From: Dictyostelium discoideum
Lineage: Eukaryota
Length of the DNA: 64,000 nt
Assembly (NCBI GenBank): GCA_000004695.1
Contig: CM000153.2
Location: 5,056,001-5,120,000 of the forward strand
Reading direction: 5' to 3'
In this document: positions 1 through 64,000 of the stretch, one piece after another
Numbering within the stretch: position 1 is the first letter of the stretch
Layout: every line of letters starts with the position of its first letter
Position numbers and translations under genes: made by a program
The notes under the pieces: generated by a model
Databases searched by the model: none
What the model was told of the DNA's origin: nothing
Seen by the model: only the letters and a program-made list of their open reading frames with translations

Positions 1-2130
<2,130 letters not shown>

Positions 2131-2147
2131 CTTTAAAAATTATTTAT

Positions 2148-2195
2148 ATGTGGGTGGAGAGATGAGAGTGTGTGTGTGAGGGGTGGGGGGGGTTT
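2148..2195 (-). promoter_or_regulatory. C-rich / CA-repeat element (G-box or CAE-like) in the 5' leader immediately upstream of the med25 ATG.
   Basis: The plus strand reads gtgggtggagagatgagagtgtgtgtgtgaggggtgggggggg, which is CCCCCCCCACCCCTCACACACACACTCTCATCTCTCCACCCAC on the coding strand. It is the only GC-rich island in about 3 kb of otherwise AT-rich intergenic DNA. It resembles the CA/G-rich elements bound by G-box binding factor in Dictyostelium promoters. Confidence 0.3.
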
Positions 2196-2515
2196 TTTAA
2201 ATTTTAAAAAAAAAAATTTTATGAATTCTGTTTGTCTTTAAAATTGGTTTTTAATTTAAATGTATTAATAAAAAAAAAAATAATTTAAATAAAATAAAAA
2301 AATAAAAAAAACACTACTACAATTGTAAAAAAAATAATAAAATAAAAAAATAAAAATAAAAAAAATAAAAAAAATAAAAAAAACATTTTGTTTTTGTTGT
2401 ATATATATATAACTTACCTTTATAGTTTTAATATATGCCTATAAATATAAATGTTCCATAAATTATTAATTATTAAATTTTGTTATTATATACAAAAAAT
2501 ATCATATGTATAAGG

Positions 2516-2556
<41 letters not shown>

Positions 2557-2683
2557 AAGAGGTGATTTTGAAATTTGAAATGTTAGTTATGGATTATAAA
2601 CATATATATATGTATATGTGTAAAAATGCAAAATTAAATTTATTTTTATTTATTTATTTATTTATTTATTTTTTTTTTTATTT

Positions 2684-2720
<37 letters not shown>

Positions 2721-3095
2721 TTTGTTTATTTATTATTTTTGTTTGTGGTGGATATCTGGATTCTTTTTGGTTTTATATAAAAAAACTTTTTTTTTTTTTT
2801 TTTTTTTTTGTTTGCAATATGAAAAAAAATTCAAAAAAAAAAATAAAAAAAATAAAAAATAAATAAATTAAAAAAAAAAACAAAAAAAAAAAAAAAAAAA
2901 AAAAAAAGTTATCCAAAATAAACTTAATTTTGATTGGTAAAAGCATAAATGAACAAATAATTTTTGGGTTTTTTTTATTTATTTATTTATTTTATAAAAA
3001 AATGAATAACAAATAATCAAAGAAAAAAAAAAAAAAAAAAAAAAGAAAAAAATAGTTTAAAATGAAAATTAATTTTTTATATTTATTTATTTATT

Positions 3096-3129
<34 letters not shown>

Positions 3130-3768
3130 GTAAATGTGTAGTTAAAATTAAAACCATTAAAAAAAAAAAAATAAAAATAAAAATAAAAAATATAAAAAAA
3201 TATAAAAATAAAAAAACAAAAAAAATTAAAAAATTAAAAATTTAAAAATAGATTTGTGTGTGATAATGGTATGTGAATTAATTTGGTGACTTTGATAGTG
3301 GTAATTACCAATAGTATTCAAATATTAGTACATACACAAAAATAAAAGATAAAAAAATAAAAAAAATAAAATTATTATATTATTTTATTTGGTGATTGTT
3401 ATAAATATATATATAAATATATATATATTTAATAATAAAAGGAAATAATGGTGATGTTATTAATGAATAATTAATATGAAAATGATTTTTTTTATTATTG
3501 ATTTCATGTGTGTGGAAGTGTTTTTGGATAAATGTTGCAAGTCATTTAATTTGCAAAAAAAAAAATAAAAAATAAAAAATAAAAAAAAAAATAAAAAAAA
3601 ATTAAATTTATAAAAAAAAAAAAAAAACAATTATAAAATCAAATATCTCCCCCCAAGATTTTTCGAAATTAATTTCATTTTAAATTCTATTTTTATCATT
3701 TGGTAATATTTTTCGTCATAAAAATAAATATCATATAGTAATTTTTTTTATTTTTATTTTTACTTTTC

Positions 3769-3813
<45 letters not shown>

Positions 3814-3869
3814 TGTATAGTACCAAAAAAAAAAAACTCTTTGTGTACAATTTTTTATTTTTATTTTTA

Positions 3870-3972
3870 TTATTTTTCATCAGATTTAAACCTCCATTCG
3901 CTTCTGCACATTGGACCTGTTTTTTTTTTTTTTTTTTTAAAAAAAAGTTTAATATCAATAATTTATTAGAAA

Positions 3973-4011
<39 letters not shown>

Positions 4012-4410
4012 ATACTTACATTGTTGTAATTCATTTGCATTTAACCATTTTAAGATACAGTGCATATGAAAAGCATGATTACAAACACCCCAAACTGGTG
4101 GACAATCATCACCTGGTATTTTACAATCAACACAACAACCATCAAAAGCCATTCTACAAATACCACAGCATTCTTCATTTACATCCCAATGCCAAGCTGA
4201 TACAGTGTTCCATCTAAAAAAAATAAATAATATTGATTATTAATATTGACAGTTGATTATTGATATAACAATAAAAATAAAATTATATATTACATTTACC
4301 CTATATATTAATTATTGTAGAAATAGATTTTAATTAGAATTGTAAACTTATTATGGTATTTTATTTTTCTTTCAGATTATAAGAAACATACTTTTAATGG
4401 TAACCTTCAT
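3870..4410 (-). CDS. anapc11: Anaphase-promoting complex subunit 11 (RING-H2 finger). Three exons on the minus strand: 4391..4410, about 4142..4217 and 3870..3916.
   Basis: The spliced product reads MKVTIK|[65 protein letters not shown]|[15 protein letters not shown]. It aligns along its full length to human ANAPC11 ([84 protein letters not shown]). The donors are GTATGT and GTAAGT, and intron 2 contains a (TA)n tract. Confidence 0.8.
3955..4010. repeat. (TA)n dinucleotide microsatellite, about 20 or more units, inside anapc11 intron 2.
   Basis: An uninterrupted atatatatat... run is visible directly. Confidence 0.9.
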
Positions 4411-4680
4411 TTAAAATCTTAACAATTATTTTATTTTTTATTTTTTATTTTTTTCTTTTTTTTTTGAAAAAATTTAAATTTAAAAAAAAAAAAAAAAAAA
4501 ACTTAAATTTAAAAAAAAAATTTAAATTTAAAAAAAAAAAAAAAAAAATTTTAAACAAAGATTATCCAAACTAGTTAGTTTTTTTTTTTTTCCATTCACT
4601 TCATATTATTTCATTATTAAATTTTAAAAATTTAAATTCATCTTTTATTTTTTAAAAAAAATAATAACAATTGTCCAACA

Positions 4681-4830
4681 TGAAAAAACATTAATAGTTA
4701 GAGCTAACTATACTAAGAGAGCTTACTCCTTTGTTTCACACAATACCAACTATTGTGACATCACTACTTCATCATAAGCTGTATCAACAGCACACCCAAA
4801 ACTGCAACCATGTAATCTTTAGCCAACTAA
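4681..4830. other. A roughly 150-bp island of normal base complexity in an AT-rich intergenic region. It could be a small ncRNA or a promoter module. Function is unknown.
   Basis: The segment ttaatagttagagctaactatactaagagagcttactcctttgtttcacacaataccaac...cagcacacccaaaactgcaaccatgtaatctttagccaactaa stands out sharply from the flanking poly-A/T. It contains short hairpins (GTTAGAGCTAAC; TTAGCCAACTAA). There is no ORF on either strand. Confidence 0.2.
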
Positions 4831-4861
4831 TTTTAAATTTTTAATTTTTTTTTTTTATTTT

Positions 4862-4960
4862 TTTATTTTTAATTTTTTATTTTTTTGGGTCAATAGCGAA
4901 TTTTTAAGATATTTATAGATTTTTTGGCGAATTTTCAAGATATTTATAGATTTTTATTTC
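4862..4960. repeat. Two tandem copies of a 33-bp unit (cgaattttNaagatatttatagatttt) about 100 bp upstream of the 5049 gene.
   Basis: The direct repeat reads agcgaatttttaagatatttatagattttttggcgaattttcaagatatttatagatttttatt. Confidence 0.6.
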
Positions 4961-5048
4961 TGGATTTTTTTTTTTTTTTTTTTTTTTTATAAGTTTTTTG
5001 TTTTTTTATTATTGTCATTATTATTATTAATAATTAAAAACCATTAAA

Positions 5049-6551
5049 ATGATTAAAAAGGTAAAATTGTTTTTATTAGTATTAGTATTATTTAATTTTT
5101 GTGTTTCACCATCATTATCATCATCATCAAGTGAATGTCAACAAACAGTTTATAGTGTTTCAGAAGTTAGTCCATATGTTCTTGGTAGTTTAGTTGTTAT
5201 TAAAGGTATTTTTTGTTTAAATAGTACAAATGGAGTATCAGTTGTATTGAACGTACCAGAAGAACATTCAAATATTGTATATGGCTTGAATTGTAATGAT
5301 TTAACAATTGATTCAATTGGTGAAACAATTACATGTAGATTATCAGACATCTATCAAAGTCAAAATAATAATGCAAACTTTTCATCATTAACAACTGTAG
5401 CAATTTATACACCAATCCCAGTACCAACACCAACACCATCACCAACACCATCACCATCACCACCATCAAAAATTGGTGTTGGTCCAGTACCAGTATTGGG
5501 AATTTCAAATTATATATTTACAAATAGTAGTTGTCCACAAAATTGTGAAATAAATGGATTTTGTGATGTTGCAAGTACTTGTAGATGTAATGAGGGTTAT
5601 GCATCATTTGATTGTAGTGTTAAAGTTTATAATGAATCTTCATTACCATCACCAAGTGTTGGTGATGATTTTGATACATTTTCAATGAGTACATCAAATG
5701 AAGATTTCTCAATAAGATTATCACATGTTTTGGCTAACCTTGAATTTCAAACTCAATTATCAACTTTATCGGTAAATAATAAGTCATCAAATAGTAATGG
5801 ATTATCGTATACCCTAAATGGAACCATTGGTAGTGATGGTCAAGCAACCCTATCACCATGGTTAAATCAGTTATATTATAATGTAGATTTCAATATAAAT
5901 GATGATGATGAGGATAACGAACCATCGTTTAAATTCTCCAATTATAAGGGTGCATATTTACCATTATCATCCTCTGCTGCCACAATTACAATTAATCCCA
6001 CTATAGACCCACAATATTTGCCATCGGGTTTTTCACATTATCATGGTTTTGGTGAATTTTATATGATATTTGAAATTTCGAATAAACATCTCACAATGAG
6101 TAAATATTTGAGTGCTACACCATTTATTGCAAGAAGTGTTACATTGTGGAGTGAAGAAAATGTAAATTCGATGATGGAAATTAGTTTATCCGATATTTAT
6201 AGTTTTGATGGATCAACTGTACCTGAACATGCTTATCTTAATGTATTCAATTCATTTGATTATCAATTTATAAAAAACTATTCAAATAGTTCTTTATATG
6301 TTGCTATTATCATTCCACAAACGTCATCCTATAATCCAATTCCAATGGGTACATATACAATTCAATTAAATATCAATGTCTATGATATTCGTTTATCAAT
6401 TTCAAAAGGTAGATTCCCACCTTGGTTTATCGCTTTAATTGTCATCATTCCATCAATCATTGGAATAGCTATCATAGCAATAATTATTAAATGTGTTTTA
6501 TCAAAACGTAATAGTTATTCAAGAATAGGAGATCACCCTCTTCACCATTAG
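5049..6551 (+). CDS. Type I membrane glycoprotein with a signal peptide, a Pro/Thr/Ser-rich linker, an EGF-like Cys module and a C-terminal transmembrane helix.
   Basis: Intact 500-aa ORF starting at an ATG. The N-terminal signal is MIKKVKLFLLVLVLFNFCVSPS. The linker is PIPVPTPTPSPTPSPSPPS. The EGF-like module is CPQNCEINGFCDVASTCRCNEGYASFDC. The hydrophobic segment FIALIVIIPSIIGIAIIAIII is followed by a basic stop-transfer motif, KCVLSKR. Confidence 0.6.
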   Translation: MIKKVKLFLLVLVLFNFCVSPSLSSSSSECQQTVYSVSEVSPYVLGSLVVIKGIFCLNSTNGVSVVLNVPEEHSNIVYGLNCNDLTIDSIGETITCRLSDIYQSQNNNANFSSLTTVAIYTPIPVPTPTPSPTPSPSPPSKIGVGPVPVLGISNYIFTNSSCPQNCEINGFCDVASTCRCNEGYASFDCSVKVYNESSLPSPSVGDDFDTFSMSTSNEDFSIRLSHVLANLEFQTQLSTLSVNNKSSNSNGLSYTLNGTIGSDGQATLSPWLNQLYYNVDFNINDDDEDNEPSFKFSNYKGAYLPLSSSAATITINPTIDPQYLPSGFSHYHGFGEFYMIFEISNKHLTMSKYLSATPFIARSVTLWSEENVNSMMEISLSDIYSFDGSTVPEHAYLNVFNSFDYQFIKNYSNSSLYVAIIIPQTSSYNPIPMGTYTIQLNINVYDIRLSISKGRFPPWFIALIVIIPSIIGIAIIAIIIKCVLSKRNSYSRIGDHPLHH

Positions 6552-6839
6552 TGATCACTAAATAAAAAAGTAATAATTTATTTTTTTAAATTTTGTTTTC
6601 TTTTTTTTAAAAGAGATAAAAAATAAAAAAATAAAAAATAAAAAATAAAAATAAAAAAAAAATAAAAATCTTTTTTTTTTTTTTTGTTCTAAACATCATT
6701 TTTGGCAAATTTGTTTTTTTCAAAAAAAAATAAAAATAAAATAAAATAAAAATGGAAATTGGCTGAAATAAATAGGAATAAAATATTTAAAATAAAATAA
6801 TTCTTTTAATTTTGTCTTTTTTATTTTATTTTTTGATTT

Positions 6840-6861
6840 ATAAATTTATTTATTTACTAAT

Positions 6862-6924
<63 letters not shown>

Positions 6925-6925
6925 T
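6840..6925. repeat. (TTTA)n microsatellite.
   Basis: tttatttatttattta... repeated about 20 times. Confidence 0.9.
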
Positions 6926-7511
6926 TTGTTGCTTTTGCTAAAATAATAAAAAAAAAAAAAAAAAAAAAAAATAATTCGATCAATCTCATAAAGGTTTTTG
7001 TACTTAGAAAAAAAAAAAAAAAAAAAAAAAAAAATTAAAAATAAAATAAATTTCCAAAATTTTTTATTTTTTTAAATTTTTTTTTTTTTTTTTTTTTTTT
7101 CGTTTTTTTTTTGAAGCGAGTGGAGTAATAAAATTTTTTTTTTTTTTTTTTATTTTTTTTTTTCAACGCTCTACGTTTCTGTGCGACTATATATATATCT
7201 TTTATATATATAATTGTTTGTTTTTTTTTTTTATTTTTTTATTTTATTTTTCATCTATATATTTTTTCCTTCTTTTTTTATTTATTATTCATTTATATAT
7301 TAAAAACCTCGCATTCAAATTAAATATAATTTAATCATACTATATTTAATTAATAACTTTCGTAACTTTTTTAAAATTTTTTTTTTTACAATTAAAAATT
7401 TACGTACATACACATAAATACACACATATATAATATATATATATACATATTATATAATAATAATAATAATAGTTAAAGAAAGAATTAGAAATTCAACAAC
7501 AATAAAACATT

Positions 7512-10500
7512 ATGTATTCAGGATTATGGACTAAAAATGGAGAACAAATACTTCCATCATTTATATCGATCAATGCCAAAGTTGTAGATTTGGCAGCACA
7601 AATCGTCTTTACCAAGACCTATTCAGACATTAACAAGTATTTCGCCACAATGAACAAAATGAACAGTAGCAACGAAGAGGATGCAACCTTTAAAGCATTT
7701 TTAAATACATCCATGGGTGTATTATGTGGTTTCGAAATCAATCTCGATGGTAAGAAGATCACATCCCAAGTCGTTAGTCAAGCCGATGCAATGAGATTGT
7801 TTGAAAAGAATCAAATCAGTACTGCCGATGATATCGTCAAGGAAGCCGAGTTCAACAATTCCGATCCACACATTGAAGAGGATTTCTTTCTCTGTAAAGT
7901 TAATAACCTCTCTCAATATAAGGAGCTAGAAATTATTATCACTTACTCCACTGAAATGTCAACCCAAGGTGACTATCTTTTTATGGAATTCCCAACTTCT
8001 CTAACTACAATTAGATCAAGTCAATTCTTTGAAACTTTAGATAATGAAAATAGTACAACAAATACAAATACACAAACTCAACCACAATCTGTAAATACAA
8101 CCACCACAACAACACCATCAACAACCACAGCCACAAATATAACAAATATAAATAATAATATACAAAATATAGGATCATCAACAACAGGTGGTTTAACACA
8201 TTCAACATCATCTAATAAATTATCATTATCATCATCATCAATTCAAGTTAATCAAAAACAAGGTTTATTGATTGAGATGAATTTAGATATGCCATCAAAA
8301 ATCTCCGAAATTATTTCACCATCACATTCAGGTTTGATTGATGTCGAGTACAAAGGAGAGACTGGTAAGGTAACATATAAAGATTCACGTTCTATCGATG
8401 TCGTTAATCAATCTGATTTGGTTGTATTGATTAAATTGGATAACCCACATGAACCATATGGTTTCATTGAAGAGAATGAAAATGGTAGCCGTGCTCTTAT
8501 GATTGCTTTCTATCCTCAATTATCCTCTGCCGCTATTGCCGCCTCTGCCACTACACCTGTCGTTGAAAGTGAATTAATCTTTTTAGTTGATGTCTCAGAG
8601 TCAATGGAAGGTTATAATATGAAACATGCAAAGAAAGCACTCCATCGTTTCCTTCATTCCCTTTCAAAGGATACCTATTTCAATATCATTAGTTTTGCTT
8701 CATCTCATCGTAAATTGTTTGCTCAATCTGTCAAATACAATGATGAAAACCTTAAAGCTGCCACTGCCTACGTAGAATCACTCAAAGCCATTAGCCATGG
8801 TGAAACTAATCTCTTGGAGCCATTAAAAGATATCTACTCTGTTGATGCAACTTGTCCAAGAAAAATATTCCTCTTAACTGATGGTCGTGTTAATAATATT
8901 GGTCCAATCGTTGATTTAGTTCGTCAAAATGCTCATAATACTTCAGTTTTCCCAATTGGTATGGGTGAATTCGTTTCACGTCAACTTGTAAGTTTTTTTT
9001 TTTTTTTTTTTTCGTTTTTTTTTTTTTTTTCTCTCTCTTCTTTTATTCTCTTTTTATAAAAAAAATATCTTTTGTGAACTTGGACAAAAATAATTAACAT
9101 CTCGGTTTTTTTTTTTTTTTTTTTTTTTTTTTCTTTTTTCTCTCTCTTCTTTTATTCTCTTTTTATAAAAAAAAATAGGTTGAATATATTGCAAATGCAG
9201 GATCAGGTGTTGCAGAATTAGTAATTGAAAATGAAACCATTGAAAGTAAAGTTATGCGTCAATTAAAGAGAGCATTACAACCAGCAATGTCAAATATTAA
9301 AGTTGATTGGGGATCATTATCAAGTAAGAGTCAAGCACCAAGAGATTTACGTACATTGTTTTTCGGTGATCGTTTAACTATTTATAACATTCTTGGAAAA
9401 GATGAAAAGATCGATGGTACTACCGTTAAATTAATTGCAAATGGTCCAACCGGTCCAGTATCTTTCCCAGTTACCATAAAGAGTGAAGAGACTAAAAAGG
9501 GTAATCTCGTTCATAGTTTAGCTGCCTATACATTAATTCAAGATCTTCAAGATCAAATCTATGAAAATAATTTAGTTGATCCAAAGGATATTGATCCAAT
9601 TCGTCAAAAAATCATTGATCTTGGTATTAAATATGGTTTAGCTTCAAATTATACTTCTTTTTGCTCTGTTGAACAACCTGATCAATTTAATGAATTATTA
9701 AATAACAATAAACAATCAGAACAAGCACAAGAAACAACAACCACCACCACCACCGCAACCACAGTTGATGATAATGTAGTTATTGAAGAGAATAAACAAC
9801 CAGAACCAATTGTAGAGGAACAACCACCAGTTTTAAATGGCAATATTAATTTACAAAATTTAACAATCAATCATGATGGTAAATCAAATGATAATGGTTT
9901 GTTCAAATCAAACGATAGACTTAAAACTCATCATCAAGGTGAAAGCGCTATGATTTCATTGAGAGGTTCTGCTAGTGGTATCCCAACTACTTTATCTGGT
10001 AGTGGTATTCCATTCTATAATCCATCTTCACCAAATCATGATCGTAATATCAATACTACTCAACAACCAACACCAACACAATCTACTCCATTAAAAACAC
10101 CATTAAAAACTCCACTCACTCCATTATCAAAATCTGGTCTTAAAGTTAGTTCACCAGAATTTGTACCAAAAAATACATTAAGTGCTAAAGCTGCTCCATT
10201 TGTTCCATCACCAAATAAATTACCAACTACAACAACTTCAGCTCCAGCAACAACTCCAATTACAACCCCAGCCCCAACTACTACTACTACTGAAGTTAAA
10301 CCAACTGTTGCAGAACCAGTTAAACCAGTTGTTGCAGAACCAACTAAACCAGTCGTCGCAGAACCAACTATACCAGCTGTCGCAGAACCAATTAAACCAG
10401 TTGTTACAGAACCAACAAAACCAGTTGTTGAAGAACCAGCAAAACCAGCTGTTAAACCAACACTTTTTGAAATGATTAAAATTGCTGAAGCTAAAGCTGC

Positions 10501-11227
10501 CGCTGAACAAAAAGCTGCTGCTGAACAAAAAGCAATCGCTGATGCAAAAGCTGCCGCTGAACAAGCTGCCAAACCTGTAGAACCAGCTGTTGTCCAACAA
10601 CAACAACCACAACAAACCAAACCAAAAGCTGATAAACAATCAAAACAAAATGCAAAGGATAATAAACAATCAAATAAACCAGTTGTTGTCGAACAAAAAC
10701 CACCAGTTGTAACTGAAACTAAACCAACTGTTGCCACTGAATCAGCTACACCAACTAAACCAACCTTTGCTCAAGCTGCTGCCGCTGCTGCTGCTGCTGC
10801 ACAACAAGCTGCACAACAAGCTGCTGCAACAACTCCAGTCAAACAACAACCAACTAAACAAACTACACCAAATAAATCAACACCAGCTGTTGAAACTAAA
10901 TCAGTTGTTGCTGAAACCAAACCAGCAGTTGAACAACCAAAACCAGTTGAAACCAAACCAGTAGTTGAACAACCAAAACCAGTTGAAACTAAACCAGTAG
11001 AACAAACAAAACCAGTTGAAACTAAACCAGTTGAAGTTAAACCAACAGTCGAACAACCAAAACCAGTCGAAGTTAAACCAACAGTTGAACAACCAAAACC
11101 AATTGAAACTAAACCAACAGTAAATTCAATTGCATCAACACTTGCTAATTTTGGATTCCAAACCAATGAACCAGCTAAACAAGCAACACCAACTCCAGCT
11201 CCAACTCCAGTACAATCAAATGAATCT

Positions 11228-11269
<42 letters not shown>

Positions 11270-13942
11270 AACAACAACAACAACAACAACAACAATATTG
11301 TTTCCTCAACACCAATTAAAAAACCAGCAGTTACAAATATTTTACCAACTCAAGCAGTTATTTTATCATCAGGAGGACGTCGTGTTTACAATAATGATTT
11401 CTTATTATCATTTAAAGATTCAAATACTAAAGCACCAGATTCATTAAAAACCACACCAATCTTTTCAAATGGGCCACAAGGTATTAGCCCATCATCTGGA
11501 AATGGTTCAAACAAATCCCACTTTGGTAAGAAGAGAGGTGATCGTGGTGGTAGAGGTGGTAGAGATCGTAATGCCGATGCTGAACCATCAACTCCAATCA
11601 TTGTTAAGAAAGTTTTCTCTCAAGATGTTCAAGGTACTCATCAAGAATTATTAAAGAAATTCAAATTCAATCTTAATAGAATTACAATGGATACCTATAG
11701 TTCATTGATTAAAAATATCGATGAATTAAAAGTACCAGATGAAGAAGCACTCAAATCAATCTCAAAGATTCTCTTTGAGAAAGCAATTATTGATCAAAAA
11801 TATTCAGCCGTTTATGCAATTCTTGCAGGTCATTTAGATACAACTTTCCCAAAGTTTGCCGAACTTTCACTCAAACGTGCCATTCTCGATAATTGTCAAA
11901 CTGAATTTAGTGCCGTTGTTGATAAATCCAAATTTGAAGGTTTAAGTAAAGAAGATCTCGAAGAACAAGAATTCATCATAAAGAGAAGAGTTTTAGGTAA
12001 CATTAAATTCATTGGTGAGCTCTATAAACATGGTGTTCTCGGTGAAAAAGTTGCAAAAGCTATCGTTGTTCAATTGATCACCAAATGTGAAGAGAGATTA
12101 GACGAAGAATCCATTGAACCATTGGTTAAGATTCTCAACACTATTGGTAAGAAACTTGATGAAGTCGATAAGGCCAACACTGATTTATACTTTTCCAAAG
12201 TAACCAACATCTCAAATAATCCAGTAGTTACCTCTAGAGGTCGTTTCATTTTATTGGATCTTATTGATTTAAGAGCAAATAAATGGCAACCAAAGAATTC
12301 CACCCAAACAAAAACCAAAAAAGACGAATCAGACAAAGAAGAACGTTTCATTGCTAAACATGGTGGTCCACAAAAGAGAGAAAATGATTCACGTAGAGAT
12401 GGCGGTAGAGACTCAAGAGGTGATGATCGTAGAGGTGGCGGTGGTAGAGATTCAAGAGGTGATGATCGTAGAGGAGGTAGAGATTCAAGAGATGCACCAA
12501 GAAGTGCATTTGGTGGAAAGAGTAGTAAAGATGGTTGGGAGACCGTTGGAGCAAAGGGAGGTAATAATAGAGATAAAGGTGGACGTGGTGGTGATCGTAG
12601 CGGCGGCAAACAATCTCCAAGTGGTAAGAAAGATTCAGGTTTTGGTCCATCGTCAGGTGGTTCAAGCTTATTTGGTAGTAGAAGAGGTGATGATCGTAGA
12701 GATGGTGGTGGTAATTCATCACCATATCGTCCAGGTCAAGGATTTGGTAGAAAGGATGATCAATCATCATCAATTCCATCAATTCCAAATAGATCCAATG
12801 CATTCAGTGCTTTAGAGGATGATGATTATCAACCATCAACATCACCACAACCACCATCAGTATTTGGTAATCGTTCCAACGATAGAGACTCTCGTGGTCC
12901 ATCAAAACCAGATAATCGTAAACAACCAGCTCAACCACCAGCCCCAGTTGAACCAGTTAAACCAAAGATTAACTTTGAAAAGATTGAAGATGATATTTCA
13001 ATGACTTTGGATGAATATGCTGAAACCCAAGATATCGATGAAGCCATCGAATGTATAAAAGAAATTAACGAACCAACCGTTTTGGGTAAACAATTCAACA
13101 TTTTCATCATGAAATCATTGGAGAGAAAAGAAAAAGAGAAACAATTGATCATCGAATTGTTCAGTGGTATCTTAACAGCCCAATTATTCAATGCCGAGCA
13201 AATCAAAGAAGGCCTCAAAGAAATCATTGATACCATTGAAGATATTGAAATAGATCTTCCATTCTCTGGTGTATTCGTTGCAACAATCGTGGGTATTTGT
13301 ATAGAATCTGAAATATTCCCATTGAATTATTTAGAGGAAGCATACGCTCATTTGGTTGATAGTGATAAAGCTGAAGAGATGATTGTAAATACATTTAATT
13401 CCATCGTCAAAGTCTCTGATAAAGATCGTTTAGTCGAAATCTATGAAAATACCAAAGGTCTTGATATCTTGAAGTTATTCGCTCTCAAGAATAGAAAAGT
13501 TGCCTACTTGGAAGAATTCTATCAAACTCATTTCCCATACCTCTCTCATGAAAAAGCTGTCGAAGGTAGTAATGAATCAGCTTTGAATGAACAACCAGAT
13601 CTCATCGAACATCTCTTATTGTTACAATCTGCTGATGGTTATTGGCAATTGGATAAGAAATTGGCTGGTATTTTAGGTATCTCTTTAAATATTTTAGAAG
13701 AAGTCGATTCTAGTGACAGTTGTGTTATCACTACACACCCAGAGGTTTGGGCAACTTGTTTAGCTATTACCTTTGTCAATTTAAATAATGTATCTGATCC
13801 AGATGATGAAGATGATTTGGAATTAGTACTCAGTAAAAGTCATAAATGGTTGGCTTCTCAATATCAATCTGATAAACCACCAAAACAATCTCAAGATGAT
13901 GTTTTATTAAAAGCTAAAAGATTATTAAGTGAAGTTTTATAA
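7512..13942 (+). CDS. Large protein joining an N-terminal VIT plus VWA module (VWA5A/PARP4-like) to an eIF4G-like core, which has an eIF4E-binding motif, a MIF4G domain, an RGG/RGD-rich segment and an MA3 domain. It ends in a VWA5A-type C-terminal tail. Exons are 7512..8987 and 9179..13942.
   Basis: Exon 1 carries the VWA MIDAS-type motif LIFLVDVSESMEG and LLTDGRVNN. It ends ...SRQL at a GTAAGT donor. A tttataaaaaaaaatag acceptor joins it in frame to exon 2 (VEYIANAGSG...). Exon 2 is a 1,588-codon stretch with no stops. It contains RRVYNNDFLLSF, which matches the eIF4E-binding motif KRYDREFLLGF of human eIF4G. It contains ...IIKRRVLGNIKFIGELYKHGVLGEKV..., which matches the RRRSLGNIKFIGELFK signature of MIF4G. 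It has an MA3-like region (DEYAETQDIDEAIECIKEINEP...) and ends ...LLLLQSADGYWQLDKKLAGILGI.... Confidence 0.7.
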
Positions 13943-14334
13943 AAAAACAAAGAAACATATAAAAAAAAATTATAGTTTATATATAAATAAAAAAAAAAAA
14001 AAAAAAAAAACAAATACAAAAAAAAAACAAAATAAATAAAAATAAAAAAAAAATTTAAAAATAAAATAAATTTGTATAATTATTAAAAATAAATAATAAA
14101 TAAAAAATATAGTTTTTATAAATAAAAATAAAATAAAAAAACAATAAAAACTTAACCAAAAATCTTCACCACTAACACACTTGGTGAAATTAATTATCTT
14201 TTTTAAATATCTTTAAAAAAAATTTTTTAGATATTTTTTTTTTCTTTTTTTTTATTTTTTTTATTTTTTTATTTTTTTTATGTTTTTTTATAAAACTTTT
14301 TACTTTTAAAATATAAGCCTTGTAAAAAATAAAA

Positions 14335-14772
14335 ATGATAACAGAATTTGAAAAATTATTTTGGAAGGTTTTTAAAAATAAATATTTAATAGGTTTAATA
14401 TTTGAAAATGTAAAATGTATGAAATTATCATTTTTAGATGATAATAAATTTTATTTGGGTAATAGAATACTATTTAGATTTATAAGATCACTTTCATGGA
14501 TTACAAAAAAGAGACAATGGCCTCTATTAAAAGATAAATTATTAAGTAATGAATTCATTATAATAAAGAGATCAGGTATTTGTAGATTTTTAAAATATTG
14601 TAAAGATATTGATAATGATGAAGAAATCATTAAATTATTATATGAAAAAAAAAAAGATCAATTAAGTCAAGTTGATTTAATATCAGAATCAGTTAATAAT
14701 AATAATTTAAAAGCATTAAAAATTTTTACAAAACAATTTAATCAAAAAACTAATCATGAACCAATGGATTAA
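14335..14772 (+). CDS. Hypothetical protein, the N-terminal part of an interrupted ORF. It stops at TAA 14770-14772, but the frame stays open into the next feature.
   Basis: The ORF is MITEFEKLFWKVFKNKYLIGLIFENV.... Its N-terminal motif is shared with the FNIP-repeat genes at 18.5 kb and 60.6 kb. Confidence 0.45.
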   Translation: MITEFEKLFWKVFKNKYLIGLIFENVKCMKLSFLDDNKFYLGNRILFRFIRSLSWITKKRQWPLLKDKLLSNEFIIIKRSGICRFLKYCKDIDNDEEIIKLLYEKKKDQLSQVDLISESVNNNNLKALKIFTKQFNQKTNHEPMD

Positions 14773-14946
14773 ATCATTAGTGAATTATCAGTTAAATATA
14801 GTCAGGATGGTATTAAAATATTAGAATTCTTAATAAATGAAAGAAGTGAAGGTTGTTCAAAAGATCTTGATATATTTTCAATTGTAAATAATATTGAATT
14901 CCTTGAATATCTTTCAGATAGTATTAATAAAATTTTTAAATCCAAC

Positions 14947-15077
<131 letters not shown>

Positions 15078-15096
15078 TAATAATGATTTTAAATTA

Positions 15097-17388
15097 ATGA
15101 GATTTAGTAAATTTATTATGATTTCAAATTTATGTTCAGAAGAATTACAGATGAAATTAATTGATAGAAAATTAATAGAATGTGAAGATTTAAAAATGAT
15201 AAATGACTTAATTTCATATAATTTCAAAATTTTAAATAATTTTAATGAATTTAAAATGTTACCGAATTCATTTTTTCATTATTTCGAAAGTTATTATTGT
15301 GGTGATGGTGGTAATAGTAGAAAACAGCTTTATAAACATTGTGCAATTTCTTATTGTTTATTTAAAAGATACCTAGAATTTGATAGTAGTGATGAAAGAA
15401 ATAAATTTTCATTTAATATAGTTGAATTCTTTGAAATTGCAATTAATTCATACTCTTTAAGTACTTTTTGGAATTTTGATTTTAGAAAATTAAATTTAAC
15501 TTTACAGGAGAAATATGAAATTTTAAATATTTTTATAAATTTTAAAGTCGATAATTCAAATCCATTGGAAAAGAAATTAAATAATTTGGAAAAAATAATA
15601 AATGTATTATATCCTTTTCAAGTTGTAGAATCACCACTACCTCAAATTGAAGAAGTTTATAAATTCTATAATTATTTAAAATCAAATTATAATGTTAATA
15701 ATTTAATTAAAATAATTCAAAGTTATTATCATTTGAATATAATTAAAGATGGAAATTTAAATTTATTAAATTCATTTTTAAATATATTTAAAGATGAAAT
15801 TAAAGATTCCAATTTCTTTTTTGAAAATGATAAACTTTTAATAAATCAAGATTATTTTATTAATTGTAAGGATAATAGTAATAAAGTTTTATTATTTTTA
15901 GATAGATTATTAGAAATTAAAGAATTTATAAATAGTGATATAATATATTCAAAATCATTCCTTCAATCATTAAAATTATCATTATTTCCAATTAGTAAAG
16001 AGGATTTTTTAAATTCATTATTAAAATTAAAACAACACTTTAAATTAACTCAATCATTACCACCATCACCATCTTTATCAATTAAATTTAATTATTTTAG
16101 TGATTTAATATTTAATTTATTAATTGATAATATCAATGATAAATTATTTATAAGAATGATAATAGAATCATTTATAAATTATTTACATAATGATATGGTT
16201 ATTCAAATTTTAGATAAATTAGTTGAAATTGATTTTGAATCATTTTCTTTAATATTAAATTCTTTGGGTAATGATTATAAGATTAATGAATCATTATTAA
16301 AATATAAAATTAAAGTAAATTCTTCAATTAAAATTTTAATTTCATCATTAAAATGGTATAAATATTTAGATTTTACATATTTAATTGAAGATTTAATTAT
16401 AAATTCAAATGACGGTGGTAGTGATGATGATGGTTCAAGTGAAATTAAATTAGATTTACAATTAATTGAAGAAATAATAAATTTACAAATTAATAATGAA
16501 ATGTATCAATCTAAACCAATATCGGATTTGGTAGTTGATCAGTCATTAAACTTTATGAATGATTTATTTGGTGGTGGTGATGATTTTAAATATATATCTT
16601 ATAATGCAACAAAGTTTGCATTAAATAAAAGAATGTTCAACTTATTAGAATTATTTTATAAACCAAAATATAAAAAATCATTCCATTGGGATGAGGAATT
16701 ATTTTCTTATCCTCCAATTTTACCAAACCCAACCTCATTTCAACAAGATAAACCACAACAACTACAACCATATCAACAAAATCAAAAGATTGAAAAAGAA
16801 GAGAAAGAAATAAAAAAACTAAATAATGCACAAAAAACAAAAGAAATTAATATTAAATCAAAATCAAAAACTAATACTGAATTAAATAATGAATTAAAAC
16901 AAATTCAAAGTTATTATTTTATTGATGATTCAATTATGTTATTGGAATTGGGTGAAGTAAGAGATGCTCTTTTCTATTTTAAGAAATATGGTAAAAATGA
17001 TTTGAAAAGTTTAAGTACAATCAACCTAAAAAAGATAATCAAAGCCTATGAAATGGAAATTGTGGCCCAATATATTTCTTTGTACCTCTCATATTTTGGA
17101 AGAACTGTTACAACTGACCTATTATACTATTCATTAAAAAAGGGCAGAATTGATGTTTACCAATTCCTTTACAATTATAATTCCAACTTTAAAATGATTG
17201 ATCAATATTTTTATACGAATCTAGCTAAAAGAGGTGACATACCAATGATTAAATTTCTATTATCTCAAGATACATTCACTAATTTATCAAATAATAGAAA
17301 AAATGAAATAATTAATCAACTTTTAACAATAGCCATTGAATTGGGTAATAATAGTCTTTTAAATTGGTTAAACACTCTACCCTCATGA
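15097..17388 (+). CDS. Hypothetical Asn/Ile/Leu-rich protein of 763 aa. It is in the same frame as 14335..14772 and is probably the continuation of that gene.
   Basis: Intact ORF. The 324 nt upstream (14773..15096), including a run of about 45 AAT codons, are open in the same frame. Confidence 0.45.
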   Translation: MRFSKFIMISNLCSEELQMKLIDRKLIECEDLKMINDLISYNFKILNNFNEFKMLPNSFFHYFESYYCGDGGNSRKQLYKHCAISYCLFKRYLEFDSSDERNKFSFNIVEFFEIAINSYSLSTFWNFDFRKLNLTLQEKYEILNIFINFKVDNSNPLEKKLNNLEKIINVLYPFQVVESPLPQIEEVYKFYNYLKSNYNVNNLIKIIQSYYHLNIIKDGNLNLLNSFLNIFKDEIKDSNFFFENDKLLINQDYFINCKDNSNKVLLFLDRLLEIKEFINSDIIYSKSFLQSLKLSLFPISKEDFLNSLLKLKQHFKLTQSLPPSPSLSIKFNYFSDLIFNLLIDNINDKLFIRMIIESFINYLHNDMVIQILDKLVEIDFESFSLILNSLGNDYKINESLLKYKIKVNSSIKILISSLKWYKYLDFTYLIEDLIINSNDGGSDDDGSSEIKLDLQLIEEIINLQINNEMYQSKPISDLVVDQSLNFMNDLFGGGDDFKYISYNATKFALNKRMFNLLELFYKPKYKKSFHWDEELFSYPPILPNPTSFQQDKPQQLQPYQQNQKIEKEEKEIKKLNNAQKTKEINIKSKSKTNTELNNELKQIQSYYFIDDSIMLLELGEVRDALFYFKKYGKNDLKSLSTINLKKIIKAYEMEIVAQYISLYLSYFGRTVTTDLLYYSLKKGRIDVYQFLYNYNSNFKMIDQYFYTNLAKRGDIPMIKFLLSQDTFTNLSNNRKNEIINQLLTIAIELGNNSLLNWLNTLPS

Positions 17389-17665
17389 GTGGTTATTGGA
17401 GATGACCATCTGAATAAGGTAATATTACATTTAAATTGGTTATAAATACAAATGAAATTATTTGATTTTATTATAAAAATAAACAAATAAAAAAGAATAG
17501 AAAAAAAAATAATAAAAAAGAAATAAATTAACCCAACAAACTTTTGGTTTGCTTTTTTTTTTTTTTTGTTTGTTACTTTATTATTATAATTATTTTTTTT
17601 TAATTTTTTTAACAAACTTGATTTTTTTTATGGTATATTATATGTAATGGTATGGAGGAATTAAT

Positions 17666-17999
17666 TTAATTCCATTTTTTCCAGGAACCACCTCCACTGC
17701 CACCACCACCATTCCATTTACCACCACTGCCACCACCATCCCATTTACCACCACTACCACCACCACCACTATACCATTTCTTCCATGAGATAGAATTAGA
17801 ATCAAAGTCGATTTCTACACCTTGATTCCCGGAAACATCGGATGAGCTTCTTAAAGAGCTACTTGGATTTGATAATTTGGTTAAACAATCTATATTGAAA
17901 TAATTAAAAAATATGTTAATATACTTTAATTTTTTTTTTTTTATTTTTTTTTTTATATATATACAAATAATTAATTTGATATTTACAAACAATAGTCAT
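17666..17999 (-). CDS. Small Gly-rich protein of about 78 aa with GGxGGKW repeats. Two exons on the minus strand, 17987..17999 and 17666..17889.
   Basis: The C-terminal ORF reads ...SWKKWYSGGGGSGGKWDGGGSGGKWNGGGGSGGGSWKKWN. An upstream tatag acceptor lies at about 17890. The candidate first exon is ATGACTATTGTTT|GTAAAT, joining in frame to give MTIVYCLTKLSNP.... Confidence 0.3.
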
Positions 18000-18483
18000 T
18001 TTTGTACTGAAGGTTGATTAATTAAAATTTTTTTTTTTTCATTTTATACTTTTTTTTTAAAAAAAAAAATAAAAAATAAATTAAAAAAAATAAAATGAAA
18101 TGAAAAGGAATTCCTTTTTTGAGTTTTTGACTTTTTTGGTTGATAAGATTATTAAAAAGGGATTTAAATCAATCAATCAAAGGGATTTCTTTATTATTAT
18201 AATTTTAATTATCTAAAAATGGTTTGAAAAAATAAAAAAAAAAAAAAAAAAATAATAATTAAAAAAAAAAAAAAATAAAAAAATTTAAATTAAATTAATA
18301 GATTGGAAGTGGGTGAAATTGGTAAAAATTAATTGAATTTTAATTATAATAATTTTTTAATAACATCAATTAATTTTTAATAATATGGGGTTGAAAATTT
18401 TTATTTTTTTTTATTTTTTTTTTTATTTTTTTTATTTTTTTTTTTTTTACTATTACTTTTTTATATATATATAAACTTAAAAG

Positions 18484-20486
18484 ATGGAAAAAATAACATA
18501 TGATTGGTTAAAAGAAGATACAATTCTTTTAGAATCAGTATTAATTTTATCATTAAGTGGTTATTATATATCAAAAAATGAAATTAATAAAATTTGCAAA
18601 GAGTATGTTTTTTAAAAATAATAAATTAAAAAAAAAAAAAAAAAAAAAATGTTTATTAAAAAAATTATTTTAGTGATTTAGAAAAGCATGAAAGATTAAA
18701 TGAAGAACAATTTAAAATGTTAAAAGAAAAGAATATTATTTTGCAAAATAAAAATGACAATAATGAAATAAAATTGGAATGTTTAAAAAAAGAATTTAAT
18801 AAAATCAATTGTTCATTTTATTTAATTATTGAAAATAATAATAAGATCAATAAAAATAATAATATTAATAATAGTAATGATGATAAATATAATAATATAA
18901 TTGACTCCACTAAAACAATAAAATTATTAAAAAATAAAAAATCAAAGAAATTAAGGTCAGAATTATTTAGAAAAGTTTGGAAAAACATTGTTATAAAGAA
19001 TCAAATTTTATTAGAAGTTAGATTATACAATATTCATTATAATACAATAATGACTTTTTCAAATATATCATCATTACAAAGTTATAGATACAGAGGATAC
19101 TTGAATAAAATTATTATTGAAGATGAAGAAAAAAAAGAAATTATTGAACAAGGTATTATTCCTTGGGGAGTTGAAAAAATTGAATTTAAATTTAATCCAA
19201 TATTAAAAGAAAATTCAATACCAAATTCAGTTTGTCATTTAAAATTTGGTTATTCATTTAATAGACCATTTAATAGTAATATCATATCAGGTATTGAAAG
19301 TGATAATTGTAATTTAAAATCTTTAATATTTGGAAATAGTTTTAATCAACCATTAGAAACAACAACAACAACAACTACAAATGAAAACCAAAATAATAAA
19401 GAAAATAATGAAATTATTAATAATGATAAATGGTTATCAAAATTAAATAAACTTACAAATTTAGAATTTGGTGAATCATTTCAACAAGATATTAAAATTG
19501 GTCTATTACCAAATAGTTTAACATCTTTGGTATTATCAAAACATTATAATGGTATAATTGAAAATGGTGCATTAACAAATTCAATTTTAAATAATAACAA
19601 TTCAATTTTTAAATTTAAATTTGATTCAAATGGTAATAAGAATTCAATAATTGTTGATTATGTAAATTCAATTCCAAAGTATGTAACAACATTAGAATTT
19701 GATAATCAATTTAATCAAGTGATCCATAATGGTGATATTCCAAAGAATGTTAGATCAATTATTTTTGGTAAAGAATTTAATAGTTTTATTGAACCATTTT
19801 CAATAAATTCAAATGTAACATCGATTGAATTTGGATATAGATTTAATCAACCAATTATTGATAATCAATTACCCACTGAAAATTTAACAAATTTAACATT
19901 TGGTAATAATTTTAATCAAACCATTGAACCACATCAATTTTCAAAGAATTTGAAAAAATTAAAATATGGTTTAACTTTTAATAGAACCATTCAAGCTGGT
20001 TTATATTTTAATACTAGTTTAGAATCATTAAAATTCGGACCAAGATTCAATCAACAAATTCCATTGAAAACCTTACCAAATACATTGAAATATTTGGATC
20101 TATATGGTTGGACAGGACCAATTGTACCAGGTACTTTTCCACCATCATTAAAATCATTAAAATTAAATTATTTTAATCAACCATTACAAGTATCATCATT
20201 ACCATCATTGATTTCTTTGGAATTACTTGAAGATTTTAATCAACCAATTAATATAAATACAATTCCAACCTCTTTAAAATCATTAAAACTTGGTCGTAAT
20301 TATAGTCAAGACTTGACAAATTCCTTACCAGAGTCATTAACATCTTTAGATATTTCATCAACAAACTTGAAATTCAATATTGATTTATTACCAAATTTAA
20401 ATTCAATAATACTTTCAAATTATGATCATAATTTTTTAAATAATTTAGATTTTCAAATTTTTTCAAATTTAATTAAAATTAAATAA
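18484..20486 (+). CDS. FNIP-repeat-containing protein. Exons are about 18484..18607 and about 18674..20486.
   Basis: Exon 1 reads MEKITYDWLKEDTIL...ICK and ends at a GTATGT donor. A ...attattttag acceptor follows. Exon 2 has the usual N-terminal motif ELFRKVWKNIVIKNQILLEVRLYN and then at least ten FNIP repeats, for example FGYSFNRPF, FGNSFNQPL, FDNQFNQVIHNGDIPKNV, FGYRFNQPIIDNQLP, FGNNFNQTIEP and FGPRFNQQIP. Confidence 0.75.
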
Positions 20487-20580
20487 AGATATTTTTTTTT
20501 AAACAAATAATTATTTTATTTATTTATAATATTTTTTTTTTTTTTTTTTTTTTGTTTTTTTTTCCCTTGTTGTTGATTTT

Positions 20581-21048
20581 TTAAAGTGCTAAGAGTGAGA
20601 TTAAAGCACCAAAGATAATAGCAATACCAACGGCTACTTTATCAGCAGAGTTACCAGCTGGAGTTTCAGTTACTTGAGCATATTGACAAGTAACGTGGTA
20701 AGCAGAATTTCCTACATTAACAGTGAAGGTTGGACTAGTAGTATTTACCAAAGCTGGACATCTGAAACTTGCAACATTTGAGGTACCACTACAATTTGTT
20801 ACATTTTTACTATAATCATTAAGGGTAAACTGTTGGTTTGGAACATTATTTCCTTCACCTTTTATTCTAATACTTCCACCACAAGCAGAATTACATCTAC
20901 CATCAGTTGAAAAATATACAGTGGTGGTTCCAGAACCACATCCTGTACCTGAGATTCTAAATGAATTTGGTTGGTCAGTAAAATTAAATGCCCAACTTGA
21001 TGAAACACACAATGCAACGATTATTAAAAAAATTGAAATGAATCTCAT
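20581..21048 (-). CDS. Small secreted Cys-rich protein with a signal peptide and a C-terminal hydrophobic GPI-type signal. It is ponticulin-like.
   Basis: 155-aa ORF. The N-terminal signal is MRFISIFLIIVALCVSSSWA, the region is Gly/Ser/Thr/Cys-rich, and the C-terminus is GIAIIFGALISLLAL. A G-rich element lies at 21270-21330 upstream. Confidence 0.45.
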   Translation of the reverse strand: MRFISIFLIIVALCVSSSWAFNFTDQPNSFRISGTGCGSGTTTVYFSTDGRCNSACGGSIRIKGEGNNVPNQQFTLNDYSKNVTNCSGTSNVASFRCPALVNTTSPTFTVNVGNSAYHVTCQYAQVTETPAGNSADKVAVGIAIIFGALISLLAL

Positions 21049-21666
21049 TTTACTATTGAAATTGTTATTGTTATTATTATTATTATTTTAAGAAATTAAT
21101 AAATAAATGTAATGGTAAATATATTTATATATTTATTTTTTTTATTTTAAAACACAAATAAAAATGAAAAAAAAAAAAAATTTATTTAAACTAAAATTAT
21201 TACTATTTTTAATAATTATTTTAAATATTATTGAATTAGACATTTTAAAAAATTATTGAAAATCAAGTTGGGTTGAAGTGGTGGGGTTTGTTGACATTTT
21301 TTAATTTTTTTTTTGGTGGTTTTTTATGTTGGTATGTGTGTGTTAATTATTATTTCACCACCAAAACTATAATTTATCTGGTTATGTGGGTTAACTTTAT
21401 TATTGTAATTTCAAATAATGAACTATTTGTAAATTTAATGTGAATTGTGTTTTATATTTTTATTTTTATTATTTTTTTTTTTTTTTTTAAAGATTAATTA
21501 TTAATAAATATCAAGGTGTGTGAATTTTAATTTTTTAGTAAAAATTATTAACTAAAAATAAAACACCATTCACAATTGCAGCAACTATTTTCTAAATATA
21601 GAAATAATTAATTTCTTTTTTTTTTTTTTTTTTTTTTTAGTTAAAATTTTAATTTATTATTTTTTT

Positions 21667-23750
21667 TTAGTCTTGTAAATTTGATTTTAATTTTTTAGAG
21701 GAATCTAAATCTTCAGATTCATTTGTATCAATTTCTTTTCTCTTCTTACTAATTGATGGTGTTGCAGATGAAGTAGTTGTGGATGATGGTTGGTCTTCAA
21801 TAAACATAAAACCATCATCCTCTTCAACATCATTATTATTATTATTATTTTTATTATTATTACTATTATTGTCAGATTCTGTAGTTGTTGTTGTGGTTGT
21901 TGTTGTTGTTGTTGTTTGAGAAGTTTTACCAATAATTTCAAAGAATTTATCATCTTCTTCTTTTTCAATTGTAGTAGTTTTACCTTCTTTTTGATCTTTT
22001 TCTTTTTGTTGTTGTTTTTTTAATTTTTTAGTATCTTCATCGAAATCTGTAGTATGTTGAATAGTGATTGTTATTTGAAAATCTTGATTATAATCCTCTA
22101 CAACAAGTGAGGTATCATTTGTTAAACGATGAGTTGCTAAAGTTTTCTTTTCGATTTTTGAACGTTGTTCAATCTCTTCTTTTGATAGATCTTGATCACC
22201 ACCTTCATAGATTATATCATTACCAACGGTTAGAATTGGTTCATTTACAGCCAAAGATTTCTTTAAAACATGATCAATGAATTGAGAGATTGTAGTTTTT
22301 TCAGTATTTAAACGACAAATGATGAAAGAACGATTACAAACAAAACATTTTGGATTTTGAGGTTCTAATTGAGTTGGCATTAGTAATCTCTTACCCGAGG
22401 GTAATTGATAGAGGTAAGTGGAAAGACATTGATCGAATCTACCATCGACCACTTTGATTGCCTCCATAACTATTAAACCACCAATTACAGCATTGGTAGT
22501 TGCAATTGCGGGTATAATATTGCCAGCCATTGATTTAACATCGAATCTACTCTTCATTGGTATACCAAATATCTTTGAACGAATATTCGAAGCGGAACAA
22601 ACAAAACTCAATGCCAATTCATCATCTTTATCCCATGTCATTGGCTTTGAGTTGGACTGATCGAATTGTTGTTTCAACTTTTCTAAACAATCTAAAAACA
22701 CCTCAACATTCTCTTTGAAAGTCCATTGTTTTTGGTCAGGTAATTTAAATATCAATTGATCACCTTCTTCCTCTGCTTGAGAGACCTCTTTTGAACTTAA
22801 AATCTCATCCAATTTCAATGAAGTTGGTGGTTGTTTATCTTTCCATAAATCGGGCATATGAATTAATGTTTCTATATCTGTATGAAATATCTTATGAAAT
22901 ACCCAACGTTTGAAACCCTTTTCCTTCTCTATCAATAATTGTTCATCCCTTTTAATATTACCCAATTCCTCAGTGCCATGAATTATATTATTGTCTAAAT
23001 CAGTCAACGATGATGAATCACCACCACCATCATCATCCTTTGGACCAAACAATTTACCAAATAACATTTTAGCCCAAACTATACAATGAATTGGTGCAGA
23101 TGGGTTAGTTCTAATTGTACAAACTGCAAATTGTTTTGGTACTGCAATTGGTTGACATTCGAAACATTCGGTTTTACCCTTTCTTATTACACTAACTTGT
23201 CCTAAATAACCTGCTGTACCACTCTCAATCATTGGTACATCCACTGATAAACATAATCTATTGACATGTCTACGTGCACTAATATTATCCAATGCATTCA
23301 TTACCAAATCAAACTGTTTAAAAAATTCACTACCAAATTCACTAGATTTAACATCACCATGATGTGCCGTTATATTCACTTGTTCATTATATTTCATTAC
23401 TGATTCTTTTGCTATCTTTGCTTTTGACATACCAATATGTTGTTTTCTAAATAAAAATTGTCTATTTAAATTACTAATATCAATTGTATCTAAATCAATC
23501 TAGAAAAAAATATATTATTAAAATTTATATTAATATTTAAAACAAATTAAATAATATATATATATATATATGTTTACTCATGAATAAACTTACTTACTAT
23601 ATCAATATTTTTAAAACCAGTTAATACTAAATTTTTTAATAATTCACAACCAATACCACCAGCACCAACAACTAATATTTTACATGTTTGAATTTTATCA
23701 AATGTTGATTGACCTAATGCTTGAATAATATGACTATATCTTTCACTCAT
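21667..23750 (-). CDS. uba2: SUMO-activating enzyme subunit 2 (UBA2/SAE2). Exons on the minus strand are 23598..23750 and 21667..23499.
   Basis: Exon 1 reads [51 protein letters not shown] and ends at a GTAAGTAAGT donor. This is a ThiF/MoeB Rossmann GxGxxG motif. Exon 2 reads [30 protein letters not shown]...[18 protein letters not shown], which carries the catalytic Cys and the conserved UBA2 motif. The C-terminus is acidic. The total is about 661 aa. Confidence 0.85.
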
Positions 23751-24186
23751 TGTATTGGTTTTAATTTATTTGTTTTTTTTTTTTTTTTTTTCTTTCTCTC
23801 TAAACCTAATGAAGTTGGTAATTAGTGAAAATGAAAAAAAAAAAAAAAATTTGTAAAAAAAAAAATTAAAAAATTAAAAATAAAAAATAAAAAAAAAAAA
23901 GAAATTTTTAATTAAAACTATAATTAATTTTATTTTTATTTAATTCTAATTCTCATGGATATAATTATATTACTAACAATATTTAAAAAAAAATTATAAA
24001 AAAAATTTAAAAAAAAAATAATAATTGTTATAAAAAAAAAAAAAGAATTTTTAATTAATTAATTATATCTATAATAAATTTTTTTTATTATTATTTAATT
24101 CCTACTCAATGGATATCATTATAATATATTATTTGTAAATGTTTAAAAAATTCTATTAAAATTCATACAAAAACCAAGATATCAAA

Positions 24187-24221
<35 letters not shown>

Positions 24222-24362
24222 TTTACCTTTTTGTGTTTATCTGTCCACACAACAATCAAAGAAATTTAATTTAAAAATCAATAAAATTGAAACCTTTTTA
24301 GACGAATAAAATCCAACCCTTAAACCATACGGTTGCCCACATTAATTTTCTTTCTAATTTAT

Positions 24363-24399
<37 letters not shown>

Positions 24400-24875
24400 A
24401 CCAAACTATAAAAATCAAAATGAAAAATAAAAATATTTTAGAAAACTCATAAAAAAAAAAGTTATTTTTAGTTTAATTGTTTTAAACTAGATTTGAGTGG
24501 GTTTATGATGCTTGTATTTTAATCTTGAACAATAAATATAATTTTTTTTTATTTTATTTTTTTTTTTATTTTATTTTATTTTCTTTTCTTTTATTTTTTT
24601 TTTTTTTTTTTTTTCTTTTTTTTTTTAGTTTTTGAATTAAAAATTAAATAAATAAACAAATAATATATTTTTTTCTTTTTTTTTCTAATCTTTTTTTTTT
24701 TTTTATTTATAATTTTTTTTTATTATTTTTACTAAATAAATAAATGTTATTGATATGTATGTAAAAACTACAATTAAAAAATAATTGTTTCTTTTTTTTT
24801 TTTTGTCTGTTTAATTCTTTTTTTTTTATTTTTTATTTTTTTTTTTATTTTTTTAATTATAGTCTTATTTGTTGA

Positions 24876-25002
<127 letters not shown>

Positions 25003-25039
25003 TTCATTCATTGATTATTAATTTAAATTCATTATTAAT

Positions 25040-25962
25040 TTACATTCTAATGAAAACTGGTTTCAATTCACCTTGTCTCTTTTTTAATAAATTAACTAAT
25101 GATTGATCAATTTGTGGTGGAAGATTACTACTTTGTTCACCTGGAGGTATGTTATGGAGAAGGGTCATAATTTCTTTATCGATTTTAGAGATCTTTCTGA
25201 ATGGCCATTTTCTACCTCTTGCAGCTTCTTTCCATCTTTTACTCAAGGTTGAAGTTGGTATACCTAATTTCTTTGCAGCTTCACTTTGTGGGAAATTTAA
25301 ATATTCTGTAATCTCTATATAGGTTGGATTGGCTTCTGTTAATGATCTATTTTCTGTTGTAACTAATGCATTTGATGCTGATGGAACTGTATTTTGTCCT
25401 GTAATTGATGCTATAATATTTCCATTATTATTATTGTTATTATTATCACCACGTGGAGAACTTTCTTCATCATCACTACCATCACTATTATAATTATTAT
25501 TATTATTGTTGTTATTGAAATTATCGTTGTTATATCCATCATTCATATTATCATTATTATTATTATTATTATTACTATTATTATTATTATTACTATTACT
25601 ATTATTATTATTTCCATTATTATTACTATTATTACCATTATTATTGTTACCATTATTGTTATTGTTATTATTGTGGTGATTATTATTGCTATTATTACTA
25701 TTGTTATTATTCAAACTATTAGAATTTGAATCATTTGTTCTTAAAGTTATATTGGCGGGTGTTACTTCTCTGATATCAGGGTCAGATTCTCTATCATATG
25801 GTGTCGCAGCTGGTGCATTCATATAATGTTGTAAGTGTAAAGGGATTCTATCCTTTGTTAGTGACAATGGTCTACTATATGGTGAACCATGTGAAAAATG
25901 TGGATTGGTTGATGGACTATATACATGTGGTGATGAATTATTGCTGTTATTACTATTGTGAT

Positions 25963-25994
<32 letters not shown>

Positions 25995-26644
25995 CTATTA
26001 TTATTGTTATTATTATAATTATTGCTGTTATTATTGCTGCTATTATTATTATTATTACTATTATTATTATTATTACTATTACTATTATTATTATTATTGC
26101 TATTGTTATTGCCATTGCTATTGCTATTGCTATTGCTATTGCTATTGCTATTGCTATTGCTATTGCTATTGCTATTGCTATTGCTATTGCTATTGCTATT
26201 GCTATTGCTATTGCTATTGCTATTGCTATGGTTACTATTATTATTATTATTGCTATTGCTATGGTTATTATTATGGTTATTGTTGCCATGGTTGTTGTTA
26301 TTGTTACTATTATTGCTATTATTATGGTTGTGGTTATTATTGTTATTGTTGTTGTTGTTTCCATTGTTGTTACTGTTGCTGTTGTTGTTGTTGTTGTTGT
26401 TGTTGCTGCTGTTGTTGTTGTGGGTGGCACTCATTACATTTTGAGGTGATGGTAAATTGGGGGAACTATTACCTCCATTGCTATTAACATTTCCATTGGC
26501 ATTGTTGCTATTGTTGCTATTATTATTATTTACATTGCTGCTGTTATTGTTATTATTATGGTTTAAAATTGAATTTGCAGGAAAATCAAAATCTAATTGT
26601 GGATGGGTTGGTAATCTTGGTTGCTGACTTGAAAGATGTGACAT
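25040..26644 (-). CDS. RWP-RK domain protein, a putative transcription factor, with very long poly-Asn/Ser/His tracts.
   Basis: 534-aa ORF. The C-terminus reads ITEYLNFPQSEAAKKLGIPTSTLSKRWKEAARGRKWPFRK, which is the RWP-RK signature. Upstream there is low-complexity N/S/H-rich sequence, including a (GCTATT)n run coding an (NS)n tract. Confidence 0.7.
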
Positions 26645-27930
26645 TTTTATATATTTTTTGCGTGAATTAAAATTTTAAAAATAAATATATTGAATAATAA
26701 AAAAAATAAATAAATAATAAAAAAATAGAAAATGTAATAAAAAAAAAAATAATAATAATAAATTAAAATTATTTATTGTATGTGTATATGTATTATTGTG
26801 TATGTAATAGGGATATTAGTTTTCTTTTTTTTTTTATTTTTTTATTTTTTATTTTTTATTATTATTTTGAAACTAGTGAAAAAAAAAAAATAGGTTTGTA
26901 TGATTTGTAAAGATAAATATTATATAATAATGATAATAACTATAGGAGAAAAAAAATTATTTTGGTTAGCTTTAATTTTTTTTTTTTTTTTTTGTGTGAA
27001 AATTCGTTAAAATTCAAAAAAAAAAAAAAAAAATAATAAAAAAAATTAAAAAAAAAAAAATAAAAATTTAAAAAAAAATAAAAAAAAAAAAAAAAAAAGA
27101 AAAAAAAATAAAAAAAAAAAAAAAAAAGAAAAAAAAAAAGTATTCAGTTGACTAGTTTTGAATTTAAATTATCTCAAAATGATATGATTCTTTGCAGATA
27201 TTTATTTTTTTTGTTTTGGTATTAATTATTTTTATTTTTTTTATTTATATTTTTTATTTTTAATTTCTTTTTTTTTTAAATTTTGAAATTCGAGTGAAAT
27301 TTAGATCAATTGATAACAAAGAGATTTTTTTTAAATTATTATTATTTTTATTATTATTATTAATATTTATTAAATTAACTATAGTAATAAAAATAATAAT
27401 TAAAATAATAATAATAAAATTAATATATATGATAATAAGGATAATGATAATAAAATAAAGTTATGTTTATAAAAAAAAAAATAACTTGAACTTTTTTTTT
27501 TTATTTTTAAAATCTAAAATAGATTAAAAAATTTTTATATATTTATTACTATTGGATCTATTTTTTCTAGTTTTTTAATTATTTATTTTAAAAAAAAAAA
27601 TGAATAAAAAAAAAAATAAATGAATATTAGAATTTAAAAGAATGGATTTGGAATTTAATTTTAATATTAGTAGCATTAGGCCGATATACTAATAATTTCA
27701 CGTTTAAATAAATTCTATTTTAAAATAATAATAAATTAAATCTTTTAAAAAAAAAAAAAAAGAAGTTAAAAGTTAAACATAACTCGTATAATAAAAATAA
27801 CGATTAATATTTTATCGGCCAAAAAAAAGATTAAAATTAAATGGTTTTCAAAATAAAGTAACAAAAATTGTTTTTTTTTTTTTTATTGAAATTTGATTTA
27901 CATATTTACAAGTGGTTTTATTTATAGTTT

Positions 27931-28629
<699 letters not shown>

Positions 28630-28965
28630 TTATTTGGAGAAATAAATAAGAAAAAAAAAGCTATAGTAAAGTATTTGTTATTTGTATTTGTATTTTGTAT
28701 TTAATGAGTTATTAAAAATGAAAATTTAAAAAAAATTTGACTTTTTATATTAAATTTAATTAAAAAAAAGAATTTAATTTTTTAACTTTTTTTTTTTTTT
28801 TTTTTTTTTTTATTTTTAATAAATTTTTATCAATTCTGTGAAATGTGTTTTTTAATTTTTTTAAGGGTTTGTTTCCTTTTTTTTTTTTTTTTTTTTTTCC
28901 CTTAAATTTTTAAAATTTTTTTTTATTTTTAGTATTTTTTTGAGAAACCTTTTTTTTTTTTTTTC

Positions 28966-29130
28966 ATTAAATTTTAATCTTGGGATTTCGGAATGTTTTG
29001 GGAAATTTTATTTTATTTATTTTTTTTTCAAAACAATTTTAAAAACATCCAAATTTGACACTTAAAATAAAAAAAAAAAATTTTAATCTTGGGATTTCTG
29101 AATATTTTGTGAAACTTTATTTATATAATA
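28966..29130. promoter_or_regulatory. Two copies of a roughly 50-bp direct repeat, each containing a heat-shock-element-like alternating TTC/GAA array. They lie 350-500 bp upstream of the polyubiquitin start codon.
   Basis: Copy 1 is ttaatcttgggatTTCggAATgtTTTggGAAattttattt at about 28966-29020. Copy 2 is ttaatcttgggatTTCtgAATatTTTgtGAAactttattt at about 29082-29130. Both show the 5-bp periodicity of nTTCnnGAAnnTTCnnGAAn. Confidence 0.4.
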
Positions 29131-29304
29131 TTATTTTTTTTTTAAAATGGTCTAATTTTATTTTTTATGGATTTAATTTATAAAAATAGAACACAAAATG
29201 ATTTTAAATTCTTAATATTCAGTTTTTTTTTTTTTTTTTTAAGATCATTCTAGATTATTCTAGATTTCTCTAGATTTTTATAGATTTCACTATTATTATT
29301 TTTA

Positions 29305-29337
<33 letters not shown>

Positions 29338-29447
29338 TCATTTTAACTATTTATTAAAAAAAAAAAAAAAAAAAATAGTTTTGAATTGATTTCTAAGATT
29401 TTTTTTATTTATTTTTTTTTTTTTTTATTTATTTTTTTTTTTTTTTT

Positions 29448-30301
29448 TTAATAAGCAGTATTTGTGAATCTACCTCTATTATAATGAATATTATAATCAA
29501 TTTTAATATTTAATTCATGAGCAACTTGATAAGTGAAATGTGGATTTCTTAAGAATGGTCTTGCTAAAAATACTAAATCAGCACGATCTTGTTGAAGAAT
29601 TTCTTCAATTTCTTTACCAGAATTAATTAAACCAACGCAAGCAACAGATAATTTAGAGGTAGCCTTTTTAACGGCATGAGCCAATGGTACTTGATAGCAT
29701 GGACCAATGGTGATTGATTGAGACATTGAATTGCCACCAGAGGAGCAATCGAATACGTCGACATCCATAGTCTCCAAAATCTTTGCAACTCTAATTGTGT
29801 CATCTAATGTCCAACCACCTTCACACCATTCCTCACATGATAAACGCACACCCAATGCTTTCTCAACTGGCCAAACTGAACGAATTGCTCTAACAATATC
29901 AAATAAGAATCTGCATCTATCCTCAAATGAACCACAACCATATTGATCAGTACGTTTATTTGAAGTTGGTGAAAGGAATTGATTAATTAAATAACCATGA
30001 GCACCATGAATTTCAATGAAATCAAATCCTGCTTTTTCGCATCTCTCTGCTGCCAATCTAAATGAATCAATCACTTCCTTAATATCATCCAATGTCATCT
30101 CAATTGGTACTGACATATTCTCATTAAATGCAATTGGTGATGGTCCATAAGTTTTCCAACCTTTACCATCTTCACTTTCTGGAATTGAAAATCTAGCATT
30201 ATCCAAAAATGGTGGATTTGATGATGCTTTTCTACCTGCATGTGCTAATTGAATACCAGCATACTAATAAATCATTAATATATATATTAATAAATGATTA
30301 A

Positions 30302-30344
<43 letters not shown>

Positions 30345-30613
30345 TATTATAATGTATATAATACATACTGAATTATATAAATGAATATTATCAGTAATTC
30401 TTTTCATTGGTGCAATATGTTCATCTTTGTAAACACCTGCATCTGCATATGAAATTCTACCATTTGCTAATGTTGCAGCAGCTTCAAATACTATTAATGA
30501 AGCACCACCTCTAGCATAACTGGTATAATGACCAAGATGGAAATCATTCATAAAACCATCTTCTGAGCTATACATACCTAGGTAAAAATTAAAAAATAAA
30601 AAATATTAATAAA

Positions 30614-30712
<99 letters not shown>

Positions 30713-30911
30713 TTAATTAATAAAATTACTTACACATTGGAGAAACAACAGTTCTATTTTTTAATGTCATATTTTTAATAGTAATTGATGTAAATGTTTT
30801 TGGTACTTCGACATTTGATGATGAATCTGGTGTTGTTGTAACTGATGGAAAACCTGGACCTTTATAGGTTGATGGAAGGGTATAGAGATCATTTGGTTTA
30901 TATTCTTGCAT
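29448..30911 (-). CDS. NADH:flavin oxidoreductase of the Old Yellow Enzyme family, YqjM/NamA-like class. Exons on the minus strand are 30734..30911, 30369..30577 and 29448..30263.
   Basis: Exon 1 reads ...TIKNMTLKNRTVVSPMC and ends at a GTAAGT donor. Exon 2 reads (C)MYSSEDGFMNDFHLGHYTSYARGGASLIVFEAAATLANGRIS...IHLYNS and ends at a GTATGT donor. Exon 3 reads YAGIQLAHAGRKASS...[26 protein letters not shown].... The splice phases close and give 400 codons. Both introns are built on (AAT)n. Confidence 0.8.
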
Positions 30912-31832
30912 TTTTTTTTATCAATATTTATTTCAATATTTTATATATTTCTTTTTTTATTTTTAGAAATGTTGTTTTTAAAAAATAAAAATAAAAAAAA
31001 AAAAAAAACTTTATTTTATATTCAATAAAAAAAAAAAAATATGAGTGTTAACGAACTTTTTTTTTTTTTTACTTCTTTTTTGTTTAAACCATTCTCTGTT
31101 TTCTTTTTTTTTTTTTTTTTTTTTTTTTCAATTCTCGATACAATTTAAATTACTCTCAAAAAATTTGATTTTTGAGTCAATCATTTATTCCAAAGGCATT
31201 TATGTAAATTTCGGTGTGATCGTCTTCGAAGAATAAAATTATTAAAAAAAAAAAAAAAATCTTTTCCGGGCTGATTTTTTTTTTTTACAAAATGACAAAA
31301 ATTCTAAAACTAAAATTTAAAAAGAACACTCAAAGGAAACCTAAAATTTCAAATACAATTCTTTTTTTTTTTTTTTTTATTTTTTTTTTTTTTTTTTTAT
31401 TATTTGTTTATTGTTATTTTTATTGTTGTTTTTTTTTTTTATTTTTTTTTATTTTTTTTTTTTATTTTTTCTTTGATATTTTACAAATACATTTTTTTAA
31501 ATCCAAAAAATAAAAATTATTAATAGAAATGTATTTGTAAAGGGGTGGTATTTGGAAAAAATCCAATATAAATTTAAGTTTTAGTTTTTTTTTTTTTTTT
31601 TTTTTGAAAAGGCAATGAAATAATTTTATTTTAATGCCAAAAGCAGTATATTTTGGGCAATTTCCATACAACATCAATTTTTTTTTTATTTTTATTATTA
31701 TAATAAATCTATTTCATTGATGTTCAAACCAATTTTTTATTGGCTTTTTTCCTTTTTTATTTTTTTTTCAATTTTAAACCCATTTCAATATTTTCAATAA
31801 AATTCTGCAATTACCCCCCCATTTAATTACAA

Positions 31833-31878
<46 letters not shown>

Positions 31879-32131
31879 CACAAAAAAAAAAAAGCACAAA
31901 AAAAAAAAAGAAAATTGAAATAAATTATTATTTAATATTTAATTCTATCAAATGTTTGTTTTAATTAAAACTATATTAAAAAAAAAAAATGGCTTGTAAA
32001 AATTTTTCATTAGGTAAATAATTAAAATTTATTTTTATTTCATATAATATAAATGAAGGTTTTTTTTTTTTTAAAACTAATTAATTATAAACTATATAGA
32101 AAGAGATGCTTTAAATTTGTGTGAAGGTGCT

Positions 32132-33064
32132 ATGAAGGGTAAACCAATTCAAGAACTTAAACCAGAAGAAGCTAGAAATAACTTTGTAAAGATTCAATCT
32201 GGTGATGTTTACAAGTATCCATGTAATATTGAAGATATTAAAATGGATTTGGGTGGTGAATTAGGATCGGTTAATGTCAGAGTATTGACACCACCAAATG
32301 CCAAAGAATCCAAAAACAAATTGCCAGCAATTCATTACTCTCATGGTGGTGGTTGGGTCATGGGTGATCATGTAACTCATGATAAACTAATCCGTGAAAT
32401 TTGTTACCGTACCAATTCTTTGGTGATCTTCACTGAATATAGTAGACCACCAGAAGTCAAATATCCAATCCAAAACGAACAATGCTATGCAGTGATTTTG
32501 AAATTCATAAAGGATGCTGCTAAATGGAATATCGATCTCAACAATTTCTCATTGGTTGGCGATAGTGCCGGTGGTAATATGGCTATTGTGTTGGGGTTGA
32601 TGGCAAAAGTTAGAAATGGACCTTCGTTCAAGAGAATTTGTCTCTACTATCCAGCCATTGATAGCGGTATGAATTCAGGTTCCTATAAAGAATTCCATAA
32701 TGATTTCTATCTTACTAAAGATGGTATGAAATGGTTCTGGGATGCATACACCAACAGTCCAAAAGACACCAATGAAATCTACTGCTCTCCTTCCAAATGC
32801 AAAGAATCTGATGTCATGGGTTTCCCAGAAACAATGATCATCAATGGTGAAGCTGATGTCCTCCGTGATGAAGGTGAAAATTTCGCTAGACTATTACGTA
32901 AAGCAAATGTTCCAGTAACTCACCTAAGAATTCAAGCAATGGTTCATGATTTCGTTGCTCTAAACTGTCTTGATCAATCAAAAGCATGTAGAGTTGCAAT
33001 GGATTCCTCAATTGATTTCTTAAATAAATCTCATGATCCAAATGCAACTAAACCAAAATGTTGA
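32132..33064 (+). CDS. Alpha/beta-hydrolase fold-3 esterase/lipase of the HSL / arylacetamide-deacetylase family.
   Basis: The oxyanion-hole motif HGGGW is present. The nucleophile elbow is GDSAGG. The catalytic Asp and His region is GEADVLRDEG...HDF. The ORF-track start at 32117 is TTG and the first ATG is at 32132. Confidence 0.75.
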   Translation: MKGKPIQELKPEEARNNFVKIQSGDVYKYPCNIEDIKMDLGGELGSVNVRVLTPPNAKESKNKLPAIHYSHGGGWVMGDHVTHDKLIREICYRTNSLVIFTEYSRPPEVKYPIQNEQCYAVILKFIKDAAKWNIDLNNFSLVGDSAGGNMAIVLGLMAKVRNGPSFKRICLYYPAIDSGMNSGSYKEFHNDFYLTKDGMKWFWDAYTNSPKDTNEIYCSPSKCKESDVMGFPETMIINGEADVLRDEGENFARLLRKANVPVTHLRIQAMVHDFVALNCLDQSKACRVAMDSSIDFLNKSHDPNATKPKC

Positions 33065-33068
33065 AAAT

Positions 33069-33107
<39 letters not shown>

Positions 33108-33110
33108 TAT
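33069..33110. repeat. (CAAT)n tetranucleotide microsatellite of about 10 units, directly 3' of the esterase stop codon.
   Basis: caatcaatcaatcaat... Confidence 0.9.
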
Positions 33111-33205
33111 AAAATAAAACACATTTACATTTTCAACAAAATTAATTAACAACAAAGTTTGTTTTTTTTTTTTTTTTTTTAAATTATTTGTACATATAAA
33201 ATAGT

Positions 33206-33448
33206 TTATTTTAAAAAGTTTGAAGATTTTTCAAATAAAACTGAAATTGTCGAACCATCTTTAATACCACAACTTTTTAATGTTGAAGTGTCCTTTAAAA
33301 CTTTGCCGTCGAAAATTAATTTTTGCTCTTGTGGGTTAATACCTTCCATAATTCTTATTGAATTTTTAATTAATTCTATTTTATCAGTTTCGTCAAAATT
33401 TAATTCTGTTCTTTTACCTGTTGAGTGAAATTGGAGATTGATATTCAT
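33206..33448 (-). CDS. Stand-alone 80-aa ubiquitin-like (beta-grasp) protein with no C-terminal Gly-Gly.
   Basis: MNINLQFHSTGKRTELNFDETDKIELIKNSIRIMEGINPQEQKLIFDGKVLKDTSTLKSCGIKDGSTISVLFEKSSNFLK. It carries the ubiquitin-family core QxLIFxGK.L.D..TL...GI.....I. Confidence 0.55.
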   Translation of the reverse strand: MNINLQFHSTGKRTELNFDETDKIELIKNSIRIMEGINPQEQKLIFDGKVLKDTSTLKSCGIKDGSTISVLFEKSSNFLK

Positions 33449-33622
33449 TGTTTTTTGTTTTTTGTTTATTGAAATGTTTTTTGTTTTTTGTTTGATGTAT
33501 AATGAAGTTTTTTTTTTTTTTTTTTTTTATTTATTTAATTTTTTTTTTTTTTTTTTTTTTTTTCATTTCAATGATCTTTTGGATATTTTCGAAAATTATC
33601 ATAACATTTTGAAAAAGTGAGA

Positions 33623-33653
<31 letters not shown>

Positions 33654-33983
33654 TTGCTACTTGTTTTTTTAACAATTCATTCTGCGCAGGGTGTAAAAAC
33701 AAATTGAAAAATAAAAATTCAAAATATCTAAAATAAAATGATATCTCAAATAATTAATGAATAAAAAAAAAAAAAAAAAAAAAAAATTAAATGGACTGGA
33801 ATTCTTGTAAAATTTAAAAATATTATATAATCAAGTAAAAATAAAGTTAGATATACACTTTTAATTGAAATTCTAAAAATAAAATTGTGAATGAATATTG
33901 TTATTTTTTTTTTCTTAATTATTTTTCATATTTTTATTTATTTTTAACTTTATTATGAGAAAAAACTAAGAAAATTTTCTTGT

Positions 33984-34022
<39 letters not shown>

Positions 34023-34122
34023 GTTTTTAATTTTTTTTTTTCTTTTTTTTTTTTTTTTTCAAATAGTGGTTTGTTAATAATTATAAAATAAAATAAAATA
34101 AAATAAAAACTAAAATATAAAA

Positions 34123-34773
34123 ATGTCATTTCAAAGTTTAAATCCAGTTAATAAATCAAAATCATTAGTTGCATTATCAAAATCATTATCATATGTTTTA
34201 CGTCATGGCGCAGAAAAAGAAGGTTTAAAAATTGATTCACAAGGATTTATAAAAGTCGATGATATATTAAAAAATAATTTATTTAAAAATACAAATTTTA
34301 AAGAGATACAAGAGGTGGTTGATACAAATGATAAGAAAAGGTATCATATGGAATTGAATGATTCGGATGGGTGTTATTATATTAGAGCAAATCAAGGTCA
34401 CACATTAGAAAATGTTGATAATGTTGAAATGACTAAAATCACATCTGCAGATCAAGTGGGTACTGTGTTTCATGGTACTTATAGAAAACATTTACAGTCT
34501 ATACTAAATGAGGGTTTGAAAAAGATGGATAGAAATCATATTCATTGTGTCAATAAAATCATGGGTCAAGAAATTACATCAGGTATGAGAGGTTCCTGTA
34601 ATATGATTGTCTATATCGATGTGCCTCTATTACTTCAAGACGGTATAGATTTATATTTATCTCAAAATAATGTTGCATTAACTGATGGTTTAAATAATAC
34701 TGGAATATTACCACCAAAATATTTTATAAAAATAACTGATGCAAAAAATGATGTTACCATTTGGCAACGTTAG
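34123..34773 (+). CDS. tpt1: tRNA 2'-phosphotransferase (Tpt1/KptA family).
   Basis: The ORF reads LSKSLSYVLRHGAEKEGLKIDSQGFIKVDDIL...RYHMELNDSDGCYYIRANQGHTLENV...VFHGTYRKHLQSILNEGLKKMDRNHIH. The conserved R-H-R-HGT catalytic tetrad is in place and the length, 216 aa, is typical. Confidence 0.85.
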   Translation: MSFQSLNPVNKSKSLVALSKSLSYVLRHGAEKEGLKIDSQGFIKVDDILKNNLFKNTNFKEIQEVVDTNDKKRYHMELNDSDGCYYIRANQGHTLENVDNVEMTKITSADQVGTVFHGTYRKHLQSILNEGLKKMDRNHIHCVNKIMGQEITSGMRGSCNMIVYIDVPLLLQDGIDLYLSQNNVALTDGLNNTGILPPKYFIKITDAKNDVTIWQR

Positions 34774-34890
34774 AATAATAAAAAATAATAATAAAAAATA
34801 ATGATAAAAAATTTTTATCTTTGGAATAAAATCTAAAATTTTAGATTTTTTTTTAGATATGCGTGTGAAAAAAAAAAAGATTTTTATTTT

Positions 34891-34930
<40 letters not shown>

Positions 34931-35220
34931 ATCTTTGTTTTGAGCAATTATTTTTTTTTTATTTTTTTTATTTTTTTTCATTTTTTTTTTGCACCGTTTT
35001 TTTAATTTTTCTTTTTTTTATTTTTTATTTTTTATTTTTTTTTCAAATAATTATAAGAAATCCAAATTTTTCGAATACCCATTTTGGTTTGGGTCCACAA
35101 AAAAAAAAATAGAAAAATAAAAAAAAAAAAAAAAAAAATAATGAAATACAAATAATTGAAACTTTATTTTTTTATTTATTTTTTTATTTATTTTTTTTTA
35201 TTTTTTATTTTTGTACACAT

Positions 35221-35262
35221 TTAAACACCCACACACACATTTTCACCCTCCCCCCCACATTA
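35221..35262 (+). promoter_or_regulatory. C-rich/CA-repeat (CAE-like) element about 260 bp upstream of the large HECT-gene ATG.
   Basis: acacccacacacacattttcaccctcccccccacattac is the only GC-rich element in this intergenic stretch. Confidence 0.25.
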
Positions 35263-35336
35263 CAAAATATTGAAGCATATTCAATATAATTATTAGAAAA
35301 AAAAAATACAATCATTCAATTAATTTAATAAAATTC

Positions 35337-35369
<33 letters not shown>

Positions 35370-35394
35370 TCGTTTCTAAATTATTATATCATAT

Positions 35395-35404
35395 ATTTTT
35401 AATT

Positions 35405-35435
<31 letters not shown>

Positions 35436-35462
35436 TTATTTATTTATTTATTTATTTATTAG
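35395..35462. repeat. (TTTA)n microsatellite.
   Basis: atttatttatttattt... Confidence 0.9.
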
Positions 35463-35514
35463 TAAATAGTAATTATTGCTATTTTTGTATTATCATAAAA
35501 AAAAAAAAAAAAAA

Positions 35515-51567
<16,053 letters not shown>

Positions 51568-51748
51568 AGTTTGGGTAATAAAATAAAAAAATTAAAAAAA
51601 TTAAAAAAAAAATAAAAAAAAAAAAAAATCTTGCTTTTGAAAGATATTTCCGTTAAACCCAAAAAAAAAAAAAAAAAAAAAAAAAAAAACAAGTACTTTT
51701 TTTTTTGTTTTTTCACCAGTAAAAGCAATATAAAAAAAAAAAAAAAAG

Positions 51749-52879
51749 ATGAGATTATTTTATCTTATTTTTTTTTTAATTGTTTCTACAATTATTAATG
51801 GTTGTAATTCTCAAATTCAAAAAAATGATTGTATTTATTTTTAGTTAAACTATTTTTTTTTTTTTTTTAATGACTTTTATTTTTTGTTACTAACATTTTT
51901 TTTTTTTTTTTTTATTTAAAAAAAAGATAATTGTTTAAATAAATTGATTGTTAAAATTGCAAATCTTTCATTATATAAATTAAATAGTACATCTAAACAA
52001 TATGATTATTGTGGAACAAAAAATAATAACGTAATAAATTGTAATTCAAATGGAAGAATAACAGATATTCAACTAACTCATTTTGTAAACAAAGCAACTA
52101 ATTTAATTTCAGCAAATGATTATTATTGTTTTCCTTTTTTAAAATCAATGTAAGTAAATTTTAAAATTTATTTTTTAAAATTATTACTCTTTTAAATATT
52201 AGTATTTTTTTTTTACTGTTTATTTAGAGGTGTAGATAGTTTTAGAATTGAGAAAAATTTTATATATGGTCCTTTTCCTGATACTTTATATAAAAGAATT
52301 TTTTTATTAAATGGGGATTTATTATCAGTATTTGATGTTGACACTGAAATTGGATTTAATAATACTATTAAAAGAACAGAAATTGATACTTTTAGACTTG
52401 TTGGTGGTGTTGCTACATCATTAAACACTACAGTTTATATGTCAACAATTTCACATTTTAAAAATATTGAATTTATATATGGTACTGCAGTAATTACAAA
52501 TAAAACCAACTTTATATTTGAAAATGATTTAAATGAAAATAAAAAATCATCATTTAAAAAAATTACTTCCTATTGCTCAAATATACCACCATTAAGTTAT
52601 AATAATGGAACTATTAATTTCGTGTACGTATAAACTAATTTAACATATTTATTTAAATATATTTTTAGTTTTAATTAATATTTTTTTTTTTTATTTTTAT
52701 TTAAGTGAACTCACATTTTTACCAAGTTTCGATAAAGAATCAGTTTCAAATTTTTCAAGTTATTCAAATGTTTTGGATATTTATTTAAATTCATGGGACC
52801 CGAATCAAGTTTTCCCATTTCCACTAGGTCTTGGTAATATTCCACCAAATAATAAATTAATTTATATGTAGGTTTTTAG

Positions 52880-52916
<37 letters not shown>

Positions 52917-53049
52917 ATCTAAATCAATTAAATTTTTTTTTTTTAGATACATTAACTATTTAATTGATAGCCCACCTCATTTAATTGACCTATCAAACTT
53001 AGACTCAAACGATAAAACCGATTTATATTCTTATAATACATTGTATGTA

Positions 53050-53082
<33 letters not shown>

Positions 53083-54311
53083 TAACTATTTATAATTTTG
53101 GAAATTAGAACATTGAATAATCCAGGTAATCTTTTCAATTTTAATGGTAAATTCCCATTCTCTTCTCTTCATAAAAATTTAGTGATTTTGTAAATATTTA
53201 TAGATTAATTATTATTGTTTTTTTAAATTTTTTTTTTTTTTTTTTATTAACATTTATAAATTAATTATATTATTTTAGTGATTTTAATGATGGTAATTTT
53301 TCAGAATTACCAAAATTAGAAGATGTTTTTAAAGAGGAAATAGCTGTAATTAATTTGAATAATAATAGTATTGGAGGAAATATTCAAACCACATTGGATT
53401 TTAATAAACTTCCAAAGTTAGCAACACTTAATTTAAGAAATAATAGATTAACAGGATCAATTGACGAAAGTTGGTGTAGAATTAATTTTGATATTAGTTA
53501 TAATCTTATTGGTGGTGAAGCTCCTAGTTGTATGGTTTGTCATTTTCAACAAAATGATTTATCTATTCGTGGAATAAATTTTACTAATTGGAATCCAAAA
53601 CCACCATGCACTTCAATTATTCCAAATTTAATGTACGATAATTCAACAAAACTATTATTAATATATGGTCAAGATATTGGCGTTGCAAGAACAAATTTTA
53701 AAATAGAAAACTCATATAACTATTCACCATATTGCAGTATGCCTGGTTATCCAGATATTAGAAATAGACAATTTTGTTTTAAATACATTGACACTGATGA
53801 ACCAAATCCATTTTCATTTAATATTACATACCCAAAATTACCACCAGGTTCAAGAAAAACATTTGAATTGGCTGCTTATAATATGTTTTTACCATTGGTT
53901 AATAAGGTTACAATGAACTCCAAAGAATCATTAACAATTGCTGGTAGATATTTCGCATACAACAAAACAGTAATTAATGTTCAAGTTGATGGCAAAATCT
54001 GTAATATTGAATCATGTGATTTTAATGAAATTAAATGTAAATTTTCAAATGATAATAACAATAATATTAATGGTTTAAATGTATTTGTACAAATTATGAA
54101 TGTTTCATCCCAATTTTGTATTTCCAAATGTAATGCAGCTGATAATTATGAATGTGAATTTAAATTTGAAAGATGTAATTGTAGTGAAGGATGGGAAGGT
54201 GGTGACTGTAGTATTAAAATTGAGAACAAATTATCAAATTCAAATAGAAACAATATTTTAAATACTACTATAATATTTATAGTTTTAATTTTAATACTAT
54301 CATCATTTTAA
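51749..54311 (+). CDS. Secreted or membrane-anchored protein with plant-type leucine-rich repeats and a C-terminal EGF-like module. This is copy A of a tandem pair. Seven exons: 51749..51830, 51927..52149, 52228..52623, 52706..52867, 52947..53042, 53109..53189 and 53279..54311.
   Basis: Exon 1 is a signal peptide (MRLFYLIFFLIVSTIINGCNS). The LRR motifs include LRNNRLTGSIDESWC and DISYNLIGGEAPSC. The EGF-like module is CEFKFERCNCSEGWEGGDC. The C-terminus is hydrophobic (IIFIVLILILSSF). All donors are GTAAGT, GTACGT, GTAGGT, GTATGT or GTAAAT. The phases close across all six introns. Confidence 0.65.
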
Positions 54312-54467
54312 TTTAAAAAAAAAAATAAAAAATGTGGTTTTAAGACAAAATTCTTAAAATATATTTATTTATTATAAAAAAAACATTGTTTTTTTTATAA
54401 TAAAATTTTTTTTTTTCAAACGATAAAACTATGAAAAAAAAATAAAAAATAAAAATAGTTTTTTTTT

Positions 54468-54500
<33 letters not shown>

Positions 54501-54524
54501 CCAAACGAAAAATTAGTAAAGATA

Positions 54525-55688
54525 ATGGGAAGATATTTCGTTTTTTTATTAGTTTTTATTTTGTTTTTTAATGGTTTTAATTCGCAAATTCATAAAGATG
54601 ATTGTATTTATATTTTTATTTTTAACCTTCAATAACTTTTATACATATACACACAACTAACATTTTAATTTTTTTTTTTTTTTTGTTTTTTTTTATTTTT
54701 TTTAAAAAAAAAAAAGATAGTTGTTTGAATAAATTAGCAGTAAAAATTTTAAATCTATCATTATATAGTTTGAATAGTACAACTAAACAATATAATTTTT
54801 GTAGTAAAGTAAATAAAAATGAAATAAATTGTAATTCAGATGGGAGAATAACAGGAATTCAAGTAGTTCATTTCAAAAAAATAAATTTACTTTCGCCAAA
54901 TGATTTTATTTGTTTTCCTTTTTTAAAATCAATGTAAGGCAATTTTAAAAAAGATATATTTATTTAAAAATATTAATTTTTTTTTTATTAATTAATTTGT
55001 TTTATTATTAATTTATTTAGAGGTGTAGAAAGTTTTGTAATTTCAAAAAATTTTTTATATGGTCCTTTTCCTGATTCTCTCGATGAAAGAGTTTTTTTAT
55101 TAAATGGGGATTTATTATCAATATTTGATGTTGACACTGAAATTGGATTTAATAATACTATTAAAAGAACAGAAATTGATATTTTAAGAGTTAATGGTGG
55201 TGTAGCTACATCATTGAACACTACAGTTTATATGTCAACAATTTCACATTTTAAAAATATTGAATTTATATATGGCACTGCAGCAATTACAAATAAAACC
55301 AACTTTATAATTGAAAATGATTTAAATGAAAATAAAAAATCATCATTCAAAGATTTCACTTCCTATTGTTCAAATATACCACCATTAAGTTATAATAACG
55401 GTACAATTGATTTTGTGTATGTATAAAGCTATTATATAATTTAACATTATATTTATTAAAATATATTTTTAATTTTAATTAATATTTTTTTTTTTTTTTC
55501 CCCCAAGTGAACTCACATTTTTACCAAGTTTCGATAAAGAATCAGTTTCAAATTTTTCAAGTTATTCAAATGTTTTGGATATTTATTTATACTCATGGGA
55601 CCCGAATCAAGTTTTCCCATTTCCATTAGGTCTTAGTAATATTCCACCAGGAAATAAATTAATTTATTTGTAGGTTTTTTGTTTTATT

Positions 55689-55719
<31 letters not shown>

Positions 55720-55840
55720 CTAACCCAAAACAAAACTTTTTTAGATACACAAGCTATTTAATCGATAGCCCACCTCATTTAATTGACCTATCAAACTTGG
55801 ACTCAGATGCTAAGATTCCATATAATTTTAATACATTGTA

Positions 55841-55872
<32 letters not shown>

Positions 55873-57395
55873 AAAAAATAAAAAAGAGAAACATTAATTA
55901 ACTATTTATAATTTTAAAAATTAGAACCATAGATAGTCCAGGTAATCTTTTCAATTTTAATGGTAAATTCCCATTCTCCTCCTTTTATAAAAATTTAGAA
56001 CATTTGTAAATATTTAAAAATAATATTATTTATTATTATTACTAATAACATTATTATATTAATTTATTTTTATTAATATTCTTTTTTTTTAAAAATTATT
56101 CTTTTAGTGCTCTTAATGATGGTAATTTTTCAGAATTACCAAAATTAGAAGATGTTTTTAAAGAGAAAATAACTGTAATTAATTTGAATAATAATAGTAT
56201 TGGAGGAAACGTTCAAACCACATTGGATTTTGGTAAACTTCCAAATTTAAAGGTACTTAAATTAAAAAATAATAAATTAACAGGATCAATTGATGAAAGT
56301 TGGTGTAGAGTTAACTTTGATATTAGTAATAATCTTATTAGTGGTGAAGCTCCTGGTTGTGTTATTTGTCATGTTCCTGATCATCATCCACGTATTCGTG
56401 GAATTAATTTTACCAATTGGGATCCAAAACCACCATGCACTTCAATTATTCCAAATTTAATGTACGATAATTCTTCTGACCTACTCTTACTCTATGGTCA
56501 AGATATTGGCTTCTCGCCTATGGATATGTATATACTAGATATTTCATATAAATTCTCATTTTCCTGTGATATGCCTGGTTATCCTGAAATTTATAATACT
56601 CAATTCTGTTTAAAATACATTAGCACTGATGGACCAAATCCATATTCATTTAATATCACATACCAACACTTACCACCAGGATCAAAAACAACATTTGAAT
56701 TGGCAGCTTATAATATGTTTTTACCATTAGTTAATACCGCTATATTGGATTATTCCAATGAATCATTAACAATTGCTGGTAGATATTTCTCATACAATAA
56801 GACAGTAATTAATATTCAAGTTAATGGTAAAACCTGTAATATTGAATCATGTGATTTTAATGAAATTAAATGTAATTTTTCAAATGATAATAACAATAAT
56901 AGTAATTTTAATGGTTCAAATGTATTTGTACAAATTATGAATGTTTCATCGGAAATTTGCATTTCCAAATGTAATGATGATGTCCCTTATGAATGTGAAT
57001 TTAAATTTGAAAGATGTAATTGTAGTGAAGGATGGGAAGGTGACAATTGTGAAACTCTTAAAAGATGTCCAAATGATTGTAGTGGTGCAGGTATTTGTAA
57101 TCATATCACTGGAATATGTTTATGTAATTCTGGTAGAATACAAGATGATTGTAGTGTTTTAGGATTTGAATGTAAGTCAGATTGTTTAAATGGTTCAAAA
57201 TGTAATTATGCAATTGGTAAATGTGATTGTATACTTGGATGGGAAGGTGATGATTGCAGTTCAGAATTATCATCATCAGAACCATCATCATCATCAGAAC
57301 TATCATCATCAGAACCATCAAAATCAAACAAAATAATACTGCTCAGTGTTCTATTACCATCACTTGCATTGTTGGGTTTAATATTATCATTTTAA
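54525..57395 (+). CDS. Copy B of the LRR/EGF protein. It has the same seven-exon structure and carries two extra EGF-like units and a Ser/Glu-rich stalk before the C-terminal hydrophobic anchor.
   Basis: Exon 1 is MGRYFVFLLVFILFFNGFNSQIHKDD| at 54525..54603. Exons 2-6 are collinear with copy A at about 80-90% amino-acid identity. The last exon is ORF 56184..57395 and contains the extra EGF-like units CPNDCSGAGICNHITGICLCNSGRIQDDC and CKSDCLNGSKCNYAIGKCDCILGWEGDDC. Confidence 0.65.
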
Positions 57396-57519
57396 TGCAA
57401 AAACAATAATAAAAATAAATATAGTGTAAAACTAAATAAATAAATAAAAAAAACAATTATTTTTTATTATTATTATTATTATTATTACTATTTATTTTTA
57501 TAATTTTATTTTTTATTAT

Positions 57520-57554
<35 letters not shown>

Positions 57555-58044
57555 TTTTTTTTCATTTTTTTTAATCTTAAAAATAAAAAATTAAAAATAA
57601 AAATAAAAAAAACAAAGATAAAAATTTAAAGAAAAAAAATAAAAAAAAAATATCGATGAAACCTAAAATAGAACCTTTTTTTTCAATTTTCATGGAATTA
57701 ATATATTTTGCACCAAAAAATTAAGAAAAATACATTATGTATCATATTAATAGTGATCACCACTTTGGTGATTTAAAAAAACTTAAAACTTTTTTACAAA
57801 AAAAAAAAATAAAAAAAAATTATTTTTTAATTAATTTTTTTTATTTTTTTATTTTTTTTTTATTTAATTTTATTTATATTAAAAATAAAAATAATAAAAA
57901 TAATAAAAAAAAAAAAAAAAAAAATAATTTCATCAAAAAAAAAAAAAAAATTTTATTTAATATATATATATAAAAAAAAAAAAAAAAAAAAGAAATATAA
58001 AGAAATATAAAGAAATATATAAAGAAAAAAAAGAAAAAAAAAAA

Positions 58045-58975
58045 ATGTCATTTTTAAATAAATCAAATAATATTCCAAACTATATACAAAAAGAAATAAT
58101 TAAATTGATTTGTTATCAATGTAATAGAGTGAATAAAAAATTATGTGAATTTGATTTATATGAAGAAGAAGAAATTAAATATAAATCAATAAATAAAACT
58201 ATATTATCAATTTGTTTAACATCATGGTTCTGGTTTAAAACTTGTTCAACCTATATGAATGTAATAATTAATTTTAATAAATCAATTGATATTATAAATA
58301 ATAATAATAATAATAATAATAATTATTTTAATAATATTATTTATAATAATATAATAAATAATAATAATAATAAATATTCAATGTTAAAAATTGAAAATTT
58401 AACAACACTGGTATTAGAATCATCAATTATAAAAAGTATGAATTTCATTGAAAGATTAAATAAATTTTTAAATTTACAAGTTATAAAAACAAATTTAAAA
58501 AAGATATTAATTCATATAAATTATAGTAATAACAATAGTCAAAATAATCAATTGATATCAATGATTGGTAAAATTGATTTTCCGTTTATTAGAATTAGTA
58601 ATTTCGAATTTGATGTGTCAATAACCTCAATGACGACATCATTCATTCTACCAATTAATATTAAAAAGATTAAAAGTATTGGCGTATTAAAGAACTATTC
58701 ACCATCAATGATCATTTCAAATCTTAGAAATCTATCATTTAAAGAGATTTACATTTGTAATTATAATAATAAATTCCCATTTAAAGAACTATCAATTATG
58801 AATAAACTTTCATCGGTTCAATATTATGATACTCATAAAACTTCTATTAAAATTGATGACCTTTATTATATACTAAAATCAAGTCCAAATTTACAATTAT
58901 TATCATTTTATATTTGTATTGATGATTTAATTTATCAATTATCTTGTCCAAAACATAAACCAAAATCATGTCAAT

Positions 58976-59022
<47 letters not shown>

Positions 59023-59649
59023 TCATTATCAACAACCACTACCACTTCCACCTCCACCTCCACCACTTCATCAACTACAACTACTACAACAATTTCAAAT
59101 ACAACAAATAATGAATTTTCATTTTATTATTATTGGAGAATGGTTTGTAAATTAATTAAAAATCATAAGAAATTAAAAAGTTTATTTATTTATTCCTTAT
59201 GTAAAAATGGTGAAAATTGTGGTTTAAATTATTTAAATAAATTAAAAATGTCAAATCATTTCGTTAATCAATTTGGTGGTATGATATCAAAGAATAAATC
59301 AATAAAGAAATTAAATTTAGACGGTTTTAATTCACCAGATTTATTAAAACGTATAATTACCAATAATAATACTATCAATTCAATTCAATTTCAATTCCCA
59401 AATAATGGTAATAATATTTTAACAAATAATCAAAAATTAGAATATATTAATATTTTTGATAAATTATTAAATAATAATAATTATGATAATGATGACAGTG
59501 GATCACAACAACCACAATTACAACAACCACAACAACAACCACAACAACTACAACATTCTATAAAGAAATTCAAATTAATTGAAAATATAAGTAATCAAGT
59601 TGATTCAAAGGTTAAAACCGAAAAGGTTTTATTTTCTTTTGAAAAGTAA
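58045..59649 (+). CDS. Hypothetical Asn-rich orphan protein of 534 aa. It may be F-box/LRR-like.
   Basis: Intact ORF. The N-terminus is IPNYIQKEIIKLICYQ. Leu-rich segments follow, for example LKSLFIYSLCKNGENCGLNYLNKLKMS. Internal poly-N, poly-T and poly-Q runs are present. No confident domain match can be made by eye. Confidence 0.45.
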
Positions 59650-60183
59650 AAATAAAATTTCATGGTTCCAGAATGCTTTTTTTTTTAAAAAAAAAAAAAA
59701 TATCTTAATTTTAGTTTTTTATTTTAATGGAAAACAAGATATTTTTTTTTTTATTTTTTTAATTCACCTTTTAAATAAAATAATAAAATTAAAAGATATT
59801 TTTAAGTTATTTTTGATTCCAATTTTTTTTTTTTTTATATTCTTTAACTAAAACCATATGTTTTTTTTTTTTTTTTTTTTTTTCTATTTTTTTTTTTGGA
59901 TCAATAAGATATAATGAAGAAAAAAAAAAATATATTAATATGACCCGAGATGATTCTTTGGTTGATATACTTTTTTTTCCTACCCATTCCCCTTTGTTTT
60001 TTTTTTTAAAAAAAATATATTAATTAAAAGAATATTACCAATATTAAAATTCAAACTCCCTTAATATGTTTGTGTATATTCTCCATTTCTTTTTGTTGTT
60101 TCCTTAAAAAAAGTTTTTACAATCCAAAATATCATAATGTAAATGATTAAAAAAAGGAATTGAGTGTTGTTTAAATTTTTTTT

Positions 60184-60224
<41 letters not shown>

Positions 60225-60595
60225 TTTATAATAAAAATAAATTTAAAATAAATAAATAATAATAATTAACTATATTAAAATAAAAAGTAGGGATACAAAA
60301 AAAAATATCTATTTAAATTGAAAACAAAATAATATAAAAATAATTGGGGATTGTAAATTTACATATACCTCATTCTCTGATTATTTCAAAGAAAATATTT
60401 TATTTGATTTTTTTTTTTTGATTTGAATAAATCTTTTTAATTTTACAAATTTTTTTTTTTTTTTTTTTAAAATGTTATTTTTTTTTTTTTTTTTTTTTTT
60501 AAAAAAATCATTTCAAATTTTATAAAATAAATAAATAAATAAAAATAAAATGTCAAAAATAAATTCTTTATTTACAAAAAGTTAAAAAAGAAAAT

Positions 60596-61951
60596 TTGGA
60601 TTATATAATTGATGAAAAAAAAAGTTTATTATTTTTTAAAATTTGGAATAATATAATTTTAAAAAATAAAATTCTTTTAGAGAATAGATTATTTTTAATA
60701 AATTCAAGTCATAGAGTTTCATTTAATAATTTAAAAGAGTTGATACAATATCCACAACAATCTAAAGAGAATTTATATTTTATAAAATTTAATCACTCAC
60801 CGACTTCAAAGAATCTATACCACCATCAGTTGAAAATATCAATTAATAAATTGCATTAATGATGATAGTCAAATTAAATTTACATTTAATAAAAATAATA
60901 ATAATAATAATAATCATAATGGATTAATTATTAATGATGATAAAAAACTTCAATTATCTCATCATGAAAGAGCATTTATTGTTAATACGTTTATTCAATG
61001 TAGTTTTGAAACAATAAAATATGGATTAAATTTTAACCAAGATCTTATTGGTGGAATTTTACCACCTGGTGTAAATAAAATAAAATTTGTTGGTTCAAGA
61101 TCACCTTGTTCAATAAAACCATTCTCAATTCCTGTATCAGTTACATTTATTCAATTTTCAAGAAGTTCAAATTTTAATGAAATGATGGAAGAGAATTGTT
61201 TACCAAAAAAATTAAAAAGATTTGAAATGAGTGATTCTTATAGTAGATTAATTAAATTCCCACCATCACTAAGCAGACTTTCAATTGGTAAAGAATTTAC
61301 TCATTTTCCAATTAACAAGATATTATCAAATGATGGTAATTCATTGGAATTTTTAGATTTAACAAGGGCAAAACATTTCGATGGTAATTTTAAAGACTTA
61401 TCAAAATCAATTAAAACATTATCATTATCACTTGACAATATTTTCAGAGGTACAATTGATAATAAAAATTTCATACCTATTTAAATTTCAAATATAACTG
61501 AATTATATTTATGTAATATTAAACCAATGTCACCAACATATAAACTTAAAAACATGCCAAATAGTTATTTCCCATCATCAGTTACATCATTACATTTTAT
61601 TGATTGTTCAGTTTTAGAATTAAATCAAATTCATTCAAATATTACAATACTATCATTACCAAATGAATTTAATCATTAAAACAAATTTTTAATTCAAAAG
61701 TTAAATATTTATCATTGGGTTCTCAATTTAATCAAGATCTAACTTTACCAGAATCTTTACCAATTTCACTAATTACTTTAAATATTGGTTCTTCAAATTC
61801 ATTATCAAATGATAATTTAAAAATTGATCATTTAACTTTGAAAACAATTAAAACTTTTAATACAAATTTAAAATTTTTAAAATCAAATCTTTTAAATTCT
61901 TTAATCATTTCCCCAAATCATACAGTTAAAATTATAACAAAAAAATATTAA
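60596..61951 (+). pseudogene. Decayed FNIP-repeat gene. FNIP-type coding sequence is scattered over at least three different frames.
   Basis: Frame 2, 60596..60859, reads (TTG)DYIIDEKKSLLFFKIWNNIILKNKILLENRLF.... Frame 0, 60834..61484, reads ...YGLNFNQDLIGGILPPGVNKIKFVGS...LSIGKEFTHFPINKIL.... Frame 1, 61715..61951, reads LGSQFNQDLTLPESLPISLITLNIG.... No usable splice sites explain the frame changes. The 40-nt stretch between the candidate GTTGAA...AG pair is too short for an intron. Confidence 0.5.
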
Positions 61952-62373
61952 AACTTTAAATTTCTTTTTTTTATTTAACAATAATAAAAATAAATAAATA
62001 AAAGAATTATATTTTTAAAATATACAAAAAGTTGTTTAATTAATATATTTATTTTTTATTAATAATGATTATTGATGATATTAAACTATTAATGATTTTG
62101 AAAAAGATGATCTAGTATTAATTGGGAGAATTTCAATTATAGTGTATATATATATATTGGTGGTAGATGATTTGTTCCTACAAAAATAAAATCCAATTGG
62201 ATTACTTTTTCAGTTACAAATCCAATAGATCCAAAAAATTATCCACACTTTTTTTTTTTTTTGAAAAAAACAGTAAAACAAATAAATGAAAATAAGAAAT
62301 TTATAAAACTAAAAAAAAAAATAAAAATAAAAATAAAAATTAAAAAACTTGATCAAAAACGAAACCTTTTTTT

Positions 62374-62411
<38 letters not shown>

Positions 62412-62437
62412 CATTTCAAATAAATTAAATAAAAAAA

Positions 62438-63358
62438 ATGAGTGATATCAATGAAAGAAAACAAGCAATTTATGAAAAATTTCAAAAAGTTTTAAATGAA
62501 GAGAAATTAGGGAATGAAAGTGGTGAAAATAAAAAAGAAACAAATGTAAATAATAATAATAATATAGAAAAAGATATTCAAAAAAATAATGATGATAATC
62601 CAATACTTGAAAAACCAAATAGATTTGAAAGTGATATATTATTAGAAAAGAGAAGAAAAGAATTGGAAAAAGAGATTAACGAAATTAATGAAGCTTTAAA
62701 TAAAAAAGGAAGTTCAAGCCTTACTAAATCAAAACCAAAAGAATCATGGTATACATCCTATCCAAAATTAAATTCATTTTTTTCACATCCAGATTTTCGT
62801 GATTGGCAAAAATTCACTTCAATCATGTCAATTGCTGGTTTAGTAATGGGTGGTCTTCATGGTTATAGTGAAGGTAAAAAATATATTAGAGAATCTATTG
62901 CAAAATCCATACACAGTCCATTATCAATTTCATCTGTAAGTTTTAAAATTGAAAATAATTAAAATAATTAAAATAATAAAAATAATAATAACATTTTTTA
63001 AAAAATTTTAAATTTTAATTAGGTTCAATTAAATCAAAGAAAAACATTAGGTATAATGGTATTTAGATCATCATTAATATTTAGTTATAGATGTGGTTTA
63101 TATACAGCAACATTTTTAGGTACAGAATATTTATTAAAGAATAATGTTTTTGGTGAAAGTTTATTAAATAGAACATTGGCTGGTACTGCCATTGGTGTAT
63201 TAAGTGCTTTTCATATGAGAAAAAGAGGTAATTTAGTAGTTCCAATTTCAATTTGCATGGGAACTACCATTGGATTTTTTACTGGTTGTGCTGATTTATT
63301 AGTTGATAAATCTTTTAGAAAAATTGAACAATTAAAAAAAGAATCAGAAAATAAATAA
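62438..63358 (+). CDS. Tim17/Tim22/Tim23-like (PRAT family) four-helix membrane protein with an N-terminal coiled-coil extension. Exons are 62438..62935 and 63023..63358.
   Basis: Exon 1 ends ...SPLSISS at a GTAAGT donor. An aattag acceptor follows. Exon 2 reads VQLNQRKTLGIMVFRSS.... There are four Gly-rich hydrophobic segments: GLVMGGLHGY, CGLYTATFLGTEY, LAGTAIGVLSAF and ISICMGTTIGFFTG. Confidence 0.35.
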
Positions 63359-63922
63359 AAAAATAATAGTAATAATAAAAAATAAAAAAAATAAAATTAA
63401 TATAACAAATATAATTTATTTATTTAATTATTTATTTTTTATTATTTTTTGAACCCCCAAATTTGGAAAATCTAATATTTTGTAAAAAAAAAATAAAAAT
63501 AAAAAATAATAATAAGAAGTTAATAAATCAATCTCGATTTTAATTTTTTATCTCCTAAACAATATATCTATTTCAATAATAAAAATAAAAAAAAAAATAA
63601 TAATAATAATAATAATTGAGATTAATATAATTCTTCTTTTTTTATTTGTATTTTAAGTATTTAAAAGATATCAAAATCCTTTATTTTTTTTTTTTTTTTT
63701 ATTTTTATTTTTTTTTCATCTTTTTCAAAAAATTTTATTTTTTTTTAATTTTTTTTTTTTTTTTTTTTTTTTTTTTGACGAAACCGAATCATTTTTTTTT
63801 TTTCGTTTTTTTATTTTTAATTTTTTTATTTTTTTTATTTTTTATTTTTTTTTTTTATCTGTCTATTGTTAATCTATTATTTTATTTTATTTTTTTGTAA
63901 ATTACAATTGACAAGTATAAAG

Positions 63923-64000
63923 AATGACAGATTTTATTAGAGGTAAAACTCAACATAAAGTTATCTCAGAGAAATTAGAAGATCAAGAAATTGTTAGTAC
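63923..64000 (+). CDS. Possible 5' end of a further gene that runs off the window.
   Basis: Reads ATG ACA GAT TTT ATT AGA GGT AAA ACT CAA CAT AAA GTT ATC TCA GAG AAA TTA GAA GAT CAA GAA ATT GTT and is open to the window edge. It follows a long poly-T promoter-like tract. Confidence 0.25.

Follow-up and report, generated by a model that had tools for sequence, protein, structure and literature searches.

A Dictyostelium discoideum gene with an eIF4G core set in a VWA5A/PARP4-type frame

Introduction

Cap-dependent initiation is organised around a central scaffold, eIF4G, whose known variants are mostly paralogues with HEAT domains lost or gained. In human EIF4G1 and plant eIF4G, a basic-prefixed YxxxxL-Phi motif stands upstream of MIF4G and is followed by an Arg/Gly-rich linker and then by MA3, while W2 (HEAT-3) is restricted to metazoan eIF4G1 and DAP5. 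DAP5 (eIF4G2/NAT1), a paralogue of eIF4G that serves a specialised role, has MIF4G, MA3 and W2 but no eIF4E-binding motif. Proteins of the VWA5A (BCSC-1/LOH11CR2A) type carry a VIT domain, a MIDAS-bearing VWA domain, a post-VWA region and, after a gap of ~100 aa, a helical C-terminal module with the pattern Q-x-x-[DN]-G-S-W...W-A-T. The C-terminal half of PARP4 (vault PARP) has VIT, VWA and MINT modules in that order.

A D. discoideum AX4 gene bearing features of both groups was analysed within a stretch of 64,000 nucleotides (the window, to which all coordinates refer). As in human and plant eIF4G, its predicted protein has the eIF4E-binding-type motif, MIF4G, an Arg/Gly-rich linker and MA3. 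The VWA5A-type modules are present in the same order, as are the three of PARP4, but the gap between post-VWA region and tail is ~1,300 aa and holds the eIF4G core. The protein differs from eIF4G1-type scaffolds in its ~660-aa N-terminal VIT-VWA head and C-terminal MINT-like module, in having PAM2-like motifs rather than a recognisable N-terminal PABP-RRM-binding segment, and in coexisting with a separately annotated eif4g (Q553R3); unlike PARP4, it lacks BRCT and PARP catalytic domains. Judged from its sequence, it is an eIF4G-family paralogue in which an eIF4G core takes the place of the ~100-aa linker joining the VIT-VWA head to the MINT-like module.

Results

Gene structure

The gene occupies 7512..13942 on the forward strand, with two exons and one phase-0 intron, and encodes a product of 2,079 aa ending in a single stop:

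7512..8987 (+): exon 1, codons 1-492 (492 codons), opening with ATG
8988..9178 (+): intron, phase 0, GTAAGT...ATAG, 191 nt
9179..13942 (+): exon 2, codons 493-2079 (1,587 codons) plus TAA, stop-free

The product of the exon 1 ATG, MYSGLWTKNGEQILPSF, agrees with the N-termini of all orthologues, and the codon position at which the intron falls (between RQL and V) is also split by an intron in the P. violaceum gene. For a relative of P. violaceum, two contigs from separate JGI samples hold the whole ORF (1,838 aa) with both introns gone; their source may be an intron-less genomic copy and not mRNA. GC content was at least 0.27 throughout the CDS except in windows overlapping the intron (0.24-0.26), compared with 0.07-0.15 in the flanking spacers, and no AT-rich intergenic-like island was found inside the CDS in GC windows along the gene. 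The continuous frame, the canonical intron and the lack of such a spacer bear out the first-pass annotation, which had described one gene with a real intron and a stop-free second exon. Within the intron, a unit made of a T-run and then CTCTCTCTTCTTTTATTCTCTTTTTATAAAAAAAA is directly duplicated.

The VIT-VWA head and the MINT-like tail

The head and the tail comprise the following features:

7563..7946 (+): VIT domain, aa 18-145; Pfam E 9.5e-5, 23 bits, borderline (gathering score 26.5)
8571..9232 (+): VWA domain, aa 354-510, split by the intron
9233..9682 (+): post-VWA region, aa 511-660, conserved and common to ordinary VIT-VWA proteins
13586..13939 (+): MINT-like C-terminal module, aa 1962-2079; six predicted helices, Q-x-A-D-G-Y-W and W-A-T motifs

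The Pfam VWA_3 match is clear (aa 354-505, E 1.4e-20, 74.4 bits) and the MIDAS (DxSxS...T...D) is intact, consisting of D360-x-S362-x-S364 (nt 8589..8603), T432 and D457, residues which are kept in dictyostelid orthologues. Across orthologues the VIT region is 62-86% conserved, and VIT reaches 33.8 bits in orthologue P0007, above the gathering score, and 49.9 bits in the relative P0133.

The tail, with ADGYWQ at aa 1977-1982, was used for a profile search in which 814 proteins were matched, and VWA followed by the tail was seen in 37 of the best 150. Both head and tail were matched by the VWA5A-like hamster protein P0018 and by the environmental proteins P0076, P0081 and P0087, the latter three being complete VIT-VWA-tail proteins of 764-911 aa. 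The profile also matched PARP4 within its MINT domain, at aa 1575-1648 (E 2.6e-5). By its fold the tail is a MINT-like domain, which the first-pass annotation had missed, although it had described both the VIT-VWA head and a tail of the VIT-VWA kind (ADGYWQ...) as found here. Since the tail is of this kind, a VWA5A/PARP4-type frame does enclose the eIF4G core on both sides. The MINT-like module also occurs in fungal C2-domain proteins and in an axonemal protein of a trypanosome and is therefore not vault-specific.

The eIF4G core

The core, to which the PAM2-like motifs described below also belong, has these four further elements:

11378..11413 (+): eIF4E-binding-type motif RRVYNNDFLLSF, aa 1226-1237, with Y1229, L1234 and L1235
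11669..12283 (+): MIF4G / HEAT-1, aa 1323-1527; Pfam PF02854, E 1e-27, 97.6 bits (gathering score 30.8)
12392..12769 (+): RGG/RDG-rich linker, about aa 1564-1689
12986..13315 (+): MA3 / HEAT-2, aa 1762-1871; Pfam PF02847, E 1.5e-14, 54.4 bits (gathering score 23.2)

The motif RRVYNNDFLLSF, which has a basic prefix and whose human eIF4G1 counterpart is KKQYDREFLLDF, is the sole match to Y....L[LMFIVW] in the 2,079 aa, and the Y-x4-L-Phi pattern is conserved in all seven orthologues, one of them with a Y-to-W change. Its presence upstream of MIF4G had been noted at first pass with a spacing of ~70 aa; the position stands, but the distance to the Pfam MIF4G envelope is ~95 aa. The MIF4G signature KRRVLGNIKFIGELYK is located at aa 1427-1442. 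When compared with solved chains, MIF4G was closest to human eIF4G1 (E 1.2e-32), with DAP5 (2e-20) and yeast eIF4G (1.4e-9) further away. Within the RGG/RDG linker, KDGWETVG (aa 1609-1616) shows a D/G-GWE-T/I pattern kept across all orthologues; the human eIF4G counterpart of GWETV is GWNTV.

A Pfam search of the whole protein gave no match to W2 at E values up to 0.1, and the C-terminus is occupied by the MINT-like module instead. Its absence does not bar membership of the eIF4G family, because plant and yeast eIF4G also lack W2. No eIF3-binding segment was recognisable in the protein. The MIF4G domain, RGG linker and MA3 domain proposed earlier were all recovered, and VIT (borderline), VWA, MIF4G and MA3 were found by Pfam in one polypeptide, as the first-pass annotation had expected.

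Motifs and repeats of the linker

Between the post-VWA region and the eIF4E-binding-type motif lie the following:

9941..9988 (+): motif ESAMISLRGSASGIPT, aa 747-762
10139..10210 (+): two PAM2-like motifs, LKVSSPEFVPK (aa 813-823) and LSAKAAPFVPS (aa 826-836)
10297..10453 (+): tandem repeat, 24-nt unit, 6.5 copies, peptide KPVVAEPT
10912..11121 (+): tandem repeat, 33/36-nt units, peptide VEQPKPVETKP and variants

All seven dictyostelid orthologues share the MISLRGSASGIPT core of ESAMISLRGSASGIPT unchanged, while the three residues at the start of the motif differ (ESS, SSA, ENA). PAM2 was the sole Pfam family matched in five of six linker segments, at scores of 8-16 bits, below the gathering score of 20, and P0133 has the PAM2-like LNANSAAFVP. 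The PAM2-like pair, which was overlooked at first pass, consists of candidate ligands for the MLLE domain of PABP. The two Pro-rich peptide repeats reported there are evident at the DNA level.

Conservation and distribution

Seven dictyostelid orthologues were retrieved: two lie on environmental contigs, and the other five belong to annotated genomes or to gene sets of EukProt. VWA, MIF4G and MA3 were present in all seven and VIT is on record in five, the domains being highly conserved and the linkers poorly so. The same whole architecture was found in an uninterrupted environmental ORF of 1,454 aa on a 4.6-kb contig of 49% GC, at 26-31% identity. A search of other dictyostelids had been suggested, and the architecture was indeed present in every orthologue retrieved; the accompanying idea of an amoebozoan-specific protein is unproven, given this relative on the 49% GC contig. 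Dictyostelia have kept the design across their full depth, and it also persists in eukaryotes further removed.

The second eIF4G and the existing annotation

The separate D. discoideum eif4g (XP_643657.1/Q553R3) has been detected by mass spectrometry; a published survey using yeast TIF4631 retrieved XP_643657.1 (E 7e-21), which is listed as the D. discoideum eIF4G homologue. Given this separate eif4g, the VIT-VWA/eIF4G gene is a paralogue rather than the sole eIF4G of the lineage. The suggestion that the eIF4G of this lineage carries a VIT-VWA head is not supported, since a separate, expressed eif4g is present.

The gene is probably already in databases under a VWA name, DDB_G0286969 (C7G046), a point missed at first pass. 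We infer this identity from the name and from the locus tag of the neighbouring gene (DDB_G0286911), not from sequence; the exact protein sequence was absent from the protein collection searched. In published mass spectrometry, 28 unique peptides were assigned to C7G046/DDB_G0286969, compared with 22 for Q553R3; if this identity is correct, the gene is expressed. No discussion of the gene or its architecture was found in the literature searched, and the published count of D. discoideum eIF4G homologues missed one.

Discussion

The reading that we favour, and consider probable, is that of an eIF4E/eIF4A-binding scaffold tethered via its VWA and MINT-like modules, beside the conventional eif4g. 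To the observed anatomy, conservation and module homology it adds contacts with eIF4E, eIF4A and PABP predicted from motifs and homology. The core would act as eIF4G cores do, binding eIF4E through Y1229/L1234/L1235 and eIF4A through HEAT-1 and HEAT-2, while the RGG stretch would bind RNA and the PAM2-like motifs possibly PABP. Through the MIDAS-competent VWA and the MINT-like module, this cap-binding assembly would attach to a protein partner or a cellular structure, giving an eIF4F-like complex that is localised or specialised and acts alongside Q553R3.

It is extremely unlikely that a VWA gene and a neighbouring eIF4G-like gene have been read as one through an annotation or reading artefact. 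The low-complexity linker (aa 660-1225) is long and poorly conserved, and the D. purpureum annotation has only a 234-aa MIF4G fragment, but 1,587 codons without a stop or an AT-rich spacer at ~22% genome GC, an extreme C-terminus of the same family as the N-terminus, and one ORF kept in seven dictyostelid orthologues and the more distant environmental P0133 all speak for a single gene. If the protein were the principal cap-dependent eIF4G of dictyostelids, with Q553R3 as the accessory, this would suit its defining features (the eIF4E-binding-type motif, MIF4G and MA3), its possible PABP-binding motifs, a MIF4G nearer to human eIF4G1 than to DAP5, and the comparable numbers of unique peptides. 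We consider this unlikely, as yeast TIF4631 retrieves XP_643657.1 with a much lower E value than that linking the MIF4G of this gene to yeast eIF4G, although the databases differed. A competitor or repressor that sequesters eIF4E and/or eIF4A from eIF4F (as do 4E-BPs and PDCD4), or a role in mRNA decay or storage, seems similarly doubtful. In its favour are the eIF4E-binding-type motif together with MA3, the PDCD4-type eIF4A-binding fold, the lack of recognisable eIF3-binding and W2 regions, and a canonical eif4g elsewhere in the genome; however, the full order of HEAT-1, linker and HEAT-2 and the specific eIF4G1 similarity are those of a productive scaffold, and mRNA-activating factors typically have RGG and PAM2-like elements.

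A connection to vaults is suggested by the VIT-VWA...MINT-like frame, which is that of PARP4, whose MINT domain (aa 1562-1724) is the MVP-binding domain. In D. discoideum, 80S ribosomes in fixed orientation were seen inside 84 of 999 vaults, and ribosomal proteins are enriched around MVPA. It is nevertheless very unlikely that the MINT-like tail anchors the protein within vaults and so carries capped mRNA and ribosomes into the cage: in published MVPA-TurboID data DDB_G0286969 (identity inferred as above) is slightly depleted (log2FC -0.34, q 0.007), whereas the separate PARP Q54HY5 (+3.49) and the TEP1-like Q54CB5 (+1.61) are enriched. Moreover, the PARP4 contacts S1614 and K1618 sit in a basic loop (net charge +2) that is not conserved here, the equivalent loop being acidic (-5) and of low pLDDT. 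The wider proposal, of an eIF4G core inserted into a vault-docking frame of the PARP4/VWA5A type, with the protein bringing capped mRNPs or 80S ribosomes into vaults, is very improbable; if true, it would explain the fixed orientation of the vault-enclosed ribosomes and give vaults a translation role.

The protein has a complete eIF4G core within a MIDAS-VWA/MINT-like frame, that of VWA5A and PARP4, and the conservation of this design implies selection for keeping cap-binding complexes physically coupled to a module for docking. In VWA5A-type proteins, the C-terminal module, which is poorly understood, also gains a name and a fold (MINT-like), and a haploid, genetically accessible amoeba offers a tractable system for the study of translation-factor localisation.

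Gene Structure and Continuity of the Reading Frame

The gene under study occupies 7512..13942 (+) and encodes 2,079 amino acids in two exons.

Gene model on the forward strand of the window
7512..8987, exon 1: ATG at 7512, 492 codons, last nucleotide 8987
8988..9178, intron: 191 nt, T-rich, with the 5' junction CAA CTT / GTAAGT and the 3' end ATAG
9179..13942, exon 2: in frame from 9179, 1,587 codons, TAA at 13940..13942

Translation through the unspliced intron runs into immediate stops. The GC content of both exons is 0.27–0.46, that of segments overlapping the intron 0.24–0.26 and that of the flanking spacers 0.07–0.15; the VWA part and the eIF4G part are therefore not separated by an intergenic-like island. 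Within the intron there is a direct duplication: a long T-run plus CTCTCTCTTCTTTTATTCTCTTTTTATAAAAAAAA is present twice, the first copy ending in ...AAATATC and the second in ...AAATAG, the source of the 3' splice site.

At the genomic locus of Polysphondylium violaceum an intron occurs at the identical codon (RQL|V), together with a second short intron close to the 3' end in the MA3/tail region (about 5075..5155 of locus L004), where the D. discoideum gene has none. Two contigs from different JGI samples, which have short flanks only, are 77–87% identical in DNA to this locus and carry a complete ORF of 1,838 aa with both introns missing. They look as spliced mRNA would, the alternative being a genomic copy without introns. 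Given the conserved one-ORF orthologues, the shared intron codon and the intron-less contigs with the full ORF, it is very unlikely that two neighboring genes have been wrongly joined into one.

Four other genes of the window were also characterized.

Other genes of the window
18717..20486 (+), FNIP-repeat protein, an ordinary neighbor
21667..23430 (-), SUMO/ubiquitin-like activating enzyme subunit (ThiF and UAE_UbL), an ordinary neighbor
25040..26644 (-), protein weakly matching RWP-RK, an ordinary neighbor
36913..51567 (+), one ORF of 4,884 codons, giant E3 ligase of the HECT type that also has SPRY and PH domains

Domains and Motifs of the Protein

The first-pass annotation had proposed a single gene joining a VIT-VWA head to an eIF4E-binding-type motif, MIF4G and MA3, and the frame, the splice and the Pfam matches agree with this, all four domains being found in one polypeptide with VIT just under its gathering score.

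Domains and motifs of the 2,079-aa product
aa 18–145, VIT (Pfam, E 9.5e-5, slightly below gathering score)
aa 354–505, VWA_3 (Pfam, E 1.4e-20)
aa 747–762 (window 9941..9988), ESAMISLRGSASGIPT, in a poorly conserved linker that leads from the head to the eIF4E motif
aa 813–836 (window 10139..10210), two adjacent PAM2-like motifs, LKVSSPEFVPK and LSAKAAPFVPS, after ESAMISLRGSASGIPT
aa 1226–1237, eIF4E-binding-type motif RRVYNNDFLLSF
aa 1323–1527, MIF4G (Pfam, E 1e-27)
aa 1762–1871, MA3 (Pfam, E 1.5e-14)

The MIDAS residues of the VWA domain (D360-x-S-x-S, T432, D457) are present and conserved among the dictyostelid orthologues. Among solved relatives of the MIF4G segment, human eIF4G1 is the closest (E 1.2e-32), followed by DAP5 (2e-20) and yeast eIF4G (1.4e-9). 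RRVYNNDFLLSF, which resembles KKQYDREFLLDF of human eIF4G1, holds the protein's sole match to Y....L[LMFIVW]; it lies upstream of MIF4G as had been described, although at about 95 aa rather than 70. The two tandem peptide repeats reported earlier were confirmed as true tandem repeats in the DNA.

In the linker, all seven dictyostelid orthologues keep the MISLRGSASGIPT core of ESAMISLRGSASGIPT unchanged; ESAMISLRGSASGIPT is not present in the distant relative P0133 and was matched to no recognized motif. The PAM2-like motifs are also conserved among the orthologues, and PAM2 was the sole Pfam family matched in five of six such linker segments, with every score below threshold. From these motifs, binding of PABP is plausible.

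Orthologues and Distant Relatives

A search with the whole protein retrieved seven dictyostelid proteins of 1,679–2,188 aa, from P. violaceum, Cavenderia fasciculata, Acytostelium subglobosum, Heterostelium album, two EukProt entries and one JGI environmental sequence. VWA, MIF4G and MA3 are present in every one of the seven (VIT being recorded in five). When aligned, their N- and C-termini coincide, with conservation of 52–86% in the domains versus 14–40% in the linkers, and the eIF4E-type motif is kept throughout with a single Y-to-W change. The EukProt gene model P0003 extends, at aa 1732–2188, over the gene downstream of it, which is prenylcysteine-oxidase/amine-oxidase-like (PF07156, PF01593); this is probably an annotation merge. 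The D. purpureum annotation holds a MIF4G fragment of 234 aa only (P0009).

P0133 is an uninterrupted ORF of 1,454 aa on a 4.6-kb JGI contig of 49% GC, and contains VIT, VWA, MIF4G, MA3 and the tail as well as a PAM2-like LNANSAAFVP and KKTYTADFMQSL, with an identity of only 26–31% to the dictyostelid proteins. Five more fragments, in which the tail comes after MA3, show 22–34% identity. These distant sequences show that the architecture is old and extends past the AT-rich social amoebae.

The C-Terminal Tail and Its VIT-VWA Frame

The last 112–118 residues of the seven proteins were aligned and the resulting profile was searched exhaustively with HMMER against 1.84 billion representative proteins, of which 814 matched at E ≤ 0.001. 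Among the best 150 of these, local profiles placed a VWA or post-VWA region before the tail in 37, the complete VIT-VWA-MIF4G-MA3-tail order in eight, and MA3-tail or MIF4G-MA3-tail in five fragments. P0076, P0081 and P0087 (764–911 aa) are plain VIT-VWA proteins, confirmed by Pfam, which end in the module, and a hamster VWA5A-like protein (P0018) also carries it, in keeping with the original description of the tail as one of the VIT-VWA kind. The distance from the post-VWA region to the tail is about 100 aa in plain VIT-VWA proteins versus about 1,300 aa here; thus the eIF4G core is truly embedded in a VWA5A-type frame. Word-indexed searches with the MIF4G segment and the tail alignment gave almost no matches.

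The tail (aa 1962–2079) is MINT-like. Pfam returned no matching model for it, nor does Pfam name the VWA5A-type tail as MINT-like. BLASTP found no match between the tail and a mollusc PARP4-like protein; by profile, comparison of the tail gave only E 0.055 with a narrow dictyostelid profile and E 7e-6 with a broadened one. A 50-sequence tail profile matched human PARP4 at aa 1575–1648 (E 2.6e-5), a stretch within the MINT domain (aa 1562–1724), through which PARP4 is anchored to the major vault protein (PMC12280208). In Foldseek with the tail, a trypanosome VWFA protein was the sole entry listed. The tail resembles a piece of an alpha/alpha toroid.

Tail comparison, with scores
VWFA protein of the Trypanosoma brucei flagellar doublet, 11.8
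Lanosterol synthase, 9.1
PARP4 MINT inside the vault, 8.3 (97 residues, 22% identity)

Six large proteins (P0015, P0016, P0017, P0019, P0021, P0022) carry the MINT-like module three to seven times each by local profiles, with up to 12 matched stretches in the whole-library search. P0015 (Scutellospora calospora) and P0016 (Gigaspora margarita) are proteins of arbuscular mycorrhizal fungi, and Pfam identified C2 domains in both multi-module proteins scanned (P0015, P0021). The module is thus mobile, and its range goes beyond VIT-VWA proteins.

Identity of the Gene and Possible Role

The window is from the D. discoideum strain AX4. The neighboring ORF at 5049..6551 is identical to XP_637456.1 (DDB_G0286911). 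The 2,079-aa product had no exact match in the protein collection and protein searches of the collection gave no D. discoideum match; the product is apparently missing there or concealed in it, so that the link to DDB_G0286969, most probably the gene studied here, is indirect and made through its name and the neighboring locus tag. Literature searches (DDB_G0286969; Dictyostelium with eIF4G and von Willebrand; MIF4G with VWA and VIT) found no relevant paper. The gene is probably already in UniProt under a VWA name; its orthologues have precomputed Pfam matches to all the domains, so that databases already show the architecture.

The suggestion that the VIT-VWA protein is this lineage's own eIF4G was not supported, as the conventional eif4g is a different gene and is expressed. 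A published survey lists its product, XP_643657.1 (Q553R3), as the single eIF4G homologue of D. discoideum (PMC5862402 S3 Table) and left the gene studied here out of its count (PMC5862402). If this gene is DDB_G0286969, it is expressed and encodes a second protein of the eIF4G family.

That the vault, the obvious candidate, is the docking partner of the protein appears highly improbable, even though PARP4 has the same VIT-VWA...MINT-like frame and published work shows 80S ribosomes enclosed, in a fixed orientation, in the vaults of D. discoideum. This low rating comes from proximity-labelling source data with the vault protein MVPA (MVPA-TurboID), in which DDB_G0286969, presumed to be this gene, is slightly depleted (log2FC -0.34), whereas a PARP (+3.49) and a TEP1-like protein (+1.61) are enriched. 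Furthermore, the basic MVP-contact loop of PARP4 is replaced in the tail by an acidic, low-confidence loop, and an axonemal protein as well as fungal C2-domain proteins carry the MINT-like module too.

With the anatomy, conservation and homology of every module established, we lean toward a reading drawn from the roles of such modules elsewhere, in which the core would contact eIF4E, eIF4A and RNA, and perhaps PABP, and the MIDAS-VWA and MINT-like modules would tether this core to a partner. The gene encodes an eIF4G paralogue whose frame is without precedent.

Follow-up and report, generated by a model that had tools for sequence, protein, structure and literature searches.

A gene on the minus strand of a 64-kb stretch of Dictyostelium discoideum DNA (hereafter, the window) raises two questions: whether an Old Yellow Enzyme (OYE) of bacterial type entered the social amoebae by horizontal gene transfer (HGT), and whether the introns that interrupt it arose from the trinucleotide repeats they contain. 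Both had been proposed in an earlier, sequence-only reading of this DNA. The analysis described here shows that the gene was read correctly but is an ordinary, already annotated one, and that the two evolutionary claims are unsupported. Judged by its sequence, it is very probably a gene vertically inherited in Amoebozoa, interrupted by ordinary introns, for an ene-reductase that works with FMN and NAD(P)H and falls in the YqjM-like ('thermophilic-like') branch of the OYE family.

Gene structure and genomic surroundings

The gene extends over positions 29448-30911 of the minus strand and comprises three exons separated by two GT-AG introns of 156 and 105 nt. Exon 1 (30734..30911, minus strand, 178 nt) begins with the ATG at 30911-30909 and encodes a 36-residue N-terminal extension together with the first part of the barrel, as far as the SPMC motif. 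Intron 1 (30578..30733, minus strand, 156 nt; GTAAGT...CCTAG) is in phase 1 and splits the codon of Cys60 within SPMC. Exon 2 (30369..30577, minus strand, 209 nt) encodes the segment MYSSEDG...NIHLYNS, and is followed by intron 2 (30264..30368, minus strand, 105 nt; GTATGT...TTAG), which is in phase 0. Exon 3 (29448..30263, minus strand, 816 nt including the TAA stop codon at 29450-29448) encodes YAGIQLAHAGRKA, the catalytic motif HGAHGY and a putative C-terminal Arg finger. The GC content is 31-35% in the exons, 3% in intron 1 and 6% in intron 2, with an overall value of 23% for the window.

Three minus-strand open reading frame pieces between positions 29000 and 31400 translate to consecutive OYE segments. 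The unspliced frames stop at once within the introns (...SPMCK* in intron 1, at a TAA, and ...LMIY* in intron 2), and the predicted splicing gives a coding sequence of 1203 nt with a single terminal stop, corresponding to a protein of 400 amino acids. This protein contains the motif named in the sequence-only reading (SPMCMYSSEDGFMNDFHLGHY) and is identical at every residue to XP_637466.1 (EAL63959.1; UniProt Q54L37), which the database names 'NADH:flavin oxidoreductase/NADH oxidase domain-containing protein'. Because of this identity, the coordinates, the exon-intron model and the motif given by that reading are correct. Public databases already contain this gene together with its exon-intron model and family assignment, and the locus carries little weight as a discovery, eukaryotic YqjM-like OYEs having been described since 2014. 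A literature search found no paper on Dictyostelium OYEs; the 'flavin oxidoreductase' of the Mastigamoeba genome paper is an unrelated enzyme of the thioredoxin system and was set aside.

The gene is flanked by a polyubiquitin gene (27931-28620, minus strand) and by an abhydrolase_3 gene (32117-33064, plus strand). Members of the D. discoideum complex keep the order abhydrolase_3 / OYE / polyubiquitin; D. purpureum and Cavenderia do not. Q54L37 is one of several OYE paralogues of D. discoideum, and no paralogue lies elsewhere in the 64-kb window. A search against Rfam gave no match anywhere in the window. Short repeats of the AATCTAGA type are visible by eye in the spacer and were not reported by the repeat search.

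Protein family and predicted structure

The protein belongs to the Pfam family PF00724 (Oxidored_FMN; E=5e-76; score 256.7 bits, gathering cutoff 27), with a match in which residues 40-381 cover positions 3-340 of the 342 in the profile. Of the NCBIfam models, NF010047 ('NADPH dehydrogenase NamA') fits best; because the score of 377.5 bits is below the curated cutoff of 431, Q54L37 is not a strict NamA equivalog. Among solved structures, the best match by sequence is YqjM, the NamA of B. subtilis and prototype of the class (1Z41; E=1e-84), followed by CaOYE, Thermus TsER, XenA and the fungal thermophilic-like enzymes. E-values range from 1e-84 to 1e-72 for YqjM, CaOYE, TsER and XenA, and from ~1e-29 to 1e-34 for PETNR, OPR1 and OYE2.6. 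The classical OYEs (OYE1, OPR1/3, PETNR) are members of the same Pfam family and have the FMN/TIM-barrel chemistry in common with the window protein, but they are far more distant from it and their alignments are often partial.

The FMN-binding, substrate-binding and catalytic positions of YqjM that were compared are all kept (11 of 11: C60, Y62, A92, Q134, K141, H215, H218, Y220, R269, R368 and R392). The class markers Cys26 and Tyr28 of the SPMCxY motif are present as C60 and Y62, and the His164/His167 pair, Tyr169 and Lys109 as H215, H218, Y220 and K141. R392 aligns with Arg336 of YqjM, the finger that reaches the active site of the neighbouring subunit; an Arg occupies this position in only 8 of 21 amoebozoan sequences. 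Cys26 and Tyr28, which are among the residues that define the YqjM-like class, are absent from the classical OYEs, which have a His/Asn pair (PMC3915301). The sequence-only reading had regarded GxSPMCQYSA as the motif of classical OYEs, which is wrong: SPMCQYS is the commonest form in the YqjM class itself, and is present in bacterial NamA, in fungal YqjM-like proteins and in most dictyostelid paralogues.

A structural model of the protein was generated with AlphaFold from an alignment of 48 sequences (pLDDT 93.7; pTM 0.93). The model superimposes on CaOYE, TsER and YqjM with root mean square deviation values of 1.1-1.6 Å, and the best 50 Foldseek matches are all of the YqjM type. YqjM is ~44% identical to the window protein across the whole barrel (rmsd 1.6 Å) and has in common with it the SPMCMYSS motif, the two histidines that bind the substrate, the proton-donating Tyr, Lys109 and the equivalent of Arg336. 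The window protein differs in having the 36-residue N-terminal extension, and also an insertion of ~19 residues after AHAGRKA (SSNPPFLDNARFSIPESEDGKGWK) that is absent in YqjM but present in most other members of the class; unlike YqjM, it is encoded by a eukaryotic, intron-containing gene. With YqjM as the top match, the signature residues kept and the fold superposing, the assignment of the protein to the YqjM/NamA type, which the sequence-only reading had made, is borne out.

The fungal thermophilic-like OYEs, named 'Class II' by Nizam et al. (2014) and 'Class III' in later schemes, are likewise eukaryotic and YqjM-like, with lengths of ~390-440 residues. Those with solved structures, AnOYE8 (7QFX), BfOYE4 (7BLF), AfOYE1 (8J59) and the P. 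steckii ene-reductase (8S4P), are 38-40% identical to the window protein. Query-normalised TM-scores (0.88-0.90) are highest for this group, which also gives the structural alignments of greatest length: AnOYE8, BfOYE4 and the P. steckii enzyme align over 386-402 columns and the bacterial structures over 357-361, a difference of ~30-40. The fungal structures cover more columns, and the N-terminal extension is therefore matched as well. In the fungal enzymes a long N-terminal loop lies at the dimer surface, and AnOYE8 and BfOYE4 carry a Trp finger (PMC8954901). The window protein has a long loop before the barrel like that of AnOYE8 and BfOYE4, with a sequence similarity that is not significant, but it carries the bacterial-type Arg (R392) instead of the Trp finger.

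The 36-residue extension is typical of the eukaryotic members of the class (~35-40 residues). Its length is 0-1 residues in bacteria, and has a median of 34 in Amoebozoa and 42 in Fungi. The dictyostelid paralogues keep a motif in this region, EF-x-YP...P-x-NY-x-x-G, and residues 11-20 of the modelled extension have a pLDDT of ~89. A profile of the dictyostelid extension run against the fungal extensions gave nothing above the shuffled controls (best score 4.1, equalled or exceeded in 52 of 3650 shuffles). The extension was accordingly dropped as a sequence-level synapomorphy, its similarity not being significant, and its presence, length and structural coverage were retained as evidence.

We infer the cofactor, the substrate and the oligomeric state of the enzyme by homology. 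FMN would bind at the C-terminal mouth of the (beta/alpha)8 barrel and be reduced by NAD(P)H, in what would be the standard ping-pong cycle of OYEs. The electron-withdrawing group of an activated alkene (an enone, enal, maleimide, quinone or nitro compound) would be hydrogen-bonded by His215 and His218; a hydride would then pass from flavin N5 to C-beta, and a proton from Tyr220 to C-alpha. The physiological role is likely the detoxification of reactive electrophiles. The predicted amoebozoan enzymes of the YqjM type could be candidates for mesophilic biocatalysts.

Descent of the gene

The top match in a large protein search is the orthologue of D. cf. discoideum, which is 97% identical. The protein belongs to a multigene family found in all dictyostelid groups sampled (Cavenderia, D. 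purpureum, D. firmibasis, Polysphondylium, Acytostelium, Heterostelium and Tieghemostelium). The next matches lie at similar levels of identity, ~54% for Bacteroidota NamA and ~51% for fungi of the genus Coemansia. Further amoebozoan homologues were found in six genera, Acanthamoeba (A. castellanii), Luapelamoeba, Dermamoeba, Ceratiomyxa, Clastostelium and Synstelium, the last of which is a dictyostelid. Fungal homologues come from five phyla (Chytridiomycota, Mucoromycota, Zoopagomycota, Ascomycota and Basidiomycota), and include sequences of Smittium, Brettanomyces, Phellopilus, Rhodosporidiobolus, Kickxellales, Neoconidiobolus, Umbelopsis, Exophiala, Dactylellina, Ascodesmis, Hypoxylon, Saitoella, Nowakowskiella and Fusarium. 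The closest bacterial sequences are the NamA proteins of Bacteroidota and Acidobacteriota (for example Mucilaginibacter, Segetibacter and Vicinamibacterales; 51-54% identity), which share the insertion after AHAGRKA and the putative Arg finger with the window protein, but have an extension of only 0-1 residues and form a clade apart from the eukaryotes in trees of labelled taxa. YqjM-like OYEs are widespread in fungi, as has been known since 2014 (PMC3915301), and the label 'bacterial-class' is consequently outdated.

Phylogenetic trees were built by bootstrapped neighbour-joining with distance methods only (Kimura, scoredist, Poisson and Dayhoff-6). A tree of all 241 retrieved proteins places dictyostelids, other Amoebozoa, fungi and bacteria in that order, with deep bootstrap values of ~0% because of the many unlabelled or rogue sequences it contains, and was superseded by focused trees of labelled taxa. 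When rooted on YqjM, the labelled-taxa tree recovers Amoebozoa (46%) and Fungi (33%) each as monophyletic and unites the two with 74% support, with the bacteria separate. Its internal nodes fit the species tree (Acanthamoeba with Luapelamoeba, 90%; Ceratiomyxa with Clastostelium, 89%). Support for the union of Amoebozoa and Fungi varies with the method, from 74% with scoredist and 57% with Poisson distances to 34% with Dayhoff-6 recoding and 32% with slow columns. It rises to 91-97% after removal of rogue taxa and ambiguous intermediates, and falls to ~0-7% in trees that contain unlabelled or rogue sequences. Deep phylogenetic support is thus only moderate and depends on the method. Those eukaryotic lineages that evolve faster may have been drawn together by long-branch attraction, because the window protein is about as similar to Bacteroidota NamA (54% identity) as to fungi (~51%).

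The splits joining Amoebozoa or Fungi to bacteria were discarded as tests of HGT, being mere complements of the monophyly of Fungi or of Amoebozoa on an unrooted tree of three groups, and the nearest neighbour was scored in each bootstrap replicate instead. The first neighbour outside the dictyostelids is another amoebozoan in 66-71% of bootstraps, a fungus in 28-31% and a bacterium in at most 1%; in ~99% it is a eukaryote. The first neighbour outside Amoebozoa is a fungus in 86-89% and a bacterium in ~9%. There is good support for vertical descent within Amoebozoa. A single origin shared with the fungal YqjM-like OYEs is the best-supported reading of the deeper history and the most likely one, though it is not secure.

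How such a shared gene could have come to be in a common ancestor of Amoebozoa and Fungi can be suggested only tentatively. It may possibly have been acquired once, very long ago, from a soil bacterium with a NamA of the Bacteroidota, Acidobacteriota or Chloroflexota-like kind, the N-terminal dimer-interface loop specific to the eukaryotes being gained thereafter. If this were true, the gene would represent a rare shared marker of the Amoebozoa-Fungi ancestor.

A bacterial gene could also have been transferred anciently into the stem of Amoebozoa and, separately, once or more into Fungi, in which case the eukaryotic sequences would not form one clade. The low support for Amoebozoa with Fungi under recoding and slow-site filtering (32-34%) is consistent with separate transfers, as are the identity values of Coemansia, which are higher with soil bacteria (55-59%) than with dictyostelids (~51%), the failure of the dictyostelid extension profile to detect the fungal extensions significantly, and the lack of any sequence from outside Amoebozoa and Fungi among the ~30 labelled eukaryotic ones. 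By contrast, the predominance of fungi over bacteria as first neighbour of Amoebozoa (86-89% versus 9%) argues for a shared origin, and the two groups are united with 74-97% support in the best trees of every design with only labelled taxa or a clean outgroup. Both groups also possess an N-terminal extension of similar length that is found in no bacterium, and the fungal crystal structures cover the extension as modelled here. On balance, separate transfers into the two groups appear unlikely.

A transfer specific to the dictyostelids is effectively excluded. The sequence-only reading had proposed the gene as an HGT candidate of the social amoebae, had called for a phylogeny, and had held that a position within a eukaryote-wide clade of class II OYEs would speak for vertical descent. 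In the trees reported here the protein sits in a eukaryotic clade, with bacteria as first neighbour in at most 1% of bootstraps, and the claim fails for that reason by the standard set with it. A YqjM/NamA gene that moved from bacteria, for example soil Bacteroidota, into the dictyostelid lineage and acquired introns later would fit the predominantly bacterial distribution of the class and the 51-54% identity to the NamA of Mucilaginibacter and Chitinophagaceae, a raw identity at least as high as that of the non-dictyostelid eukaryotes. Such a gene would be nested among bacterial sequences and absent from related eukaryotes. However, homologues of the same architecture are present in non-dictyostelid Amoebozoa and in Fungi (six further amoebozoan genera, the dictyostelid Synstelium among them, and five fungal phyla), and in the focused trees dictyostelids group with bacteria in 0% and Amoebozoa with bacteria in 0-1% of replicates. 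One intron is common to deep-branching dictyostelids and paralogues, and the composition of the exons is typical of the host, leaving this course of events extremely improbable. OYE is reportedly not on the list of HGT candidates in the 2005 Dictyostelium genome paper. A motif of 'bacterial class' and a high BLAST identity to bacteria are no sign of HGT when the class is spread across related eukaryotes.

Introns and their AAT/ATT repeats

Each intron contains a perfect trinucleotide run. That of intron 1 lies at 30614..30712 and reads (AAT)33 on the plus strand, that is, (ATT)33 on the coding strand, and that of intron 2 lies at 30306..30344 and reads (ATT)13 on the plus strand, or (AAT)13 on the coding strand; the two repeats are therefore oppositely oriented in the gene. 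The introns had been described as almost pure (AAT)n. The repeats are indeed present, but their purity was overstated, as the perfect runs account for 99 of 156 nt in intron 1 and 39 of 105 nt in intron 2. The 64-kb window contains 33 perfect (AAT)n/(ATT)n runs, each six units or longer, which make up 2.1% of its length; four of them have at least 33 units, and the longest has 42. With so many such runs, the repeats of this gene are unremarkable for this DNA. AAT is also reported to be a dominant, polymorphic trinucleotide repeat in the sister species D. giganteum (PMC13487327).

Intron positions in orthologues and paralogues were determined by exact protein-to-genome threading. Intron 1 occupies one position and phase in all five orthologues of the D. 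discoideum complex, with flanking intron sequence that is recognisably homologous. Its length and repeat number are 156 nt and 33 ATT units in the window, 88 nt and 5 units in a second D. discoideum strain (P0125), 71 nt and 3 units in D. citrinum, 68 nt and 0 units in D. firmibasis, and 64 nt and 0 units in D. cf. discoideum. Intron 2 is found at the same alignment column and in the same phase in the window, D. cf. discoideum, the second D. discoideum strain, D. citrinum and D. firmibasis, and also in Cavenderia, Polysphondylium, Acytostelium and a D. discoideum paralogue that is 55% identical. Because its position and phase are common to deep dictyostelids and the paralogue, intron 2 is older than both the dictyostelid radiation and the gene duplication. 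Its repeat is (AAT)13 in the window and (AAT)24, (ATA)6, none (D. citrinum) and (TTA)6 in the other four members of the complex. No repeat is found in Cavenderia, Polysphondylium or Acytostelium, and the copy in the paralogue has no AAT-type run.

The sequence-only reading had seen in these introns a case of intron gain through trinucleotide-repeat expansion, which is refuted by introns of the same site and phase with few or no repeats in the orthologues. That (AAT)n expansion itself created both introns has a negligible likelihood: the repeats fill 63% of intron 1 and 37% of intron 2 in this strain, but four orthologues have an intron 1 of 64-88 nt with 0-5 units in which the splice sites and flanks are kept, intron 2 has an identical codon position and phase and a non-repeat sequence in Cavenderia, Polysphondylium, Acytostelium, D. 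citrinum and the paralogue, and the orientation of the repeats differs between introns 1 and 2 and between D. firmibasis and D. discoideum. In an intron born from a repeat, the intron or its splice sites would be missing where the repeat is missing; here they are retained.

Since the intron positions are conserved and the number of repeat units is variable, the repeats represent hypervariable microsatellites inside pre-existing, normally short introns. The AAT/ATT tracts are thus fast-evolving microsatellites that expanded within older spliceosomal introns, as is typical of this AT-rich genome. As a cautionary point, repeat-filled introns in Dictyostelium should be read as microsatellite instability in ordinary introns and not as intron birth. 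The (ATT)n tract of intron 1 ranges from 0 to 33 units between close strains and would be suitable for strain typing.

Residue-level variation in the Old Yellow Enzyme family

The 400-residue Old Yellow Enzyme encoded in the window (Q54L37) carries a Cys at position 239, within the segment QYGCGSFEDR, as a one-residue insertion that separates the paired glycines of the YGGS motif, which are otherwise invariant. Within the alignment, the insertion is confined to this protein and its 97%-identical orthologue from D. cf. discoideum, with all other aligned homologues displaying YG-GS without an additional residue. The Arg finger, which corresponds to Arg336 of the class prototype YqjM from Bacillus subtilis and to R392 of the window protein, is retained in 8 of the 21 amoebozoan family members, and the remaining members have Phe, Met, Tyr, His, Pro, Trp or Ala at this column. 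Because so few members keep the finger, the paralogues may differ in active-site architecture or oligomerisation.

Gene models of other dictyostelid family members

The D. purpureum gene coding for the homologue P0003 (locus L002, positions 6001–7489) has four annotated introns. Two of the four are offset by 8 and 12 codons from introns 1 and 2, respectively, of the window gene, with identical phases. In the tree, P0003 groups with P0004, a different paralogue. The offset could reflect intron sliding, an error in the gene model or non-orthology. In the annotation of one dictyostelid paralogue, P0032 from Cavenderia fasciculata (578 residues), the Old Yellow Enzyme domain is fused to an isochorismatase-family domain (PF00857), an architecture that could be either a genuine fusion or a merged gene model.

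The adjoining polyubiquitin gene and the spacer

The Old Yellow Enzyme gene is neighbored by a polyubiquitin gene (27931–28620, minus strand) that consists of three head-to-tail ubiquitin units and a terminal Leu. The syntenic genes contain five units in D. cf. discoideum (381 residues), four in D. citrinum (305 residues) and two in a second D. discoideum strain (153 residues); the copy number of ubiquitin units is therefore variable among close strains. In the spacer between the 3′ end of the Old Yellow Enzyme gene and the 5′ end of the polyubiquitin gene, inspection by eye revealed several roughly tandem octamers resembling TCTAGATT / AATCTAGA (29235–29295), which the automated repeat search did not report. 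The octamers are partially conserved across D. discoideum strains, and could be a promoter or terminator element.

Trinucleotide runs and long ORFs

Very long perfect trinucleotide runs are found elsewhere in the window, namely (ATT)42 at 24877–25002 and (AAT)39 at both 38731–38847 and 44380–44496. Some of them fall inside long ORFs, in which an AAT repeat would be translated as poly-Asn. A 534-residue ORF on the minus strand (25040–26644) is largely of poly-Asn/Ser low complexity, and its C-terminal segment (…RWKEAARGRKWPFRKI…) resembles, and may be, an RWP-RK-type DNA-binding motif. The plus strand holds a giant uninterrupted ORF of 4884 residues (36913–51567) with many homopolymer tracts, the C-terminus of which resembles, and may be, a HECT ubiquitin-ligase domain; its syntenic counterpart in D. 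cf. discoideum has an annotated length of 5342 residues.

Follow-up and report, generated by a model that had tools for sequence, protein, structure and literature searches.

A tandem pair of predicted ComC-like surface-protein genes in Dictyostelium discoideum

In Dictyostelium discoideum, TgrB1 and TgrC1 are encoded by adjacent paralogous genes and are surface glycoproteins with Ig/IPT-like folds; the Tgr proteins carry IPT/TIG repeats without LRRs, are extremely polymorphic and are divergently transcribed. Other points of comparison are the LRR-bearing receptor-like proteins and kinases of plants (FLS2, GSO1, MIK2, PEPR1, BRI1/BRL, PGIP) and the ComC family, whose canonical long members reach about 1100-1500 aa. 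The gene comC, which occurs only in group 4, encodes a protein with a signal peptide, EGF domains and a transmembrane (TM) segment (PMC4931340), and its mutant shows aberrant aggregation (PMC2873529). The gene pair described here, copies A and B, follows closely on a giant gene for a HECT ubiquitin ligase in a 64,000-nucleotide stretch of the D. discoideum genome (hereafter the window). As with TgrB1/TgrC1, these are adjacent paralogous genes for putative surface glycoproteins with Ig/IPT-like folds, but their ectodomain is dominated by LRRs, they stand in same-strand tandem and their orthologue dN/dS is 0.26-0.44. With the ComC family they have in common the signal peptide, the LRR_ComC solenoid, two predicted beta-sandwiches, EGF modules, a C-terminal membrane segment and the restriction to dictyostelids; they differ in having no ComC supersandwich domain and, in AX4, no cytoplasmic tail, in having only one or three EGF modules and in being much shorter (690 and 771 aa).

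Two collinear seven-exon genes were rebuilt from the sequence (Table 1), and all introns (12/12) are GT-AG with phases 1,2,2,2,2,2, which bears out a first-pass annotation that had proposed a tandem duplication on one strand in which the intron positions are conserved. The peptides it had quoted were also found (MRLFYL...QKND, MGRYFV...HKDD, CLNKL...NCNS[ND]GRIT, YGTA[VA]ITNKTNF, LTGSIDESWC and SSSEPSSSSELSSSEPS), although in ‘...GTI[ND]FVYV’ the last YV is read-through of the exon 3 donor and the spliced protein continues as ...FVELTF. The spliced translation of copy A is identical to the AX4 protein XP_637471.1/Q54L32, and that of copy B to KAM9941807.1 (771 aa), from a newer annotation. Specifically, the AX4 model of copy B, XP_637472.1 (740 aa), equals the seven-exon product minus exon 5. 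This exon has no indels across three other genomes, against 6-23 gapped columns in the adjoining introns, its orthologue dN/dS is 0.08 (AX4 versus genome L002), and it lies inside the LRR solenoid of the AF2 model, where the 10-residue pLDDT block means for residues 281-320 are 75-96. The pair is thus a real but ordinary finding, both genes having been annotated before; that prior annotation, the ComC-like family membership, the gene conversion and the tail-less C-termini had gone unnoticed in the first-pass annotation. A literature search by gene ID found no paper that mentions DDB_G0286933 or DDB_G0286963.

Table 1. Features of the tandem pair, in window coordinates.
Feature	Position	Strand	Detail or basis
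Copy A gene, DDB_G0286933	51749..54311	+	690 aa, seven exons
Copy A exons	51749-51830, 51927-52149, 52228-52623, 52706-52867, 52947-53042, 53109-53189, 53279-54311	+	
Copy A exon 1, signal-peptide-like N-terminus (MRLFYLIFFLIVSTIINGCNS then Q...)	51749..51830	+	hydropathy scan
Gene-conversion (homogenised) tract, exon 3-intron 3-exon 4	A 52228..52867, B partner 55021-55669	+	A-B distance
Copy A single EGF-like module, C627...C657	54117..54209	+	Cys spacing
Copy A C-terminal hydrophobic segment, TTIIFIVLILILSSF, plus stop codon	54264..54311	+	identical in four genomes
Copy B gene, DDB_G0286963	54525..57395	+	771 aa with exon 5, seven exons
Copy B exons	54525-54603, 54717-54933, 55021-55416, 55508-55669, 55745-55837, 55925-56005, 56108-57395	+	
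Copy B exon 1, signal-peptide-like N-terminus (MGRYFVFLLVFILFFNGFNS then Q...)	54525..54603	+	hydropathy scan
Copy B exon 5, 31 aa, YTSYLIDSPPHLIDLSNLDSDAKIPYNFNTL	55745..55837	+	AG/GT-flanked, in frame; missing from AX4 reference protein model
Copy B three EGF-like modules, aa 627-726	56958..57257	+	EGF_2, EGF_TEN matches; 18 Cys, 6+6+6 pattern
Copy B Ser/Glu/Pro-rich stalk, SSELSSSEPSSSSELSSSEPSKSN	57258..57329	+	read from sequence; pLDDT below 50
Copy B C-terminal hydrophobic segment, KIILLSVLLPSLALLGLILSF, TAA immediately after	57330..57395	+	AF2 helix 749-770
Relic of ancestral copy B cytoplasmic-tail coding sequence, now 3′ UTR	57396..57443	+	in-frame CKNNNKNKYSVKLNK*; aligns to L002 tail LVLKKFYNRKNNIKNKYNIKLK

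Both products have the same order of parts, namely a signal-peptide-like N-terminus, a Cys-capped irregular LRR solenoid, two predicted IPT-like beta-sandwiches, one (A) or three (B) EGF modules, followed in B alone by a Ser-rich stalk, and a terminal hydrophobic segment. Each protein has only two hydrophobic segments and 17-20 N-x-S/T sequons. The AF2 model of the 771-aa product of B (mean pLDDT 82.8) comprises the LRR solenoid (residues 25-440), two beta-sandwiches (457-628), the EGFs and a C-terminal helix, and its Foldseek matches are to plant LRR-RLK, TLR and LGR ectodomains, to plexin/MET IPT domains and to Notch EGFs. The LRR plus EGF surface-type products that had been proposed are supported. 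The description of the LRRs as plant-type holds for the clear repeats. A 24-residue repeat of the plant-specific type, LxxLxLxxNxLTGxI (e.g. LATLNLRNNRLTGSIDESWC), is shared with the plant LRR proteins, which are the top profile and fold matches, and the best PDB matches of the family profile are all plant LRR-RLKs (profile positions about 285-416). However, only the last 2-3 repeats (e.g. IAVINLNNNSIGGNIQTTLDFNK, LPKLATLNLRNNRLTGSIDESWCR) fit the 24-residue LxxLxxLxLxxNxL(S/T)GxIPxxLGx pattern; elsewhere the solenoid is irregular, and unlike the plant LRR-RLKs A and B have no kinase domain. Beta-sandwiches and EGFs follow their LRRs, an architecture that, to our knowledge, is not seen in plant RLPs.

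Profile searches place A and B as short members of the dictyostelid-specific ComC-like family. Pfam LRR_ComC (PF24141) matches A with 80.0 bits and B with 80.1 bits (3e-22; cut-off 27) over profile positions 1-287 of 288. For the first ComC beta-sandwich (PF24142), A has a sub-threshold match (18 bits, cut-off 27) over positions 1-38 of 79 only, and no match is listed for B, where AF2 places a beta-sandwich at residues 457-545 (pLDDT about 72-93). The second (PF24143, Beta-sand_ComC_2nd) is matched by B with 29.1 bits against a cut-off of 27, and in the B model it matches the plexin and MET IPT domains; A has in this region, where fixed A/B differences are few, only a TIG match of 17.8, under the cut-off of 20.9. 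EGF_2 reaches 31.9 bits in B (cut-off 22.1), where the three six-Cys modules are of tenascin/teneurin type, and the one six-Cys module of A gives sub-threshold Pfam EGF matches only. A Pfam search at E<=1 found no ComC supersandwich domain (PF22933) in either protein. The long family members P0019, P0023, P0026, P0033 and P0036 carry this domain with scores of 165-212 bits, and the nearest paralogues (P0006, P0008) do not; since it is missing from A and B, their function may differ from that of comC. With phmmer, 879 representatives were retrieved at E<1e-3, and all those whose source was looked up are dictyostelid; a word-based search also gave weak plant matches, to the LRR part only. Neither search found a close orthologue beyond the D. 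discoideum complex. In D. discoideum itself two paralogues, both located outside the 64-kb window, come nearest: DDB_G0286881 (950 aa, 45% identity to B) and DDB_G0286211 (896 aa, 32%), which have the short architecture without ComC_SSD, as in A and B. DDB_G0286881 has EGF pairs, a Ser-rich stalk and TM sequence in common with B but, unlike A and B, has about 10 EGF modules, judging by its Cys count, and has retained a basic cytoplasmic tail (...KKRKNEDQYKYHIKLK).

This outgroup paralogue bears on how the 3′ ends came to differ, which had been ascribed to a gain of two EGF units and a stalk in B. The units and the stalk are indeed present. Their sequence together with the membrane segment (EGF2-3, stalk, TM) aligns to DDB_G0286881 with E about 1e-43, and the EGF modules of B align to its EGF pairs at 48-56% identity. 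Because they can be so aligned, these parts of B are ancestral and were not gained by it; the change was a loss from copy A, of two EGF modules and of most of the stalk. An eight-gene alignment fits a deletion in A between the ‘GWEGD’ motifs of EGF1 and EGF3, and the end of the EGF module of A, GDCSI in AX4 and GDDCSI in two other genomes, resembles the way EGF3 of B ends in other genomes. The type I topology, with TM and then a short basic tail, is found in neither AX4 protein, both of which stop at the hydrophobic segment; a basic tail of 9-28 aa follows the TM in most other aligned family members, and in four without a detected terminal TM the C-terminus is different or incomplete. The B orthologue of genome L002 retains an encoded tail. 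In a DNA alignment, a 1-nt deletion in a T-run creates the B stop codon of AX4, L001 and L003, which shows that B lost its short basic tail by frameshift on the lineage to AX4.

Between the two copies, about 15% of nucleotides are different. The earlier figure of 80-90% exon identity with diverged introns holds roughly: exons are 75-95% identical (exon 1, the most diverged N-terminal part, 75%; exon 4, 95%), and the introns, although more diverged and indel-rich, are still detectably homologous (z = 3.0-8.7 versus shuffles), intron 3 being the best conserved (z = 8.7). The A-B distance forms a mosaic along the gene, from 0.08 to 0.44, and is 0.08-0.10 in the exon 3-exon 4 tract versus 0.16-0.22 in the neighbouring segments. 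Fixed A/B differences are few in this tract, and shared polymorphisms go with the genome of origin; 12 of 33 have an identical genome-by-genome pattern in A and B, compared with a mean of 3.7 and a maximum of 10 in 2000 permutations. These patterns show that inter-paralogue gene conversion repeatedly homogenises exons 3-4 and the central part of exon 7, which makes the similarity of the paralogues mosaic.

Three further D. discoideum-complex genomes have the tandem pair with all of its splice sites, and across the four genomes 8/8 open reading frames (ORFs) are intact. Between orthologues, exons 1-6 are free of indels, and the introns each show 4-38 gapped columns. Orthologue dN/dS is 0.26-0.34 for A and 0.36-0.44 for B; between A and B it is about 0.6, and in flanking genes of similar dS (0.11-0.18, versus 0.08-0.17 for the pair and about 0.08-0.13 for A in the four genomes) it is 0.06-0.17. 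Such values indicate purifying, somewhat relaxed selection on both copies, although the elevated dN/dS could equally come from weak function. Since the pair is present in four genomes with all ORFs intact and dN/dS below 1, the duplication is old and maintained, as the first-pass annotation had it, and its distribution dates it before the split of the four lineages. The genomes differ in poly-Asn length and, strongly, in the length of the stalk.

An assembly artefact, in favour of which no evidence was found, is refuted by the divergence of the copies, which differ in every exon and intron and in their 3′ architectures, and by three independent assemblies, each of which has both copies in this order. 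That the shortened copy A is a decaying, redundant duplicate heading to a pseudogene could be argued from its loss of two EGF modules, most of the stalk and the tail and from the high A-B dN/dS, but is highly improbable, given that its reading frame and splice sites are intact in all four genomes, that its orthologue dN/dS is lower than that of B, and that its exons 1-6 are free of indels.

The first-pass annotation had considered these proteins candidates for self/non-self recognition, from families that diversify rapidly, i.e. a kin or allorecognition system with a polymorphic ligand and receptor like TgrB1/TgrC1. Adjacent paralogues for surface proteins with binding-type ectodomains, a dN/dS 2-4 times the flanking-gene value and the length polymorphisms would be in keeping with this, but neither the role nor the rapid diversification is borne out, and we regard the system as very improbable. 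Every orthologue pair has dN/dS well below 1, and dS equals that of the flanking genes, so that nothing in the four genomes compared points to long-lived balanced alleles. Gene conversion makes the copies more alike rather than more diverse, both AX4 proteins lack a signalling-capable tail, and the genes form a same-strand tandem rather than a divergent pair. In place of the multiple IPT/TIG repeats and the diversifying or balancing selection of Tgr genes, there is one TIG match, under the Pfam cut-off. An unlikely alternative, of somewhat greater weight, is that the proteins are not developmental adhesion molecules but LRR receptors or co-receptors of the pattern-recognition type, directed at bacteria (prey or pathogens): the LRRs resemble plant PRRs/RLKs (FLS2, MIK2, PEPR1, BRL) and TLR ectodomains in sequence and fold, dN/dS is somewhat elevated and the clade looks lineage-specific to the D. 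discoideum complex. However, the LRR likeness is generic to the fold, and the phenotype of comC, the sole family member to have been characterised, is one of development and cell communication.

The best explanation, to which we give a probability of about 0.6 as a whole, is a tandem ComC-like pair encoding surface-displayed, tail-less or GPI-anchored adhesion or co-receptor proteins; a role as such an adhesion or ligand-binding protein is likely. The A and B proteins would be N-glycosylated and exposed at the outer side of the plasma membrane, held there by a tail-less TM helix or by a GPI anchor once the C-terminal signal is cleaved. Both have a signal-like N-terminus and a terminal hydrophobic segment, and B has Ser-rich candidate omega sites 7-10 residues upstream. 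The concave LRR face may bind a ligand, either protein or glycan, that is presented by neighbouring cells or by matrix. With no cytoplasmic tail, A and B would not be autonomous signalling receptors and may instead serve as adhesion or co-receptor (or decoy) components, in a cell-cell communication pathway of the kind described for comC.

The best-supported reading of the tandem pair DDB_G0286933 (copy A) and DDB_G0286963 (copy B) is that both genes encode short ComC-like surface glycoproteins that are lineage-specific, under constraint and putatively expressed. Models for both genes were built from three-frame translation and anchor searches, and bear out the collinear seven-exon layout with phases 1,2,2,2,2,2 that the first-pass annotation had proposed; all 12 introns are GT...AG, with lengths of 66-113 nt and a GC content of 6-15%. 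The peptide motifs listed in that annotation were all found, although the last two residues of 'FVYV' are read-through past the exon 3 donor. Nucleotide identity between A and B is 75, 81, 91, 95, 87, 84 and 86% for exons 1-7, respectively. As had been claimed, the introns are more diverged than the exons and rich in indels, but their homology is still detectable (alignment scores 3.0-8.7 SD above shuffles), with intron 3 being the closest. The pair is already known: both genes are annotated in AX4 and UniProt (Q54L32 and Q54L31) and the family is curated in Pfam. Specifically, XP_637471.1 / Q54L32 is identical to the spliced A protein and KAM9941807.1 to the spliced B protein. A literature search on both gene IDs found no mention of them in the papers searched.

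The AX4 reference for B (XP_637472.1 / Q54L31, 740 aa) corresponds to the B protein minus the 31 residues of exon 5. These residues are included in KAM9941807.1 (771 aa) and in P0002 and P0017, the orthologous gene models of two other genomes. In three other genomes the AG/GT borders and the frame of the exon are kept, and it carries no indels against 6-23 gapped columns in the neighbouring introns; its dN/dS is ~0.08 between AX4 and L002 (L001, L002 and L003 being the orthologous regions of three other D. discoideum-complex assemblies). This comparative evidence favours the seven-exon B model over the 740-aa one.

Features of the tandem pair and its neighbourhood (window positions unless L002 is stated)
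Feature	Position	Strand	Remarks
Copy A, seven exons	51749-51830, 51927-52149, 52228-52623, 52706-52867, 52947-53042, 53109-53189, 53279-54311	+	690 aa
Copy B, seven exons	54525-54603, 54717-54933, 55021-55416, 55508-55669, 55745-55837, 55925-56005, 56108-57395	+	771 aa
Copy B exon 5	55745-55837	+	93 nt, part of LRR solenoid; absent from XP_637472.1 (740 aa)
Poly-Asn run, copy A	about 54050-54070		
Poly-Asn run, copy B	about 56890-56915		
Relic tail-coding sequence 3' of B stop	57396-57443 (AX4)		reads CKNNNKNKYSVKLNK*
L002 counterpart of B tail-coding region	L002 about 15980-16049		
HECT ubiquitin-ligase ORF	36913-51567	+	4884 codons, uninterrupted; C-terminal HECT domain 220 bits
Putative surface protein, 500-aa ORF	5049-6551	+	signal-like N-terminus, Pro/Thr/Ser-rich linker, C-terminal TM and short tail
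1562-aa ORF	9254-13942	+	long Pro/Thr/Val/Lys-rich repeats and RGG-like stretches
Polyubiquitin gene	27931-28620	-	three head-to-tail ubiquitin units; 312 bits

At the protein level, A and B both match the full Pfam profile LRR_ComC (PF24141; 3e-22, 80 bits against a cut-off of 27). B is also above the cut-off for Beta-sand_ComC_2nd and EGF_2, and A has matches to Beta-sand_ComC_1st and TIG, both sub-threshold. Full-length B (771 aa) was modelled with AF2 on a 42-sequence family alignment; the model (mean pLDDT 82.8, pTM 0.72) predicts a helical Cys-containing cap, an LRR solenoid at approximately residues 25-440 (pLDDT mostly 85-96), two beta-sandwiches (residues 457-628) followed by three EGF modules, and, at the C-terminal end, a disordered stalk (731-749) and a helix (749-770). 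This model supersedes an earlier one of the 740-aa AX4 protein (9-sequence alignment), which had a pLDDT of 58 and weak Foldseek matches. In Foldseek searches against the PDB, the LRR part of B matches plant BRL, MIK2, FLS2 and PSKR ectodomains as well as TLR and LGR ectodomains, the beta-sandwiches match plexin and MET IPT domains, and the EGF part matches Notch EGFs. With the family profile, the top PDB matches are solely plant LRR-RLK ectodomains, at the last few repeats, a result that supports the earlier label 'plant-type LRR' for these repeats; the EGF part matches teneurins. Each protein has only two hydrophobic segments (at the N-terminus and the extreme C-terminus), 17-20 N-glycosylation sequons and 21 or 32 cysteines.

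In an exhaustive phmmer search, 879 representatives scored E<1e-3, 21 of them E<1e-30, and all matches traced to a source organism are dictyostelid (D. discoideum, D. purpureum, D. citrinum, D. dimigraforme); a word-based search added weak LRR-only matches to plant receptor-like proteins. Within the 64-kb window, tblastn found no further paralogues of the pair. Long canonical ComC-like members have LRR_ComC, both beta-sandwiches, many EGFs and the ComC supersandwich domain PF22933, whereas PF22933 is absent from A, B and the nearest D. discoideum paralogues, DDB_G0286881 (45% identity) and DDB_G0286211 (32%). A basic cytoplasmic tail of 9-28 residues past the TM segment is present in 33 of the 39 other aligned members, while A and B stop at the hydrophobic segment.

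The 3' ends of the two genes point to loss rather than gain of sequence. B had been credited with gaining EGF units and a stalk, but the direction is most likely the reverse: EGF2-3, the Ser-rich stalk and the membrane segment of B align to the outgroup DDB_G0286881 over 143 residues (51% identity, E 1.6e-43), against which the tail of A yields weak EGF matches only. Moreover, the single EGF of A ends in ...GWEGGDCSI (AX4) or ...EGDDCSI (two other genomes), resembling the end of B EGF3 in other genomes (...GDDCSI) and unlike that of B EGF1 (...GDNCETLK), which fits a deletion between repeated GWEGD motifs. Together these observations argue that two EGF modules and the greater part of the stalk were lost from A, by a deletion read from protein-level junctions and outgroups and not from a mapped breakpoint, the A/B 3' DNA alignment past EGF1 being uninformative. 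From genome to genome, low-complexity tracts differ strongly in length: the Ser-rich stalk in B has >100 residues in L002 (B exon 7, about 15570-15960) against 24 in AX4 (57258-57329), and both A and B carry, in the region of the second beta-sandwich, a poly-Asn run of between about 4 and >20 Asn.

A second loss concerns the cytoplasmic tail. The L002 orthologue of B reads LVLKKFYNRKNNIKNKYNIKLK past the TM segment, resembling the DDB_G0286881 tail. In the DNA alignment, a 1-nt T-run deletion, common to AX4, L001 and L003 and absent from L002, changes TCATTTTTAGTG to TCATTTTAATG and brings a TAA immediately past the TM segment. The A protein stops at the corresponding position in each of the four genomes. 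The terminal hydrophobic segment is putatively either a tail-less TM anchor or a GPI-attachment signal; a Ser-rich stretch 7-10 residues upstream of it in B would suit the latter as a candidate omega site. The 10-mer TCATTTTAAT spans the stop in both copies (54303-54312 and 57387-57396), beside TM-coding sequence that is ~44% diverged between A and B (distance 0.44); it could reflect micro-conversion, with the B stop copied from A, or independent mutation, and the flanking divergence is too high to discriminate.

The order HECT gene, A, B and downstream genes is kept in GCA_054859385.1, GCA_054859355.1 and the D. cf. discoideum assembly GCA_054859205.1, which excludes an assembly artefact, as the first-pass annotation had maintained. 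Seven exons and an intact ORF are found in 8/8 genes (A and B in four genomes), and the clustering of A genes with A and of B genes with B dates the duplication to before the four lineages split. Nei-Gojobori dN/dS between orthologues in these genomes is 0.26-0.34 for A and 0.36-0.44 for B, compared with 0.14-0.17 for the HECT gene and 0.06-0.10 for the downstream ORF (flanking dS 0.11-0.18); the pair is therefore constrained, but 2-4 times less than its neighbours, and its synonymous divergence is ordinary. The conservation of A contradicts the alternative that this copy is a decaying duplicate. Between A and B, dN is 0.15, dS 0.25 and dN/dS ~0.6. Positive selection on the ectodomain was considered and rejected: paralogue dN/dS exceeds 1 solely in the 26-codon signal-peptide exon, where it is not meaningful, and site models would need more than four genomes.

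The distance between A and B is mosaic, at 0.21 in exons 1-2, 0.08-0.10 in exons 3-4 and 0.16 in exons 5-6, and in exon 7 at 0.17-0.20 in the first part, 0.08-0.11 at CDS 1501-1950 and 0.44 in the tail. An identical genome-by-genome pattern in A and B is seen at 12 of the 33 sites polymorphic in both paralogues (permutation mean 3.7, maximum 10, n=2000), and L002 B exon 7 has a long stretch with A-type residues. Such a combination marks recurrent gene conversion between the paralogues, and the duplication is therefore older than the average A-B similarity suggests.

The window has a very high AT content, with GC at 0.11-0.40 per 1-kb step and highest (up to 0.40) at 10000-13000, within the 1562-aa ORF; its proteins are exact matches to those of D. 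discoideum AX4. No tRNAs were found in the 64 kb. The pair adjoins the HECT ORF on its downstream side. The 500-aa ORF, with one EGF-like Cys motif and a weak EGF_TEN match below the cut-off, looks like a further, unrelated candidate surface protein. The assemblies behind L001, L002 and L003 carry the label D. discoideum or D. cf. discoideum; in the flanking housekeeping genes they stand at a dS of about 0.1-0.18 from AX4, a large value for a single species, which suggests deeply diverged lineages in the D. discoideum complex.

Regarding function, Kibler et al. in 2003 reportedly assigned comC to a cell-adhesion/communication pathway with lagC. In A and B, an LRR binding surface would be presented on an IPT/EGF/stalk pedestal, and, because there is no cytoplasmic tail, the role of the proteins would be that of adhesion or co-receptor components and not of autonomous receptors. 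The comC literature searched yielded table entries only: PMC4931340 lists EGF domains, a signal peptide and a TM segment for comC and a restriction to group 4 dictyostelids, and PMC2873529 lists aberrant aggregation for the comC mutant. The self/non-self role previously suggested for the pair is supported neither by the divergence data nor by Tgr-defining features; a role in bacterial recognition is possible. It is also conceivable, at perhaps one chance in seven, that the tail-less pair is a lineage-specific innovation of the D. discoideum complex, in which ancestral type I ComC-like receptors became GPI-anchored or shed LRR proteins, in B by the tail-removing frameshift, and now modulate ComC-type cell-cell communication as co-receptors or decoys. 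Signalling capacity would then differ between cryptic lineages, since the B tail persists in L002 whereas AX4, L001 and L003 have lost it.

For the short ComC-like surface glycoproteins, the additions made here are that (i) a conserved 93-nt exon for part of the LRR solenoid is missing from the AX4 model of DDB_G0286963, (ii) parts of A and B undergo concerted evolution, such that the duplication is older than their similarity implies and (iii) the cytoplasmic tail of the family has been lost from both proteins, for B via a traceable 1-nt frameshift. Of small scientific weight and opening no new question, they are helpful to the study of ComC-like surface proteins in Dictyostelium development.

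Follow-up and report, generated by a model that had tools for sequence, protein, structure and literature searches.

A probable unitary pseudogene of a single-copy FNIP-repeat gene in Dictyostelium discoideum

One FNIP-repeat gene of Dictyostelium discoideum, chtB, influences the social behaviour of the organism. The FNIP repeat has the consensus hxxhxhxxxFNxxhxxxIPxx / FGxxFN, and the family is very large in Dictyostelium, with 557 HMM hits (PMC9525666); 419 FNIP proteins have been found in D. giganteum (bioRxiv 10.64898/2026.03.01.708701). A sequence-only reading of the DNA analysed here held that the repeats are confined to dictyostelids and giant viruses, but a brown alga (printed 'Endocarpus') has 104 hits (PMC9525666), and the occurrence of FNIP repeats in Entamoeba also contradicts a lineage restriction (bioRxiv 10.64898/2026.03.01.708701).

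The window – the whole 64-kb stretch of D. discoideum DNA that was analysed, numbered from its first letter – contains a locus of this family at 60550–61951 on the forward strand. With a probability of roughly 0.93, this locus is the unitary pseudogene of a single-copy, intron-less FNIP/FGxxFN LRR gene of ~543 codons. The ancestral gene appears to predate the divergence of the D. discoideum / D. citrinum group and to have been inactivated in AX4-type D. discoideum. Translation of 60500–62010 in three frames gave FNIP-type sequence that hops between the three, and the distribution of FNIP-repeat coding sequence over three frames at 60.6–61.95 kb, noticed in the earlier reading, was found again by three-frame translation, Pfam and tblastn alike. 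Two stretches match Pfam FNIP (PF05725), for which the membership cut-off is the gathering score of 21 bits: 60861–61481, with three repeats (E=3.7e-16, 59.4 bits), and 61676–61948 (E=8.9e-6, 26.2 bits). These matches are far above chance, and the split coding sequence is real. Once conceptually repaired, the window protein scores 65.4 bits against Pfam FNIP, while the intact orthologs described below score 70.3–88.2 bits.

Tandem units of the FGxxFN type, ~22 residues long, are legible in the window sequence (IKYGLNFNQDLIGGILPPGVNKIKF, LSLGSQFNQDLTLPESLPISLITLNIG), many of them degenerate. One of the intact orthologs, P0001, aligns in seven stretches with Crov588 (6nyr_A), an FGxxFN LRR protein of solved structure (E=5.4e-33). 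An AlphaFold2 model of P0001, made from a 4-sequence alignment, has beta-strands every ~20–25 residues, at low confidence (mean pLDDT 49). The N-terminal segment has no Pfam domain, F-box included, and gave sub-threshold chance matches only. What the window copy has in common with Crov588 (PDB 6nyr) and with D. discoideum chtB (DDB_G0290617) is its family – the ancestral gene would have belonged to the FNIP/FGxxFN LRR group – and the likeness lies in the Pfam match and in the repeat motif (…LNFNQDLIGGILPPGV…, …LGSQFNQDLTLPESLP…). Unlike Crov588 and chtB, the window copy is predicted to be non-functional, with two to three repeats that still score one by one.

The window is ~20% GC and has poly-Asn coding tracts. 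Its other genes are ordinary (eIF4G-like, UBA2-like, a giant HECT ligase and two ComC-like LRR genes), and two window ORFs of 534 aa, at 58045–59649 and 25040–26644, were unrelated on comparison. A tRNA scan found no tRNA in the window. A scan for bacterial-type promoters and terminators, irrelevant for a eukaryote, returned fewer sites than shuffled sequence. Several window proteins, among them pspE, DDB_G0286965 and the part of DDB_G0286939 encoded by its first exon, match AX4 entries exactly, which identifies the lineage as AX4-type D. discoideum. Three features outside the locus are referred to by position:

18484–20486, forward strand: intact two-exon FNIP-repeat gene encoding 643 aa (exon 1 18484–18602, intron 18603–18673, exon 2 18674–20486)
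20584–21048, reverse strand: pspE (Q9GP84), an exact match to the AX4 protein
62438–62959: first exon of DDB_G0286939; a 174-aa window ORF here is in the protein's 90% cluster and matches its N-terminus

A tblastn search with P0001 recovered the dead gene in three pieces. Residues 7–89 align to 60569–60817 in frame 2 (88% identity), residues 170–449 to 60840–61676 in frame 3 (94%), and residues 450–543 to 61673–61948 in frame 2 (97%). Residues 90–169 are missing from the window copy, and because these ~80 ortholog codons are gone the FNIP sequence does not run continuously, as had been claimed. Lesions were mapped by a five-way DNA alignment (MAFFT) of the window copy with the intact orthologs, and there are six indels (+1, −19, −199, −3, −4 and −6 nt), four of them frameshifting, plus two premature TAA codons. 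The indels sum to −230 nt, equal to the difference in length (1632 minus 1402 nt). All five orthologs lack all six lesions. Segments and lesions follow one another along the locus in this way:

60550–60585, forward strand: ancestral start (ATG 60550) and 11 codons (MSKINSLFTKS) in frame 1; the orthologs start MSKINSYFTKS
60583, forward strand: lesion 1, one extra T relative to ACTFIW, giving a premature TAA at 60583–85 and a change from frame 1 to frame 2
60584–60804, forward strand: frame-2 segment with the conserved N-terminal region (KKENLDYIIDEKKSLLFFKIWNNIILKNKILLENRLF...YFIKFN), 88% identical to P0001 residues 7–89
60796–60806, forward strand: lesion 2, net −19 nt, placed by MAFFT after 60804; frame 2 to frame 1
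60805–60839, forward strand: brief stretch of frame 1 left over from a degenerate repeat unit, LTDFKESIPPSVEN
60839–60840, forward strand: lesion 3, junction of a 199-nt deletion; frame 1 to frame 0
60840–61670, forward strand: frame-0 segment with the main FNIP/FGxxFN block (59.4 bits; 94% identical to P0001 170–449) and an in-frame stop inside it
61478–61484, forward strand: lesion 4, net −3 nt and substitutions, giving an in-frame TAA at 61482–84
61670–61679, forward strand: lesion 5, −4 nt after 61670, one AATC of the AATCAATC tandem; frame 0 to frame 2
61671–61951, forward strand: frame-2 C-terminal segment (SLKQIFNSKVKYLSLGSQFNQDL...TVKIITKKY), FNIP E=8.9e-6, 97% identical to P0001 450–543
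61833–61834, forward strand: lesion 6, in-frame −6 nt (ACCATC), HLPSTL to HLTL

Two of these lesions can be read in another way. Relative to the longer ACTFIY form, lesion 1 is a 29-nt deletion between two AAAAAGT repeats; lesion 2 may be −4 nt in CA[AGCA]CTCACC plus −15 nt removing SDLIL. The frame-2 N-terminal segment is the ORF of 87 aa (60596–60859) that the sequence-only reading had started at TTG. That this segment has no in-frame ATG is correct, but an ancestral ATG exists at 60550, 46 nt before the range reported, and the segment begins as it does because the extra T at 60583 cuts this ATG off with the TAA at 60583–85. Lesion 3 takes out about three 22-residue repeat units (IYLPPKLNCAIDSKLIPNQVHTVYL...FEKSKYN), which make up most of the ~80 missing codons. 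A single +1 shift had been proposed near 60834–60859; in fact there are two events, the losses of 19 nt (near 60797–60805) and of 199 nt (60839/60840). At lesion 4, the ortholog sequence CCT TTA AAT TTC AAT (PLNFN) has become CCT ATT TAA ATT in the window (PI, then a stop), and at lesion 5 the old frame 0 meets a TAA at 61677–79. Of the further shifts and stops noticed from about 61484 on, the stop is this in-frame TAA at 61482–84 and the last shift is the −4 nt loss after 61670. Lesion 6 removes 'PS' from the conserved LPSTL, so that the repeat loses its conserved LP. The ancestral stop of the dead gene is the TAA at 61949–51. As a map of the lesions the earlier account was incomplete, and its gist was right.

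Orthologs were sought by a protein search with a conceptual protein joined from the window fragments. Four full-length proteins were found: one from a lineage labelled D. discoideum (ACTFIW_012670; 543 aa, 95% identity), a pair from D. cf. discoideum with 550 and 543 aa, and one of 556 aa from D. citrinum. ACTFIR_011663 (545 aa) falls into the same 90% cluster and makes a fifth ortholog, and lineages labelled D. discoideum account for two of the five genomes. All five orthologs are single-exon, uninterrupted ORFs of 543–556 codons, each with one terminal stop. The comparison of the syntenic locus in related species, which had been suggested as a check, placed an intact ORF at the orthologous position in each of the five genomes, where the gene order is that of the window – a ComC-like LRR gene, a gene of ~411–582 aa, the FNIP gene, a gene of ~280 aa and an RRP5-like S1 gene. 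Pairwise dN/dS among the five orthologs is 0.11–0.48, and they are therefore under purifying selection. Since five intact, intron-less orthologs are found in synteny, each change of frame in the window is an indel in former coding sequence. The ancestor, judged from these genomes, would be a conserved, single-copy, intron-less FNIP/FGxxFN LRR gene.

Disabling lesions, a syntenic position with intact orthologs, and the lack of a close paralog in a word-seeded protein search are the features of a unitary pseudogene, and all three were found here. The proposal of a decaying FNIP pseudogene is borne out by the five intact syntenic orthologs together with the identical lesions in a second assembly, considered below. 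The ancestral protein cannot come from any reading of the locus, and the window copy is probably without a functional product. The nearest intact copies, both labelled D. discoideum, differ from the window by ~3–4.5% substitutions in the flanks. Within-species diversity in D. discoideum is ~0.3% (bioRxiv 10.1101/2025.10.22.684067). As the flank divergence is roughly ten times this, these copies probably belong to a divergent lineage despite their label.

Existing annotations treat parts of the locus as coding. In AX4 there is a hypothetical protein of 99 aa, and the second assembly (GCA_054883475.1, prefix ACTFIT) has two genes here, ACTFIT_005157 (264 aa) and ACTFIT_005156 (109 aa). All GT-AG combinations that yield 264 aa or 109 aa were enumerated, with one solution per gene, and both reproduced products were identified by exact look-up as KAM9941793.1 and KAM9941792.1. 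Exact contig look-ups with the 100-aa and 99-aa ORFs gave no match, and a literature search by gene id found no paper on DDB_G0286965. The annotated features, with 'introns' that are probably spurious, are:

61185–61484, forward strand: 99-aa ORF fragment, AX4 hypothetical protein DDB_G0286965 (Q54L29, XP_637474.1), ~residues 285–383 of P0001
60581–60680, forward strand: 'intron' 1 of ACTFIT_005157, 100 nt, GTTAAA...TTTTAG; deletes the N-terminal motif that is coding in all orthologs
60829–60868, forward strand: 'intron' 2 of ACTFIT_005157, 40 nt, GTTGAA...TGATAG, GC 0.20; spans the 199-nt deletion junction
61606–61700, forward strand: 'intron' of ACTFIT_005156, 95 nt, GTTCAG...CAAAAG, GC 0.18; spans the −4 frameshift

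These models raise the possibility that the locus has been remodelled or split, not killed, and is still alive as the spliced ACTFIT_005157, ACTFIT_005156 or both, or as the 99-aa DDB_G0286965. Both ACTFIT products are in NCBI and were exactly reproduced from GT-AG models, they retain Pfam FNIP matches (56.4 and 26.2 bits), and the substitution pattern on the window branch, described below, is not clearly neutral. The splice sites tell against it. Dictyostelium introns have donors of the GTAAGT/GTATGT type and very low GC, a consensus taken here from two window introns and general knowledge and not from a genome-wide tally. The two genuine introns nearby have the donors GTATGT (18603–18673, GC 0.056) and GTAAGT (DDB_G0286939, from 62939). 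The three annotated 'introns', one of only 40 nt, have a GC of 0.11–0.20 and the non-consensus donors GTTAAA, GTTGAA and GTTCAG. The frame breaks had been said to have no plausible splice signals, which is right as to the donors, but GT...AG pairs do exist near some of the breaks and are used by the annotation.

What the 'introns' remove also counts against live genes. They excise conserved coding sequence of the five intron-less orthologs, including the N-terminal LFFKIWNNIILKNKILLE motif of the family, and the 'HSPTSKNLYHHH' of the 264-aa model comes from a shifted frame, with no counterpart in any ortholog. About 80 codons, or some three repeat units, are lost. The TAA at 61482–84 cannot be bypassed and is left unbridged by the ACTFIT models, so two separate genes are still needed. 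DDB_G0286965 is an internal piece of the repeat solenoid with an internal Met start, and at 18.2 bits it is below the 21-bit Pfam threshold. There is precedent as well: pseudogene ORF fragments in dictyBase have been reported as genes, and models have been patched with artificial introns (PMC5282741). The three annotated introns thus appear to be artefacts that do not rescue the locus, and live genes at this position are very unlikely; the leftover ORF fragments (99–207 codons) look like residues of the old frames rather than new genes. Programmed frameshifting or RNA editing was rejected, as either would need to mend four independent shifts, the 199-nt loss and an in-frame stop, all of them absent from the orthologs.

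A still less credible alternative is that the locus is the decayed duplicate of the FNIP gene at 18484–20486, or of some other paralog, and not the loss of a unique ortholog. In its favour are the very large size of the family in Dictyostelium (PMC9525666; bioRxiv 10.64898/2026.03.01.708701) and the N-terminal motif common to both FNIP genes in the window. The gene at 18484–20486 is intact, has two exons and carries the same N-terminal motif (LF.K.W.NI..KN.ILLE.RL), all as previously described. Its intron is 71 nt long (GTATGT...TTTTAG, GC 0.056), and its 643-aa product agrees with the annotated model in the second assembly (ACTFIT). It scores 218.7 bits against Pfam FNIP, with 13 repeats called, compared to 3–6 in the intact orthologs of the dead gene, in which many units are degenerate. 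The suggestion that it is a close paralog failed on alignment: the gene is a distant family member, with 34% identity to the dead-gene orthogroup over 110 N-terminal aa (E=1e-7) and ~25% over the repeats.

Nor was a closer candidate found elsewhere. A word-seeded search queried with the C-terminal 347 aa scored each of its 3401 candidates. No protein outside the orthogroup was more than 26% identical and no AX4 protein was among the matches; the next-best matches beyond the ortholog clusters were 24–26% identical and came from other species. This search missed the 99-aa AX4 protein, which is ~95% identical to the query, so very short proteins may escape it. A tblastn search with P0001 found no second close copy in the 64-kb window. 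Because the gene at 18484–20486 is distant and nothing outside the orthogroup exceeds 26% identity in that search, the pseudogene is unitary and not the twin of a recent duplicate. With one-to-one syntenic orthologs in five genomes, the event is best described as the loss of a single-copy syntenic ortholog and not as the decay of a recent duplicate. A processed (retrotransposed) pseudogene was also rejected: the locus is at the orthologous position and its native flanks align, and intron loss is uninformative, since the ancestor was itself intron-less.

Sequencing or assembly error in an AT-rich, homopolymer-rich genome, with the gene actually intact, has virtually no chance of being the explanation, even though the AX4 reference has single-base errors patched with artificial introns (PMC5282741) and lesion 1 is a single base adjoining an A-run. 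The window sequence at 60301–62100 differs from GCA_054883475.1 by a single T in a poly-T tract upstream, and across 60479–62100 the two are identical base for base. As this independent assembly is identical across the locus, the lesions are not sequencing errors. A 12-kb comparison of the two assemblies gave one substitution and 11 indels, with all of the indels in non-coding A/T runs, whereas five of the six lesions are multi-nucleotide losses (3 to 199 nt) outside homopolymers. Such differences are what two independent sequencing efforts on almost identical genotypes should show.

Sequencing nearly the same genotype twice confirms the sequence, not the fixation of the lesions in wild D. discoideum. 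There is a small chance that the inactivation is polymorphic, confined to the NC4/AX4 laboratory lineage or to some wild D. discoideum while intact alleles still segregate in nature, and that the loss or a truncated product has a phenotype. If so, the standard laboratory strain would carry a natural knockout of a conserved FNIP gene at this locus, and not a neutral relic, with the phenotype coming from the loss or from the surviving 99-aa DDB_G0286965 or 264-aa fragment.

The loss can be dated only loosely, to a time after the split from the nearest divergent lineages. Substitutions were polarised with outgroups on cleanly aligned codons only, and the counts are small. Of the changes on the window branch, 7 are synonymous and 8 non-synonymous, the non-synonymous ones being below a crude neutral expectation (one-sided binomial p=0.016). 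Relaxed constraint on the pseudogene branch (dN/dS near 1) was not seen in the substitutions on these clean codons, and the synonymous to non-synonymous ratio of 7:8 did not differ from the 5:2 of the sister stem (Fisher p=0.38). We infer that the gene died recently compared with the time at which its lineage parted from the nearest sequenced ones, because most of the window branch evolved under constraint. The same pattern also fits residual constraint on some fragment.

Of the six indels, five are deletions, and lesion 1 becomes the sixth if it is taken for the 29-nt deletion. [quoted passage not shown] The lesions are at short direct repeats and in A/T-rich sequence with the periodicity of the repeat units. 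They may have arisen by replication slippage or microhomology-mediated deletion, a reading based on the repeats, tandem or direct, that accompany lesions 1 and 5 and on the repeat-unit periodicity at lesion 3. A single-copy FNIP gene would in this way have accumulated six indels and two TAA codons in the AX4-type lineage, and the ancestral protein would have been lost.

The value of the result is chiefly in annotation clean-up, and it touches no open mechanistic question. The entry for the 99-aa fragment and the two genes with artefact introns swell the tallies of genes and orphans, and studies of FNIP proteins at the level of the family would be misled by them. The locus itself is a fully resolved example of deletion-dominated gene decay in D. 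discoideum.

Two sets of D. discoideum pseudogenes are the nearest parallels. As in the cases of PMC5282741, fragments of a dead gene have been called coding (DDB_G0286965, ACTFIT_005156 and ACTFIT_005157), and invented introns step over the frame breaks. Some of the patched models in that study covered errors in the reference, whereas the lesions here are real and are reproduced in the second assembly. The locus also resembles the tgr pseudogenes of D. discoideum AX4, such as tgrC_ps1, which have stops or frameshifts in AX4 and whose counterparts in other strains or in cryptic sister lineages keep an open frame (bioRxiv 10.1101/2025.10.22.684067). Unlike the tgr genes, which are clustered, rapidly duplicating and under diversifying selection, this FNIP gene is a single copy in a conserved gene order, with orthologs that evolve under purifying selection (dN/dS 0.11–0.48).

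The low-complexity stretch that follows codon 11 of the FNIP-repeat gene (window 60550–60600; columns 58–87 of the DNA alignment of the pseudogene with its intact orthologs) varies in length, with the intact orthologs differing from one another by 0–30 nt. Among these orthologs, every length difference is in frame. Deleting 29 nt between two AAAAAGT repeats of the long, ACTFIY-type allele would yield the out-of-frame stretch seen in the window. This part of the N-terminal region looks like a hotspot of slippage.

Between 52880 and 62376, the only differences between the window and the near-identical assembly GCA_054883475.1 are one T>C substitution, at 60117, and 11 indels, each of the indels lying within a run of A or T. 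The longer run is the window's in 9 of the 11. This bias looks like either homopolymer compression by one sequencing technology or real slippage.

The window also contains the following features, the last of which lies upstream of the FNIP locus:

9254–13942, + strand: eIF4G-like ORF of 1562 aa, with MIF4G and MA3 domains
36913–51567, + strand: giant HECT-type ubiquitin ligase, a single ORF of 4884 codons, with SPRY and PH domains
52045–57042, + strand: two tandem ComC-like LRR genes, with Pfam LRR_ComC and EGF-type hits
58045–59649 (3954–5189 in L006, an assembly with an intact FNIP ortholog): uncharacterised gene

The uncharacterised gene is annotated at 534, 528, 560, 522 and 582 aa in different genomes, and its shortest annotated form, that of ACTFIR, has only 411 aa. 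This spread could be due to differing gene models or to repeat-length variation, the latter a candidate because the gene (58045–59649) has long poly-N and poly-T(hr) tracts. The two ComC-like genes are ca. 84% identical to each other across ca. 2.2 kb of DNA, a degree of identity that suggests a tandem duplication at this locus. A local peak in GC content (0.36, versus ca. 0.2 elsewhere) is explained by the eIF4G-like ORF.

Homologue searches with FNIP protein queries did not return DDB_G0286965, the 99-aa fragment of the pseudogene annotated in strain AX4, although it is ca. 95% identical to the corresponding part of the query sequence. The search used may miss very short proteins, so for fragments an absence of matches calls for caution.

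Two of the assemblies with intact orthologs, L002 (GCA_054859355.1) and L006 (GCA_054859385.1), are labelled Dictyostelium discoideum. They are ca. 97% identical to each other and only ca. 89–92% identical to the window, with ca. 3–4.5% substitutions and numerous indels. They may represent a cryptic lineage rather than D. discoideum in the strict sense, since this divergence exceeds the ca. 0.3% diversity reported within the species (bioRxiv 10.1101/2025.10.22.684067).
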